A stretch of DNA of 64,000 nt, from NCBI RefSeq assembly GCF_902652985.1, contig NC_047022.1, positions 13,702,001 to 13,766,000 on the forward strand, written 5' to 3'. This document shows, one piece after another, positions 1-64,000 of this stretch (positions within the stretch are counted from its first letter, which is position 1; each line of letters starts with the position of its first letter). Source of the DNA: Pecten maximus (Eukaryota). The notes beneath the pieces were generated by a model. It did no database searches, was not told the origin of the DNA, and saw only the letters and a list, made by a program, of their open reading frames with translations. The translations under genes and the position numbers were made by a program.

Positions 1-56
1 ACTTTAGTTTCACTTCAGCTCTCGAAATGTACAATCTATTTAAGAAATTCGGATGA
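1..56 (+). CDS. 3' end of an upstream otopetrin-like gene copy (truncated by window edge)
   Basis: Identical to the last codons (FSFTSALEMYNLFKKFG*) and downstream sequence of the copies ending at 9948 and 14543; TGA at 54-56. Confidence 0.9.
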   Translation, partial: FSFTSALEMYNLFKKFG

Positions 57-2056
57 TACCATTGATGAGAAAGTGACTAGCGCTTGATGCCAATTTTATT
101 TCTATTTCCATTGAAATGAATTAAAATGACGACAGAGATCACGTGGTCCAAGTATCATTATTGCCAATGACACATATAACGTTTAACGTTTAGACTAAAG
201 TGTTTCCTGATTCCATTTTGATACTGCTATTACAATAACAACATTTTGCTTACTTTCATTTTTCTCCCATCAATAGCCCATTGGTGCCTTGATCAGGAAC
301 ATTATATACCTTGCTTAATAAGACTTGAAAAATAAACACAAATACCTTACAGTGTTTACTTAATTCTGAGAGTAACTCTGTCAGACACATGCACAGATCA
401 TGGGAAAATCAGACGACAGCGTACTTCGGTTTCATGATAAGCGACCCAAGACCAATCTGACAATCGTTACCTATTCTTGTCTATCACGTACTTAGTAAAA
501 TTACAAAATACCTGTTATCTGATGTGCCTTTATTTATTTTCAAAACGACTTTTAAACATGAAGGAAACTGTTAAAAGGAAAAAATAATTCACGATAGATG
601 AATCTTATTCTGTATAACGTTGTAATAAAGAAGATAAAACAGCCGGTGGATAGCATGTATATTCACAGAATTCATTTAGTATATTTACATCTGTTAGACA
701 TGTAACAAAGCTACTTTACTGTAGATATATTTTGATTGATGGATTAAAGGATTCTAGGAATTTTCAATGGCATAAGTTTCTTAATTTGAATTGTCAACAT
801 GATTAATAAATACATTTTATTGTCCTGTTATAATACTAACACTTTCGTTAACAGTAACACGCAGGGTATTAACTATGGAGGATAACAAGAAGAAGAAGAA
901 TAAACAGTAAAACCAACACTGAAAACAGAAATAAGGACAAATCTAGATTTTACTACACAGAAACTATTTATGTTTTACGTTAAATCAAAAGCTGAACACT
1001 GGCATGCCACTCGAATATAAATTGAGACTAGGCACTCACAACATAGAGAAAAATTACCACTGTTTAATATTAACAAAAAAATAATACTAAATACGACTAT
1101 GAATTACGTCCAGACCGGGCACCTATGGAACAAGAAATTTCCAAAAGGTTACTATAGGAAATGTGAAATGCTTATTGAATGTATCAGCTGTAGTATTGCA
1201 ACACCTAGTGCACTTAGATGGGACCAATAAGGATGTTTGAGATATAAAATCATATTGGAAAGATTTTTATTTGGAAAATAAATGTATGAGAAAAAAAAAA
1301 AAAAAAATCGTGATATATTTTGGATATATTTTCTTCAATAGAGAAGAAAAATAATTTTCCAAGTAAGAGTGCTTAAAAGCTTTTTTCCTCCATGATAAAT
1401 AACGACTTCAACAATGAAGTGTTGGTTGTACAATTCGAATATTTGATACTGGTACACAGAATATTTAAAGATGTAAATACATTCGACCTTTGATACCTTG
1501 CGAGTATGTTTCATTTACCTCATTAAAACCAACTTCTTTCCATTCATCCCAGCATGCTACTGGCTTACTATCATGATCCTGGACCTCTTGACTATTGAGA
1601 AGTCGTTTTAATAATTCAGCACATTTGACCCCTGTGACCGTGGTAGCAGGTGAAAGTGATTATTTTCACCAAACTTGTTAGCCCTTAATCCCAGTATGCT
1701 ACCTGACCAATATCATGGCCCTTGTCCTGTTGGGTATTGAGCAGAAATCGAAAACGTAAATTGTTTACGACGGACGACACACGGCATGGGTCTCTGACCT
1801 AACAATAAGGTCATTTACTGTCGACGCGGGATTACCTCGAAAGGCAAACGTGCATTACTACATCGATATGTGGATGGCCTAGTTACCGGTACATCTAATA
1901 CACATGAGAGCGAGTCATGAAGCAGTTAAATTATTCATGTGGAGTGTCGCCTGTTTTCATTGGTTGACCCATTTGTAAGCACGCCCATTTCCGCCATCAT
2001 CTGAGTGTCAGTTTTCCCGCGCATGTAACTTGACAGATCTACATCTATGATCGTCT

Positions 2057-4374
2057 ATGCGGCTAGAAATGGATGATTTTATAGAAAGTATCGACCCTGG
2101 ACTCCTTACTTACAAAGATGAGCTGTTCATGCGGTCAGTCACAAGTTTGGCAACTCTCAAATACCTGAGACCGAGGGAGATATCTGAAATGAAAATCCCG
2201 GATGTGTTCAAACGACTACTTACCGATAAAGTTATCGGTCTGCAATCACCTGAAACAAGAGCGGCCATGAAAAAAGATACCAGTCCTTTCACTTCGATGG
2301 TCAGGACAAGTGACAATAAGAACAGAAAACGTTTATTCACCCCTGCTAACTTGATTGATGACCTCAACAAATGCGATGATGAGCCGATCCCCAAAAAGGT
2401 CGGAACTGGAGACCACGCAATGTTTATATTGACCCCCCGATATATTTTATACATACATTACTATTGTAATGTGTCCCTGTGAACTAACCCAGAAAAGAGA
2501 AGACTTAAACTTAAAAAGGATGCCACCTGTCCCTCCTAAGCCGATATCCATACCAGGTTAGTTTACACATGATACACATATATGCCGTAATTGTTTATTT
2601 ATCGACGCTAATGTGCAATAATTCTTGACTCCGTAAATCTGTTGTAATCTGATGAAGAGTGAGCATATATCTACTTAGCTAATCTACACCACGGCTACGA
2701 TATCGCAGCTACCAAACATCATTCAATACATGTCCGGCCATATGGGGTCGCAACGATAATATAAACTTGTAAACACGTACAATGTGTCTGGTCCGTCCGT
2801 CCCGTCGTGTCAATGCAACCAGTGTAACGGGCTATTTGTTTGTTCTGATGCCATTGTCATACATTTCTCGCCGTGTAATCCTCTAATATTGTTGGAATAT
2901 CAAGCAACTTCATCTATTCTTATCATAATTTAGATATTATGATTGAACTAACAAAGGTTATAAACGAGAATACTTTGTGAATACTCCGAGTTCGTATTTC
3001 AGGCTCTCAAAGCACAGGGGCTAGTAACGATTTAAATGAGATAAGAATGAATTTCGTATCTTTGTGTGCTATGAAGGCCTAAAGCATCATGTTTTGTTCT
3101 TTTCAGGATGCACGCCCTTAAAAGTTGTCTGCGATAATTGCCACCATCCTGGACACCGGGCAAATGGGAATCGAGGCAACAAAGCCTGTCCATATCTCAA
3201 ATGTGGAGGCTTCCACTACTGTGGCTTGCTAAACAAGCACAAGGAATTCAAAGCAGAATTGACTGAGGTATTTTGAAATTATATAGTGTGAGGTCCCCTT
3301 TTACCACCCCAGCCCTGTACAATACATGTATAATTGAGTAATCTGTACATCTGTGCACAATTCAGTCACAAAATAATATCATACAGACTTGAAAATGAGT
3401 ACAATAAAAATAATGAAAAGCCATTATGGTTCCAATCTCACAATTGATCAACATGGAAGTTGTATTTTATTTTGTTAATAGAAAAAAATGTAATTGTCTA
3501 TAAAAAAAACTTTAGAATTTTGAGTCTACTCCTGATACCATGGAGTATGTTCGGTTATTTTGTTGATAATTGAAAATGCACAATTAGTGTCTTAATTTAC
3601 TGAATATAGAGAAGACACAAACCCTGTTCTTTATTTGTCCCATCATGTGCCCAAGATTTTCACTTTTATTTTATTTCTAATTTTCAGATGGAGAAAGAAA
3701 TTGCTTCCCTTGATAGAACACTGAAAGATCAATCGGCACAGCTGCAGTCGTTAAAAATTTTCATGAAAACCAATGCAACATCTTTTGTAACACAAGTGAA
3801 AGTCCAGTTAAAGGGTCTGTTTCCAAATAAATACTGCAATAGAGATGGCAACCAAAGGCTGCAGAAAGATATCAGGTTGTTAAAGGTAGCAACAGGGGGA
3901 AAAGTACCAGAGAGACTTAACGCAGGCGATGTCGAGAAGTTACTCAATGATGGCCGAAACAAAATCACTCTAAATTGTGGAAATATTGATGACAATGTAG
4001 ATGTTTCCTCCATGACCGACACAAGTAATATTACTCCATGTACCACAGTGACAACCATTCCAATTTGCCCTGCGTCTGCAACCATTACCAGCAGTCCTGC
4101 TCCAGTGTGGTATCCCTGGAATTCTGTTGCTAGTCCTTCAATGTACGCCTGGAACACGCCCTATTCATATTGGCCTGTTAATCCGAGTGTACCTAGGCCT
4201 GCTACCAGTGCTGCTTCATGGAATTCCTCAGCATCCTACATGTATGGATCCCCCACCTGTACTGTATCGAGGCCAGACCAGGAAATCTTCCCTCCCCTTC
4301 CATTACATGAAGTTTGTGATGATCAAATCAGAACCCCCCCCCCCCCCCCACTGCCACCTGATGATGACCATTAG
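2057..4374 (+). CDS. Transposon-borne second gene, 4 exons (2057-2398, 2493-2556, 3107-3267, 3688-4374), ~417 aa: SAM-like domain, CCHC zinc knuckle plus extra Cys/His cluster, coiled coil, Pro/Ser/Trp/Tyr-rich tail
   Basis: GT-AG introns with consistent phases (0,1,0) join the ORF fragments into one 1,254-nt reading frame. The N-terminus MDDFIESIDPGLLTYKDELF...LKYLRPREISEMKIPDVFKRLL matches the SAM hydrophobic pattern by eye. CDNCHHPGH...C is followed by C-x5-C-x5-H. Confidence 0.75.
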
Positions 4375-5624
4375 TTAAACTCTAATTCAAAACACATGAT
4401 GTTTTGTCTTCTGACTTTCAGTGTTTGACAATGACCCGGACTTTTTTGTTTGTTCATCCTCATTTCGAGCTTAAGTTTAAATACCTGTGATACAGGTTCT
4501 TTTAACAATGTTGTATTAAATTGAAATAATTCCAAAATGAATGTTGATGACTGAAAAGGGAACTTTTATGGCAGTAAATGCCTGTGGTACATGTAAATTA
4601 CTTAAAGACTTATCAGCATACTGTATGTGAGTTGGCCAAATGCATGTAGTTACTAAATACTAATAAATGGTATTCAGAATTTCATTCTTTTGTCTGCTTG
4701 CAATCCCACCCCAATATCACTTTACTTCTATAACTTTCAAATCAAAGTCATAAATTTTATTATAGTGTCATTTGTAATATAATCCCACAAAAGACTTTAA
4801 AATTAAAAGTCTATCTTTATTTCATTACATTGTACAAATATGATGCACAATCACCCCGCAAGATTAAATAGGGATGTACTTAAATTCAGATAAAATTGTA
4901 ATCTTCGACAATGTTGGAACCTCTTACTACCGTTACTAATAATTATTTTAAATTGCTCTGATCAACACTCGCACAACAATAAAACATCGGGATATCAACA
5001 GTAAAGGAATACACATTGATCGGTAAAAACACTGATTTGTTGATATTATTAATTTATAAATAATTTGAATTATGATGTTTCTGGTAGGTGGCACTGAGGC
5101 CTAAAAAAATAATGCACGTGTTTCCACTAACATGCTAGAAAACATAGGGCAGGTAGGAAAATCTTTTTAATTTCTAAATAGTTTTTACTAAGGTTATATA
5201 GACGAGGAATCTTGACTTTAATAGTCCTTCCTTGAAAATGTCCAAGAAAACTTGAGGGTAGGCACAAAAATATAGTGTTTGCGGAAACACAGGTATTTTT
5301 TAGGCCTGATTTTGTGCTATAATATTTATTAATTGAAATAAATTGTTCTATTATTGACACAAGTTCATACACCAATCAACGAGCCATTTATATATTGATA
5401 TCAATACATTTATTTTTTTATTTCATTATAGGGACTTTTCCCACTTGAGCATGCCATAATCATTTCAATAAAAAACACCATAATATTGGGACATGGGCAA
5501 GTCTCTTGACACGAACAGTTAATCGGTCAAGGTCAGACGTCACGCTCGATTACACGTGTGTTGGCCGAGGTGACACTCGACTGTGAAGTTGGTACACGTA
5601 TTTGCTATAAACGTGACATGTAAT

Positions 5625-6633
5625 ATGGAGAGAAAACAAGGAGTGAGGACATCGGACGAACTCAGGAGTAAGGTGATAGGTTTATATGCTGGCGGTTCCT
5701 CATTTCCAGAAATAAGGAGGAAAACCGTTCTGGCATTATCAACTTGTCACGGAATAGTCGGTAGTTTTGTGTCTAAGGGCAGTGTGGAGAAATCCTATCA
5801 TACAACCAAACCTCGAACAAAAATAACTGATGAAGTTTTAAAATTCATAGAATACCAGAAAACAAGTAAGCCTTCGATTTACGCAAAGGAAATTCACGTA
5901 AAATTATTACAGGAAAATGTGTGTACGGCAGATAACGTGCCCAGCGTACGTACGATACAGGATGCTCTGAAAAACGAGTTGGGAATGAGTTACAAGTTAC
6001 TCGGCATCATTCCGGCTGAAACAACAACTGCCCAGTTTCAAACAAAACTTGACAACTTCCTGTCAACTGTTTTGATTTACAAAGCGCATCAATTGCATTT
6101 CTTTGATGAGGCGTCCGTTATTCGTACAGCAGGTCATCGTCGTCGAGGACATGCCTTTGTCGGAGAACCTGCAGTTGAAGTTCAAAAATATGCAAGTAAC
6201 GCTACATACACCGTCATTTTATGCTGTGGTTTCTTTGGTGTTGATTATTTTAATGTCATTGACGGACCATCCAACGCTAATATAATGATTAATTTTTTTG
6301 GCGAAGCATTGGAGCAAACAAATTCGGTAGGAAATCCAGTGTTTCTCCCCGGAGATTGTGTCATTATGGACAACTGTGGTTTTCACCACCAACGGTTTGG
6401 GGAGGCGGTCCTCCGAAACATGCTGGCTAAGCACGGAGTTGAACTGATATTTTTGCCACCATATTCACCGGAACTCAACCCCGCAGAATTTATATTTAAA
6501 ATGATGAGGGACGGAATGAAAAAAAACCTCAAGACTTTCGTACGAATACACGGAATTTTCAGTGGTTAATTCCTTGACTAACATTCCCGACATGGTACTT
6601 TCAAAGTTGTTCTCAAATTGTGGTTATGTGTAA
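5625..6633 (+). CDS. IS630/Tc1-like DDE transposase (probable 1-bp frameshift in the A8 run at 6519-6526)
   Basis: N-terminal HTH-like region; catalytic motifs HFFDEAS, MDNCGFH, LPPYSPELNPAE (38 residues between second D and E). Removing one A gives a typical C-terminus (...SLTNIPDMVLSKLFSNCGYV*, stop 6631-6633). First ATG at 5625. Confidence 0.92.
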
Positions 6634-7177
6634 ATTTTGGTAAAGTAAAGCATTGTAAACTTCCAAATTAGCAAGTTATTGTATGTTTGTAAAATCGGGA
6701 GCAAGGTCATGTCAAAGTCAACTACAATTTGTAACATTGTTTGTGGAGGCGGGGCTTATGAAGCAAGACTTGTCCAATCGCCTCGCGCGTACTATTCTCC
6801 CATTCACCCATTCAATAACCGGCTGTCGTGATCAAAGGAACTTCCTTCGTCTGTCTGGGTAGTATTGCACGTTTGCCTTTCGAGGTAATCCCGCGTCGAC
6901 AGTAAGGACGGTTTCAACTATTGATTAGGACCCAGACGGACAGTTTTATATTGCCATTTTGCTCAAATATCACATCGGTACACGGTAGCACCATACTTAC
7001 ACTGTGATGATTTTAAGCAAGCAGATAACATCAAATACATTGTATAGGCCTTGGTTTGTTTCCTCCAGGGGAAATAATCCATAAACACAACCGCCCAGAC
7101 AATGGCGAACATTTAGAAAAAGACCAAACGTGAGTCGGTGTCAAGGGAGTTTTAAGAAAGACGTCGACCTAAGCTTT

Positions 7178-7502
7178 TTTTTTCTCTCTTTCTCTCAATT
7201 CAATTCATTTATTACCTTAAACCTTACGGTTTATCAGTACAAATACATATGTATACAGTACACACATGACAGATAACTACATGCGATATAGAAAAAGGTA
7301 GCTAATAAACACACAGACCTCACATACACACACATATCTCACTTACTCTGAATTCAAGATAATTATCTTTTCCTACAGTCCCCGGTTTCACAAACGTACC
7401 TAAATAAAGGAAATTCTTTAACTCGAAATTAGCACTGGATACTAAAGCATTATATAATTTAAATGGAATATCTACCTTAAATTATGTAATGCTTCCTAAA
7501 AA
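7178..7502 (-). mobile_element. ~325-bp insertion containing a LINE-type 3' end, present in only one spacer
   Basis: Absent from the spacers at ~12020 and ~16615. Flanked by cgacctaagcttt / cgacccaagcttt. Contains a (caatt)n tail and 'ccttacgg' 3' motif like the LINE end at 33144-33190; an inverted related copy lies at ~32335-32431. Confidence 0.6.
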
Positions 7503-8373
7503 CGACCCAAGCTTTAGTAACATTTTATGGATCAAGCAATGGAGGAGGGAAAGAACGGCAGTTGTGTAAAGGAAGTTAAGCCTCTAGAATAATGAAATTA
7601 ATACGTGGCTTTCCATCCCATGTGAGATTTATTAACGAGTAAGAATATCATTAAACAAACTAACGGCACAAGGTATAATCGTTTCACGACACATGACACA
7701 GTTCACTTCTTACACACGTGTTTTCAGTGACAGAATGTGTCTGCCCCTGTTATGTTCACCATTAGGTCCTTTTTGCTGCCACATCAAAAGCCAAAGCATA
7801 TAATCAGTGAAGACAGACACAATGTTACAAGCGCCTAAATACCCGCAGTATCTCACAGTAATCACAAAACCTGACACTTGTAAAAGAACAAATATGTCCT
7901 GTATCCATGATAAGTTGTAGTTTATGAAACAAGGAAGATCTTATTCAGACAGTGTCAATTCATGCATACAATCATCGTTTTTAATGAGGAAGGTATCCTG
8001 ACAATCCTTCAGTGGTTTATGCACCGTAAACGTTGAACGAATCCTCGACAAAATTGTAAGTATAAGACATAGTACAATATATATTATATAACATAGACAA
8101 ATTTCATACCATAAATAAGATCGATGAAGATAAATGATTTAGTTTTAATATCTTATACAAGAGCAAAATATATCCATAGAACAGTTTTGTACCTTTAAAT
8201 ACTTAAATATTAGCGTAGTTATATCAATTTTTAAAAACTCTCGTCCTTCTACGACCTCCAGCGTCGTCAAAGCTGTATTATCAATCCAAATAAAAATTCA
8301 GGGTATATTAGAATACCTATCACATTTTGTTTGACGATATATGATTTTTGTTTATGCCAGAAAAGCCGTCAAC

Positions 8374-9948
8374 ATGACCTGGTCGGATGTATTACGATCT
8401 GTATTTGTGCTCCCGCTCACGGCAGGAAATCCCAAGGGAAATCAAAAACGCCTTTCTGATGGAAGAACCTCTTCATTAGTCTTCAATACATTCCTTCTTT
8501 CGTTCATTCTTCTCATGGCGAAAACGATTACAGGCCCCAACGAAACCCACACCAAGTTTTTTGGATTCCATGTGATTATGTCCATAATTGCCTTTATAGG
8601 ATTGCTCTCCTATATGGCTATGATGATTGTTCTCAAGCGGAAGGGCTTCAACAAATTACTGGAACCAAGGTCTGAACGTAATACCTCTAATATCCACATC
8701 GGTTTCCTTTGGTTCTCTGGCATTGCATCAGTCGTTTTTTGTTCAATAAAAACCGGTCGACTGGCAGAGTGTGAGATTCCGTTTCTGGAGCCTAGTGTCG
8801 CTTTAAATATTTCACTGGTGGAATGTATTTACTATATCATCATGGGATTATTTCTAATAATACAGATGATTTTTCTAACATATCTAAAAACTTATCAGTT
8901 CAATAACCCCTTGAGACTTCAATACTGGATTCTGATAATTATATCGACAAATTTGACCATGTGCGCTTATGGTTTTAGAGACAGTGGCGATGAATATGTG
9001 CAAATTGGAAATAATACTTGGATTGCTCTCAATTGTACAAACCAAACATTCACACATCTGCTTGGTGTTTCTCACAAAATCCTTTCTCCAACGTTTTTGG
9101 AATGCTCTTTCCTAGCTATAACACTTGTTCAGAATTTGTTGCCCAATCGGGAGACAACCAACAAAGGAGACAGTGACGAGTTAACCGCCGTGACTGTCGA
9201 TAGCGACTCTGAGAGAGAAAACGATACTACCTCATCAGAATTGAATCAACGGACTCCACTATTAGATAATTCCCATGTATCCGTAGGCTTCAAACCGTCT
9301 TTTTTGTTCTATGTCAATGTGCTCTGCTCTTGCACAGTCGGCGTCGCTGTTTTGATAATGTACTTAGTAAAAGTTACTAAGGGTGACGACCAAAGTATGA
9401 CGAATGCACGTGACGTGTGCGAGACACTTGCTACGTCTATGATGGCCATATATATACATACAGGCTATTATCTCCTCTCAAAACACACGGAGCCGAACAC
9501 TATTCGCGTTCCAGTATCCGGAAGTGAATATATATTCATAATATCCTCGATCGGCGCACTATTTTCATGTACCTTTAGTGTTTTGATTTTTTCTCATTTT
9601 GCAAGTCCGTATAATAATGTACATGTAGCTTCACGTGTTATCATAGGGCTAATATCCTACACACAGACAGTATTCATTCTTCATGCTAAACGCTGCAAAA
9701 GGAAACATGCCAACGAGAACATGTCTTCCCTACGGTCAGTAATGCTGTTGCTTGCTATGTACAACTTCGTGTTCTGGATCATAGAAAGTTTTGTATATGG
9801 GAGATTTTACGAAGTGAAAGCTATAGAAAGAAACTACCTCGGTCCTGATTTGTGGAATATTCGAGTTAGCGTAAGTCACCCCCTCTATATGTACTTTAGT
9901 TTCACTTCAGCTCTCGAAATGTACAATCTATTTAAGAAATTCGGATGA
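8374..9948 (+). CDS. Otopetrin-like multi-pass membrane protein (OTOP proton channel family), copy A
   Basis: About 12 hydrophobic segments in two halves with an acidic linker. OTOP-like motifs IIQMIFL, STNL, LSPTFLECS, QTVFIL, LAMYNFVFWI and G..LW.I....HPL. Likely start aacATG at 8374 after acceptor tttatgccag (8360); 5'UTR donor gtaagt at 8056. Confidence 0.85.
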   Translation: MTWSDVLRSVFVLPLTAGNPKGNQKRLSDGRTSSLVFNTFLLSFILLMAKTITGPNETHTKFFGFHVIMSIIAFIGLLSYMAMMIVLKRKGFNKLLEPRSERNTSNIHIGFLWFSGIASVVFCSIKTGRLAECEIPFLEPSVALNISLVECIYYIIMGLFLIIQMIFLTYLKTYQFNNPLRLQYWILIIISTNLTMCAYGFRDSGDEYVQIGNNTWIALNCTNQTFTHLLGVSHKILSPTFLECSFLAITLVQNLLPNRETTNKGDSDELTAVTVDSDSERENDTTSSELNQRTPLLDNSHVSVGFKPSFLFYVNVLCSCTVGVAVLIMYLVKVTKGDDQSMTNARDVCETLATSMMAIYIHTGYYLLSKHTEPNTIRVPVSGSEYIFIISSIGALFSCTFSVLIFSHFASPYNNVHVASRVIIGLISYTQTVFILHAKRCKRKHANENMSSLRSVMLLLAMYNFVFWIIESFVYGRFYEVKAIERNYLGPDLWNIRVSVSHPLYMYFSFTSALEMYNLFKKFG

Positions 9949-12900
9949 TACCATTGATGAGAAAGTGACTAGCGCTTGATGCCAATTTTATTTCTATTTC
10001 CATTGAAATGAATTAAAATGACGACAGAGATCACGTGGTCCAAGTATCATTATTGCCAATGACACATATAACGTTTAACGTTTAGACTAAAGTGTTTCCT
10101 GATTCCATTTTGATACTGCTATTACAATAACAACATTTTGCTTACTTTCATTTTTCTCCCATCAATAACCCATTGGTGCCTTGATCAGGAACATTATATA
10201 ACTTGCTTAATAAGACTTGAAAAATAAACACAAATACCTTACAGTGTTTACTTAATTCTGAGAGTAACTCTGTCAGACACATGCACAGATCATGGGAAAA
10301 TCAGACGACAGCGTACTTCGGTTTCATGATAAGCGACCTAAGACCAATCTGACAATCGTTATCTATTCTTGTCTATCACGCACTTAGTAAAATTACAAAA
10401 TACCTGTTATCTGATGTGCCTTTATTTATTTTCAAAACGACTTTTAAACATGAAGGAAACTGTTAAAAGGAAAAAATAATTCACGATAGATGAATCTTAT
10501 TCTGTATAACGTTGTAATAAAGAAGATAAAACAGCCGGTGGATAGCATGTACATTCACAGAACTCATTTAGTATATTTACATCTGTTAGACATATAACAA
10601 AGCTACTTTACTGTATACTCGTGAAAAACAAACTTGATACTAGTATTACCAAATATGAGCCAAAAGATATATTTTGATTGATGAATTAAAGGATTCTAGG
10701 AAAATTTTCAATGGGATAAGTTTCTTAATTTGAAATGTCAACCTGATTAATAAATACATTCTATTGTCCTGTTATAATACTAACACTTTCGTTAACAGTA
10801 ACACGCGAGGTATAAACTATGGAGGATAACAAGAAGAAGAAGAATAAACAGTAAAACCAACACTGAAAAAAGAAATAAGGACAAATCTAGATTTTATTAC
10901 ACAGAAACTATTTATGTTTTACGTTAAATCAAAAGCTGAACACTGACATGCCACTCGAATATCAATTTAGACTAGGCACTCACAAAATAGGGAAAAAGTA
11001 CCACTGTTTAATATTAACAAAAAAAATATACTAAATACGACTATGAATTAATTCCAGACCGGGCACCTATGAAACAAGAAATTTCCAACGAAAGGTTACT
11101 ATAGGAAATGTGAAATGCCTATTGAATGTGTCAGCTGTAGTATTGCAACACCTAGTGCACTTAGATGGGACCAATAAGGATGTTTGAGATATAAAATCAT
11201 ATTGGAATGATTTTTATTTGGAAAATAAATGTATGAGAGAAAAAAAATCGTGATATATTTTGGATATATTTTCTTCAATAGAGAAGAAAAATAATTTTCC
11301 AAGTAAGAGTGCTTAAAAGCTTTTTTCCTCGATGATAAATAACGACTTCAACAATGAAGTGTTGGTTGTACAATTCGAATATTTGATACTGGTACATAGA
11401 ATATTTAAAGATGTAAATACATTCGACCTTTGATACCTTGCGAGTATGTTTCATTTACCTCATTAAAACCAACTTCTTTCCATTCATCCCAGCATGCTAC
11501 TGGCTTACTATCATGACCCTGGACCTCTTGACTATTGAGAAGTCGTTTTAATAATTCAGCACATTTGACCCCTGTGACCGTGGTAGCAGGTGAAAGTGAT
11601 TAATTTCACCAAACTTGGTAGCCCTTAATCCCAGCATGCTACCTGACCAATATCATGGCCCTTGTCCTGTTGGGTATTGAGCAGAAATCGAAAACGTAAA
11701 TTGTTTACGACGGACGACACACGGCATGGGTCTCTGACCTAACAATAAGGTCATTTAAGGACAGTTTCAACTATTGAGTAGGACCCAGACGGACAGTTTT
11801 ATATTGCCATTTTGCTGAAATATCACATCGGTACACGGCAGCACCATACTTACACTGAGATGATGTTAAGCAAGCAGATAGCATCAAATACATTTTATAG
11901 ACCTTGGTTCGTTTCCTCCAGGGGAAATAATCCATAAACACAACCGCCAAGACAACGGTGAACATTCAGAAAAAGACCAAACGTGAGTCAGCGTCAAAGG
12001 AGATTTTAGAAAGACGACGAGCCAAACTTTAGTAACATCTTATGGATCAAACATTCGAGAAAGGAAAGAGCGGCAGTTGTGTAAAGAAAGTAAAGCCTCT
12101 AGAATAATGAAATTAATACGTGTATTTTAAGAACCAAGTGCAGGCAAATCCATAATACCGTAATATTGCCGTATTGATGGGTTTGATTAATAATCTTACA
12201 TGGCTTTCCATCCCATGTGAGATTAATTATCGAGTAAGAATATCATTAAACAAACTAACGGCACAAGGTATAATCGTTTCACGACACATGACACAATTCA
12301 CTTCTTACACACGTGTTTCCAGTGACAGAATGTGTCTGCCCCTGTTATATTCACCATTAGGTCCTTTCAGCTGCAACATCAAAAGCCAAAGCACATAATC
12401 AGTGAAGACAGATACAATGTTACAAACGCCTAAATACCCACAGTATCTCACAGTAGTCACACAACCTGACACTTGTAAAAGAACAAAAATGTCCTGTATC
12501 CAAGATAAGTTGTAGTTTATGAAACAAGGAAGATCTTATTCAGACAGTGTCAATTCATGCATACAATTAACGTTTTTAATAAGGAAGGTATCCTGACAAT
12601 CCTTCAGTGGTTTATGCACCGTAAACGTTGAACGAATCCTCGACAAAATTGTAAGTATAAGACATAGTACAATATATATTATATAACATAGACAACTTTT
12701 ATACCATAAATAAGATCGATGAAGATAAATGATTTAGTTTTAATATCTTATACACGAGCAAAATATATCCATAGAACAGTTTTGTACCTTTAAATACTTA
12801 AATATTAGCGTAGTTATATCAAATTTTAAAAACTCTCGTCCTTCTACGACCTCCAGCGTCGTCAAAGCTGTATTATCAATCCAAATAAAAATTCAGGGTA

Positions 12901-12968
12901 TATTAGAATACCTATCACATTTTGTTTGACGATATATGATTTTTGTTTATGTCAGAAAAGCCGTCAAC

Positions 12969-14543
12969 ATGACCTGGTCGGATGTATTACGATCTGTATT
13001 TGTGCTCCCGCTGACGGCAGGAAATCCCAAGGGAAATCAAATACGCCTTTCTGATGGAAGAACCTCTTCATTAGTCTTCAATACATTCCTTCTTTCGTTC
13101 ATTCTTCTCATGGCGAAAACGATTACAGGCCCCAACGAAACCCACACCAAGTTTTTTGGATTCCATGTGATTATGTCCATAATTGCCTTTATAGGATTGC
13201 TCTCCTATATGGCTATGATGATTGTCCTCAAGTGGAAGGGCTTCAACAAATTACTGGAACCAAGGTCTGAACGTAATACCTCTAATATCCACATCGGTTT
13301 CCTTTGGTTCTCTGGCATTGCATCAGTCGTTTTTTGTTCAATAAAAACCGGTCGACTGGCAGAGTGTGAGATTCCGTTTCTGGAGCCTAGTGTCGCTTTA
13401 AATATTTCACTGGTGGAATGTATTTACTATATCATCCTGGGATTATTTCTAATAATACAGATGATTTTTCTAACATATCTAAAAACTTATCAGTTCAATA
13501 ACCCCTTGAGACTTCAATACTGGATTCTGATAATTATATCGACAAATTTGACCATGTGCGCTTATGGTTTTAGAGACAGTGGCGATGAATATGTGCAAAT
13601 TGGAAATAATACTTGGATTGCTCTCAATTGTACAAACCAAACATTCACACATCTGCTTGGTGTTTCTGACAAAATCCTTTCTCCAACGTTTTTGGAATGC
13701 TCTTTCCTAGCTATAACACTTGTTCAGAATTTGTTGCCCAATCGGGAGACAACCAACAAAGGAGACAGTGACGAGTTAACCGCCGTGACTGTCGATAGCG
13801 ACTCTGAGAGAGAAAACGATACTACCTCATCAGAATTGAATCAACGGACTCCACTATTAGATAATTCCCATGTATCCGTAGGCTTCAAACCGTCTTTTTT
13901 GTTCTATGTCAATGTGCTCTGCTCTTGCACAGTCGGCGTCGCTGTTTTGATAATGTACTTAGTAAAAGTTACTAAGGGTGACGACCAAAGTATGACGAAT
14001 GCACGTGACGTGTGCGAGACACTTGCTACGTCTATGATGGCCATATATATACATACAGGCTATTATCTCCTCTCAAAACACACGGAGCCGAACACTATTC
14101 GCGTTCCAGTATCCGGAAGTGAATATATATTCATAATATCCTCGATCGGCGCACTATTTTCATGCACCTTTAGTGTTTTGATTTTTTCTCATTTTGCAAG
14201 TCCGTATAATAATGTACATGTAGCTTCACGTGTTATCATAGGGCTAATATCCTACACACAGACAGTATTCATTCTTCATGCTAAACGCTGCAAAAGGAAA
14301 CACGCCAACGAGAACATGTCTTCCCTACGGTCAGTAATGCTGTTGCTTGCTATGTACAACTTCGTGTTCTGGATCATAGAAAGTTTTGTATATGGGAGAT
14401 TTTACGAAGTGAAAGCTATAGAAAGAAACTACCTCGGTCCTGATTTGTGGAATATTCGAGTTAGCGTAAGTCACCCCCTCTATATGTACTTTAGTTTCAC
14501 TTCAGCTCTCGAAATGTACAATCTATTTAAGAAATTCGGATGA
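12969..14543 (+). CDS. Otopetrin-like protein, copy B
   Basis: Differs from copy A by about 4 residues in the predicted protein; intact ORF. Confidence 0.85.
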   Translation: MTWSDVLRSVFVLPLTAGNPKGNQIRLSDGRTSSLVFNTFLLSFILLMAKTITGPNETHTKFFGFHVIMSIIAFIGLLSYMAMMIVLKWKGFNKLLEPRSERNTSNIHIGFLWFSGIASVVFCSIKTGRLAECEIPFLEPSVALNISLVECIYYIILGLFLIIQMIFLTYLKTYQFNNPLRLQYWILIIISTNLTMCAYGFRDSGDEYVQIGNNTWIALNCTNQTFTHLLGVSDKILSPTFLECSFLAITLVQNLLPNRETTNKGDSDELTAVTVDSDSERENDTTSSELNQRTPLLDNSHVSVGFKPSFLFYVNVLCSCTVGVAVLIMYLVKVTKGDDQSMTNARDVCETLATSMMAIYIHTGYYLLSKHTEPNTIRVPVSGSEYIFIISSIGALFSCTFSVLIFSHFASPYNNVHVASRVIIGLISYTQTVFILHAKRCKRKHANENMSSLRSVMLLLAMYNFVFWIIESFVYGRFYEVKAIERNYLGPDLWNIRVSVSHPLYMYFSFTSALEMYNLFKKFG

Positions 14544-17500
14544 TACCATTGATGAGAAAGTGACTAGCGCTTGATGCCAATTTTATTTCTATTTCCATTG
14601 AAATGAATTAAAATGACGACAGAGATCACGTGGTCCAAGTATCATTATTGCCAATGACATATACAACTTTTAACGTTTAGACTAAAGTGTTTCCTGATTC
14701 CATTTTGATACTGCTATTACAATAACAACATTTTGCTTACTTTCATTTTTTCTCCCATCAATAACCCATTGGTGCCTTGATCAGGAACATTATATACCTT
14801 GCTTAATAAGACTTGAAAAATAAACACAAATACCTTACAGTGTTTACTTAATTCTGAGAGTAACTCTGTCAGACACATGCACAGATCATGGGAAAATCAG
14901 ACGACAGCGTACTTCGGTTTCATGATAAGCGACCTAAGACCAATCTGACAATCGTTATCTATTCTTGTCTATCACGCACTTAGTAAAATCACAAAATACC
15001 TGTTATCTGATGTGCCTTTATTTATTTTCAAAACGACTTTTAAACATGAAGGAAACTGTTAAAAGGAAAAAATAATTCACGATAGATGAATCTTATTCTG
15101 TATAACGTTGTAATAAAGAAGATAAAACAGCCTGTGGATAGCATGTACATTCACAGAACTCATTTAGTATATTTACATCTGTTAGACATATAACAAAGCT
15201 ACTTTACTGTATACTCGTGAAAAAAAACCTTGATATTAGTATTACCAAATATGAGCCAAAAGATATATTTTGATTGATGAATTAAAGGATTCTAGGAATT
15301 TTCAATGGCATAAGTTTCTTAATTTGAATTGTCAACATGATTAATAAATACATTCTATTGTCCTGTTATAATACTAACACTTTCGTTAACAGTAACACGC
15401 GAGGTATAAACTATGGAGGATAACAAGAAGAAGAATAAACAGTAAAACCAACACGGAAAACAGAAATAAGGACAAATCTAGATTTTATTACACAGAAACT
15501 ATTTATGTTTTACGTTAAAACAAAAGCTGAACACTGACATGCCACTCGAATATAAATTTAGACTAGGCACTCACAAAATAGGGGAAAAATTACCACTGTT
15601 TAATATTAACAAAAAAAAAATATACTAAATACGACTATGAATTAATTCCAGACCGGGCACCTAAGAAACAAGAAATTTCCAACAAAAGGTTACTATAGGA
15701 AATGTGAAATGCCTATTGAATGTGTCAGCTGTAGTATTGCAACACCTAGTGCACTTAGATGGGACCAATAAGGATGTTTGAGATATAAAATCATATTGGA
15801 ATGATTTTTATTTGGAAAATAAATGTATGAGAAAAAAAAATCGTGATATATTTTGGATATATTTTCTTCAATAGAGAAGAAAAATAATTTTCCAAGTAAG
15901 AGTGCTTAAAAGCTTTTTTCCTCGATGATAAATAACGACTTCAACAATGAAGTGTTGGTTGTACAATTCGAATATTTGATACTGGTACATAGAATATTTA
16001 AAGATGTAAATACATTCGACCTTTGATACCTTGCGAGTATGTTTCATTTACCTCATTAAAACCAACTTCTTTCCATTCATCCCAGCATGCTACTGGCTTA
16101 CTATCATGACCCTGGACCTCTTGACTATTGAGAAGTCGTTTTAATAATTCAGCACATTTGACCCCTGTGACCGTGGTAGCAGGTGAAAGTGATTAATTTC
16201 ACCAAACTTGGTAGCCTTTAATCCCAGCATGCTACCTGACCAATATCATGGCCCTTGTCCTGTTGGGTATTGAGCAGAAATCGAAAACGTAAATTGTTTA
16301 CGACGGACGACACACGGCATGGGTCTCTGACCTAACAATCAGGTCATTTAAGGACGGTTTCAATTATTGATTAGGACCCAGACGGACAGTTTTATATTGC
16401 CATTTTGCTGAAATTTCACGTCGGTACACGGCAGCACCATACTTACACTGAGATGATTTTAAGCAAGCAGATAACATCAAATACATTTTATAGACCTTGG
16501 TTCGTTTCCTCCAGGGGAAATAATCCATAAACACAACCGCCAAGACAACGGTGAACATTCAGAAAAAGACCAAACGTGAGTCAGTGTCAAAGAAGATTTT
16601 TAGAAAGACGACGAGCCAAACTTTAGTAACATCTTATGGATCAAGCATTGGAGAAAGGAAAGAGCGACAGTTGTGTAAAGAAAGTCAAGCCTCTAGAATA
16701 ATGAAATTAATACGTGTATTTTAAGAACCAAGTGCAGGCAAATCCATAATACCGTAATATTGCCGTATTGATGGGTTTGATTAATAATCTTACATGGTTT
16801 TCCATCCCATGTGCGATTTATTATCGAGTAAGAATATCATTAAACAAACTAACGGCACAAGGTATAATAGTTTAACGACACATGACACAGTTCACTTCTT
16901 ACACACGTGTTTTCAGTGACAGAATGTGTCTGCCCCTGTTATATTCACCATTAGGTCCTTTTTGCTGCAACATCAAAAGCCAAATCACATAATCAGTGAA
17001 GACAGATACAATATATCAAACGCCTAAATACCCACAGTATCTCACAGTAATCACACAACCTGACAATTGTAAAAGAAAGAAAAAGTCCTGTATTCAAGAT
17101 AAACGTAGTGTATGAAACAAGGAAGATTTTACCCAGATAGTGTCAATTCATGCATACAATTAACGTTTTTAATAAGGAAGGTATCCTGACAATCCTTCAG
17201 TGGTTTATGCACCGTAAACGTTGAACGAATCCTCGACAAAATTGTAAGTATAGCACATAGTACAATATTATCATAGACACATTTTATACCATAAATAAGA
17301 TCGATGAAGATAAATGATTTGGTTTTAATATCTTATACAAGAGCAAATTATATCCATAGAAAAATGTTGTACCTTTAAATACTTAAACATTAGCGTAGTT
17401 ATATCAAATTTTAAAAACTCTCGTCCTTCTACGACCTCCAGCGTTGTCAAAGCTGCATTATCAATCCAAATAAAAAATCTGGGTATATTAAAATACCTAT

Positions 17501-17563
17501 CACATATTGTTTGACGATATATTAATGCAAATGATTTTTGTTTATGCCAGAAAAGCCGTCAAC

Positions 17564-19138
17564 ATGACCTGGTCGGATGTATTACGATCTGTATTTGTGC
17601 TCCCGCTCACGGCAGGAAATCCCAAGGGAAATCAAATACGCCTTTCTGATGGAAGAACCTCTTCATTAGTCTTCAAAACATTCATTCTTTCGTTCATTCT
17701 TCTCATGGCGAAAACGATTACAGGCCCCAACGAAACCCACACCAAGTTTTTTGGATTCCATGTGATTTTGTCCATAATTGCCTTTATAGGATTGCTCTCC
17801 TATATGGCTATGATGATTGTCCTCAAGTGGAAGGGCTTCAATAAATTACTGGAACCAAGGTCTGAACGTAATACCTCTAACATCCACATCGGTTTCCTTT
17901 GGTTCTCTGGCATTGCATCAGTCGTCTTTTGTTCAATAAAATCCGGTCGACTGGCAGAGTGTGAGATTTCGTTTCTGGAGCCTAGTGTCGCTTTAAATAT
18001 TTCACTGGTGGAATGTATTTACTATATCATCATGGGATTATTTCTGATAATACAGATGATTTTTCTAACATATCTAAAACCTTATCAGTTCAATAACCCC
18101 GTGAGACTTCAATACTGGATTCTGATAATTATATCGACAAACTTGACAATGTGCGCTTATGGTTTTAGAGACAGTGGCGATGAATATGTGCAAATTGGAA
18201 ATAATACTTGGATTGCTCTCAATTGTACAAACCAAACATTCACACATCTGCTTGGTGTTTCTGACAAAATCCTTTCTCCAACGTTTTTGGAATGCTCTTT
18301 CCTTGCTATAACACTTGTTCAGAATTTGTTGCCCAATTGGGAGACAACCAACAAAGGAGACAGTGACGAGTTAACCGCCGTGACTGTCGATAGCGACTCT
18401 GAGAGAGAAAACGATACTACCTCATCAGAATTGAATCAACGGACTCCACTTTTAGATAATTCCCATGCATCTGTAGGCTTCAAACCGTCATTTTTGTTCT
18501 ATGTCAACGCGCTCTGCTCTTGCACAGTCATCGTCGCTATTTTGATTATGTACTTAGTAAAAGTTACTAAGGGTGACGACCAAAGTCTGACGAATGCACG
18601 TACCGTGTGCGAGACATTTGCTACGTCTATGATGGCCATATATATACATACAGGCTATTATCTCCTCTCAAAACACACGGAGCCGAACATTATTCGCGTT
18701 CCAGTATCCGGAAGTGATTATATATTTATAATATCCTCGATCGGCGCACTATTTTCATGTACCTTTAGTGTTTTGATTTTTTCTCATTTTGCAAGTCCGT
18801 ATAATAATGTACGTGTAGCTTTATATGTAATCATAGGGCTAATTTCCTACACACAGACAGTATTCATTCTTCATGCTAAACGCTGCAAAAGGAAACACGC
18901 CAACGAGAACATGTCTTCCCTACGATCAGTAATGCTGTTGCTTGCTATGTACAACTTCGTGTTCTGGATCATAGAAAGTTTTGTATATGGGAGATTTTAC
19001 GAAGTGAACGATATAGAAAGAAACTTCCTCGGTCCTGATTTGTGGAATATTCTAGTTGGCGTAAGTCACCCCCTCTGTATCTACTTTAGTTTCACTTCAG
19101 CTCTGGAAATGTATAATCTATTTAAGAAATTCGGATGA
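17564..19138 (+). CDS. Otopetrin-like protein, copy C (more diverged)
   Basis: Intact ORF; about 28 amino-acid differences from copy B by manual count. Confidence 0.85.
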   Translation: MTWSDVLRSVFVLPLTAGNPKGNQIRLSDGRTSSLVFKTFILSFILLMAKTITGPNETHTKFFGFHVILSIIAFIGLLSYMAMMIVLKWKGFNKLLEPRSERNTSNIHIGFLWFSGIASVVFCSIKSGRLAECEISFLEPSVALNISLVECIYYIIMGLFLIIQMIFLTYLKPYQFNNPVRLQYWILIIISTNLTMCAYGFRDSGDEYVQIGNNTWIALNCTNQTFTHLLGVSDKILSPTFLECSFLAITLVQNLLPNWETTNKGDSDELTAVTVDSDSERENDTTSSELNQRTPLLDNSHASVGFKPSFLFYVNALCSCTVIVAILIMYLVKVTKGDDQSLTNARTVCETFATSMMAIYIHTGYYLLSKHTEPNIIRVPVSGSDYIFIISSIGALFSCTFSVLIFSHFASPYNNVRVALYVIIGLISYTQTVFILHAKRCKRKHANENMSSLRSVMLLLAMYNFVFWIIESFVYGRFYEVNDIERNFLGPDLWNILVGVSHPLCIYFSFTSALEMYNLFKKFG

Positions 19139-21147
19139 TACCATTGATGAGAAAGTGACTAGCGCTTGATGCCAATTTTATTTCTATTTCCATTGAAATG
19201 AATTAAAATGACGACAGAGATCACGTGGTCCAAGTATCATTATTTCCAATGACACATATAACGTTTAACGTTTAGACTAAAGTGTTTCCTGATTCCATTT
19301 TGATACTGCTATTACAATAACAACATTTTGCTTACTTTCATTTTTCTCCCATCAATAGCCCATTGGTGCTTGATCAGGAACATTATATACCTTGCTTAAT
19401 AAGACTTGAAAAATAAACACAAATACCTTACAGTGTTTACTTAATTCTGAGAGTAACTCTGTCAGACACATGCACAGATCATGGGAAAATCAGACGACAG
19501 CGTACTTCGGTTTCATGATAAGCGACCTAAGACCAATCTGACAATCGTTATCTATTCTTGTCTATCACGCACTTAGTAAAATTACAAAATACCTGTTATC
19601 TGATGTGCCTTTATTTATTTTCAAAACGACTTTTAAACATGAAGGAAACTGTAACAAGGAAAAAACCATTCAACATAGATGAATCTTATTCTGTATAACG
19701 TTGTAATAAAGAAGATAAAACAGCATGTGGATAGCATATACATTCACAGAACTCATTTAGTATATTTACATCTGTTGGACATGTAACAAAGCTACATTAC
19801 TCGTGAAAAAAACCGCATGAAATTAATCATTTGTATTGCAATTACCAAAAATGAGCATATATATATATTTTTTATGAATTGAAAGATTCTTGGAATTTGC
19901 AATGGCATACGTGACTAGAAAAATCCTGAAGGGCAAAATATCCTCAAGAGCACGTCAAAATATTTTGATAGGGAATATTTATTGGAAATTTTAATAATCA
20001 AACCAATCAGGCTTTATTAGTGAATGAAAAAAATAATTTACAAGGTGTTTTGTACATATGCCATTATATGTAAAACTATTGGGGGAACAAAAGATGAATA
20101 GAGTTAAGAAAACAGAACCAAGAAGTGATGATAGTAACGTAATAACAAAATATCTTTCATCACCGGTTAGAGTAATTTATTATGAATATTTACATTATAG
20201 AACAGACAGACGAGTTTGTATTCTCAAAATTGAGGGCGTGATGACTAATCAAACATATAAAATGAATTATCTACCTTTTTTATTTTGAATTGTCAACATG
20301 ATTAACAAACACAACATTTTATTGGTCTGTTATAATACGGAAACTTTCGTTAACAATAACACGGAAGGTATTAACTATGGACTATTAACTAAGAAGAATA
20401 AACAGTAAAACCAACAATGAAAACAGAAATCATGACTAATCTAGATTATATTACAGAGACGGAAACTATTTATGTTTTGCCTTTTATTCAAAAGCTGAAC
20501 ACTGGCATGCCACTCAAATATAGATTTAGACTAAGCTCTCACAAAATAGGGAGTATTTTACCACTTTTAAAATATTGACAAACTACTAAATAAGACTATG
20601 CATTACGTCCAGACCGGGCACCTATGAAACAAGAAATTTTCGACAAACGGTTATAGAAAGCAGAATGTTTGATTGAACGTTTGAAAAAAAAATCCAAAAA
20701 ACAACGAATATGTAATTTCGATAAATCATAAAAGACTAGACTAAACTAATCAGAATTGTTTATTTGTAAAGCGATCCATGTGTCAGCTGTAGTATTGCAA
20801 CACCTAGTGCGCGAAGATGGGACCGATAAGGATGTTTGAGATATCAATTCATATTGGAATAATTTTCATTTGGAAAAAAAATGTACGAGAAAAAAAACTG
20901 ATGTATTTTGGATATATTTTTTTCAATTGACAAGGAAAATAAGTTTTCAAGTAAGAGTGTTTAAAGCCTTTTTCCCTCGACAATAAATAACGACTTCAAC
21001 AATGAAGTGTTGGTTGTACAATTCTGTTGATTACACACTGAAGCGTAACGAATTTCTGTAACTTATTACGTGTTTAAAATAATAATGAAATTCAACCAAC
21101 CTATAAAAAGCCAATATTCCTCGACGTCTCAATCATTTCTTCCCCAA

Positions 21148-24100
21148 TCACCAACAATCTATTTGCTCTTGTATGCTTTTTGGTATTCTGACATTGCTAA
21201 ATTCGGCACTCCAGAAGTTTTCGGGGAGATCTGAAGATGGCACGATTTCGTTGTCTGAAATTATTCTCACTGTACAGTTCCGAAGTAGGGTTTCCAAATC
21301 AAAAGTATGTGTTTTTGGAACACAAACGCTGCTCTTCATCACTTCGTCATCGGGACCCCTACAAATAAACGGCATGTGAATAAGATCAAGTTGATGTGAA
21401 ATACATTTAAGATAAAACAAATTATAAGAGCACTTCTTCGAAACCTTGTCCTCGGGTTAATACGAAAAGATATTATTAATCGAAACATCATGTAGACAAG
21501 TATGAAATTTTAAATACAAGCCTAATCTTTATATCAGTTAAGCATTATAAAATGAATTAAAATCATAAATGCAAGAACGACTACCGATCCTTGGAATTTG
21601 TTTATTGTCTGTGCATATTGCCTGAACAATTTCCTGTGTATACACCGTGAGCTAAACTTAAATGTGATATAAAATTTGTGTTTCATTTTCATTTTTCTGG
21701 TGTGCGTGTACATATAACAGTATTACATATTCGTTAGCTTTCAAAAATGTAAAAATATATTAATAGTCACTTAAAGCTGACAGTGCAAGTAGAACGGAGG
21801 GTGGGTGGTATCTACGAAACGATTTCTGAAAACTGAAACTTATATATTTTTTTTAATCTCAGTTGGAATTTTTTTTAACGTTTTAACGTGCACTACCAGA
21901 TTTAAGAAAAGTAAACACTCAATGTATTACTCGCAGGTGCGGGTTTATCAATTAAAAAAAACTAAGAAGAAAAGTACGGTACACGTTTAGTGTCTTATAG
22001 ATTTTACCTTTTACTCACAGGTTCGTCAATAGTCTTGGTTAAATCTGTATATGGAATCAAAGAAAAAGAAATAAACACGAAACAATGGATTGTTCACATT
22101 ATTTTCGCGAATTTTCATTGTTATTCATTTTCTTGCATCCTCTATTAAAATTTTCAATGTCAAATTACAACATTTTGTGTATTTAACTTTGTGACAAAGA
22201 CATCATAACATATTACTTTATGTTTGAATGAAACAGAATATCGATATCGTGAAAAACTGTTGACATTAACACTGACAATACGACTCCATGATGAGAGACT
22301 ATATACCGATTTCAGGCAGGTAACATGGATCAACAAATGACAGCAGTGGCTTCCCTTGGTAGAAGACCTGAGGAACAATTACAGTCCATTACAACACAAC
22401 ACCGCTCTACAGTGTATATCAAAGGGAAACAACATAAGAGCAGATTTCATTGTTACCTCTCAAACTCTAACAAATATCAGAGGATGATTTCACCGAGTTC
22501 TTAAATAAAGTATGGCGTGTTTGCGATGTTTTGAACATCATGAGAATGCCAATCGTATACATAACATATTTGTCCAGACTTTCATTTTGCCTTCCGACTT
22601 TATTTTCCTCTTTTTGGATTCTTTCTATCGTCCGTCTATTCAGGTGACTAAAATGAGTCTAAGAAACATCTAAAAATCGCTTTACAATCACCGAAAAACG
22701 CAGAACCTAAATCATCAGGTGTTCTAGCAAATAAAACATGTGACTAGTGAAAAATGGTCACGTCTTGACCAATAGTAATTTTGCCAAAAACATTCTTAAG
22801 TTAATTCTAACAATCCAAACAGGAACAGGACGGTGAGGTATTCGCTTATCAAATTAGTCAAAGTAACAATCATACATGGAATGGCAGAGATAATTGAAAG
22901 CAATCAGTGTTAATATCTTCAATGTGGCAAAATTATATATCTATAGATAGGTAAAAGGTATGGTTAGATATACCAAATCGTATCCATGTATTTGTTAATA
23001 TTTACGTAGTACCAAACTACCTCTCTGTAAGCTCGCCTCTTCTTCACCAACACGCCGTCATTAACAGCCGACACCCACTGGACAGGGGTTTTAAACACCT
23101 CACCCCCTGGTCCTCTGATCAACCCAGACTCCATTAAGCTTCCGACATATCGGCCATGCTTAAAAACAATACGACGAAAGAGTGATTGATGAATATGACC
23201 AAATCAGAAAATCCTGTATGGTGATTCCATTAAATTACAGCCAGCAAAAATGCACACAGAGGGATAATACGAATTTGTGATATGCAGACTTAAAAACCGT
23301 GGAAAATAAGCTGATATCTCCGAAATGTTGTCTCCTTGACAAGAAATTTAACGGTTTACCATAGTTTCTTGGTTGTCAAATCGTTTACATTCACTAATAA
23401 ATTTAAGATTCGCTGGCTTGCTTAATTATTCAACGGTTCTGTAAACTGGCTACCCAACACAAAACATATATCAACTAAAGTAGTGCCAGTTAAACTAATG
23501 GTATATCAATTATTTCTCCGTTTTATTCGTGAAAATATTTAACAGGCCAATTAAAATACATTGTAAGTCAAGGATATATCTCAGAATTATCACGGATATA
23601 AATTGCTTACTGTGAATTTAAGTATTATTAGACAGTTATTGAAAACAAAAACTTCCGTTGGGTCAATCAAACTAATGTGAGAATTTATCAATGGAAATAT
23701 CAATTTCAATTTGCCTCTTGACAGATATGGATTTGTACTTCACCTGTGATTCTGTGACAAGGCAGCCCTTAGCAGGTATAAGAACACCGCGGTCTATTAG
23801 AGTTCCAAGAGATGGATATTTGGGATGCAACTGTGTGTTATAAGGCTCTTCAGGCTCCTTTTCAAATTAAAAATGGAAGATAGTAGGAAAATGATGGCTG
23901 TACATTAGACGAAAGTTTGCAATTATAGAATTGTCGCTTATCAAAGATTATAGTGTGTTCTTCTCAATACACTGACCTGAAACACTGCCGTAACCTGTGG
24001 CACTTCAACATGTTTGGTGTGTGGCTCTCTGAGATGCTTCGACACTGGGTCTGGAACTTCATATTCAGTCGTTTGATGCCTCTGACTTTCAGCCAAAAGT

Positions 24101-27100
24101 CGTCTTTGCTGGATTCGTCTACTGATTTCCTTTGATTTGACAGGAAACACATCACTACATGATGCAGTACTCGGCGAAATATTATCAACAGCAGTTGAAT
24201 TCTGTAATGTTGGAGATTTGAACATACGATCATATGGCGGTATCTGTCTGTTAGATGGAGGTGGGGAGCTGGACATTATTGTTGAAGAATTTAACTGCGG
24301 TTTCACTACTACAGGTGGCATAAATCTAGGCTTGGACTTTGCAGTTGCCGGTTTGGTGCCTGGAGCTGGAGTACACATTCGAACGCTTGGAGTAATAACA
24401 GTTCTTGAAAATGAATCCTTAGCCTTCAAGCTTGGCGGTACGTTTTGTTTTCGAGCGACCAAATGTGACGCCGTCTTCGATGTTTTCTTGCCATCAAATT
24501 GCTGAATTAATGATAAGAATAAATCTTCATCACTTATCATTTGTCCGCGCTAATAAATTGAGAGTGCAATAAAATATATTCAACATTTGAAGCAAAATAT
24601 GTGTCCGTATTTTACAATATATGTGTAACACAATGTTAAATTATATCAGCTGAGTCAGGCTACACTTGAACAATTAAATGCATTTTTCGCCTATACAGTT
24701 TTAGTGAAAATTGGAAAAAAGTACTTTGATGACGTTTGTTTTATAAAATATTGTGTTTTTGTCTGTTGAACATGACCCAAGGAAAAAATGTGCGGAGGAG
24801 ATTCAGAAAGTATGTATGTGAACATTTTTATATTGTTTTATCAGCTACATAGTGAAATATTGTAACCAACCTGAGTGTTCAGTCCAGCTTTACTGAGGGA
24901 GGATATTTTGTAAACTTGTAGAGATGGTCCTGCTTCGCTAGAAACTTCAAGTCTGTTGATGTGGGCTCTCGAAGATCCTTCCTCAACACAACTGCTTGAC
25001 TGTACACAACCATTGGTCCTTTTATTGAAACACGTACTTGATTGTACCAGATGTGTAGGGCCAGCAGCACGTCCATCTACGCGGATACTTGGTTGCATTG
25101 AAGCACTCATCTCCTGTGTACCAGGTGGCATCGGAGCAGGCTGATCCACGACATGAGCATTTGGTTGCACTGGGGAAGGTCTTGCCTTGATACCGGTAAT
25201 TGGCGGTGCCTGGTCCAATTGCGTTACCAGACAAGTGTTTGACTCCTGAAGAGAATCAGGTGGATTGAAATTTGACTTTTCTTGTGACAGAGAACCTTCA
25301 GAAGAGTTCGTCAATACATTACTAGTATGTTCATGTCTCGGCCTCGATAACGTACTGTTTTTGTCTATCGAGCCATTCTTGTTGAAACTCTTTCTCGTTA
25401 GCGACATCACCTCGCTGTTTTGTGGTATATTTTCTCTTAAAGAAACATCGTTTGTATAACCTAACAGTAAACTTTGTGAGCATGATTTTGTAGTAAGACG
25501 GGATGATTCAGATGACTGTGTGTCATGCATTCGTGTTTCCTTTCCCTCTGGATGGAGTAACGGTTATTTGGCTCGACCCGGTCATTTGACTTTCCAGATG
25601 TTGAGATTTCTCTGGCAAGCTTCCGGTTGTTATCGGATATTCAAGATCATTATTTGGATGTTCCATATCTTTTAACTTCGAGCTAAGCGTCTTTTGCCTT
25701 TGGACCAGTTGGATCAGTTGTCTCTGACGTTTCCCGAGTTGTTCAATTTCGCTTTTATATCGCAGTCTGTCTTGTTTTGTTTTAGATCTTGCCCGTACAT
25801 CAGCAGTCAGACGATGTCTCTCAGACTTTTGCTGGTCGCTAAGTTTTCGCAACAGCGACTGAAGTGTTTCCAGGTGTTGTTTTAATTTATCAACGTCTAG
25901 AAGAAGAATTCAAATTAAGCTGTATTTTAACGCTGCTCTATATATATAAATAGAAAATATTGATTTTATTGGTCTTATTACTCATCTTTAACATTGTTGA
26001 AATGCTTTGAATTAACACAGTTAGATTATCATTATTATCAGCTTTGAATAAGATCGTGATACGTACCCCGAAGGTATGATTTCCGCAGTTGCTTGTCGAC
26101 ATAATCTTGCTGTTTGACGATCTTTCTGAATATTGTCTCTTCTCGCTCGTGCTATCAATAAAATAGTAATTAAATCAGACGTATTGTTAGCATATCGCGA
26201 AGAAATAATTGACATTTTAAGTCATAGTGACAGCACTGAAGGACTTTATATGCGAAACTTGAATCATGGAGATAGCAAAATGAATGATGGCAGAAGAAAA
26301 GAACCAAGGAAAACCCCGGCGGGAGGACAAATGTAGAAATCTTTTTACATAAAAGATTAATTCTATATATACGTAAGTTATTAGTCCCCTATCGGTGAAA
26401 CCGGGGATACCATAGGTCCCCTCCGTCCGTCTTGTACGTACGCATGTACGTAACGCCAAAGATCATCAGAACTCTAGCGTCTTCATTCCTCAAAGTATTT
26501 TGATCAAACTTCACACAATGATAAAAGACCGTAATATCTCAGAACCGTTCTAAGTTCAGTTTTTTGGGTCAAGGTCACTGCTAATGTTTTAGTCGTGGCC
26601 GCAGGTAGGGAAATGTATTGCTTAAGATTGCTTATTGCTTATAGAAATAGCTGTTTATATCGATAATTCACTGATGACACAGATACCGTTATTTCCGTAA
26701 ATAACATAATTTCTCTTAACACTAAAATAGCCAAGTAGTTGTACCAATTATAATGGACCCTAGCAAACTGGTGATAAGTTGTTTACGAGCTAGGAAATCC
26801 ATTATCTGTGTAATTGATTCAATTTCACTTATTTCCTTATTGTAAAGTATCGATAGAGTTTTGTGACCCGCTTTGAGACATGTATGAACTTCAAATTATT
26901 GTTTTGTCTGCCTACCTCGGTCGCTATTGGACTGGTTTCGTGTGTTGATAAACTTGACTGACTTGCATTTTCCTTTTGGGATGTAAATGTCCGTTTCTTC
27001 TGTTCGCCATCTGAAAAAAAGCAGATATAGTATTTAAATCTCGTGTGAATTGTAAACAAGACACATCTGTTTTTATGTTATTGTATAGACGTGGCGAAAG

Positions 27101-30100
27101 TGACTAGAAGAGAACCATCAGCATAAAAAGTAACTGGAGTGTATATGTAGCATACGGTTTGTTCTCATGACAAGGGGTGTACAATGAATGTAATAACTAG
27201 GAAAATGGCGTATCTAAAGGTATGTTAATGTGTAACTGATCTCAACAACAATATGATAAGGAATTATCATCATGCACAATGTAATAACTTGCAGGCCAAA
27301 TATCGATGATCGTACAAGTATGTATACCGTTACATTATAACCGTTGTTTCTTATTGTCTCATCAAGATCTTTTGTATATCTTCATTGGTCATTTTATCAA
27401 CTTAAAGGAAATTAAAGGCATTCTATGATCATAGTCATGAAAATAAAGTTACCAAATTAAAATTAGTTACTAAATTATCTTCAATTAATATGTAAACCCA
27501 GTTACTATTCTATAGAACTAACGTTAAACAGGCGCAATAGTCATAATGCTGATAGAGCATTTTGTCCCTATCATTTAGCATATTTATAACTGCATTTGTA
27601 AGAATGGATTAAGGTACCAGACATTATTTATCACAATTCTAGTCCTTTCCGCGACACAGTTATACTCGGCATTTCCTTTCTTAAGGACTATGTACTGTTT
27701 CATTTGAGAATCGGCCGTTGTAGGTTTTGATTCCAGAAAATCTCGTTTTGAAGATGTTGTTGGTAAACATATTCTTATCCTTACAATACTAACAACATTA
27801 ATTAATAATTGGGTCAGGGCCTTAATTGCCATGCTATCAAATGACCAGAAATAGTTATTTTAACCAGGGCTGAGCCATTATATCAAATATAAATAAGTTT
27901 CACGTGTTTCATACTGTTTTCGTTCTTGTCATGCATTATTATTATAATACGTTACTGATAACAGACAAAAGGCGATCACTGTGATATAAGAGACCGTTAC
28001 CGAAGGTGAGACATTTTATGTTTGACCAAGAGTAGTGATAACAAGAATTCCCCGGAAGTGGATGTGTCGCCTTCACAGCAAGCTAGAATTTGAATTAAAA
28101 AAACAGCTTGGATATTCATTGCATCTATTCCAAGTATAATTTATATGATTATCATTTGCCGGATGGATTTCCCATACAATGAATGAACACGGCGATACAA
28201 AAATTGGAAATATATAGATCCATCAGTTTTAAGTAAAACTTTCCGATCAGTACAAATATTTGCAGAATTTGAAAAAAATCAAACTGATCTGCTTTGCAAA
28301 TCAAAAAGTTTCATGCAAAATTTAATTGTTTTTCATACAGAAACCAGAAAGCACTATATGAAGTTTTAGGTTGATTGACCCAAAGGGAACTGGACAGATT
28401 TTCTATTTATTAACATTGACCTTTGACCCTTGAACCTAAAAAGCAATCCCAAGCAAGCACTTTTGATAAGGAAGTACTATACAAAATTTGAGTTTAATTG
28501 GTCCAAGGGAACTCGAGTTATCAAATGGAAACAAAGTTTTTATTAATAGCAACAGTGACCTTGACCTTTGAACATCGAAACTTAAAGCAATCCAAAGCAA
28601 GCACTTCCTATAAAAAAGCAATGCATCAAGTTTGAGTTTGATTGGCCCAAGGGATCTCAAGTTATCGCAAGCAAACCTATTTTCTATTTGTGGTATGAAG
28701 GACCTTTGACCTTTGAGCCTGAAAAACAATCCTAAGCAAGCACTTTAAGTAAGGAAGCACAGAGTGAAGTTTGAGGTTGATTGGCCTAAGGGAACTCGAG
28801 TTATTACATAGAAACCAATTTTCTTTTAATACTAACAATGACCTTGACCTTTGACCTTTAAACCTTAAAAGCAATGCCAAGCAAGCACCTTTTGTAAGGA
28901 AGCACAGTATGAAGTTTGAGTATGATTGGGCAAAGGGAACTCCAGTTATTGCAGGGAAACCAATTTTTTTTCTATTAATAGTAACAGTGATCTTGACCTT
29001 TGACTTTTGAACCTGAAAAGCAATCCCAATCAAGCACTTTTGGTATGGAAGCACTGTATGAAGTTTGAGTTTGATTGGCCAAAGGGAATTCAAGTTATTA
29101 CACGGATCCCAATTTTCTATTAATAGTAACAGTGACCGTGACCTATGACCTTTGAACCTGAAAAGCAATCCCAGGCAAGCAATTTTAGTAAGGAAGCACA
29201 GTATGAAGTTTGAGTTTGATTGGCCAAAGGGAACTCAAGTTATTGCACGGAAACCATTGTGCGGACGACGCCGCCGACGCCGACATAGTAATATCTATAT
29301 GTCACCTTTTCAAGGCGACACAAAAAAAACACGTTTAATCATCGACTAGTATATATTGCGTAAAAATATCGAAACGTTATCTGGATCATGAAGTTGAACT
29401 TTACCTGCAACAGCCTCAGTGTTGATACGCTTGGATTTCCGAGGTGACTCCCCAGACAAATGCTCTTGATCTGCATCGAGTATCCTGCATTTTTCTTTGA
29501 CCCTCCTCGCTAAGCTACCGGTTTGTCCTTGGTGAAACACACTTACCTGATAACCGTCAATATTTCCAGAATTCCGAATACTTCTTGTGGATGTCCGTTC
29601 CCTCTGAACTGCGGAACTCTGATCACTACTAATTACACGTTTCTTTTTTTCCTGGACGACCCCGGAACTCCGAGTGCTACTTGCGGGTGTCCCTTTTACT
29701 TTGACTCCGGAACTTTGAGTACTACTTGCGGATGTCCCTTTTCCCTTGACTCCGGAACTCTGGGTACTACTTGGGGATGCCCCTTTTCCCTTGACTCCGG
29801 AACTCTGGGTACTAATTGGGGATGTCCCTTTTCCCTTGACTCCGAAACTCTGTGTACTAATTGAGGGTGTACTTATTGCATGGTCTCCCGAACTTGCGTT
29901 GGCTACGTTAACAGGTTCGCTATTATTCACTCTTAAGTTCCGAGTGACATCCGACTGGATAACATTGGTCGTTTGACCATCAATTTCTTCCGAGTTTTGA
30001 CCACTACAAAGGTGAAATTCTTTGGTCGGTTGAACATCGGTATCTTCGGAACTCTGACTTATACCTGGATGAAAATCCTTGTCTCCAGAAGTAATTCCAA

Positions 30101-32835
30101 GGTCCTCTGTTTGACTACCTGTTGTACCACTTAGGTGACTCTGAGTGTTCGCGTTAGGGGAGTTGTATTGAGTTAGGGATTTAGTGGAACCTGTGGAATG
30201 GTGATACTCTGCTTTTACATACTGCATGGGTAATATTTCACTCTGTGTACAGGAACTCTGGGTGTCATCGAAAAGTAGTTGGGACATTTGGCTCTCCGAT
30301 ATATTTCTCGAATCAATATGTTGTGCACAGTTCAATCCTGTATGTCCAAGTAATGACTCTGAAATAACAGAATCTCGGTCGGAGTTTTCAACATCTGAAA
30401 GGTCAGTGGCCTCCTTTACCTGTTAGATGATATGGGAGTATATACAAGTTGGTAAAACAAAAATAGACATGTGGCTACTACAACGAGGCAAGAAACTTGA
30501 ATTTGCCTAGCAATGTAAACGTGACGGAATCCGTCATCTGGTTAAACTAAATCTTACTGCTGCCCGTAGTTGAGCGTCGTAATCGCTAGTGTCCTGTACA
30601 TGTATGTATGCTCAGACAGATAAAATGATAATATCGTCAATGATGCTTCCTGTACGAACCATCTTACCTTGTAACGCCATATTGGAGATTGGACGGGCAA
30701 AACTGGCGATAACGTTTTATCTGCAACAGCAGGAAAGAAAACAACCGACATTACTCGGAATATTTCTTTAGTACGAAAGCCGGTTGGGACCATTTTCGTA
30801 GAATGGTCCCAACCGGCTTTCGTACTTTAGGTTGTCAAAATACTTGAAATAAATAAATCTAATATAAAGTACCAGGAAAAGTCTTGCACTTCAAAATCAT
30901 TAAATTATTCATACGTGTAATAAGATGGTTTGTGGTTTATAGAGTGAGGCACAGGGACTTGGCACAATTTCTCCACCCATGGTTCATATTATATATTGAC
31001 ATAGTGCAAAATACTATTATCCGAACACTTGCGTCAAATAGCAGTTCAGGCCCATCCTTAAACCAAAAATTGTAGGCTCGAGCACGACATACTATGAACA
31101 ATTCCTCATCGTAGATCAAACCGTCCAGAGAAAAAATCAAACCTACGTCATGACCAAGCCTTATTAGTACGACCATTTTTACAAGATTCAAGATTTTTAT
31201 TACTCTCTGACACGCTTGAGAGTGTGTAACAAGAGGTCAAACAAGTATACAACAATGTTACAATTATAATATGATAATGTGAGCAGAGCCTATGTTTGGA
31301 CATAATTGACAGGCCGTTTGTTTCTCTCAATTATCCCCGAGATTCAAGAATTGTGAAAACCTTCATATATAAATAGGAATGTTCCTTAATCCTACATAAG
31401 TAGAAAAGTACTATTTATGAATTAGACATGATAATGTTTCATGACCAAAATATGCATGAAAGTGGTATGTTTGTCAGAGCTTGATAGCTCACATTTAGCG
31501 CGGCCATACTTTTGGAATATTGAAAATAATGTGATTTGGTTCTGTGGTGCAGCTGAAAGCAACTCGCTAGCAACAGTGTGCCGAGCTAGGAATGTCAAGT
31601 GTTGTAACCTCCGGTGATGGATCGCTTGTATTGTTAGATAAAAGGAGCAATATATCTCTGGACATTAGAAGAATTGGTAGAGTCAAACTATTACAGTGTG
31701 TTGAAATACGGTCAGATTACCAAACTTTCATTTTCAGTGTCAATGAACACGTATTATATAATCGATTCTATGGCTATCTTACCTGTGACATCTACCTGCT
31801 GGATCCTGCTATTTTCCAGCCTAAAATAACAATACATTCGTGTAATTTTTCATTAAACACCATTTAGTAACAAGCAGTACTTAATCACCTATACAGATAG
31901 TGATTGTAGATTTGAGACTGTACCCTGAATCGTAATGATCGTAACGTATTTCATCACTACGTACTTTGAAAAAAGTCGGTTTGAAAATATGGCGGGAAAT
32001 ATTGTTAGATCAACGTTCTGTGACTTTCAACTAATAGTTTAAATTGCCACTACGTTTAGTGCGGGATGGTTAAGCCATATTGAAACATCCCTCTAACAAA
32101 ACTGGAAAATGTGAGCGAATCAAGTGTGACACCGACACAGAGCACATGCAAAATATTGTTTACGTGTACGGATCTGAAAAAAAACAAATCTCTATTCTTC
32201 CATTTAAAATAGTTCGCTAGGGAAGAGGCCAAGCGATCTCTTATTTATTTCTTTTTTTTTTCTTCCTTCTTAATTTGAACAAGCAGAATGAGTATTGCTA
32301 CAAAGCAATACAAGTCCCCTAATGACCACACAAGTTATGTGTTTATTAGCTACCTTTTTCTATATTGGATGTAATTATCTGTCATTTAAACCGTAAGGTT
32401 TAAGGTAATAAATGCATTGAATTGAATTGAATGGCCTATACGTTCAAACGGTTAGTACTCTGTCAATATGTCAGTATCTATCAGTACTTTGGCATATAAA
32501 TAGCACAGTATCATAATTCGATAAAACACAGTTCAGCCAATTATCTATTGACATGTCGGACGGAAAATAATATATGTGAACAATTAAGGAAAGTAGGACG
32601 ATAGTGTGAATATACGACTAATACTTACATCTGTAGGCCGAATAGAAAGCGATCGTCATTGTCTTCACTGTTCCGTGTTGTGTTGGTTACTATGGATTCC
32701 TCGTCATCGCATACTTCCGTCACCTTGGAGACGGTATCGTCAGACTCGTCACACACTTTCGTAGCCATAGAAACAGCGTCGTCACACACCTCCGAAACCA
32801 TGGATACGGCGTCGTCACGTACATCCATCATCTCT
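21148..32835 (-). CDS. ANKRD31-like: ANKRD31-like gene (coiled coil, RAMA-like domain, C-terminal REC114-binding-like motif). Approximate exons: 32835-32629, 31820-~31790, 30419-29405, 27010-26916, 26151-26067, 25896-24871 (frameshift ~25530-25560), 24549-23977, ~23850-23744, 23158-23021, 22367-22307, 22044-22019, 21358-21148
   Basis: Spliced translation gives QQKSERHRL...EQLGKRQRQLIQLVQRQKTLSSKLK; RAMA-like LGTLIDRGVLIP...GSLMESGLIRGPGGEVFKTPVQW...AYREVFYQGKPLLSFV; and terminal TVRIISDNEIVPSSDLPENFW. Most junction phases match; two or three are unresolved. No ankyrin exons seen. Confidence 0.65.
26379..26640 (+). mobile_element. Non-autonomous Helentron/HINE-like element remnant
   Basis: ttattagtcccct...accgggg inverted-repeat start, (cgtc/cgta) microsatellite, 'tcaaacttcacaca' and 'tcaaggtca' core, tattgct hairpin-like end. 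A related end fragment lies at ~32278-32320. Confidence 0.5.
28040..29329 (-). mobile_element. Non-autonomous Helentron (HINE/DINE-1-type) element with internal ~145-bp tandem array
   Basis: Subterminal inverted repeats tgtgtcgcctt (28063-28073) and aaggcgacaca (29312-29322); nearby IR tgtcacctt (29300-29308); GC-rich microsatellite 29262-29284; ~6.5 copies of a ~140-149-bp unit (28340-29250); A-run at the end. Confidence 0.8.
29590..29870 (-). repeat. Coding 42-bp tandem repeat (STQSSGVKGKGxSx, ~5-6 copies) in the ANKRD31-like exon
   Basis: Repeated 'cccttgactccggaactc' every 42 bp; 14-aa repeat in ORF 29346-30335. Confidence 0.85.
30770..30826. repeat. Perfect 25-bp inverted repeat (hairpin)
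   Basis: agtacgaaagccggttgggaccatt ... aatggtcccaaccggctttcgtact with a 7-nt spacer. Confidence 0.9.
31965..32000. promoter_or_regulatory. Candidate CHR (TTTGAA x2) + E2F-like (TGGCGGGAAA) element cluster
   Basis: gtactttgaaaaaagtcggtttgaaaatatggcgggaaat; motif match only. Confidence 0.3.
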
Positions 32836-33143
32836 GTAGTATAGGACAGACATTTATTTAGTTATAGAAGTGTCGGCGAATGTGACGATGAAATTGATAG
32901 ATTATTTCATACGACATAAACAGATCAGAATGTACGCTCCCGTCAAAGCTCATCATTGACATTAGCAAATAAAAGTAAAAGCAAATATCTGAAAATCATC
33001 ACTCCCCAGTCTTTCTCAGGTTTCCATGCACAAGCCACAACACTAATATACGGGCAAAGTAATCATGAGCTAACTTGATTGTCCGAACGGGATGATCTGT
33101 GTAAATAAGAAACTCGACGCAGTACAAATTCAAACAACTTTTA

Positions 33144-34640
33144 ATCAATTCAATTCAATTCATTTTGTTTATTCAGTAAGCCTTACGGCTTATGAGATTC
33201 ATGACATATAACATGATAATAATAGTACACAATTGATGCAGCAATTAACAGGAGAGTGACAAATATATATAAACGCACCACTACAAGAATACCTACACAG
33301 TTACTCACACATGATCACATCCTCACGGGTACGCATGCGCACGCATACTCGCCCACGTACACCAATACACATACAATATACCAAACAGTACTTGTAGTGA
33401 ATGCACACGAGAGTAACATGGCTATACATTGTCCTAATATTAAAGATACTAAGATGTACATAGATATTATTTTTCAAGATTTCCATTTATAAATTTACCT
33501 AAATTATGATGCATCAGAGCGTTGCTTAAATGCAAAATGTATAAATTTCCCCAGATTATTCAACTCTTTGACATATTTACGCTAAGTAGTTGAACAAGTT
33601 TGAATACACTAGGTTTACGAAAATAGTATGGCTTCAAGTATTTAGCACGTAGATTTGAATAAAAAGGACATTTCAGAATAAAATGAAACTCGTCCTCAAT
33701 ATCACGGTTATTACATACCGTACACAATCTATCTGATCTAGCGATATTAGTATATCTTCCACTTTCTATATTAAGCTGATGTGAGGACAATCGTATTCTT
33801 GAAATACTTTTCTTATATAATTTATCAATAGGTTTTCTTAAATAAAATTGCAGACCGTCATTATCTATCAAATGTTGATACAAAACACCTTTCGGAGAGT
33901 TTCTAATATTTGACAACATTTCATGTGTATGAATTTCATGGAATTTGTTTTCAATCAATTTATACATTGTTTTCCCTTCGTATTTACTGTTCCATAGTTA
34001 TCCCAACCCTAACTTATCCAATTCTAATCTGATATTTACAGTCCATTCATCATTATCTAACAACCTTTGCTCATAGCATGCTTTCACCACACAATTATCT
34101 GTATCTTTAACTTTGATCCAATATTTCAATATTTTTAATTTTCTAACAATATACATTGGCAGTCTACCTAATTCAAAATAAACTAGGTCATTACATGTAT
34201 TTTTGGCAACACCTAAGACATATTTACAGAAGCGTGTATGCACTCTCTCAACATCTACAGCTCTGTGAAAACCCCATATTTCACTTGCATACCCTAATAC
34301 ACTACTTACATATGTGTCAAAAACTGAACATAAAGTTCAACATTAAAGTTATGATTTTTCATCTTATTTAATAATGTAAAATATGATTTTCTTCCCTTTT
34401 CTGCCGCATGTTGCTGTGTTTTGTTGAATTTGCCGTTAAAATTAAAAAGCATACCCAAATAATTAAACTCATTTACATCTTCAATTTCAATGTTATTATA
34501 AAACCATTTTTCATCTTCTCTTACCCGTCCACCATTCCTAAAAATCAATATTTTCGTTTTATTTACATTAAGTGTAAGTTTCCATTTATTGTTGTACAGG
34601 AGCAGTGTATCTACTGCCTGGCCTGTATTAGTCAAGGATG
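33144..34640 (-). mobile_element. 5'-truncated, frameshifted non-LTR retrotransposon (RT C-terminal half; RTE-X/CR1-like)
   Basis: ORF fragments WKLTLNVNKTKILIF...FNYLG, HTRFCKYVLGV...ELGRLP and RLSSHQLNIESGRY...RLCTVC...EDEFHFILKCPFY; 3' (TTGAA)n tail at 33144-33163. Confidence 0.9.
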
Positions 34641-37600
34641 AAGTGGGCTTTTTTTTAGATAAATTACTTTGATAAACTTTTAAAGTCCCGGGAATCTGTG
34701 TTCAAATATACAGAATTTTTCACAATAACCAAAAGATAAGGGGTATTTTACGGGTATTAAAAGGTAAGGTGTAAACGGACTATAAATCAAAGATTGTTTG
34801 TTTTGTGATCAGATACATGCAGTATCCTTGTACATCTCCATATATGAAAATAATACAAAAAGATACCAAATAAAATTTTAATATTTTATTTAATATTTTT
34901 TCATTAGCACATAAATTAGCAAATAAAAAAAAAAAGAAGAGTATTATGACATGATACAATATTCAACAATAATATAAACACTGATTATCACACATGACAA
35001 GAGAGATGCTCATTCACGCTGTAATTAATATTGTTCTTTCAAAAGATGGAAGATTTGATATTATGTATAATCACAGACTTAGATATATATGTATTTCTAA
35101 GACTGTGGTCACGTGGCTGGCATCCCGCGGAGCATCTCTGGGTTTAGTAACTAGATGTAACGACGTGCTGGAAGGCAGTGGTGCGAGTTCTGTTTTAGCC
35201 CTGTATTTGACTTTCTGGAATGAACTATTGCTACCCGATTAGGATGTTAAACAATATTCAATGTAAGCCTGATCATTTGACCCTGCTAGAGCCATCAGGC
35301 GATTCGATACACTCGTAATACGAATCGTGTAACAAATAAAAACATGAATCGAGAAGAAACCTCGATAAACGACAGACTCTTGTCTCCTGTCACCGACATA
35401 GTGTAAAACAGAAATAAACACGCCAATCCCAAGAACTGAATATAGCATTTTAAACTGGATGTAATTCACGTATCTTACCTTTACTATATGATATGGCAGG
35501 GAATTACACTTCAAGGCCACATCCACACCCTCCCGCCGTCTCCAGTTGACATCCGGATGTGACTAATATTCAAAATGTTTGCCGGTGATAACTCTTCGGA
35601 TAATTTTATTTTTGCGAAATAGATCTTGTATCGTAAATCAACAACAACATATTTGAACGCACAGAAACGTTCTGACATTAGAACTCATGTCCTGGTATAT
35701 ATTTGTCGTTATCTTGTTTGAGGGATGGCGAGTAAAATCAAAATAACAATTTGACGTCTGACTTATACGAGTTATCTCCCTTCCTACGACCACCTCTGCT
35801 TGAGATAGGCCTCTAGAGTAGTAATTTCAGGAAACTTAATCATTTAATTAATAGCCGTTTCCGTTAGAAACTAGAATACATTTCTTCCATAAGAAATACT
35901 TATGTCATAATTAGTTTGAACATGTTTTCTACTTTTCATTGGTAAATATTGGACGATGTCTTTCTGATGGTCTGATAAGGCTCTAGCTGTATAGCCATCC
36001 ATTATTTAGACTGTTGGTTGTACCTTATACATGTAATACAATTTGCTGGAATAAGATCTATAGGATTTACATCGGCTGGTTATCCGAATCAAGAATGCCC
36101 GCATTGGTTATACTCTTTTAGAGTCACGTTTTACAGTATACGTTTAAGGAATGTCTATATATATTTCAGCGATGGATGTCTCATTTTACTACCGTAGGCC
36201 TATGATAATATATTGTGTCTTGGTTGGTACGTATCCATTAAAACACTTAATCTTATCATAAACTGGATATTCCAATCCGTAGAATGTCTTTCCTTAATAA
36301 ACTATGCATATGCTGTCCAAGCATGGTTCTTTGATTCATTATAATATACATTTTATATTAGGCCTCATTATCGCTCATAATTTGATCTGCATAAAGATGA
36401 GCTCAGATTTAATCTGCCACCAGATTAAGACTCAACAATATATCTATACCCTAGAAAATTACTAAATAGATGGCTAACGCACGACACGCAGGTAGGTTTT
36501 GAAACGATATGCAGTATCTTATGGATGAATCATGATATTGGATGATAGGTACTTCCCTGGTTACGTTTCTCATATCATTTGAATGTATAATGGTATGTGG
36601 GTTTGTATGTATGCCTAGTTGTTCTGTAATAAATGTTTTACCAGGACGAGATATAGAGGACCGAGTGTACTGGAGTTGGATACTTGGATATACGACATGT
36701 TGATTAAAGGAAACCACCGTACACAACATATTATATCGATCTATTTTATAACTTCTTGTTTCACAAATGGCTATCAATGTCAGACATCGTAGAACATGAA
36801 TATTCCTTAACATGACTTGTCTTCATTGTCGATGTGATAGCTAGACTACTTGAAAGACGTGGACATTCACACCCAAGTTTTTGAAGAAAATATCTTATAC
36901 CGAGGGTCTAAGAATCACATATGGATCACATATATGATATCTTTGAAAGTAACAATAGCTACATACGGGCTAAACAAATAAAACAGGCCTGTAAAACAAG
37001 TCAGTTTTTCATATGTTCGTCACCGCTTTAGTACCAACTTCCGGCGTGTGGGTATACAGTGACTGTAATGGCGTCTCGCGTCCTCGAAATCTTCTTCCGG
37101 TTTATTACATATTTTCATATACCATAAATGTTCATGTTAACAGTAAGACAAATACGCAAATTAAGACTGTTTTTATTATCAATCATATGTAAAAATATAT
37201 CTAGTGATAAATATCATACTTATATATTACATTTTATATTGAGCGTAAAAATCTAGCAGTATGGAGTACAGTGTGAATACATGAGGATCCTGCAGAAAAC
37301 AATATGTCGTTAAAGCTTAACATGTTTTATTGATGATGATAATGATAATGAAGCGATACTAACGATTAAATGTAACTATTTATAGACAGGCATGTCGTGG
37401 AACGCCTCAACTTTCTTCGAAGTCTACACATTTTCTTTTAATGTGTACCACGGATAGTGATCTGTTCATTCCATAACTCTCAGTTGTACATAACAAAGAG
37501 AATTTTACCCACACGAATATGTTATTTTTTTAACAAACCCCATTACTCTTATAATGGCACCAATGGTTGATTTTGAGGTTTCTTTATAGTCTTCCTAGGT

Positions 37601-37925
37601 TAGCTTCCTCGGAGATAAAGAATTCTGAAAAACACTCAATATGTTCTCCTGATAGCGAAAACACAAAATACATCAGCCGTCATAGGTAACGTGGTGACGC
37701 GAAAACAAACACAATGATTATATTGAATGTCCTTCAATAAGATCGAGGTACGTGTTATTGAAACCATGGACAAGTGGTGATCCGACTGGTTTCGTGTAAG
37801 GAAAGTAGTCCCACACGTCGTTGTTTTGAGAATAACAATAAACAAATTGTGTAGGTGTTGCTAACAAAGTCGGTCATATCTGTGACTGTCTTGGTCCGCC
37901 AGAATTACCTAAAATAACGCCACGA

Positions 37926-40900
37926 TTATCGTCTGCCGGCCGATAATCCCGGCCTTTGTCCAATTGGCATGTCTTTGTACTGAGGCTGTCGGGATGCACC
38001 ACCCCTCTCCGGAGTTGAACTGTAGGTAGGATATCCCGGGCCGCCCCTACCCTCGTTTGTAGGGGGATAAGTAGGACGGGGTTCTCTCCTATATTGGGTA
38101 TCGTTGTTTACATTTTGATATGCTGCTTGTTTGTCTGACGAATGTGACGTGTGTCTGTCGGACGGATATGACGTATTTCTGTTAGTTGGTTGAGACGGAT
38201 ATGACGTATCTCTGTTTGGCGGGTGCGATGTTTGTCTGTCTTGTTGATGCGCGGTATTTTTGTCCGATGAATGGGGTGGCTGTGATGTATATCTGTTAGG
38301 TGGTTTTGATGTTTGCTTGTCAGATTGATATGGTAAATTTCTACTTGGCGGTTGCTGTATATGTCCGTCTAGCGGATGTGACGTTTTACTTTCTCCGCCA
38401 TATTGGTGAGGTTTAGCTGGCGGACCTAGTCTCGATTCAGATGGGAGTTTCTCTCTATCTCCTCTGTCCCTCTGCATGCCATACCGATCACGCTGGTTAC
38501 CATTTTGAGGGGTTGTGTACGGATGCTCATCTTGTCTTTTACCTAACGCCTCGTATTGTTTATCGTTATGACTAATATATGGTTTAGTGTTGTCATATCC
38601 TTGAGCACCGCCACTCTGAGGGAGATGTTTATAGTTGGTATTTGACTGATTTTCTAGTCTAAAAGTGTTCAATTCAAGTGGTGGAGCGGATGGTGTGGAA
38701 TCTTTGTAACTTTGGGATTGGGGAGGATCGAGTTTTCCATATTTGGGAGGTGGGTTTCCTTGTACTGTTCCCTCGCTTGAGGGAGTAGGATTTTTGTCTG
38801 TTCGTCTAGGAACAAGGTGACCGGGTCGGGGTGGCTTTGACAATTGTTCCTCGGTCATAGGCGTTTCTGTAGTCCTAGGGGTGCGGCGCCTGGATCTGGG
38901 GTAGTTTCCTTGGTCATCGCTGAACGCTCGATTCTGTGTACCCCCGTTTGGCACTTGGATGGTGGAGGGTCCATTAGGTGATGTCTGGCCATCCTGTCCT
39001 GTCTGGGGCTTTGGGCGACGACGACGTCCTGAGGAAGAAACAAAGCAAACTATTGACATATCAACTGCAAAGGTTGTAGACTAATGATACGCTAAGTGAA
39101 CATCATTTGTTTTTTATTTCCAGTAATACTGCTATAGCTACAGAAAACAACTATTTAGTCATTAATGTAACAGGAGAAGGAGAAAATGTAGCAGAAAAAC
39201 CGGGGTTCGAAACCGGAACCCTCCGAACACTAGACGGACACTCTACCACTGAGTTACCTGGTCGCCGATGATCGACCCAGTCCAGTTCCGCTACATTAAT
39301 ATATTATATATAACTTACGAGTTGACATCCTGTATAGTCGATACATTGCCCGGCCAACGGGGTCCTTGTCCCGTCGCCATCGTCCGTATACGTACACAAA
39401 TATCACAAACAAGATGACAAGTCCAATCAGAATGCCCGAGTACAATGCCAGTCACGGCACCACTTCCTCTGTAACCATAGATACATATGAAATAATCAAA
39501 AACGCTTCTTTCAACTATAGCCACATAGCAAAGCATATAAACACGAAGCCGTGTAATCATTTCGCTGCTGCAATGTGATTGGCTGCCTCGAAGGAACAAA
39601 AAGTACCTTAAGATAGCCAGCCAATGACATTGCAGCTGTGCAATGTCCACACGAGTGATATTCGAACAATAAACAACAGGAAATTGACTGTCTTTGTGGA
39701 TGAAATTGATTTTCTTCGGCGTATAAGAATATAAAATGTATCGATATGGAGAGCTCAACACCATATGTGCCCGAAGTAAAATCATCAAAGGGGAATAACT
39801 CCACAAATAAGAGGGTAAGGGGTATGATTTTGGTATGCGACACTCCGGCTCACCAATATGTATATTTGTGTCAAGTATGGAGAGCCTCGGTCGAGTAGTA
39901 CTAGAGTTATGGTCCGGACAAGTAAAATCATCAAAGGGGAATAACTCCACAAATACGGGGGTAAGAGGCATGATTGTGGTATGCGACACTCCGTCTCATC
40001 AAGATGTATGTTTGTGTCAAGTATGGAGAGCCTGGGTCGAGTAGTATTGGCGTTATGGTCCGGACACCATATGTGCCCGCCCGCCCGCCAACATATTTCG
40101 TCTGGCGTATAAAAAGAACAGAAGAAATTTTTGCATACTCACCAGAATTATGATTTTTATTAGGAAGCCTCAGTAGGTATGATTTTTGAACATGGCGAGC
40201 ATTCCTCCCTTCTGTACAAATCTAACCCCTTAAAACAGGTAAAATATTCTATATACACTAGGAAATATCCAAATGCCCATCACATGTTACGATGTCAGGT
40301 CCCCGTGATTTACATCTAATACTCTTTTCCGTACTTACAGATGTCCGTCCGCATTCCGGAATGTAGAATCACACTGGTCGCAGCAGTACACGTTAGGATA
40401 GTGACCACAGCACGCTATCTCACAGGTCTGGTCGACATAGCTCGGTACTTCAGCACTAAGATTGTAGTACAATCTGATAACACACTCCGCCTCCACCCTC
40501 GGTCCTATCAATGGTTAAATACATATTCAAAGTTTGCTTATTCCATAGGACTTTAACTTGATAGAAAGTTACAATTGTAAGCTGCATACTTATCACACAA
40601 TAAAGCAACACGTAAAGATATGTAACCACAATAATGACACAGCATCGCAGACCTGTATATATTTATTACATAATGCGTTTGATTTTCCTTAACTATACGC
40701 ATAAGGTATATTATGAACTATTGCACGGCTAAAATGACTATTGCACGGTCACGTGCGAACTATTGAACACCTGTGACGCTTCGGAATTTGGTCACGTGCG
40801 AATTATTGAACATCTATGACGTTTCGGAGTTTAGTCCTACCCTTTCAAGCGTCAAAGTTACTCAGATGTCAACACAGCCAGACGACAATTATGGCGACTT

Positions 40901-43900
40901 CTAGGCCTACAGGAAAGTCGAGATTTCAGTGATTCTAAGTGTGTTTCAGTGATTATGTAATAAAACAAGTATATCATGGGTGTCCTTGCAATAGTCCAGA
41001 ATATTTGACACGAGGTACTGGTAATCGACCGCAGTTCTATTGCACACGGCCTTCGGCCCCGTGCAATAAAACAGCGGTCGATTACTAGTACCTCGTGTCA
41101 ATATTCTGGACTATTGCGCAGACACCCATAATATATTTGTATATTTTTGTGACAGTCATATTAAAATGAAGTCGAGGATGGAGGAAAAAACAAATACAAC
41201 ATGATCTTACGATGATCAACTACAGATTCCATTTGAAGGGTAACATCATTATATGAAATTGTTAGGAAACCCACAGTGCACAAAGGCTGACTAAAATATT
41301 TACAGACTCCCCAAAGCCCTTACCACCTCCAACCCGTTTAAAATCTTATAATGCACTGATGTGTAAATAGGGAAGTAAAAAATTACAAGCGGCGGTTTCC
41401 TATTGATATCGACAGCCTAATCCCCCCTCCTTCACCCTCTCAGACTGTTCAGCAGTTTGAAAGGAACAGTTCACTAAATATATTTTTATCGAATACGTCA
41501 ATGCTTCTGTTATATCATGAATATGTTGAAATTCAGATATAACAATCTGCTATGAACACATCGGCGAACAATAAGTCCCTGTTCGAAGATTTCATCTTTT
41601 ATGTCAAAAAGAGTGTCATTGAGTCTCAAAGAATGTATTCAAATTCAAATATTTTCTTTATCGATAGTTTGACAAGCCAGTTATTGATTTGATTGAAATG
41701 GCTATTGGTGGTTTCTTAAGACAATTGATGATTCTGTAAGGCAAATGTTGGTTTAATAGGACAATTGGTGAGTTGGTAAGACAATTGACGGGGTGGTAGG
41801 AGAATGGGTGCATGGTTAGATTTTGGCAAGACCATTGAAGATTTGGTAAGACAATTGTTGATTTGTAAGACAGTTGGTGGGTTTTTAAGACGAGGGATGG
41901 GCTGGTAAGACAATTGATGTTTTTGCAAGACAATTGTTGGTTTAGTAAGACATTTGTTGGTTTGGTAAGACAATTGATTGTTTGGTAAGACAATAGTGAT
42001 CTGGTACGACAAATGTTGGTTTGGTAAGACAATTGTTGGTTTGGTATGACAATGGATGGTTTAGTAAGACAATTGGTTGTTTGGTAAGACAATTGGTTGT
42101 TTGGTAAGACAATGGATGGTTTGGTAAGACAATTGGCGATTTGGTACGACAAATGTTTGTTTGGTAAGATTATTGATGGTTTGATAAGACAATTGGTTGT
42201 TTGGTATGACAATAGATGGATTGGTTAGACAATTATTTGTTTCTTGACTGCAAAATAAAATAAAACCGAGTTTTAGAAACATGTTTATTATTATTATACC
42301 TTATGTAAGATTATCGTCTTATTATTGGTCAATTCCTAATCACATGACCTGAAACAATATGCAGTGTCAGAAACAGCGGTCAACATTGCCGTGGGATATT
42401 GCAATGTTCCCCGCTCCGCCCGAAAACACACGATTGTTTCTTACGGAAAATCCCGAACATTGAGAAGGGAGACAATTCTTACAAACACAACAGTGACACA
42501 GACAAATTGTAAACATGGAGCAGACGTCCAAGAGGTTTGCCCCAATATTTGAGGATATCGATAAATTGATATCTATTCGGTATAATAAAATAAATAGTGC
42601 CCTTGTCTGAGGGGAATATGGAGGATTGTTTCCCCTCGAGAACATTATCTTCCCTCGCCTATCGGCTCGAGAAGATAATGTTCCCTCGGGGAAACAATCC
42701 TCCATATTCCCCTCAGACAAGGGCACTATTTATATAATATGTCCCTGGAACTATGAATATGTACCAAGTCATATAAATATCATGTCCTGCCAAAGGCGAC
42801 TTCAGTGTTTTTATGTATATCTATTTTTAATATTTGAAATGTAAATATTTATAGTGTCTCAAAACATAAATCTTATCTTATAAAAGTTCTGGTAGTATTT
42901 GAGTATCTACGTTTTGTGGTCGATATTGCTAGTGTACGTGTGTACCTGTTTACAGGTATTAATCGGGCACGACTTGGGGCCGTCATTACGACAATCAATA
43001 CATCTCGGCCAGGATGTATTTGACGTACAACTGTATACATTGTTTATATCGATTGAGCCCTCTGTCTCCCATATAATGGTCATATACGTCCCTGAAAACG
43101 ACATGTTTCATTATATCTTAATGTTTAAAATGTTTAGGGATCATGACAACTATTGGTTGGAGCATATGCAACCAAGTGGTTCAACAATTCCGCGAAAAGC
43201 AATAATCCTCTTCAACAATGCCGAGGAAAGGACCAACCCTTTTCAACAGTTTCGAGAAAAACATATAGATCTCATTTACACATCCAGTCATACTGTTTTA
43301 TGATGGCCAGATATTACAACTTTGGCAGAGTGCAACACAAGTGTGGCGAGGAACGTTAAATGTATAAAACAAAAATGTTATGCATGTAGTATACAATTTA
43401 TCGAATCACTCAGAATGTATTAACATAAGTAAGACACAACTGCGCCTGTCCAAAATAAAAACAGTAGATAAAATGTCCGTGTTTGTACAGAAACACCATT
43501 ACGACTGACAGTAATTACATATGTCAATAAAACCCAGAGGCACAGCTGGACATACAATACACAACGATATAGAGTGTACAGTGTACATCATAATCATATA
43601 TGTTGATTTGTTAGGTATATGTGTAGTTGGACCTATCCTAGTGTGTGTAGCACAGGGATATGATAATTTGTTATGTATATGTGTATTTGGACCTATCATA
43701 GTGTGTGTAGCACAGGGACCTGATAATTCGTTAGGTATATGTGTATTTGGACCTATCCTAGTGTATGTAGCACAGGGATCTGATAATTTGTTAGGTATAT
43801 GTGTATTTGGACCTATCATAGTGTGTGTAGCACAGGGACCTGATAATTTGTTAGGTATATGTGTATTTGGACCTTTCATAGTGTGTGTAGCACAGGGGCC

Positions 43901-44555
43901 TGATAATTTGTTATGTGTATGTGTATTTGGGCCTATCATAGTGTGTGTAGCACAGGGACCTGATAATTTGTTAGGTATATGTGTATTTGGACCTATCATA
44001 GTGTGTGTAGCACAGGGACCTGATAATTTGTTAGGTATATGTGTATTTGGACCTATCCTAGTGTGTGTAGCACAGGGACCTGATAATTTGTTATGTGTAT
44101 GTGTATTTGGACCTATCCTAGTGTGTGTAGCACAGGGACCTGATAATTTGTTAGGTATATGTGTATTTGGACCTTTCATAGTGTGTGTAGCACAGGGACC
44201 TGATAATTTGTTAAACGTGTATTTGGACCTATCCTAGTATGTATAGCACATATTCAAACGTCTTGGGGGAGGGGTGTAGATTAGGGGGTTAACACCGAGG
44301 GTTATCAACTGTACCAAATGTTAATCTAAACCCATAAGGTGATAAACAAATTGGAATCGATCTAAATAACGTAGCCTGTATCAAATTAACATGTCCCTGT
44401 GTCTAGCGCCACTCAATAGCCCGAAGCTCGACTCATTTCCCTCCGAAAATAACTATCGACTACCACATTAATATTTTAGGTGATAAGGTTTTTACTGTAC
44501 ACATAACCGCCAAGGTGTGACATAGGTTTACCTGACGTAAATATGCGAAACACAT
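37926..44555 (-). CDS. Shisa/CYYR1-like single-pass type I membrane protein. Exons 44555-44532 and 43545-43497 (tentative signal peptide), 40504-40339 (Cys-rich), 39468-39319 (TM, 1-bp frameshift at 39435-39437), 39028-37926 (P/Q-rich tail)
   Basis: Ectodomain ECVIRLYY...QTCEIACCGHYPNVYCCDQC; TM GAVTGIVLGILIGLVILFVIFVYVYGRWRR after removing one G; tail has PPKY and PSAP motifs; splice phases consistent. Confidence 0.65.
39166..39295 (-). mobile_element. 130-bp solo-LTR-like element containing a tRNA-like sequence (Helenus-type TRIM candidate)
   Basis: TGT...ACA termini with TTAA on both sides (39162-39165, 39296-39299). The minus strand has an A box (GGTAACTCAGTGGTAGAG) and a B-box-like GGTTTCGAACCCC. 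Confidence 0.6.
39761..40115 (-). mobile_element. HINE-like remnant with two ~146-bp units
   Basis: 'gtaaaatcatcaaaggggaataactccacaaat' at ~39776 and ~39922; (cccg)n microsatellite; A-rich end. Confidence 0.5.
40965..41140. repeat. Long imperfect hairpin (~80-bp arms, gccttcggc apex), end of a ~430-bp non-autonomous element (~40706-41140)
   Basis: gcaatagtccagaatatt...gacacgaggtactggtaatcgaccgc versus gcggtcgattactagtacctcgtgtcaatattctggactattgc. Confidence 0.8.
41700..42240. repeat. ~20-22-bp minisatellite (ttggtaagacaattggttgt)
   Basis: Over 20 degenerate copies; explains the repetitive ORFs at 41658-42282. Confidence 0.9.
42590..42733. repeat. Long hairpin (~63-bp arms), end of a ~450-bp element (~42285-42737)
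   Basis: ataaatagtgcccttgtctgaggggaatatggaggattgtttccc versus gggaaacaatcctccatattcccctcagacaagggcactatttat. Confidence 0.85.
43600..44250. repeat. 60-bp minisatellite, ~10.7 near-identical copies (intronic)
   Basis: Unit gtgtatttggacctatcatagtgtgtgtagcacagggacctgataatttgttaggtatat. Confidence 0.97.
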
Positions 44556-45404
44556 GTACATATATCAACCTCACACACGGGTTACTCACACTATCGGCCT
44601 AGATTGATTTAACCTAGAATCCTACATTACCGATTTCCCTATATACGATCAGCGTGAATGTTGGTGAGGGGTTAAGGCCCATGTGCACTCCTGTATATAG
44701 AAGTGAAAGGCTCTAGACAATAACAATAGAAAGACTTAGAGTAAGTACAAACCACATGACAGAATGGCGAACAGCTGTATGACAAATACAGGTAAACATC
44801 CTCGAATTATTTTCCGACCAGGTACGTCCACCAGTCGGTCCATCCGTCCTCGGGTGTCTGTCACTTCAGGACGGTTAGAGATTTACTCGGCCTCCATTAC
44901 GGCTACCCCGGTATTTCCATAGATAACAACATCGCACAGGTAGTGACGTTGTGTAGACACTGGTGTGGAGCGTGTGTGCTGTACTCAGGTGTGTCGTGTC
45001 TCCTGTCTCGTGTGCCACAGGTGTAATACACAAGGTATGACATTCCTACTGTATTACTCCATATCACATGGTGCAGTGTGTACACAATGGTGCGTAATGT
45101 ACCACAGGTATTTGTATTTTTATATTGAAAAATAAAAATGCTAATGAAACGCCTCCGTTGAGGTCTTTACTTTGAAAAGACCTGTACAAGATTTATCATT
45201 ATCATTTTTGTTTTTCAATATAAACTTAGTATAACTTCGTATATTCTGAACGCAGGCATACTTGCCTCTATGTTCAGATCTTTGTCCATAAAGCTACAAA
45301 ATTCCTCTGAATATATCAGCGTTTTCGAGTAGGGTTCAAAATATGAAATGAATATCAGGACAGCAGCATTTTATTATTCCAGAAAATGATAATATCGCGA
45401 AAAG

Positions 45405-45568
45405 AAATAGAGGATATCTAACAGTGTCTTCAGTAATACCAAATATATTTCACTCGTGCGGCTAATATTTTGATATTTTTCACGAGTGCGCAGCACGAGT
45501 AACAAAATATTAGCCGCACGAGTGAAATATATTTGGTATTACTGAAGACACTGTTAGATATTCTGTTT
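45405..45568. repeat. Long hairpin (~60-bp perfect arms, gcgcagc apex), start of a ~430-bp element (~45405-45838)
   Basis: atatctaacagtgtcttcagtaataccaaatatatttcactcgtgcggctaatattttg versus its exact reverse complement at ~45503-45561. Confidence 0.85.
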
Positions 45569-46274
45569 ATTACATTTTTTATCAACGAAAAACCTACCCC
45601 GTATGTTAACTAGGCCTACAGCGATACTTTGTAAACAAAAAAAGTAGTTCCCCTTGTCCAGGTGCTGACATATGTCGGACTTTCTGATTGGTCAATTATT
45701 TTTGTATTTTCTAATCATTAATTTGATTGGTCAAATCAGCAACAGTGATATTTTTCACTGATATTTTTCACAAGTAAAAAATATCACTTTTATAGAATGA
45801 ATCATTTTTTGATATTTCACTGGTAAAAATGTAATAAATCAAAATATTATCAGATCAATTTATGGTTAAATTTAAGGCGTTGGTGTGTCACGTCCTGGGG
45901 TAGGGATGTACAGTGTACAGTATAAATGACGTGGATACTTTTGTTAAATTATATTTAATAGTGTTGAGTTAATTAATTTCACAAGTGATTTCAATTCAGC
46001 ATCTACCACAAAATAAAAAGGGCATCAAACTTGAATGTACTGGGTCTTTCATAATAGTATCTAGATATATATTTCCCCATTTTAATGATATTGGTTGATC
46101 ACTACAATTAATTAATAATAATGGAACTCGTCTCCTATTTCGTTCAGGTTGCAAAGACTACATATTCCATTTTCTTTGCATGGGGATGTTATTCCATCTT
46201 CCGTATTCAATTGGTAATTTAATGCTACAAGTTCGAAATTATGTCATATCCTTGGGCCAAAACATACAATTCTA

Positions 46275-46855
46275 CTGGCGTTGGTGTGTCACGTCCTGGG
46301 GATAGACCTTAACATTTTAATGGCGTTGGTGTGTCACGTCCTGGGGACAGACCTTAAAATTTTAATGGCGGTATGTCAAATCCTGGGGACAGACCTTAAA
46401 ATTTTAATGGCGTTGGTATGTCAAGTCCTGGGGATAGACCTTAAAATTTTAATGGCGTTGGTATGTCAAGTCCTGGGGATAGACCTTAAAATTTTAATGG
46501 CGTTGTTGTGTCACGTCCTATGGGGTAGAACATGAATTTTAATGGCGCTGGTGTGTCACGTCCTGGGGACAGACCTTACAATTTTAATGACGGTGTGTCA
46601 CGTCCTGGGGGCAGACCTTAAAATTTTAATATCGTTGGTGTGTCACGTCCTGGGGGCAGACCTTAAAATTTTAATGGCGTTGGTAAGTCACGTCCTGGGG
46701 GCAGACTATAATTGTAGAATATAAATTTTATTGGCGTTGGTGTGTCACGCCTTATGGGGTAGAGCATACACTTCTATTTGCGCTGGTGTGTCAAGTCCTG
46801 GGGGCAGTTCATTCAGTTTAAATGGTGTTGGTGTATCTCGTCCATGGGGATAGAA
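46275..46855. repeat. ~42-46-bp minisatellite (atggcgttggtgtgtcacgtcctggggacagaccttaaaatttta), ~12 copies
   Basis: Direct tandem copies; a single further copy near 45875. Confidence 0.92.
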
Positions 46856-46899
46856 CCCAAAGCCTTGCTCACAGGGTCGAACGCTCAACTCAAATATCA

Positions 46900-47345
46900 A
46901 ACGGTAAACCGTGTCAAGGAAGAGGTTGGGAATGAAATGTTATATGACAGACGAACAGCATCAAATATTTGGTTACATCCACTCAAGCAGCAGGTACAAT
47001 TCTTACTACATATCTGGAGGACACACCAGTCATTGTGAACAATCAGAGCAATGCAGATATCTTATCGCTTCAGAAATCATTTCTGGGAAGTACCTAAGCG
47101 AAGTACGTCGAGTCCGTGAGGAAGTGTGGAGATACAGGATGCTTTCCAGGAGCTGGGGTCTAACAAAGATGTTCAAGTCACTTCAAATAATACATAAAAA
47201 CACTAGGAAAGGACAGACGAAATATATAACAACACAGGGAATGGACAGAAGAAATATGGATAGAAATAAGAGATGGAACAAAAACGACAAAGTCTATCGA
47301 TATAATAATAAAACCATAATTCAAAGGATCACTCGTAAAAGATGA
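46900..47345 (+). mobile_element. Highly degenerate LINE RT fragment
   Basis: Mixed-frame motifs QTNSIKYL and ...EEVW resemble the post-RT 'KYLG...YGxEVW' region; weak. Confidence 0.3.
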
Positions 47346-47764
47346 AGTCACTTTTCCAATAGAAGCATTTCTTTTTTATTTCATAAAAAGGTATATATAT
47401 ATATGTGTGGATGTATAAAATATTCCTGATAGTAAGAAAGAAATATGTATTTGTATCTTTGTTTATGGACAAGTCAAATTCTGTTTACAGCGACAAGTAT
47501 ACGTTTATGTTTGTATTTACGTTTTTATCCAAGGGATACACATAACTACATTGGGCAGTTTCTACGATATTAACCATAGTAATCTTATATTTATTTTTTG
47601 TACTTCATCCTACAATATTGAATATCAACCAGCTTCTGTAAAACGAGATGGTATCTATATATATTGGATTTATCAAAAGGAATCATGGCTACCAAAGTAA
47701 TGCGCAAATCAAAAGGATGTCTGTACATATCACGTATATCCGGTTATATAGAATGGTGTTGATT

Positions 47765-48325
47765 TATTCAGACCTATCAGAGGCACATGTCTTTATCGTA
47801 TTCAAACCGCATCAGAGACACGTGTTTCTATCGTATTCAGACATATCCGAGACATGTGTCCCTATCGTATTCAGACCTATCAGAGACACGTGTCTATAAG
47901 ATATTCAGACCTATCAGAGACACGTGTCCCTAACGTATTCAGACCTATCAGAGACACGTGTCTCTATCGTATTCAGACCTATCAGAGACACGTGTCTTTA
48001 TCGTATTCATACCTATCAGAGACACGTGTTTCTATCGTATTCAGACATATCAGAGACACGTGTCCCTATCGTATTCAGACCTATCAGAGACACGTGTCTC
48101 TATCGTCTTCAGACCAATCAGAGACACGTGTCTTTATCGTATTCATACCTATCAGAGACACGTGCCTATATGGTATTCAGACCTATATGAGAACCGTGCC
48201 TATATGGTATTCAGACCTATCAGAGACACGTGCCTATACAGTATTCAGACCGTATCAGAGACATGTGTCTATACGATATTAAGACCTATCAGAGACACGT
48301 GTCTATACGATATTCAGACCTATCA
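47765..48325. repeat. 34-bp minisatellite (tatcgtattcagacctatcagagacacgtgtctc), ~16 copies
   Basis: Period 34 (e.g. 47941 and 47975). Confidence 0.95.
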
Positions 48326-48768
48326 CCCGACATTAAAGTTGTAATAGACATATATTGATAAGATGTCCGAAATATTTGAAGAAATATCCGTCCTCGTTGG
48401 GACTATGTAAAGACACATGTCTACGTTGTAAAGTGTATACACATTGCATTAGAAACACACGATATTTAGACCGTTTTCGCGCAAAAAAATATCCTCATGT
48501 GATACAGCTTGTTTTAGAGATACATCTCTATGTATTATACAAACCGTCTTAGAGACGCATGACAGCATGGTATTCAGACTAAATTAGATACATGTATCTA
48601 CATGATATTCAGACTGCAAACTAATCAGGCTCCAATATACTGTGATACGGCCATTCAGATGACCTTCAGCGAAATGATAATCAAACTATAGTTCATTTAG
48701 TCTGATAGACGGTAAGACATTTATCCGTAACTAGTCCTTTCAATTGGTATCAAATACAGTGTCCCCTG

Positions 48769-51700
48769 TCATTCAAAAGCATTTTTATCAAGACTATTTC
48801 CACGGAGGTACCTCTTGATTCGACTTCTTCTAGATGACCAGTTAGGCACGAGGTCATCTGGTTTCTTGTTGTCATTGTCTGTATCCGCAGAAGCAGCGCC
48901 TTTACTCATTAACAGACGGACGGCGTTAGGGCGGCACCATTTGCAGGCGTAGTGTAAGGGACGCCAGCCCCGTTCATCAACACAGTTCACATCAATGTTA
49001 CAATCTAGAAGATAATTTGCACATTCATCGTTACCGTGCTGACTGGCGTAGTGAATGGGTTGTTTCCCTTTGTCGTCCACAGATGTAATGGATGCTCCCT
49101 TGGCAACCAACATCTTGACAACATCGATATTGCCCCGTCCACACGCATAATGAATGGGTTGCTTCCCCTGATGTCCTCGATGATTCACGTCAATGCCATG
49201 GTTTACAAGCGCCTGTAGACATTTCAGGTTCCCACTCTCACAAGCATAAAATACAGGCTGGTGTCCATGGTCATCCGTAATATTAGGGTTCGCTCCCTTA
49301 GACAACAGCAACGTCACGCAATCTAATCGTCGATCTCGAGCCCAGGCGCAAGCATAATGAAGGGCTGTTTTACCATAACTGTCCACAGCGTTCACATCGC
49401 TAACTACGTTCAAGAGAAGCTCGACACATTGAAAGGAGTTGCTTCCGTCAGATTCCGAACTATGCCCTTTACAGACGGAGTGTAGAGGTACACACATAGA
49501 CGCGTCTTCTCTATCGGGATCTGCACCATTACTTAAAAGAATCGCCACGTTCTTGGGTAAATTCGCCTTACATGCGAAATGTAGAGGAGTTGCCCCCATG
49601 CTATCCGGAGAGTTAGTGTATGCCCCCTTGGATACAAGGTGTCTTATGAGGTCTGGGTAATCTGCAGTTGACGCGTAATGTAGTACAGTCTTATCCATCC
49701 TGTCAGTTACGTTCAACCGAATTCCTTCCTGCAGCAGAAATTGAACACACTCAAGACTTCCAGCCTTGCCCGCATAGTGGATTGCTTGTTTGCCGGTATT
49801 GTCCTTCACCGACAATGACGCATTATTGGTACCGAATTCTTTTAGAATATCTAGATGACCGAATTCACTCGCGAAATGCACTGCCTGTTTACCGTTGTGA
49901 TCTTGGAGATTAACATCCGCCCCATGACGGAGCAATAGTTTAACTAAATCTAGGCTGCCTTTCTTACACGCGACATGGAGACATCGATCACACATGGACC
50001 CATACGCAAAGTTAACCATCGCGCCGTTGTCTAGTAACACTTGCACAACATTCAAGTGTATCCGATTGACAGACTCCATCATACAGATGTCTGGTATAGA
50101 CAGGCGAGATGCGTATTCCAGGTTGTTGTTATCTTTCAATATCTTCTGCTTTTCCATGAGAGCTTTTACGAGAGAGACAAGCCCATTTTGACAAGCCAAA
50201 AACAGAACGGTTTCTTCAAAATGGCTCGTTGACGAGGTCTTTGATTCTACACTAGTGAGCAAATCCATTGCAGCTTGTGGAGGTAGTTTCATTACCCGGT
50301 CAGCAAAAGCCAACTGCATACCCACGTCTCGGATACTCGGATTGATGAACATAGCCCGGATTATACCACGTGACGCGTCTTTAATCCACCTAGCGGCCAA
50401 CACGTGATACTTCGATTTCTTCAATATAATAACGTCGGCGAGACTGTTTGAATTTGCGTCAGGAATATGTTCTGTTCTTATCCTCTTCTCTATGAAGGTC
50501 GACGACGCCACCCGAATTATTTCATTGGGATAGCGTGTACCGAATAGCAGACAAATAGTATCAAAGATGGCGTCATGGATAAATCTAAATTCTTCCTCTA
50601 TTTCTTCAACGTAAACACCGATCATTTCGTCGAGACAATCAACCACTTTGCCACCCTCAGATGCCCGAATACCGTACACCTTCAGGATTGTCTGGAATTT
50701 TGTTTGCACCTGTTCATCACACGGTGAGAACTGATCAAAGACATCCCGCGGAAGCCTACCGTCAAACATCATGATAAGCACCAAGCCACAGAACGCGTGA
50801 ACATCGGTTGTGGCCAAAAGTTGTAACTGGCTGTGCAAGATAGAAAGCGTCTGGTCTAAGTACACGTCTAATTCCTGCATACGTTTGTCATTGGCAAACA
50901 TCTTACAAAGGAGAGGGAAGCCGGGTACATAAACGTTTGCATTTGTTAATCCTAACTGTGGCGGGAAAAGGCCATGTCCTTGGCAATGATTTGCAGCTAT
51001 CCTTTTTTTCTCTATCATACTGAGGCGATATTCATCCCCAGAGAGGTCGACAAGATTGTCCCGGTAAGAAGGACATTTATACAATAATGACTGACACTTC
51101 ATGTAAACATGCTTTCGTGATGTTAAGAGAAGTTTGCACTTGTCCAGTTTGATGAGGCTTTCAATTTTATCATGAAGTCGCGTCCATGTTTCCAAAAGTC
51201 TCATATTCATTGTTGGTGTTCCAAAAGCATCATCCACAAAATATACTATTTGCTTTTCGTCGTCATAGATACGTTCTATGAGGGCAGGGTCGGATAAAAC
51301 AAGAACGGCTAAACCTTCATTTTGGAGCTGGTTCAGTAGGTTAACAGCTATGGCAGACTTTCCATCACCCGGGTTACCAATTAGAGTTATCGTTCCTTTC
51401 GAGGAAAGGAGGTTGAACGCCTCTTTTGCAGCACGTGTATTGACAAATTGACTTTTATCTTTCATTTGGAACTCTAGAAATCTCTGGGTCTGATCTGTAA
51501 ACAAAAAATGGATTATTGACCGTTCTTGTACAGTATGACATTTTGATGAGCAACCCCAACACCATCCCTCATACACTGTCCTTACAATAGATTGCTCTTA
51601 CATGAAAATCTTCATATTTTCATCAAATTCAAAGAGCATTTTAAATGGTTATAAAAGCATTTTAAACTACATACAACACTGATTTTTTTCGCTCTCTTTT

Positions 51701-53243
51701 TTGTTTGTTTTTGTTTGTTTTTGTTTTTGTTTTGTTTTTTTTTTGTCTCGAAAATGTATTTTCAATTGTCAATGCTGCCCTCAAGCATCACTGACCGGTC
51801 CTAGATACACAAAATAGCTGTATGGTGTAGTCTCATACTTATCATTCGACAATTCTGTGGCAATAATCGTATTTAAATGTCACTGTTTTGTTAACGTATG
51901 TGTCGTTTGGACAGTCTTTATCAGCATTCCGTTGTGGAGTAAAAACCAACCTTCCTTGGGCAGTCAGATGTCTTAAGAAAAGTATATACATAACACGTAC
52001 CCATGTACATCTGCATGTCGCCCTGTATATGACCAAAGCGGATCTTTCTCAGTGTGGCGTGGAAATCGACCAGGTTTCCATTGCTTTCATTAACTTGGGG
52101 TCCCGTATCCGGATCTGTTTGGAGTTCAAAAATTAACATTAGTACCGAGTAAACAACTACTCTTCAAAGAAGAAGTGTTAAAAGCTAAAAACAAAAAGGT
52201 AAAAAGAAAACCCAAGCAAACAGACAAAACACACACAAAACAAAACATTCTTATGTGTGAATATCACGAGACCACTGTCGATAAAGTTTACATTTTTTAA
52301 TTCTTATAGTGAGTGTTAACATGAAAACGTCGTGTCCATATATAATAGCAGTGCATTGACGATACTTACCTAATAAGGAAGTGTTACGAAATAAATCTAG
52401 GGGAAAATTATTCAGCTAAAATAATATATGGCAACTAAAATCTAAACTTCGATTTGCAAGGATTCAGTACGTTTGCAAACTGAGAAAATGGACCTAACAC
52501 TTTAAACCAAACAGTGCCATACCATCGAAATCACTGTTGAGCTTCTGTACCAAGTCGTAGCGGTCAACTCCCGCCAAAGACCGCGTCAGCAGCGGAAGAG
52601 GATCAACGCGATGCTTCAAGACCGTCTCGTGCCACTTGGCAAGCATGCACGCGATGCATTGTTGTATGTTGTAAGGGAAAGCTGATCGGAGGTGGTCCAG
52701 CTGAGAATCACTGAAGCCCAACTCGTAGGCCAAAAGACTCCACTCTTTCCCGATCTCTAGCGACAACTGGCCAAAATCTGTGGATAAATTATTACACAAT
52801 ATAACATTGCTTCACCCAGATAAGATATGGAAAACTCTCCTCTCAAAACAATTTGAATTGATAAGCCTAAATTTGCTTGGATAATGTACTCTTACAATGA
52901 CATATTGATTTTACGGTCGATTGTACATGATACGTTAGAATACATTTTGATATAAATGTTGACTTATAACCTTTTGGTTTTCTTAATTTTCTGGATTTCA
53001 ACACTATTGCCCACTCGTATTATAACGAATCCTGTATGCATAATTATATATACCGTGTGTAATGCGTCACAATAGCGAGAGTTTGTTTTCTGTCGACGAA
53101 TTATTGCAGTTATGCAGTAATTCTTAGTGTCGACTTTTGCAGGCTGACAGTCGAACTTTGATATTTTTTATACTTTGATCAATCTATCTGAGAGTGATCA
53201 CCAAAACGTAAAAATGGAAAAAAAGTAACTGACCACTGTCCAT
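48769..53243 (-). CDS. DEATH domain - STAND (nSTAND3-like) NTPase - ~13 ankyrin repeats, NLR-like protein, ~1034 aa; exons 53243-53234, 52777-52523, 52114-52001, 51494-48769
   Basis: Death-like LSLEIGKEWSLLAYELGFSDSQLDHL...QQCIACMLAKW...LAGVDRYDLV; Walker A GNPGDGKS; Walker B YFVDDAFG; LLTSR; about 13 ANK repeats. All introns are phase 1 GT-AG and the total of 3,105 nt is in frame. Confidence 0.88.
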
Positions 53244-54224
53244 ATTGACACATTAACAAGCAGATAGTCTTCCTGTGTTCTCCGACATCTTGTAAATGAA
53301 CTATGTTATAATATATATGTACATTATAATCCTATATGCTGCATGCTGAATACAGAATAAATAAAATTGTAAAAGTGTATCTTTTGTATCGGTAACCTCA
53401 GCTTTCTACCTGTATTTTGAACAACAACTATTTGATCTAAAGGTGACGTATTGCCTTGGAAGATATTCGGACAACAAAACATCAAGTTGAAAGTCGGAAA
53501 GGCGATTGCAGTATGCATTAATCAAATATGAAATATATGCTAGATTACAAGTAAAAGTTTGTGTGGCTCTTCAGAAGTGTATAGATACATATAAGCCTAC
53601 ATTAGCATTAAACACAAAGGTCCAAAGTCAAGGGTTTCAGTCGATTACGTACTTATCTAAATATATCTATAATATCTCTAAGTATATTTTTAATTGTCTG
53701 TGTCGCTAGTACAAACATTTGATAGCGATGTAACTGCGTTGTAAAAACATAACAACATGTACAGTGTACACTGTGATACCAACAACATCGGTGATGAACT
53801 TCATTATTTATCATAAAATGCCCATTTGCGACTGTTAAACGAAAAGTATATCATAAAAAATACTTTCATTCCATACTAATATTTTTAAATAGACACTGCT
53901 GATTGACTCTATCAACATAAAAACTCTAATAATTTATGTAAAGTTATCAAAGTACTGTTTTAAAAAGTTTTTATTTGTCCTCCATATAGATATATATTGT
54001 TTTTGTTGAATGTTGCAAATATGTATTGAGAAGGGAATAGATAAAATATAAAGCACGTTCATGTACAGCAGTATTTTATAGTTTCTATATGCAGTTGCTC
54101 ATCGTCCTAGACACGATATAAGGTACATGTACGCATTACACACATAAAGGGCATACCGATCTACGTCATTGACCACATAACATCACATATAGTGTGTTTA
54201 CGGTCTATTGCCTACACATGTGGA

Positions 54225-54275
54225 TATATAAACTACTTACATTTAACGTCCATATTTGACCGGAAGTGGTCTCCT
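54225..54275 (-). promoter_or_regulatory. Candidate promoter/first non-coding exon of the DEATH-STAND-ANK gene
   Basis: ETS-type ACCGGAAGT at ~54259 and a minus-strand GTAAGT donor at ~54240. Confidence 0.3.
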
Positions 54276-54893
54276 GGTGTTTAACATCGTCACGCATGTC
54301 GGCCAATCATCATCAGTGTGTTGTTTAAAGTCGCATGTCGATTTCGTCCTCATTTGGGTGGAGCCTCTCCTACACATGTTGACACATATTGTCTTTGCTA
54401 ATAGGTCTGGTGTACGTTTTACTACCTTCACTAAACCGATCCCTCTTCTAAACTCAGTAAGTTTTATCTACACAATATAGATCCTGGTTTCCACGAACTT
54501 TCAACCAACAGGTCACATTGATGAGAGCTGTGTTGCACTTAATATACAACGACCCACCACTAGTAAAATTAGCACTCAAAATGTCACGTTTAACAGTTCA
54601 AGGTCACTGATGCGTGGCGTAATAGGAAACCAGCATTTATTTCTCTAGTGTGCGAATTTTTCAGTGGGCCACACAAACTCTGTCTTTGAAAGTTTCAGAG
54701 AAAGAAAGATAATCATGTATATTCATTGCTATTCGCGAAAGTATATAAATTCCATACTTGTAACTTTACGTTAAAATATTAAAAATGAAATACAAAATTG
54801 AAGTTGAAAAAATTATTAGTTACGTTTTGCATGTGACATAATAAAACGAGTACTCCTATCTATTCAAATAGACACAACCATAATAGCAATTAA

Positions 54894-55135
54894 NNNNNNN
54901 NNNNNNNNNNNNNNNNNNNNNNNNNNNNNNNNNNNNNNNNNNNNNNNNNNNNNNNNNNNNNNNNNNNNNNNNNNNNNNNNNNNNNNNNNNNNNNNNNNNN
55001 NNNNNNNNNNNNNNNNNNNNNNNNNNNNNNNNNNNNNNNNNNNNNNNNNNNNNNNNNNNNNNNNNNNNNNNNNNNNNNNNNNNNNNNNNNNNNNNNNNNN
55101 NNNNNNNNNNNNNNNNNNNNNNNNNNNNNNNNNNN
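54894..55135. other. Assembly gap (242 N)
   Basis: Run of N. Confidence 1.
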
Positions 55136-55843
55136 GTCATTAAATTTTCCAAATAAACGTTCAATTAATTAGTTTGATATAAAACATGGTGTTGACATTA
55201 TAGAGTGAGTAAAGCGATATACTTACCTCGGATAATGCCGAGTGCTTGAGGGCTCGATAAAAAACCGCGCTAGGACGTTGGCCGATGTTTTAGATCGAAT
55301 ATTTATTATTTTGAAATTAATTTGAAATACATATTCATCCCATAACTGCACCCATTTCACAACTGATATGCCATGTGATAAACTTCGAAACTGTGTGTAA
55401 TTGTTTGTTTACACACCACTTCCAAATGAAAGCCTCCGATTGGTTTTCTCTGACCTCCCAACAATTTTGATTGGTTAGCCTTCGACTTTTGACACCGGAC
55501 TACTTCTACTATCTTGTCTTCTTTTGATTTTTTTGTCGTCTGTCAATCAAAATCATCAACATGACCACGTTTTCTGGATTTGTGGGCAGTTAACCTTGCG
55601 GTGCATATCTATGAAAACCCCCTCCTCTCATCATCAAGAATCGGGTCAGTATATTTTAATACTCTTTTCTATGCGAATTTCAAAGTTTTCAAATATGATG
55701 TTATACTACTTTTGTATAATACCAAACAATGTTTTCGGACATTCAACATACAAAACAAAATTTCTAATAAATATTACTCCAGGATAATAATTTAACTAGA
55801 TAGAGGTATTGATCATGGAAGCCGGTGTAGAATATACCCCTAC

Positions 55844-58800
55844 CTTCAGGTTGGAGAAGCCAGGATGGTCTGCTGTCGTTCGCAGGCTGGTCAGTCTGTA
55901 TCCAGCAGTCACACCGGAATATGTACATCCGTCCACTTTCGCTCTCCATCCTCACCTAAAGGACATACTTGATCGTGAATAGTCAATCTTGACTAATAAA
56001 CAACATTCATTTACACGACAGATTTCTTCTTAATTTTTATAATTCCTTAATCGTACTGAGTATCATAAGCTTTCGTCAATTTCCGGTTTTACCGGGAGTA
56101 GGATGTTATCTATTATGGATAAAGTAGGGATAGATTTAATGTGGTTTGTTTGTTAATATGCTAAGTCGTGTGTATGTTACCGTTACGTCCTTCCGTCCGT
56201 CCGTCTGTACGGACGTACGCAGTATTTGCGTCCATATGTTTGCACTGTATATATATGCAGTGTACTGATGAACCAAATGGTTTAAAGTAATAAAGAACAT
56301 GAACATGTAGTATTCTTTGTGTTGTTCGTATCCTACACAGCGTTACGTCTTAGTGTGCCAAATTGCGTCTTGTGTTCTGATTGGTCAGTTTATTGTGGTC
56401 GTTGTATTTGTGTGGTCAGTTGGTGGGAGTACATTCCAATCCGGGTAGACAGACGTATTTACCGAGACGACAAAGACAAGTCAGAGACATGCAAGTTATA
56501 CGTCCGTTAATTAACACCACGAATTATCATATCGTTATACTTGTATATCACTTGTCTAATGATGTAATATACATTGAAACTATTCTATCATGTATATTAT
56601 ACATTTAGAGATTTGCTAAATGTAAACAGGGCAGTACTTGTCATTTCAGTAAGATATTTGTGTATACTATTTGAAAAGACTAAAATCAATTTAAAAGACT
56701 GTGCTATCATGTATTCCGCCACACGTGTAATAGTAAGTGTGCATTGTATTATTTTTGTATTTTTCTACCTGCATACAGATGTACATGTACGTATAGCTAG
56801 CACCAAACGCAGGTAGGTCAAAGCCAATATAAATATTTATGATAAGTATATTTAATGTTTATTTAATATCAGAAATATTTAAGTGTTGATTAATAATTTC
56901 AATGTTATTTATTTCCATTTGCAAAGTGATTGTATTGGTTATTTGGATCGAAACAGGACAAGATGATAGCATCTGTATTGTAAGAGTTATGTCCCTTTAA
57001 TGTACGTCTACGTGTGTGCTGTGAATGCGTGTGACAAAATAAATGTCATCTATATTTGTTACAGGGTTCCATTCACACCATGTCTATTCGACAATAAATC
57101 CATAATTGGAACTCAGCATGTGGTTGTGTGCTGTATCCGATCACTGAGGCACTCCGTTTACATAAATACAGATGTGTTAATGGAACCGCAATTGAAGATC
57201 TATAAAACACTGACAAACATGACGCATACCAGGATTAAGGTCCATGACAACAGTCGCATGCTTAAAACGTTTCCATATATCAACATTTAACAAGGACAAA
57301 CTACGACCAATAAATAAAGGCATGCATGAAGTCTTTGGAAACAAGTACACTTCGAATAGGACCTTGTACTCCGGAATAGTAAGGACGTGCCAGGTTTTAG
57401 AGGTGGAGGAGAGCCGGAGTATCCGGAGAAAAACCACCGGCCTACAGTCAGTACCTGGAAACTGTCCCACGTAGGTTTCGAACCCAGAGGTGGAGGGCTA
57501 GTGATAAAGTGTCGGGACACCTTAACCACTCTGCCACCGCGGCCCCTACGGAAGGAGTAAGCGTTTTCTGCTTCATTGACACCCACCGTAAAAATCTAGG
57601 TAAAGTCGGATTAAGTCACATTCTCAAAATGATAATAACGTTAGTCCAACGGATTTCATTTAAGTCTGTTATTGAAGTATATTACCTTTCGTACACGTAG
57701 CCCATCATCCCCGGCTTGGTATAACCTGATGTAGTTGACTATTCCGATGTTTCTGCTTAACATAAAAGACTTTCGACTTATCTCACCGCTTCGAAAATTG
57801 TTTCCTAGATAGAGTCTCGAATCATTCGATACAGTACCTAGGACGTCCATAAAAAGCTGGTTATTAGATTGGGCGTTGACCCTGGTATCGATGTATATAG
57901 ACACTTCCCATTGTTCACCTAAAACGAAGAAAGGAAAACAAAAATCTAAACAAAACAAATACGATTTGGTGGTAATAAATGGATAAACCCGGTTTATGAC
58001 CTCAAACATTTACACACGATATCAATACTAAACATGGATTCGATATTAGCGATAGATTATATATTGTATGAACATATAAAAATAGCAATTATTTATCAGA
58101 AATTGGCAGCAAGTGGAATCGCTTCACCCAGATAAACTATACATTGTATCTGGTATTTATCGAATGTTTAACAATTTAAACCATACCCGATATGAACCGT
58201 AGCCTCACCCTAACCATAACTGATATTAACCAAACGTTCACCCTTATACACGGCGACTGATATTAACAAATGTTCACCCATATAAACCATAACTGATATT
58301 AACCAAACGTTCACCCTTATACACGGCGACTGATATTAACCGAATGTTCACCCATATAAACCATAACCGATATCAACCGAATGTTCAACCATATAAACCA
58401 TAACTGGAACTAACAAATGTTCAACCGTATAAACCAGAACTGATATCAATCAAATGTTTACCCGTATAAACCATAACTGATATTAACCGAATGTTCAACC
58501 ATAACTGATATTAACCGAATGTTCAACCATAACTGATATTAACCGAATGTTCAACCATATAAACCATAACTGATAGTGATCAAATGTTCAACCATATAAA
58601 CCATAACCGATCTTAACCGAATGTTCAACCATATAAACCATAACTGATATTAACCATATATTCACCAATAACACCGCTTTTGGTCCATTTTCTTATCTTT
58701 AAATCAAAATAGCACGGCATAAGAATAACATGCATTGATATATAAGGTTTCTAAACCAAGGTACGTTATTGAAGTTTGTTTGCACTTGATATTGTGGTCG

Positions 58801-60431
58801 GACTGAACTAAGTTTAAAGTTAATTGAAACTCACCCCCTCTTCCGACTTTTCGAGTAGTACACCTTGTTGATATAGCAGATAATAAATATTGTTTTTCAA
58901 TTTGCTAACCAGAAGCAGACATTTGTGCCCATACAAACCATAACTGATATTCAACCAAATATTAAACTGAATGAGGATAGTATTCTGCGCCGAGGGTTGA
59001 ATCCTACCAAATGAGCAAGGGTCAATAGCTACCTATACAGACTCCCTCATCAAGGTGATAGCCGTCCACACACGCATCGCATTTGCCGGTCTGACATGTT
59101 ACACGTACTACAGTAGCACAGTGTGGAATGGGATCATTCCAGTAGCAATCTGAGGTTAAAAGAAAAAAAGGTGGCATTTATTGGTTTACATAACGAGTAT
59201 CTGCCTTAATGTACTTATCAACGGACACTCTCTATACGTGTTTTGATTAGTTAACACTGTAACCTTTGACCTGGACTAATTTTTAATCACAGGGGTTTGA
59301 TTGGCAAACACTTGAAGGCCGCTTCTCGGTGTCGCGGAAATGATGACACACACAAGGTAGCTCGCAATGGTCTTTGTGATGATTTAATTTCATGTCGATT
59401 TCTATCCAATTATTGCTTTGAAAAATGATTGATACTAAATTGCAATAACTGCACATATTTTAGAAATTGTAAGTTTTGCATATTGATAAGCAGCTTGTCA
59501 CTTTAGGTCACATCCTGCCAGTAGATGAAAACACAAACATTTTTAGAAGTGTGCAAAATCATTTAAAATCCACCTAAAGGTTTTGGTAATATGTTATGAT
59601 ATACATCTTTTTTTTTAATTATTTGTAAAAAAAAAGAATAAAAAAAAAAGGTATTCATTGTGATCACGTTATGCTGTTTCTCAATTAATATATTATGTAT
59701 TGCGGAGAAGGACTTAGTTATGTTGCCTAATCTTTAATGCATTTAAATCAAATAAAAAGGTTTTTTTAAATCAAGATAACCATACCTGATATTATGAAAA
59801 GAACACACGTGACACAAAACAGGTCAATTCATCCTCATAGTAGTTTTTGTGGTAGAAACAGGTAACACAAACTCGTGGATGTTGTATATGGTATTTCTTG
59901 CTTGAGCTCGTGTTTTTGTAAATAACGAGAGTGAAAGTAATACTCGCTATGTATATAACGAGCTATTTTCCCTGTTCCCGTGGAATTCGTTATGAATTAA
60001 TTTTCCTGTATATAGATTATTCTAGAAATGATAGCATCTGGGCCTAGCGTTTAACATGTGATTAACCTAATCAATTAATAAGTGAAATATTATTTCTCCT
60101 TTAATTCAAAAATATTTCTCAAACCAAGCAGGTAAAAACTGATGAGTGTTATATTTTCATAAACTTTTGTCAAGCTAGTTTGACCAGATATGATTGTATC
60201 AGGATTTTTAAAATTGTTGTTCAATTGTGATAAATCTAATGATCTTTAGAGCAACTAGTCCTTGTAGTAACTATTGATGTAGATAAGGATGATGAAATAT
60301 GTGCAAACTGAATCCCTACCTTCAGATTTGAGAAGCCATGATGGTTTACTATCGTCTGCCGGTTGGTCAGTCTGTATCCAGCAGTCACACCGGAACGTGT
60401 ACATCCGTCCACCAACACTCTCCATCCTCAC
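55844..60431 (-). CDS. Part of a tandem PLAT/LH2-domain gene; exons 60431-60320, 57918-57686, 55955-55844
   Basis: WEVSIYID...LFMDVLGT...NNFRSGE...NIGIVNYIRL...GDDGLRVRK|VRMES..GRMYxFRCDCWI is a PLAT-like pattern. The two 112-bp exons are paralogous duplicates; phases 0/1 are compatible. Confidence 0.7.
57378..57546 (-). mobile_element. tRNA-derived SINE with V-type core motif
   Basis: GGGGCCGCGGTGGCAGAGTGGTTAAGG (A box), GGTTCGAAAC (B box), GGTTTTTCTCCGGATACTCCGGCTCTCCTCCAC core. Confidence 0.8.
58180..58670. repeat. ~28-38-bp minisatellite (aaccataactgatattaaccgaatgttcaaccatata)
   Basis: About 13 degenerate tandem copies. Confidence 0.9.
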
Positions 60432-60450
60432 CTAAACAAAAAATATGTTC

Positions 60451-60546
60451 TGCAACTGCCCCCGTGGGCTCCGAACTCGTGACCCAGAGCTGGAGGGCTA
60501 GTGAAAAAGCGTTGGGACATCTTGACCACTCGGCCACCGCCGCCCC
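60451..60546 (-). mobile_element. Truncated copy of the same tRNA-SINE head
   Basis: GGGGCGGCGGTGGCCGAGTGGTCAAGATGTCCC...CACTAGCCCTCCA matches 57490-57546. Confidence 0.75.
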
Positions 60547-60672
60547 AACCTTCCAGTCCATGAGAAATAAAACAATATGTTCTGGAAGGGCTATGAACGA
60601 CACCCGACAGGAAGGTAAAATTCCCAGAGGATATCACGATCTCAAAATGAGGATTATGGTTTTATATTAGTT

Positions 60673-63600
60673 TGTCAGCGATGATAACGAGAAGTGTTAA
60701 CACAATATGCTAAAACACTACTTACTGATACATGTGTATCAATTGTAGTTCTTGTTTACTGATACGTCAACGTTAAAGTTCATTAAACAATAGATCATCA
60801 ATTATAAGAAAGCATGGCAGCTGAAAGTTAGTGATTGATTAAACAATCGGGGTAGTCTACACTTGGTCAAGCTCGTATTGTACGCACCAACCTATGCGTA
60901 GACTACACCTGCAATTGCGGCAATAAAGATATTGAGCATATAACATTGTATATTCAGTCATCTTTCACAACATTGGTGTCAGTAGTAAACGGGTATTATC
61001 TAAGCAGTGCCTTTACAGCGATTCACTGTGTGCATATACGTAGTGGTAGATATTTATAGCCACACGTCGCAGGATGGCGCATGTTCAGTGCGATTGTTAC
61101 GTACATAGCAGTGTTCAGGTATCCGTTCGATGTTAACACGTGTCTTTCTAGATCGGATGCCGTTATGTTTGGTAACGTTAACGGGGATCAGTGAACGGGA
61201 GATACGCTGGCAGACCTCATTACTGAAAATCATAACCTTAAAATTATAATTGAGCACCGGAAATCCTCCTCGGGTATCTCCCGTAATTCAGACGGTTCTT
61301 TGAAGTCACCGCAGCAAATGCCTTGTAGTTTGAATGAGGGTTGTGTGTGGGAAAGATTTCAGTCATGATGAAGGCTCCGAAGTTAGAAGTTTTAATGTCA
61401 TAAGTACAATCGATATCGGTGCTACAGAAGTCCCGGGTTTTGAAACCAGTTGCGACGAGGTAGTAGATGTAATTCCCAGTTCTAAGGAAGCCCTAGATTT
61501 GGGTTCATGTAGAACGGAGGCCTTAGAGGGGTAGTCCTGTGGTGAGAGAACCCTTGATGGGAATGTATGTGATTAGGAGGCAATGGGGGCAAGTTCCTTC
61601 TGTGTGGAGGTCCGTGCGATTGCTGTCAACACGTTGCTTTATGTCGCTCTTATGCATGAGATAGATTGGATAGTGACGCTTTCAATCCATCCAATTCCTA
61701 TGTTCTCAATCCCTGGACCGATTCAGCGAGTGAAGGACGATGGATTATTAAAGTGTCCATTTGGAGGCATCAAAGGCAGTTTTGGGTCAAGCACTTCAAA
61801 ATTATATAGCCAAGCGACATTACTGATGCCAGGATACAGCTACTGGGATTGATGTAAATCCTACATGTATTGTTTGATGGTAGGTCCTTATTCCCTTACT
61901 GATAAAAGTAGCAAGCTGCCAGGAACAAGTTATTTAAATGAACAGTTGGAGAGAATAACTTCCATACGTTTTGATGTTGGATGTACAATGTATTAGGTCT
62001 CGCTGCAACAGTTGTGGCTTTCAGAGGAGTTGTCTATTGATCCGTGTCGTGGCAAGGGCCTTCAAATGCTAATGACAAGGGTTGTTTTGGCTTTGGCAGT
62101 AGTTTGTCATTCCTGAATCTCTTGATAGGATTACCAACGACGTATTTAGTACAGTAACAGGCAAGACTGGTCGGATGATCGGAAAGTCACTGGATCCTTT
62201 ATGAGATATGATGCTGGTCACAGAGTTTGCAGTCCTGCCTGTGGGTATTGTGACTTTATCATTACGGGAACCTTTGAACAATGATGATGGGAAACGAAAG
62301 ACGGACCTGCGTCTTTGTTGTCTGTGACCTATGGACATATGTTGAACATCTTCTTAGTCCGTGCGGAGGTCGGCCCTTCAGTGTGTCGATGGGTGTGGTT
62401 AGGACTCGTATGCCGCCGCAAGTTTCCTGTTGGATTGGGGGTTATGTGTATGGTGGTTTTATTCACAATAATGAGGGTTCGCCGACATTATGCTCAATGG
62501 AGGGTCTATTGACTGTTTGCCTAATAGACTGAAGACGAAGCCGCATCTACCGGTGTTGTATGGTGATTAATCCCGTGCCAGGCGAAAGCAATGCCGCATC
62601 TTTGCGACACGATGGCGACCTCAATCATGTAGCTTAATCCTAGCCTCATCTGTGGATTAAATTGCGGATGCCTCACATGAAAAGAACCCGCTACGATCAC
62701 TGATCTTTTGTTATGCTAGGGATCACGGGTGTGATGGGAATGGTCACCATGATCGGTTGCAGAGCTCCCTGATGTCCTCAGGTTTGTCTGGCTAGTTGGA
62801 GGTGATGGCCTTAGGGTCTCTGTACCAGATATGACAGAATTGGGCAGATGCGGCGGCGTTAGGGATAGCTTGCTTGATCTGTTGGGTGGTGGAAATTTTG
62901 TCAAGACGTTCGTGAGGGTGCTGACCGGGAATTCTTGGCAGTTCTCCGGTCGTGCACCAGAGGGAGCCGTGCGGCATTTATTGTGCCGGCTGTGACCCAT
63001 AAATTCATGGAAGGTTCTTTGACAAAGTTGGAGCGTGACACTGGTCCAAAGTTTCTCGTCCCGTCCAGTGGATGGTTTAGTGTAGTTCCTTGGGTATTGT
63101 TGCCTCTGTTGCATGTTCTCCGGGACTGCATGTACGCTATGCCCCATACCCAGTAGCTCAATGATGGTATCTTTCAGGGGGTTGCAGCCGCTCTTCTGTC
63201 GTTTGGGGGTGCTGGGGGACATAACGCTTTTGGTGATGGACATAACGCTTTTGGTGATGGCTCGGCTCAGCCACTGCCTTGGCAATTTTCGATTGGGGGT
63301 CCATGCATCGATAACTTGGTACGACCGTTCCTTTGGCGAACGGAGTCTTGTCAGAAGACTCCAGGTAGAACGTCGGCTCTCTCTGCAGAAGATGAATATT
63401 TGTTCCTCATGTTGTCCTGCCGTGAGGTCAGGGGTTGAGATGCCCGTTCAAGCTCAGGCTCAGTAGTCATTTGACGAACTGACTTTTTTAAGCTAAGGTG
63501 TTTATGTCAGCTCGTCCCGAAGGTGATGTTCGGCCTCGCGTGACTAAAATATGGGTTAAACTTGGTCAAGCTCGTATTAGGACGTATTTTACACACCCAT

Positions 63601-63688
63601 ACTTGTGTGATTGTAAACTAAACTTGCCATTGTCAGCAATATAGATACTGAGCATATAACATTGTATATTCGGTCATCTTTCACAACA
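60673..63688 (+). mobile_element. Degenerate LTR-like element with diverged direct repeats and GC-richer decayed interior
   Basis: Shared blocks cttggtcaagctcgtatt and gagcatataacattgtatattc.gtcatctttcacaaca end at 60972 and 63688 (...ACA). PBS-like TGGTGTCAG follows the left repeat. Left boundary uncertain; no gag/pol motifs recognised. Confidence 0.45.
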
Positions 63689-64000
63689 TGATCAGAGGTT
63701 GAAGGGGAAGGTAAATATACAAATGTACATTTTACTTCTACAGTCTCCAGTTAAATAGTTAGAAATAATGCAAAAGAGAAAAAAAACCACCAAAAGTGAA
63801 TTGATTGACATTTCGGCGATATCTGTAAAATTTCTCGAACAAAAGCTTATTATCAACAAGTTCATTTACCTACAAAACAAGTTCCGTACATGCAGATATT
63901 TGGAAATTATAGTCAAATTAAGCATAGCATTTAGGTTTACTGGTTGTTTCTCATATCTGATGTGTAGTTTTTTTTCAAATTAGTAAGTAACGAACAATAG

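Follow-up and report, generated by a model that had tools for sequence, protein, structure and literature searches.

Tc1/mariner elements are textbook one-gene transposons, and Sleeping Beauty and similar tools are built on them. A locus of the scallop Pecten maximus (contig NC_047022.1) raises the question of whether an element of this type can travel with a second gene and, if so, what the product of that gene may do. The window, i.e., the whole stretch of 64,000 nucleotides that was analyzed, contains a transposase gene (T) with a second gene (P) upstream of it on the same strand, and two terminal inverted repeats (TIRs) enclose both. A sequence-only reading of this DNA had described P as an intact, spliced partner gene of a two-gene IS630/Tc1-type transposon. 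The features on which the following argument draws are listed below (window coordinates, strand, description).

1816-1817, no strand: left TA target-site duplication, preceded by the nucleotide T; all ends read tTA/CTGTCG
1818-1861, +: left 44-nt TIR; same terminus at other loci
2057-2556, +: first coding exon of P, which encodes the SAM domain, a linker and the first helix of the coiled coil; damaged in this copy, as comparison with the C14 sibling L002:237-761 shows; split by the sequence-only reading into two exons and an 'intron 1'
2419-2480, +: lesion, evident when aligned to the C14 copy: AT-rich filler (about 62 nt) takes the place of 85 coding nt and shifts the frame
2557-3106, +: lineage-specific phase 1 intron (intron 2 of the sequence-only reading), from GT/AG comparison and NCBI model P0014
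3107-3267, +: exon with the Cys/His module C-x2-C-H-x3-H-x10-C-x4-C-x5-C-x5-H
3268-3687, +: conserved phase 0 intron (intron 3 of the same reading), from paralogue comparison and NCBI models
3688-4374, +: last exon of P, with the second helix of the hairpin, the conserved helical domain, the Pro-rich disordered tail that bears an EIFPPLP motif, and the stop codon; from the ORF and paralogues
5094-5311, no strand: high-copy MITE-like repeat inserted into the P-T spacer and foreign to the element proper; at least 30 dispersed copies of 75-83% identity
5625-6569, +: T, a paired-box-like bipartite helix-turn-helix and a DDE_3 catalytic domain (Pfam); frame lost after residue ~302
6520-6633, +: the 37 codons for the C-terminus of T (..YEYTEFSVVNSL..SNCGYV and a stop), which lie in a different frame; from comparison with the C14 copy
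6859-6902, -: right 44-nt TIR, from inverted-repeat comparison
6903-6904, no strand: right TA target-site duplication, from the sequence and TA-flanked termini at other loci

The element and its transposase

The ends of the element lie where they had been placed before. A 47-nt inverted repeat (1815-1861 and 6859-6905; 98% complementary) consists of the 44-nt TIR together with the TA on each side. The same terminus, again with TA but with other flanks, occurs at further loci on C14, C12 and C13/C19, and because it sits in different flanks elsewhere, the element has transposed. The termini of its relatives are of the TA/CAGTG type. A search of the element for subterminal repeats beyond the TIR found none.

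The ORF at 5625-6569, downstream of P, matches Pfam DDE_3 (2.1e-19) and PAX (1.2e-10). Across 18 relatives, conservation extends to the columns of the D, D and E residues, and 38 residues separate the second D from the E in the T of the window, as they do in 61 of 63 relatives. A DDE_3-type transposase with an N-terminal bipartite helix-turn-helix, the TA duplication and the TIRs (the latter two in the window and at other loci) together bear out the IS630/Tc1-type assignment. Compared with the C14 copy, T in the window is broken near its C-terminus by a frameshift, at a run of eight A residues (6519-6526) that is followed by CC. Individual copies of the element decay; in this one, P is damaged by filler DNA and T by a frameshift. 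The best overall explanation of 1818-6902, and in our judgment a probable one, is a Tc1/IS630-type DNA transposon copy of P. maximus that was inserted recently and is now defective.

The DNA-binding part of T bears a strong likeness to the paired domain of Pax proteins. Its first ~125 residues align without gaps to the whole domain of Pax6, Pax5, Pax8 and Prd, the profile of the T family matches these four paired domains with E values of 1e-25 to 1e-20, and the T of the window on its own passes Pfam's PAX threshold. In T, unlike in Pax, a DDE nuclease is fused to this domain, and both belong to a mobile element. That Pax descends from a Tc1-like transposase is a well-established idea, and the likeness may bear on the origin of the Pax genes.

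Exon-intron structure of P

In the 98% identical C14 sibling, one 175-codon ORF (L002:237-761) runs across the first exon of P. In the window, the filler causes a net loss of 23 nt and brings in a stop codon at 2480-2482. Because it replaces a coding stretch that is open in the sibling, P of the window is a damaged gene, not an intact gene of four exons. The sequence-only reading had joined four coding blocks (2057-2398, 2493-2556, 3107-3267 and 3688-4374) across three introns; all four blocks are there and do add up to 417 codons, but an intact three-intron model is not supported. That 2399-2492 is nonetheless a true intron, and that this copy encodes an intact P of 417 residues, we regard as highly improbable. 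The GT at 2399 and the AG at 2492 do restore the frame, and the resulting protein would retain the SAM domain and the zinc module; however, one in three GT/AG pairs would restore the frame by chance, the donor GT falls on a Val codon of the sibling and has the weak context GTCGGA, and the window's version of the region is unrelated AT-rich filler. The sibling, moreover, has coding sequence in this region, which runs colinear with the coiled-coil helix that all paralogues have.

The other two introns fared better. Intron 2 (junction 2556/3107; CAG/GTTAGT ... TTTTCAG/G) is spliced at the same junction in NCBI model P0014 (LOC117341585). It measures 550 nt in the window and about 800 nt in the C14 copy, and is confined to this lineage, being missing from all seven diverged paralogues examined; TIRs or direct repeats were sought in it and none were found, nor does it resemble an obvious mobile 'introner'. 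Intron 3 (junction 3267/3688) is conserved across all scallop lineages examined, with GT/AG at the homologous site in 7/7 scallop paralogues, and NCBI models P0001 and P0002 are spliced there. The intron-less P genes of other organisms are colinear across this site. Splicing and expression of P are suggested by the NCBI gene models and by these comparisons. Among the copies retrieved from the window's own lineage, none is intact in both genes.

Architecture of the P protein

The exons of P in the window were searched singly, with paralogues that naturally form one ORF, and with database proteins, taking the place of the joined form; P of the family has about 450 residues. A SAM-like N-terminus had been proposed, and both profiles and models show that it is a real SAM domain. 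The P family profile matches solved SAM domains (ANKS1A at 3.2e-6, and also ANKS1B, Caskin-1 and EphB1); among 41 family members, Pfam SAM_2 is matched by 10 and SAM_1 by six (best 1.4e-5), the window exon alone remaining below threshold (E 0.14); and Foldseek aligns models of P with SAM domains at TM scores, normalized by target, of 0.55-0.69.

The Cys/His pattern seen earlier is also present, but it does not appear to be the plain CCHC knuckle that had been suggested. Eight ligands (C181, C184, H185, H189, C200, C205, C211 and H217) are invariant in the 41 members, and point to a larger two-metal module, probably with two zinc ions. Where the zf-CCHC spacing is C-x2-C-x4-H-x4-C, the window has C-x2-C-x4-H and then 10 residues to the next Cys; distant members of the family show the canonical x4 spacing. 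Pfam zf-CCHC is matched by 0/41 members, and the whole module finds no Pfam match.

The coiled coil and the Pro-rich tail are both present, as had been read. P runs from the SAM domain through a linker that is disordered and an antiparallel hairpin of helices, with the Cys/His module at its tip, to a small domain of helices and a Pro-rich tail that is likewise disordered. The hairpin and its apex module are visible in an AF2 model (pLDDT >90 in the folded parts). Short conserved motifs occur in the disordered regions, PK[RK]LF in the linker and FPPLP in the tail. Pfam and PDB offer no match for the hairpin, for the Cys/His module or for the helical domain. Beyond the SAM-like matches, Foldseek and VIA searches with models of P returned nothing significant, generic helical hairpins filling the VIA list, and a look-up in the ESM Atlas gave no usable feature match. 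A protein-homologue search with P0001 found three proteins only, and one with the window's last P exon found none (a length limit excluded the 453-residue model). Pfam and domain searches of P gave no Myb/SANT match.

Linkage, co-descent and selection

P and T lie within a few kb of each other at 17 loci of the scallop genome, seven in tandem and 10 convergent. Their own TIRs of 30-128 nt enclose both genes in six of the seven diverged copies examined (spans of 4.6-8.2 kb). When T alone served as the query, 43/80 metagenome loci proved to carry P as well; P stands beside T in 18 of the 19 loci with at least 1 kb at both flanks, and in 9/9 with at least 2 kb. The metagenomes also hold compact, TIR-bounded two-gene elements of 2.8-3.9 kb in several copies, and P was found in hemichordates too. 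Two supported clades, (win,(C18a,C4b)) and (C341,C8b), are common to the trees of P and T. The co-occurrence for which a check had been proposed is thus borne out by linkage, by TIRs around both genes and by agreeing trees, which support a dedicated two-gene family rather than a chance neighborhood; sequence comparisons show that P and T are inherited as one mobile unit across deeply diverged scallop lineages and other organisms.

The proposed check of dN/dS also revealed constraint. Between lineages, pN of P is 0.3-0.45 versus a saturated pS of 0.7-0.95, which shows purifying selection on P between element lineages; within the C18a/C4b lineage, dN/dS is 0.63-0.83. Judged from branch lengths, P has evolved at two to three times the rate of T.

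Elements without P were found as well. Short copies on C4 and C12 sit at different loci and share one deletion junction (2185/5443); because this junction falls inside the first exon of P, they derive from the two-gene form. A 1983-bp element at C2:55.12M carries T only, and some P-less elements have an intact T. P appears dispensable in cis, since derivatives of this lineage that lack P have transposed.

What P may do

Our preferred reading, a tentative one that we place slightly short of even, is that P is a trans-acting cofactor of transposition. P would self-associate via its SAM domain and hairpin, its zinc module would bind nucleic acid (the transposon ends or the RNA of the element), and P would thereby help T to assemble or to get to its substrate, being supplied in trans and not required in cis. 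P may be unneeded for the chemistry itself, because T has a complete DNA-binding domain of its own and P-less elements with an intact T exist. A complex prediction for T (the C7 copy) with residues 1-335 of P gave a score of 0.26, below the mark of 0.34, and this counts neither for nor against binding. A stronger version, that P is an obligatory second subunit that polymerizes through SAM and binds ends or RNA via an undescribed two-zinc module, we think unlikely; if true, this would be the first animal lineage of the Tc1/mariner type with genuinely two-component transposition, and among mobile relatives of the Pax paired domain its transposase would stand closest.

P may, alternatively, be directed at the host or be regulatory rather than a cut-and-paste cofactor, acting against silencing (with VANC in VANDAL as the model), as a tether to a host pathway via PK[RK]LF and FPPLP, or as a damper of transposition. 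We consider this doubtful as well. The full paired-type DNA-binding and DDE domains of T, the transposition of P-less derivatives, the faster evolution of P, and its long disordered regions with conserved short motifs all favor it, but none of P's domains has a link to silencing pathways, the P-less copies are few and may be mobilized by P in trans, and a SAM domain with a zinc module and a coiled coil fits a scaffold for nucleic acid or oligomers at least equally well. Far less plausible, to the point of being nearly dismissed, is a P that is a captured host gene or fragment (transduplication), or a separate nested element, with no role in the transposon. Short T-only copies exist, and paralogues of P appear at NCBI as ordinary genes for an 'uncharacterized protein'; yet this reading is already contradicted by linkage (each diverged lineage examined, and unrelated organisms too, have P together with T between the TIRs), by the agreeing trees, by purifying selection on P between lineages and by the deletion junction that derives the short copies from the two-gene form.

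Relation to known systems

Full-length L31 elements are said by Puzakov and Puzakova (Molecular Biology) to carry an integral second ORF of unknown function, reportedly above all in Pteriomorphia, and L31 is reported from cnidarians as well. The present family is probably this L31 group, as the sequence-only reading had guessed, with P as the putative ORF2. L31, or DD37E(L31), is an IS630/Tc1/mariner group with a Tc1/mariner-type DDE, named after Mariner-31_CGi of Crassostrea gigas and enriched in the bivalves Pinctada, Crassostrea, Modiolus and Mytilus (PMC7325037 and its supplement table). Both PMC7325037 and bioRxiv 10.1101/656579 treat it as a family of its own, and in PMC7325037 it was placed as the sister group of Tec. 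As in L31, the second ORF lies inside the element, P being found within the TIRs in all lineages here; the differences are that P also occurs in hemichordates and that the spacing from the second D to the E is 38 residues rather than 37, which a one-residue counting convention may explain. A search of the available literature for L31 ORF2 or for a SAM/zinc partner of a Tc1-like element found no paper, and we know of no published description of the architecture of the second protein of L31-type elements.

PIF/Harbinger elements likewise have two genes of variable relative orientation within one TIR pair, a partner that acts in trans, and non-autonomous derivatives without the partner. They have, however, a PIF-type DDE, a 3-bp target-site duplication and a Myb/SANT partner, whereas the present family has DDE_3, a TA duplication, and a P with a SAM domain and a Cys/His module but no Myb/SANT, and its transposase already possesses a full DNA-binding domain; membership in PIF/Harbinger was rejected. 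The ciliate elements TBE and Tec also have Tc1/mariner-related transposases that travel with extra ORFs, in TBE a small ORF and a zinc-finger protein, and the ORFs of TBE are under purifying selection; they differ in having three ORFs, DD34E, ciliate hosts and a role in genome rearrangement. With SAM scaffold proteins (ANKS1A/B, Caskin-1 and Eph receptors), the N-terminal 70 residues of P share the SAM domain (profile E of 3e-6 to 1e-4, and fold) and nothing else, the remainder of P being without a match in Pfam or PDB.

The two-gene family has probably been described already as L31, and what is new here is probably the architecture of its second protein, now defined as a SAM domain, a helical hairpin, an invariant Cys/His module and short motifs. 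Apparently intact lineages within one genome (e.g., the C7 and C16 copies) make the function of an ORF2-type protein directly testable. The clade has kept a fast-evolving but selected second protein through gene inversions, the gain of an intron and a spread over at least bivalves and hemichordates, and the persistence of P therefore suggests a requirement that one-gene elements do not have.

Results

The transposon of the window carries a partner gene (P) and, downstream of it on the same strand, a transposase gene (T). The 44-nt terminal inverted repeats (TIRs) and TA flanks proposed from the sequence were recovered as a 47-nt inverted repeat, that is, the 44-nt TIR on each side plus the TA. 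All ends of the element read tTA/CTGTCGACG, and the identical terminus occurs with other flanks on contigs C14, C12 and C13/C19. Since the same terminus stands at several loci with different flanks, the element must have moved. The features referred to below are as follows.

Features of the element (window coordinates)
1815-6905: bounds of the 47-nt inverted repeat (98% complementary)
2327-2341: linker motif of P (RKRLF), equivalent to residues 90-94 of the database protein P0001
2399-2492: proposed intron 1 of P
2557-3106: intron 2 of P
3268-3687: intron 3 of P
5094-5311: MITE-like repeat (~215 bp) in the P-T spacer, inverted ends GGCCTAAAAAA... / ...TTTTTTAGGCC, with at least 30 dispersed genome copies at 75-83% identity
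5625-6569: T open reading frame

Diverged relatives of P were sought by whole-genome protein searches, run exon by exon. P and T lie next to each other at 17 loci of the scallop genome, seven with P ahead of T in tandem, the other ten convergent. The diverged P relatives share 29-47% identity in the last exon (28-38% over full-length matches) and 43-66% in the first, and those of T are 45-61% identical. Seven diverged loci were assembled from overlapping fetched pieces, and in six of them both genes are enclosed by TIRs of the locus's own (30-128 nt), with spans of 4.6-8.2 kb. The two genes thus travel as one transposon unit, as the sequence-only reading had supposed. Trees built from the N-terminal half of P, from its last exon and from T have two supported clades in common, (window,(C18a,C4b)) and (C341,C8b), and P is co-inherited with T. 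The orientation of the two genes is discordant with these trees, so one or other of them has undergone inversion on more than one occasion.

The proposed dN/dS comparison of the partner gave a pN of 0.3-0.45 between lineages, where pS is saturated (0.7-0.95), and a dN/dS of 0.63-0.83 within one lineage (C18a vs C4b). P is under selection, and the pattern is the one usual for transposons, in which the active lineage is selected and inserted copies decay neutrally.

The linkage of P and T outside the scallop rests on metagenome contigs, which were scanned with the T alignment alone before P HMMs were run on the loci found. The scan returned 80 loci with a T 33-49% identical, 43 of which are matched by the P HMMs; where T has 1 kb or more of sequence on both sides, P was found at 18 of 19 loci, and where it has at least 2 kb, at all nine. 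The 43 loci comprise 26 convergent pairs, 13 with T before P and four with P before T, so that over the scallop and metagenome loci together gene order and orientation shift repeatedly. Several of the metagenome loci are compact elements, 2.8-3.9 kb long, that are bounded by TIRs and have TA/CAGTG termini; they recur in several contigs, where their flanks differ. Among 1.84 billion proteins, a profile search identified 192 P relatives. Those with named sources come from the scallops Pecten maximus and Ylistrum balloti, from Pinctada imbricata (three loci), and from the hemichordates Glandiceps talaboti and Ptychodera flava; many of the unnamed clusters are multi-copy.

P had been proposed to have four exons and 417 codons. 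The four coding blocks and their sum of 417 codons hold, but intron 1 was rejected: the sibling copy on C14 codes through this stretch as one 175-codon ORF (locus L002, 237-761), the middle of which encodes a coiled-coil stretch present in every paralogue. The window itself holds ~62 nt of AT-rich filler for 85 coding nucleotides (net -23 nt, a frameshift). With a filler lesion in place of intron 1, the intact gene of the window lineage has three exons and ~453 codons. Exons 1-3 of the proposed gene form one ORF in all seven diverged paralogues (224-287 codons from the first Met), and this ORF leads into a GT at the matching site, although in C8b, where the GT is present, no in-frame splice could be defined. 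A ..cag acceptor 540-2000 nt further on precedes the last exon. Intron 3 is thus a conserved phase-0 intron, kept across all eight scallop lineages examined, and two NCBI models, P0001 (XP_033734636.1) and P0002 (XP_033763889.1), splice exactly at it. Two database ORFs from other samples (P0005 and P0006) read through its donor, and the intron-less P genes of other organisms are colinear over the junction (locus L070).

Intron 2 (550 nt) also held up, in the window lineage only, the flanking codons being contiguous in C4b and C18a. It has strong splice signals, and unspliced reading halts at GT TAG. The NCBI model P0014 (LOC117341585, on a contig taken to be C14), 100% identical to exon 1 of C14 over 130 residues, joins exon 1 to the zinc exon at exactly the proposed junction, 2556/3107. 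We read intron 2 as a lineage-specific intron gain, backed by this gene model. Its sequence is unique to the window lineage except for a 45-nt dispersed repeat at 2855-2899, and TIRs were looked for in it and not found. The 45-nt stretch occurs at dozens of genome sites with 87-93% identity.

A second full copy, ~98% identical to the window element, lies at C14:30699814-30705161. In the copies on C4 and C12, window positions 1815-2185 are fused straight to 5443-6905 and nearly all of P is absent; one common junction at different loci implies that this P-less derivative itself transposed. Individual copies are in various states. The window copy has a P disrupted by the filler lesion, and its T loses the frame at an A8 run (6519-6526) followed by CC, its last 37 codons lying in another frame that extends to 6633. 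In the C14 copy P is open; T lacks 2 nt close to codon 10 and has NPEK in place of the NP.E of all others. The short C4 copy has a 185-bp insertion close to the end of T. Both genes are open in the C7 and C16 lineages; T is open in C18, where the last exon of P is truncated, and in C341, where that exon has a stop. The C7 copy at 3.46 Mb has a twin at C3:19521176-19537350, where ~11.6 kb separates the zinc exon of P from the last exon, which indicates that the conserved intron has taken up a large insert. C1794 and C2892 (loci L003 and L004) each carry a copy of a single rearranged fragment (window 3125-5471) beside a ~155 bp satellite, the rearranged locus being 98.7% identical between them. 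These two fragments and that of L008 (C17:18.51 Mb) end at window ~5471, abutting the ~155 bp tandem repeat.

The P protein was examined through an AlphaFold2 model of P0001 (mean pLDDT 73.5; >90 in the folded parts), for which 41 family members served as the alignment. A five-helix N-terminal domain (1-77) is followed by a disordered linker, after which helices 130-160 and 218-270 form an antiparallel hairpin with a Cys/His module (175-217) between them at its tip; two more helices (277-326) and a disordered tail complete the protein. The N-terminal domain, earlier called SAM-like, proved to be a SAM domain: searches with the family profile hit SAM domains of known structure (E 3.2e-6 to 1.3e-4), Pfam SAM_2 and SAM_1 match 10 and 6 of the 41 members, and the best local Foldseek matches are SAM domains. 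Beyond this domain, the structure search matched the hairpin alone, to generic hairpins. Across the 41 members, eight Cys/His positions never vary, and the module has no relative in Pfam or PDB. A PK[RK]LF or PKELF motif recurs in the linker of both scallop and distant members; we take it to resemble a nuclear localisation signal or a cyclin-docking RxL motif. In the tail, an (E/D)IFPPLP motif is conserved in the scallop lineages.

T is a transposase of the IS630/Tc1 type, as first assigned, matching Pfam DDE_3 (2.1e-19) and PAX (1.2e-10). Its N-terminal ~125 residues (window 5625-6000; L017:1505-2530, minus strand) align without gaps to a complete paired domain, with profile E values of 1e-25 to 1e-20 against those of Pax5, Pax8, Pax6 and Prd; the match to the PAI subdomain of Sleeping Beauty is far weaker (1e-7). 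Among mobile relatives of the Pax paired domain, the T clade may be an unusually close one. A T-only relative, which lacks P, lies at C2:55.12 Mb (L148, C2:55116000-55123900; element 2858-4840, 1983 bp). Its TIRs are 32 nt long, and its intact ORF of 366 codons shares 46% identity with the window T. The element sits within TTAGGG-like repeats, ~19 kb from the contig end.

Discussion

Within the IS630/Tc1/mariner superfamily, L31, or DD37E(L31), is a family enriched in bivalves (PMC7325037; bioRxiv 10.1101/656579). Its name implies a spacing of 37 residues, whereas by our count 38 residues separate the second D from the E in the window T and, among relatives, in 61 of 63. In later papers by Puzakov and Puzakova, full-length L31 elements of bivalves reportedly include a second ORF that is integral to the element and has no known function. 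Given this second ORF and the enrichment of L31 in bivalves, the element most likely belongs to an already known kind, with L31 as the candidate group. We know of no description of how the partner protein is built or of its presence in hemichordates, nor of the two introns of P (one conserved, one gained) or the Pax-like strength of the DNA-binding domain of T.

P is not required in cis, because the short copies moved and the T-only relative on C2 has an intact ORF. That P is a host-directed or regulatory factor seems rather unlikely. With its SAM domain and invariant Cys/His module, P could, as a tentative first choice, be a helper of transposition that would act in trans, oligomerising and binding nucleic acid.

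What the first reader, a model, noticed from the sequence alone, without database searches (positions are those of the whole stretch)
21148..26151. Invertebrate ANKRD31-like gene with a conserved REC114-binding-type C-terminal motif
Seen after manual splicing, in this order: a coiled coil (QKSERHRL...QLGKRQRQL...QK), a RAMA-like domain split over three small exons invisible to the ORF track, and a terminal TVRIISDNEIVPSSDLPENFW (21276-21211). From memory, vertebrate ANKRD31 has the same order with QKAERDDL...LAARQKSL, VTYLGKELL and EILLISDQEFLPCHIMDQHW, the last being the segment that binds the REC114 PH domain to organise meiotic double-strand breaks. ANKRD31 has mostly been discussed as a vertebrate factor. 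Inference: the ANKRD31-REC114 module may be much older than vertebrates.
Basis: partly seen in the sequence, partly recalled or inferred. Interest (0 to 1): 0.8.

Follow-up and report, generated by a model that had tools for sequence, protein, structure and literature searches.

The report
Scallop ANKRD31-like gene without ankyrin repeats
A king-scallop gene encodes a protein with the same coiled coil, DNA-binding RAMA domain and Trp-ended tail as the C-terminal half of vertebrate ANKRD31, but no ankyrin repeats. This suggests, without proving it, that this regulator of meiotic DNA breaks is older than vertebrates.

Summary
The window comes from Pecten maximus. On its minus strand lies a transcribed gene of at least 12 exons, with its ATG at 32831 and its stop at 21150-21148.

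- **Gene model:** RNA contigs from four runs confirm all seven splice junctions in the flagged span.
- **Frameshift:** the apparent break near 25550 is one extra base in the assembly. It truncates the RefSeq model to 540 aa.
- **Domains:** the protein (about 1,200 aa) has an 80-aa helical coiled-coil region and a RAMA domain split over three exons. The RAMA fold matches mouse MPND RAMA.
- **Tail:** a 51-aa C-terminal tail ends in Trp. It is single-copy in the genome and conserved in six other bivalves, a nemertean and about 20 unnamed fragments.
- **ANKRD31 membership:** no ankyrin repeats exist in this gene or its orthologues. Database-scale searches do not reach vertebrate ANKRD31.
- **Targeted test:** I recovered mouse ANKRD31 residues 1810-1848 from a published oligo. 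They align to the tail profile in the register that matches L1819, S1828, E1831, P1834 and W1842. The score is 7.0 bits, reached by 9 of 20,000 shuffles and 0 of 1,703 natural windows.
- **Context:** the scallop has a separate MPND orthologue and a REC114 gene.

Verdict: probably a distant, ankyrin-less ANKRD31 counterpart (about 0.6). REC114 binding and germline expression remain untested.

The parts
32629..32831 (-). First coding exon (ATG at 32831): acidic N-terminus with an 11-aa repeat and the SIVTNTTRNS motif shared with bivalve orthologues. It ends in phase 2.
   Evidence: tblastn with the Mizuhopecten and Argopecten orthologues; sequence and AG/GT sites. One more small exon (length = 2 mod 3) is expected between this exon and the next by comparison with the orthologues. 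I did not locate it.
30668..30720 (-). Exon with the conserved DKTLSPVLPVQ motif.
29405..30419 (-). Large Ser-rich disordered exon. It holds a 45-bp (15-aa) coding tandem repeat at 29658-29870.
   Evidence: tblastn; tandem repeat; splice sites
26916..27010 (-). Small exon joined directly to exon A.
   Evidence: RNA contigs of runs X1 and X2 run on from 26153 into sequence that maps uniquely to 26918-26947; splice sites
26067..26151 (-). Exon A: start of the helical coiled-coil region.
   Evidence: RNA joint 25896/26067; 79% identity to the Mizuhopecten orthologue
24871..25896 (-). Exon B. The first ~80 codons (25896 to ~25660) form two long helices, the coiled-coil region. The rest is disordered. 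The assembly has one extra base at 25549-25552 that breaks the frame.
   Evidence: AF2 helices 2-36 and 40-78 at pLDDT 90-96; a 1-base deletion in all covering RNA contigs of X1, X2 and X4; frames
23977..24501 (-). Exon C: disordered. It holds a bivalve-conserved motif, ISPSTASCSDVFPVKSKEISRRIQQRRLLAESQ, at about 24186-24080.
   Evidence: RNA joints 24501/24871 and 23857/23977; conservation in orthologues
23744..23857 (-). RAMA exon 1.
   Evidence: RNA joints; part of the Pfam RAMA match in the public model
23021..23158 (-). RAMA exon 2 (core).
   Evidence: Pfam RAMA E=0.0026 on this exon alone; RNA joints
22307..22367 (-). RAMA exon 3 (the VFYQGKPLL end of the domain).
   Evidence: RNA joints in four runs
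22008..22044 (-). 12-codon linker exon.
   Evidence: RNA joints 22044/22307 and 21358/22008
21148..21358 (-). Last coding exon: the end of the linker plus the conserved 51-aa tail (21303-21151) ending in Trp. The stop codon is at 21150-21148.
   Evidence: phmmer against 1.84 billion representatives gave 28 true hits, with the motif at the very C-terminus in all seven named proteins and most fragments; four fragment ORFs run on past the Trp. Alignments A1 and A2. Single copy in the genome.
20700..21147 (-). 3' UTR. It continues beyond 20700.
   Evidence: RNA contigs of four runs cover 20700-21357 without a break and run on past the end of the stretch laid

Best explanation
This is the Pecten maximus member of a lophotrochozoan protein family. 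It is most likely the distant counterpart of the C-terminal half of vertebrate ANKRD31 (CR3 coiled coil, CR4 = RAMA, CR5 = REC114-binding tail), without the ankyrin repeats.

Proposed working:
- The RAMA domain, whose fold matches the DNA-bound RAMA of MPND, holds the protein on DNA or chromatin.
- The helical region lets it pair with itself or with partners.
- The disordered middle carries further docking motifs.
- The last ~50 residues fold onto the PH domain of REC114. The conserved Leu-Leu, the acidic residue of SDNE and the Phe-Trp of ENFW would play the parts of mouse Y1818/L1819, E1831 and W1842, and the terminal Trp that of W1857.
- The protein would thus bring REC114-MEI4 to chromosomes to control meiotic double-strand breaks.

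Shown here: the gene model, transcription, the RAMA domain, the conserved single-copy tail, a separate MPND orthologue and a REC114 gene in the same genome.

Inferred: homology of the tail with CR5, REC114 binding and a meiotic role.
For: - **Gene model:** splice junctions and the corrected frame come from RNA contigs; all sites are canonical.
- **RAMA, by sequence:** Pfam gives 31.5 bits for the public model of this gene and 33.6-50.7 bits for orthologues, against a cut-off of 35.2.
- **RAMA, by fold:** AF2 gives pLDDT 94-98. The best PDB matches are mouse MPND RAMA 7YDT/7YDW, at E=8e-7 and TM 0.77-0.80.
- **ANKRD31 has RAMA:** 99% of the 111 members of the chordate ANKRD31 cluster carry PF18755.
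- **Layout:** published mouse coordinates are CC 1340-1374, CR4 1701-1787 and CR5 1811-1857, ending in W1857. The scallop has RAMA, then about 30-45 aa, then a 51-aa tail ending in Trp.
- **Mouse peptide against tail profile A2:** residues 1810-1848 were taken from a published donor oligo and fit all 11 residue numbers named in the crystal-structure text.
  - HMMER scores 7.0 bits. Nine of 20,000 shuffles and 0 of 1,703 natural windows reach it.
  - PSSM Smith-Waterman gives z=3.6, reached by 47 of 5,000 shuffles.
  - A sparse-residue test gives P=0.008 against permuted residues.
  - The register matches L1819=L, S1828=S, E1831=E, P1834=P and W1842=W.
- **Second RAMA gene:** the scallop has its own MPND orthologue on C19, E=5.9e-17 to 7YDT. 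The window's RAMA exon does not hit MPND. This gene is therefore the second RAMA gene, as ANKRD31 is in vertebrates.
- **Partner:** REC114 exons lie on C18, with an RRFRMQ stretch that has the spacing of mouse R114/R117/Q119.
Against: - No ankyrin repeats exist in this gene or in five full-length bivalve orthologues.
- The tail query returned no vertebrate or ankyrin protein at E<=0.001 among 1.84 billion representatives.
- Two tail profiles and three single tails found no ANKRD31 chain in the PDB at E<=10.
- The targeted match is only 7 bits.
- The most conserved invertebrate residues, Leu-Pro and Phe of LPENFW, are Val-Met and His in mouse.
- Y1845 has no counterpart.
- The stretch after the Trp is 5 residues longer than in mouse.
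- RAMA alone is also found in MPND and many bacterial proteins.
- The named family members are all lophotrochozoans, so no deuterostome invertebrate bridges the gap.
- The tissue of the RNA runs is coded, so germline expression is unknown.
Confidence: 0.6

Rival explanations
1. A lophotrochozoan RAMA-domain chromatin protein that is not related to ANKRD31 beyond the shared RAMA fold. On this reading the C-terminal tail is a lineage-specific docking motif for some other partner, and its likeness to mouse CR5 is chance or convergence.
For: - There are no ankyrin repeats.
- No database-scale link to vertebrate ANKRD31 was found.
- The tail-only search in the ESM Atlas found nothing.
- The strongest invertebrate positions (LP.NF) are not kept in mouse.
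- Named members come only from bivalves and a nemertean.
Against: - The targeted match to mouse 1810-1848 falls in the functionally meaningful register. It beats 99.95% of shuffles and all 1,703 natural windows.
- Both proteins end in Trp and place the tail about 25-45 residues after a RAMA domain.
- Vertebrates, like the scallop, have MPND plus one other RAMA gene.
Confidence: 0.3
2. A diverged duplicate of MPND that lost the MPN domain and gained a new tail.
For: The best structural match of the RAMA model is mouse MPND, at 31-33% identity. MPND is, however, the only eukaryotic RAMA structure that appeared among the hits.
Against: - The true MPND orthologue is on C19 and is far closer to mouse MPND (E=5.9e-17).
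- The window's RAMA exon gives no MPND hit by phmmer.
- RAMA sits at the N-terminus in the C19 gene but near the C-terminus here.
Confidence: 0.07
3. A decaying pseudogene, as the frameshift in the long exon and the truncated 540-aa RefSeq model might suggest.
For: In the assembly the reading frame breaks near 25550. The public model starts downstream of the break.
Against: - All RNA contigs covering the site, in three runs, lack one base there, which restores a single frame.
- All exons are spliced at canonical sites.
- Orthologues of 1,068-1,195 aa are intact in five other bivalves.
Confidence: 0.03

Closest known systems
Vertebrate ANKRD31 (mouse 1,857 aa; complex with REC114 solved as PDB 6NXF)
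   Same: - The order is the same: coiled coil, RAMA (CR4), short linker, then a tail of about 50 aa at the very C-terminus ending in Trp.
- The tail core aligns with mouse I1827-W1842 with one gap.
- It keeps the Leu of Y1818/L1819, S1828, the acidic E1831, P1834 and W1842.
- Long disordered Ser-rich regions lie between the domains.
   Different: - No ankyrin repeat domains.
- About 1,200 aa instead of about 1,860.
- The part after the central Trp is 5 residues longer.
- Y1845 is not matched.
- LP.NF, invariant or nearly so in invertebrates, is not kept in mouse.
- Homology is not detectable by ordinary database searches.
MPND (MPN-domain protein with an N-terminal RAMA; mouse structures 7YDT and 7YDW with DNA)
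   Same: The RAMA fold matches at TM 0.77-0.80, rmsd 1.7-2.8 A and 31-33% identity.
   Different: MPND has its own clear orthologue on scallop contig C19. It carries RAMA at the N-terminus and has no such tail. The window gene shows no MPN domain: Pfam finds only RAMA.
TOPOVIBL C-terminal helix, which binds the same REC114 surface through W562
   Same: It is a short C-terminal peptide with a key Trp that packs on the REC114 beta-sheet. That Trp is described as equivalent to ANKRD31 W1842.
   Different: TOPOVIBL has a GHKL-like and transducer architecture and no RAMA. Its peptide is much shorter than the 51-aa tail here.

Membership tests
ANKRD31 | Ankyrin repeat domains (two triplets; the second is conserved in all vertebrate orthologues) | tested here: not met
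   There is no Pfam Ank hit at the thresholds used (E<=1; E<=0.1) in the public model or in five full-length bivalve orthologues. The only ANK motifs in the window lie in a separate NLR-like single-exon gene at 48769-51576.
ANKRD31 | CR3: conserved coiled coil N-terminal to CR4 | tested here: inconclusive
   A helical region of about 80 aa is present and conserved among bivalves. Homology to mouse 1340-1374 could not be tested because no vertebrate sequence of that region was obtainable.
ANKRD31 | CR4 = RAMA domain near the C-terminus | tested here: met
   Pfam RAMA; AF2 plus Foldseek to the MPND RAMA; the chordate ANKRD31 cluster carries RAMA in 99% of its members.
ANKRD31 | CR5: C-terminal tail of about 47 aa homologous to the REC114-binding peptide | tested here: inconclusive
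   For: the targeted test against mouse 1810-1848 gives 7.0 bits (9/20,000 shuffles, 0/1,703 natural windows), PSSM z=3.6, and the right register. Against: no PDB hit to the ANKRD31 chain at E<=10 with two profiles and three single tails.
ANKRD31 | Protein ends in a Trp that enters the REC114 pocket (mouse W1857) | tested here: met
   The window protein and all 27 aligned tails have an invariant Trp at the end of the motif. In most it is the last or next-to-last residue; in four unnamed fragments the ORF runs on past it. Mouse W1857 is C-terminal. That the scallop Trp enters a pocket is inferred.
ANKRD31 | Reciprocal best match with vertebrate ANKRD31 | not testable with these tools
   The forward search found no vertebrate protein at E<=0.001. 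No full-length vertebrate ANKRD31 could be fetched. The word searches returned only their own queries.
ANKRD31 | Direct binding to the REC114 PH domain | not testable with these tools
   No complex prediction or assay was available. A REC114 gene exists in the genome.
ANKRD31 | Meiotic or germline expression | not testable with these tools
   Spliced RNA contigs were found in four runs from at least two studies, but the samples are coded and the contigs give no expression levels.
RAMA domain (PF18755) | Match to the Pfam model and the RAMA fold | tested here: met
   Orthologues score 35.8-50.7 bits, above the cut-off of 35.2; this gene's public model scores 31.5 bits at E=1.8e-7 and the Argopecten orthologue 33.6. 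The fold matches 7YDT/7YDW.

The most novel reading that the evidence does not exclude
The RAMA-plus-tail module that couples ANKRD31 to REC114 was already present in the common ancestor of protostomes and deuterostomes. The ankyrin repeats would then be a later chordate addition, or a loss in lophotrochozoans. ANKRD31 would not be vertebrate-specific, and control of meiotic breaks through REC114 could be studied in molluscs and nemerteans.
Probability: 0.5. Interest if true: 0.75.

Novelty: new variant of a known kind. Interest (0 to 1): 0.62.

Why it matters
ANKRD31 controls the number, timing and place of meiotic DNA breaks in mice, and its loss causes sterility. Papers up to 2023 call it vertebrate-specific.

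Its discoverers noted that the REC114 surface it binds is conserved far beyond vertebrates. They asked whether ANKRD31 is more widespread than it appears or whether another partner uses that surface.

An ankyrin-less invertebrate protein with the same RAMA-plus-tail ending gives a concrete candidate to test. It also assigns the "function unknown" region CR4 to a DNA-binding fold. It would further suggest that the C-terminal half is the ancient core of the protein.

Tried and rejected
- **Word-index protein searches (all 3):** the Mya RAMA-plus-tail region, the tail of P0020 and alignment A4 returned only the queries or members already known. The tool missed even relatives of about 50% identity (by eye).
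- **PDB sequence searches:** the window tail, P0024, P0006 and profiles A1 and A2 found no ANKRD31 chain at E<=10.
- **ESM Atlas, tail only:** nothing usable.
- **The look-up of encoding contigs:** it was closed, so the organisms behind about 20 unnamed tail fragments stay unknown. Cluster look-ups gave them no names.
- **Scallop REC114 exon against the PDB:** no hit to mouse REC114. The N-terminal PH-domain exons were not located, because satellite repeats and an N run lie upstream.
- **Missing small exon:** I did not find the one expected between the first two coding exons.
- **Literature:** one paper search was badly framed and gave nothing relevant. The Boekhout journal version was not held.
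- **Upstream ANK repeats:** I rejected the idea that the repeats at 49.3-50.0 kb belong to this gene. They lie in a separate P-loop-plus-ANK single-exon ORF, and the gene's ATG is at 32831.
- **Pseudogene reading:** rejected on the RNA evidence.
- **No joined coding sequence:** Exons were searched one by one. Where a spliced protein was needed I used the public model and orthologues that the tools returned.
- **N run:** the stretch at 54894-55135 was left alone.
Full report
**What is there**

The window is from the king scallop Pecten maximus. The flagged span is the 3' half of a minus-strand gene.

I laid the contigs of four public runs on 20700-26650; two are recorded as RNA and two are presumed RNA. 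This gave joints at:
- 21358/22008
- 22044/22307
- 22367/23021
- 23158/23744
- 23857/23977
- 24501/24871
- 25896/26067

Each has CT..AC ends on the plus strand, meaning GT..AG on the minus strand. The seventh uses an acceptor 48 bases further downstream in the transcript, at 24501.

The contigs of X1 and X2 run on from exon A into a sequence that maps uniquely to 26918-26947, which defines the next exon upstream. tblastn with the two scallop orthologues extends the model to an ATG at 32831. All twelve exons have AG/GT sites. One more small exon, of length 2 mod 3, is expected between the first two by comparison with the orthologues. I did not find it. The coding length comes to about 1,200 codons.

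**The frameshift**

In the assembly the long exon B changes frame near 25550. Every RNA contig covering that site lacks one base at 25549 or 25552. This holds for runs X1, X2 and X4. The extra base is therefore an assembly error or an allele of the reference animal. It explains why the public model is only 540 aa, starts downstream of the break and lacks the coiled coil.

**Domains**

- *Coiled coil.* The start of exon B, modelled with orthologues, forms two long helices (residues 2-36 and 40-78) at pLDDT 90-96. Disorder follows.
- *RAMA by sequence.* The middle RAMA exon alone hits Pfam RAMA at E=0.0026. The public spliced model gives E=1.8e-7 over profile positions 7-94. Orthologues score 33.6-50.7 bits against a cut-off of 35.2.
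- *RAMA by structure.* I modelled the Ruditapes orthologue, which is a whole 198-aa database protein consisting of RAMA plus tail. RAMA comes out at pLDDT 94-98, the linker below 50 and the tail at 70-78. Foldseek finds mouse MPND RAMA, including the MPND-DNA complex, as the only strong hits: E=8e-7, TM 0.77-0.80 and 31-33% identity.
- *Ankyrin repeats.* Pfam finds no ankyrin repeat in the public model or in any orthologue. The only ANK motifs in the window belong to a separate 935-aa P-loop-plus-ANK ORF at 48769-51576.

**The tail**

phmmer with the 69-aa last exon against 1.84 billion representatives gave 32 hits. Four are repeat proteins matched by chance. The other 28 carry the same motif. 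In all seven named proteins and most fragments it sits at the very C-terminus; in four unnamed fragment ORFs the reading frame runs on past the Trp.

The consensus is LxxLLxxCxVRLLxDxDxVPxxDLPxNFWxxDFSxVxLPxxxWxxVDxW. Pro, Phe-Trp and the last Trp are invariant.

The named members are Mizuhopecten, Argopecten, Pinctada, Dreissena, Mya, Ruditapes and the nemertean Tubulanus. The rest are unnamed fragments. None is annotated as ANKRD31. In the scallop genome the tail is single-copy.

**Is it ANKRD31?**

*What the literature says.* Mouse ANKRD31 has two ankyrin triplets, a coiled coil (1340-1374), CR4 (1701-1787) and CR5 (1811-1857). [quoted passage not shown] A 2023 paper still calls it vertebrate-specific. 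I found no paper on an invertebrate homologue. The ESM Atlas shows that a chordate cluster named ANKRD31 carries Pfam RAMA in 99% of its members, so CR4 is a RAMA domain.

*Database searches are negative.* No vertebrate protein appeared. Two tail profiles and three single tails found no ANKRD31 chain in the PDB at E<=10.

Xu et al. print a 119-nt donor oligo of mouse exon 25 (primers). Translated, it gives 39 residues. All eleven residues that the crystal-structure text names fall at their stated numbers, so the peptide is residues 1810-1848. Those residues are P1816, H1817, Y1818, L1819, Q1820, S1828, Q1830, E1831, L1833, W1842 and Y1845.

*Scores against tail profile A2.*
- HMMER local scoring gives 7.0 bits. 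This is reached by 9 of 20,000 shuffles and by 0 of 1,703 natural 39-aa windows.
- A PSSM Smith-Waterman alignment gives z=3.6, reached by 47 of 5,000 shuffles.
- A test using only the 13 residues named in the paper gives P=0.008 against permuted residues.

*Register.* All three methods choose the same one:

```
scallop  ISDNEIVPSSDLPENFW
mouse    ISKQELLPCH-VMEQHW
```

Carried upstream without a gap, this register places L1819 on a nearly invariant Leu and Y1818 on the Leu before it. Mutations at Y1818/L1819, E1831 and W1842 are the ones that disrupt REC114 binding in mouse. They fall on conserved Leu-Leu, a conserved acidic residue and the invariant Trp. Both proteins also end in Trp.

*Points against.* The score is small. 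LP.NF is not kept in mouse. Y1845 has no match. The last segment is 5 residues longer in the scallop. These tests were designed after I had seen the alignment, so I treat them as moderate support only.

**Context in the genome**

The only strong RAMA match elsewhere is on contig C19. Its exon is an unmistakable MPND orthologue, E=5.9e-17 to 7YDT. The window's RAMA exon gives no MPND hit. The scallop therefore has MPND plus this second RAMA gene, the same pair seen in chordates.

REC114 is present on C18. One exon matches profile positions 193-236 (E=4e-9). Another matches positions 91-134 (E=0.0034) and holds an RRFRMQ stretch with the spacing of mouse R114/R117/Q119, the pocket for W1857.

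**Limits**

- I could not fetch a full vertebrate ANKRD31, run a complex prediction or learn the tissues of the coded RNA runs.
- I built no joined coding sequence of my own. Exons were searched separately, and spliced proteins were taken only from the public models that the tools returned.

**Verdict**

This is probably a distant ANKRD31 counterpart without ankyrin repeats (about 0.6). The main rival is an unrelated RAMA protein with a look-alike tail (about 0.3).

Noticed in passing
window 25549-25552 (exon B): The reference assembly has one base more than all RNA contigs covering the site. This breaks the frame and truncates RefSeq XP_033747335.1 to 540 aa, so the public annotation lacks the N-terminal half with the coiled coil.
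   Followed up: yes
G000:C19:28489655-28493409 (L011 9655-9915; L012 625-837 and 3200-3409): The scallop MPND orthologue has its RAMA split over three exons. The middle exon matches mouse MPND (7YDT) at E=5.9e-17. A 687-aa transposase-like ORF lies just downstream (L012 4544-6604). The MPN domain itself was not looked for.
   Followed up: partly
G000:C18:454664-458993 (L008 4664-4870 and 8808-8993): Two exons of the scallop REC114 gene. The region upstream is filled with a ~114-bp satellite (repeated ORF motif QSPGICLMLFRRDRAQVYV...) and an N run. The PH-domain exons were not located.
   Followed up: partly
window 24080-24186 (exon C): The motif ISPSTASCSDVFPVKSKEISRRIQQRRLLAESQ is the best-conserved stretch between the coiled coil and RAMA in all five full-length bivalve orthologues. 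Its function is unknown. It may be a further docking site.
   Followed up: no
window 28416-29256: A 145-bp tandem repeat (5.8 copies, 78% matches) lies inside the intron between the large Ser-rich exon and the next exon.
   Followed up: no
window 29658-29870 and 32746-32818: Coding tandem repeats: a 45-bp unit (15 aa, STQSSGVKGKGTSP-like, 4.7 copies) in the large exon, and a 33-bp unit (2.2 copies) in the first exon.
   Followed up: no
window 48769-51576: A single-exon 935-aa ORF with a P-loop NTPase and about ten ankyrin repeats. It is a separate NLR-like gene and the only source of ANK motifs in the window.
   Followed up: partly
proteins P0007, P0019, P0020, P0021 (unnamed fragments): In four tail-family fragments the open frame runs on past the conserved final Trp. 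Either a splice donor or unspliced sequence follows, or in those species the Trp is not C-terminal. In six others, one extra residue (D, T or R) follows the Trp.
   Followed up: no
window 22842-23735: Several RNA-run contigs cover intron sequence between the RAMA exons. The runs therefore hold unspliced RNA or some genomic DNA as well as the spliced form.
   Followed up: no
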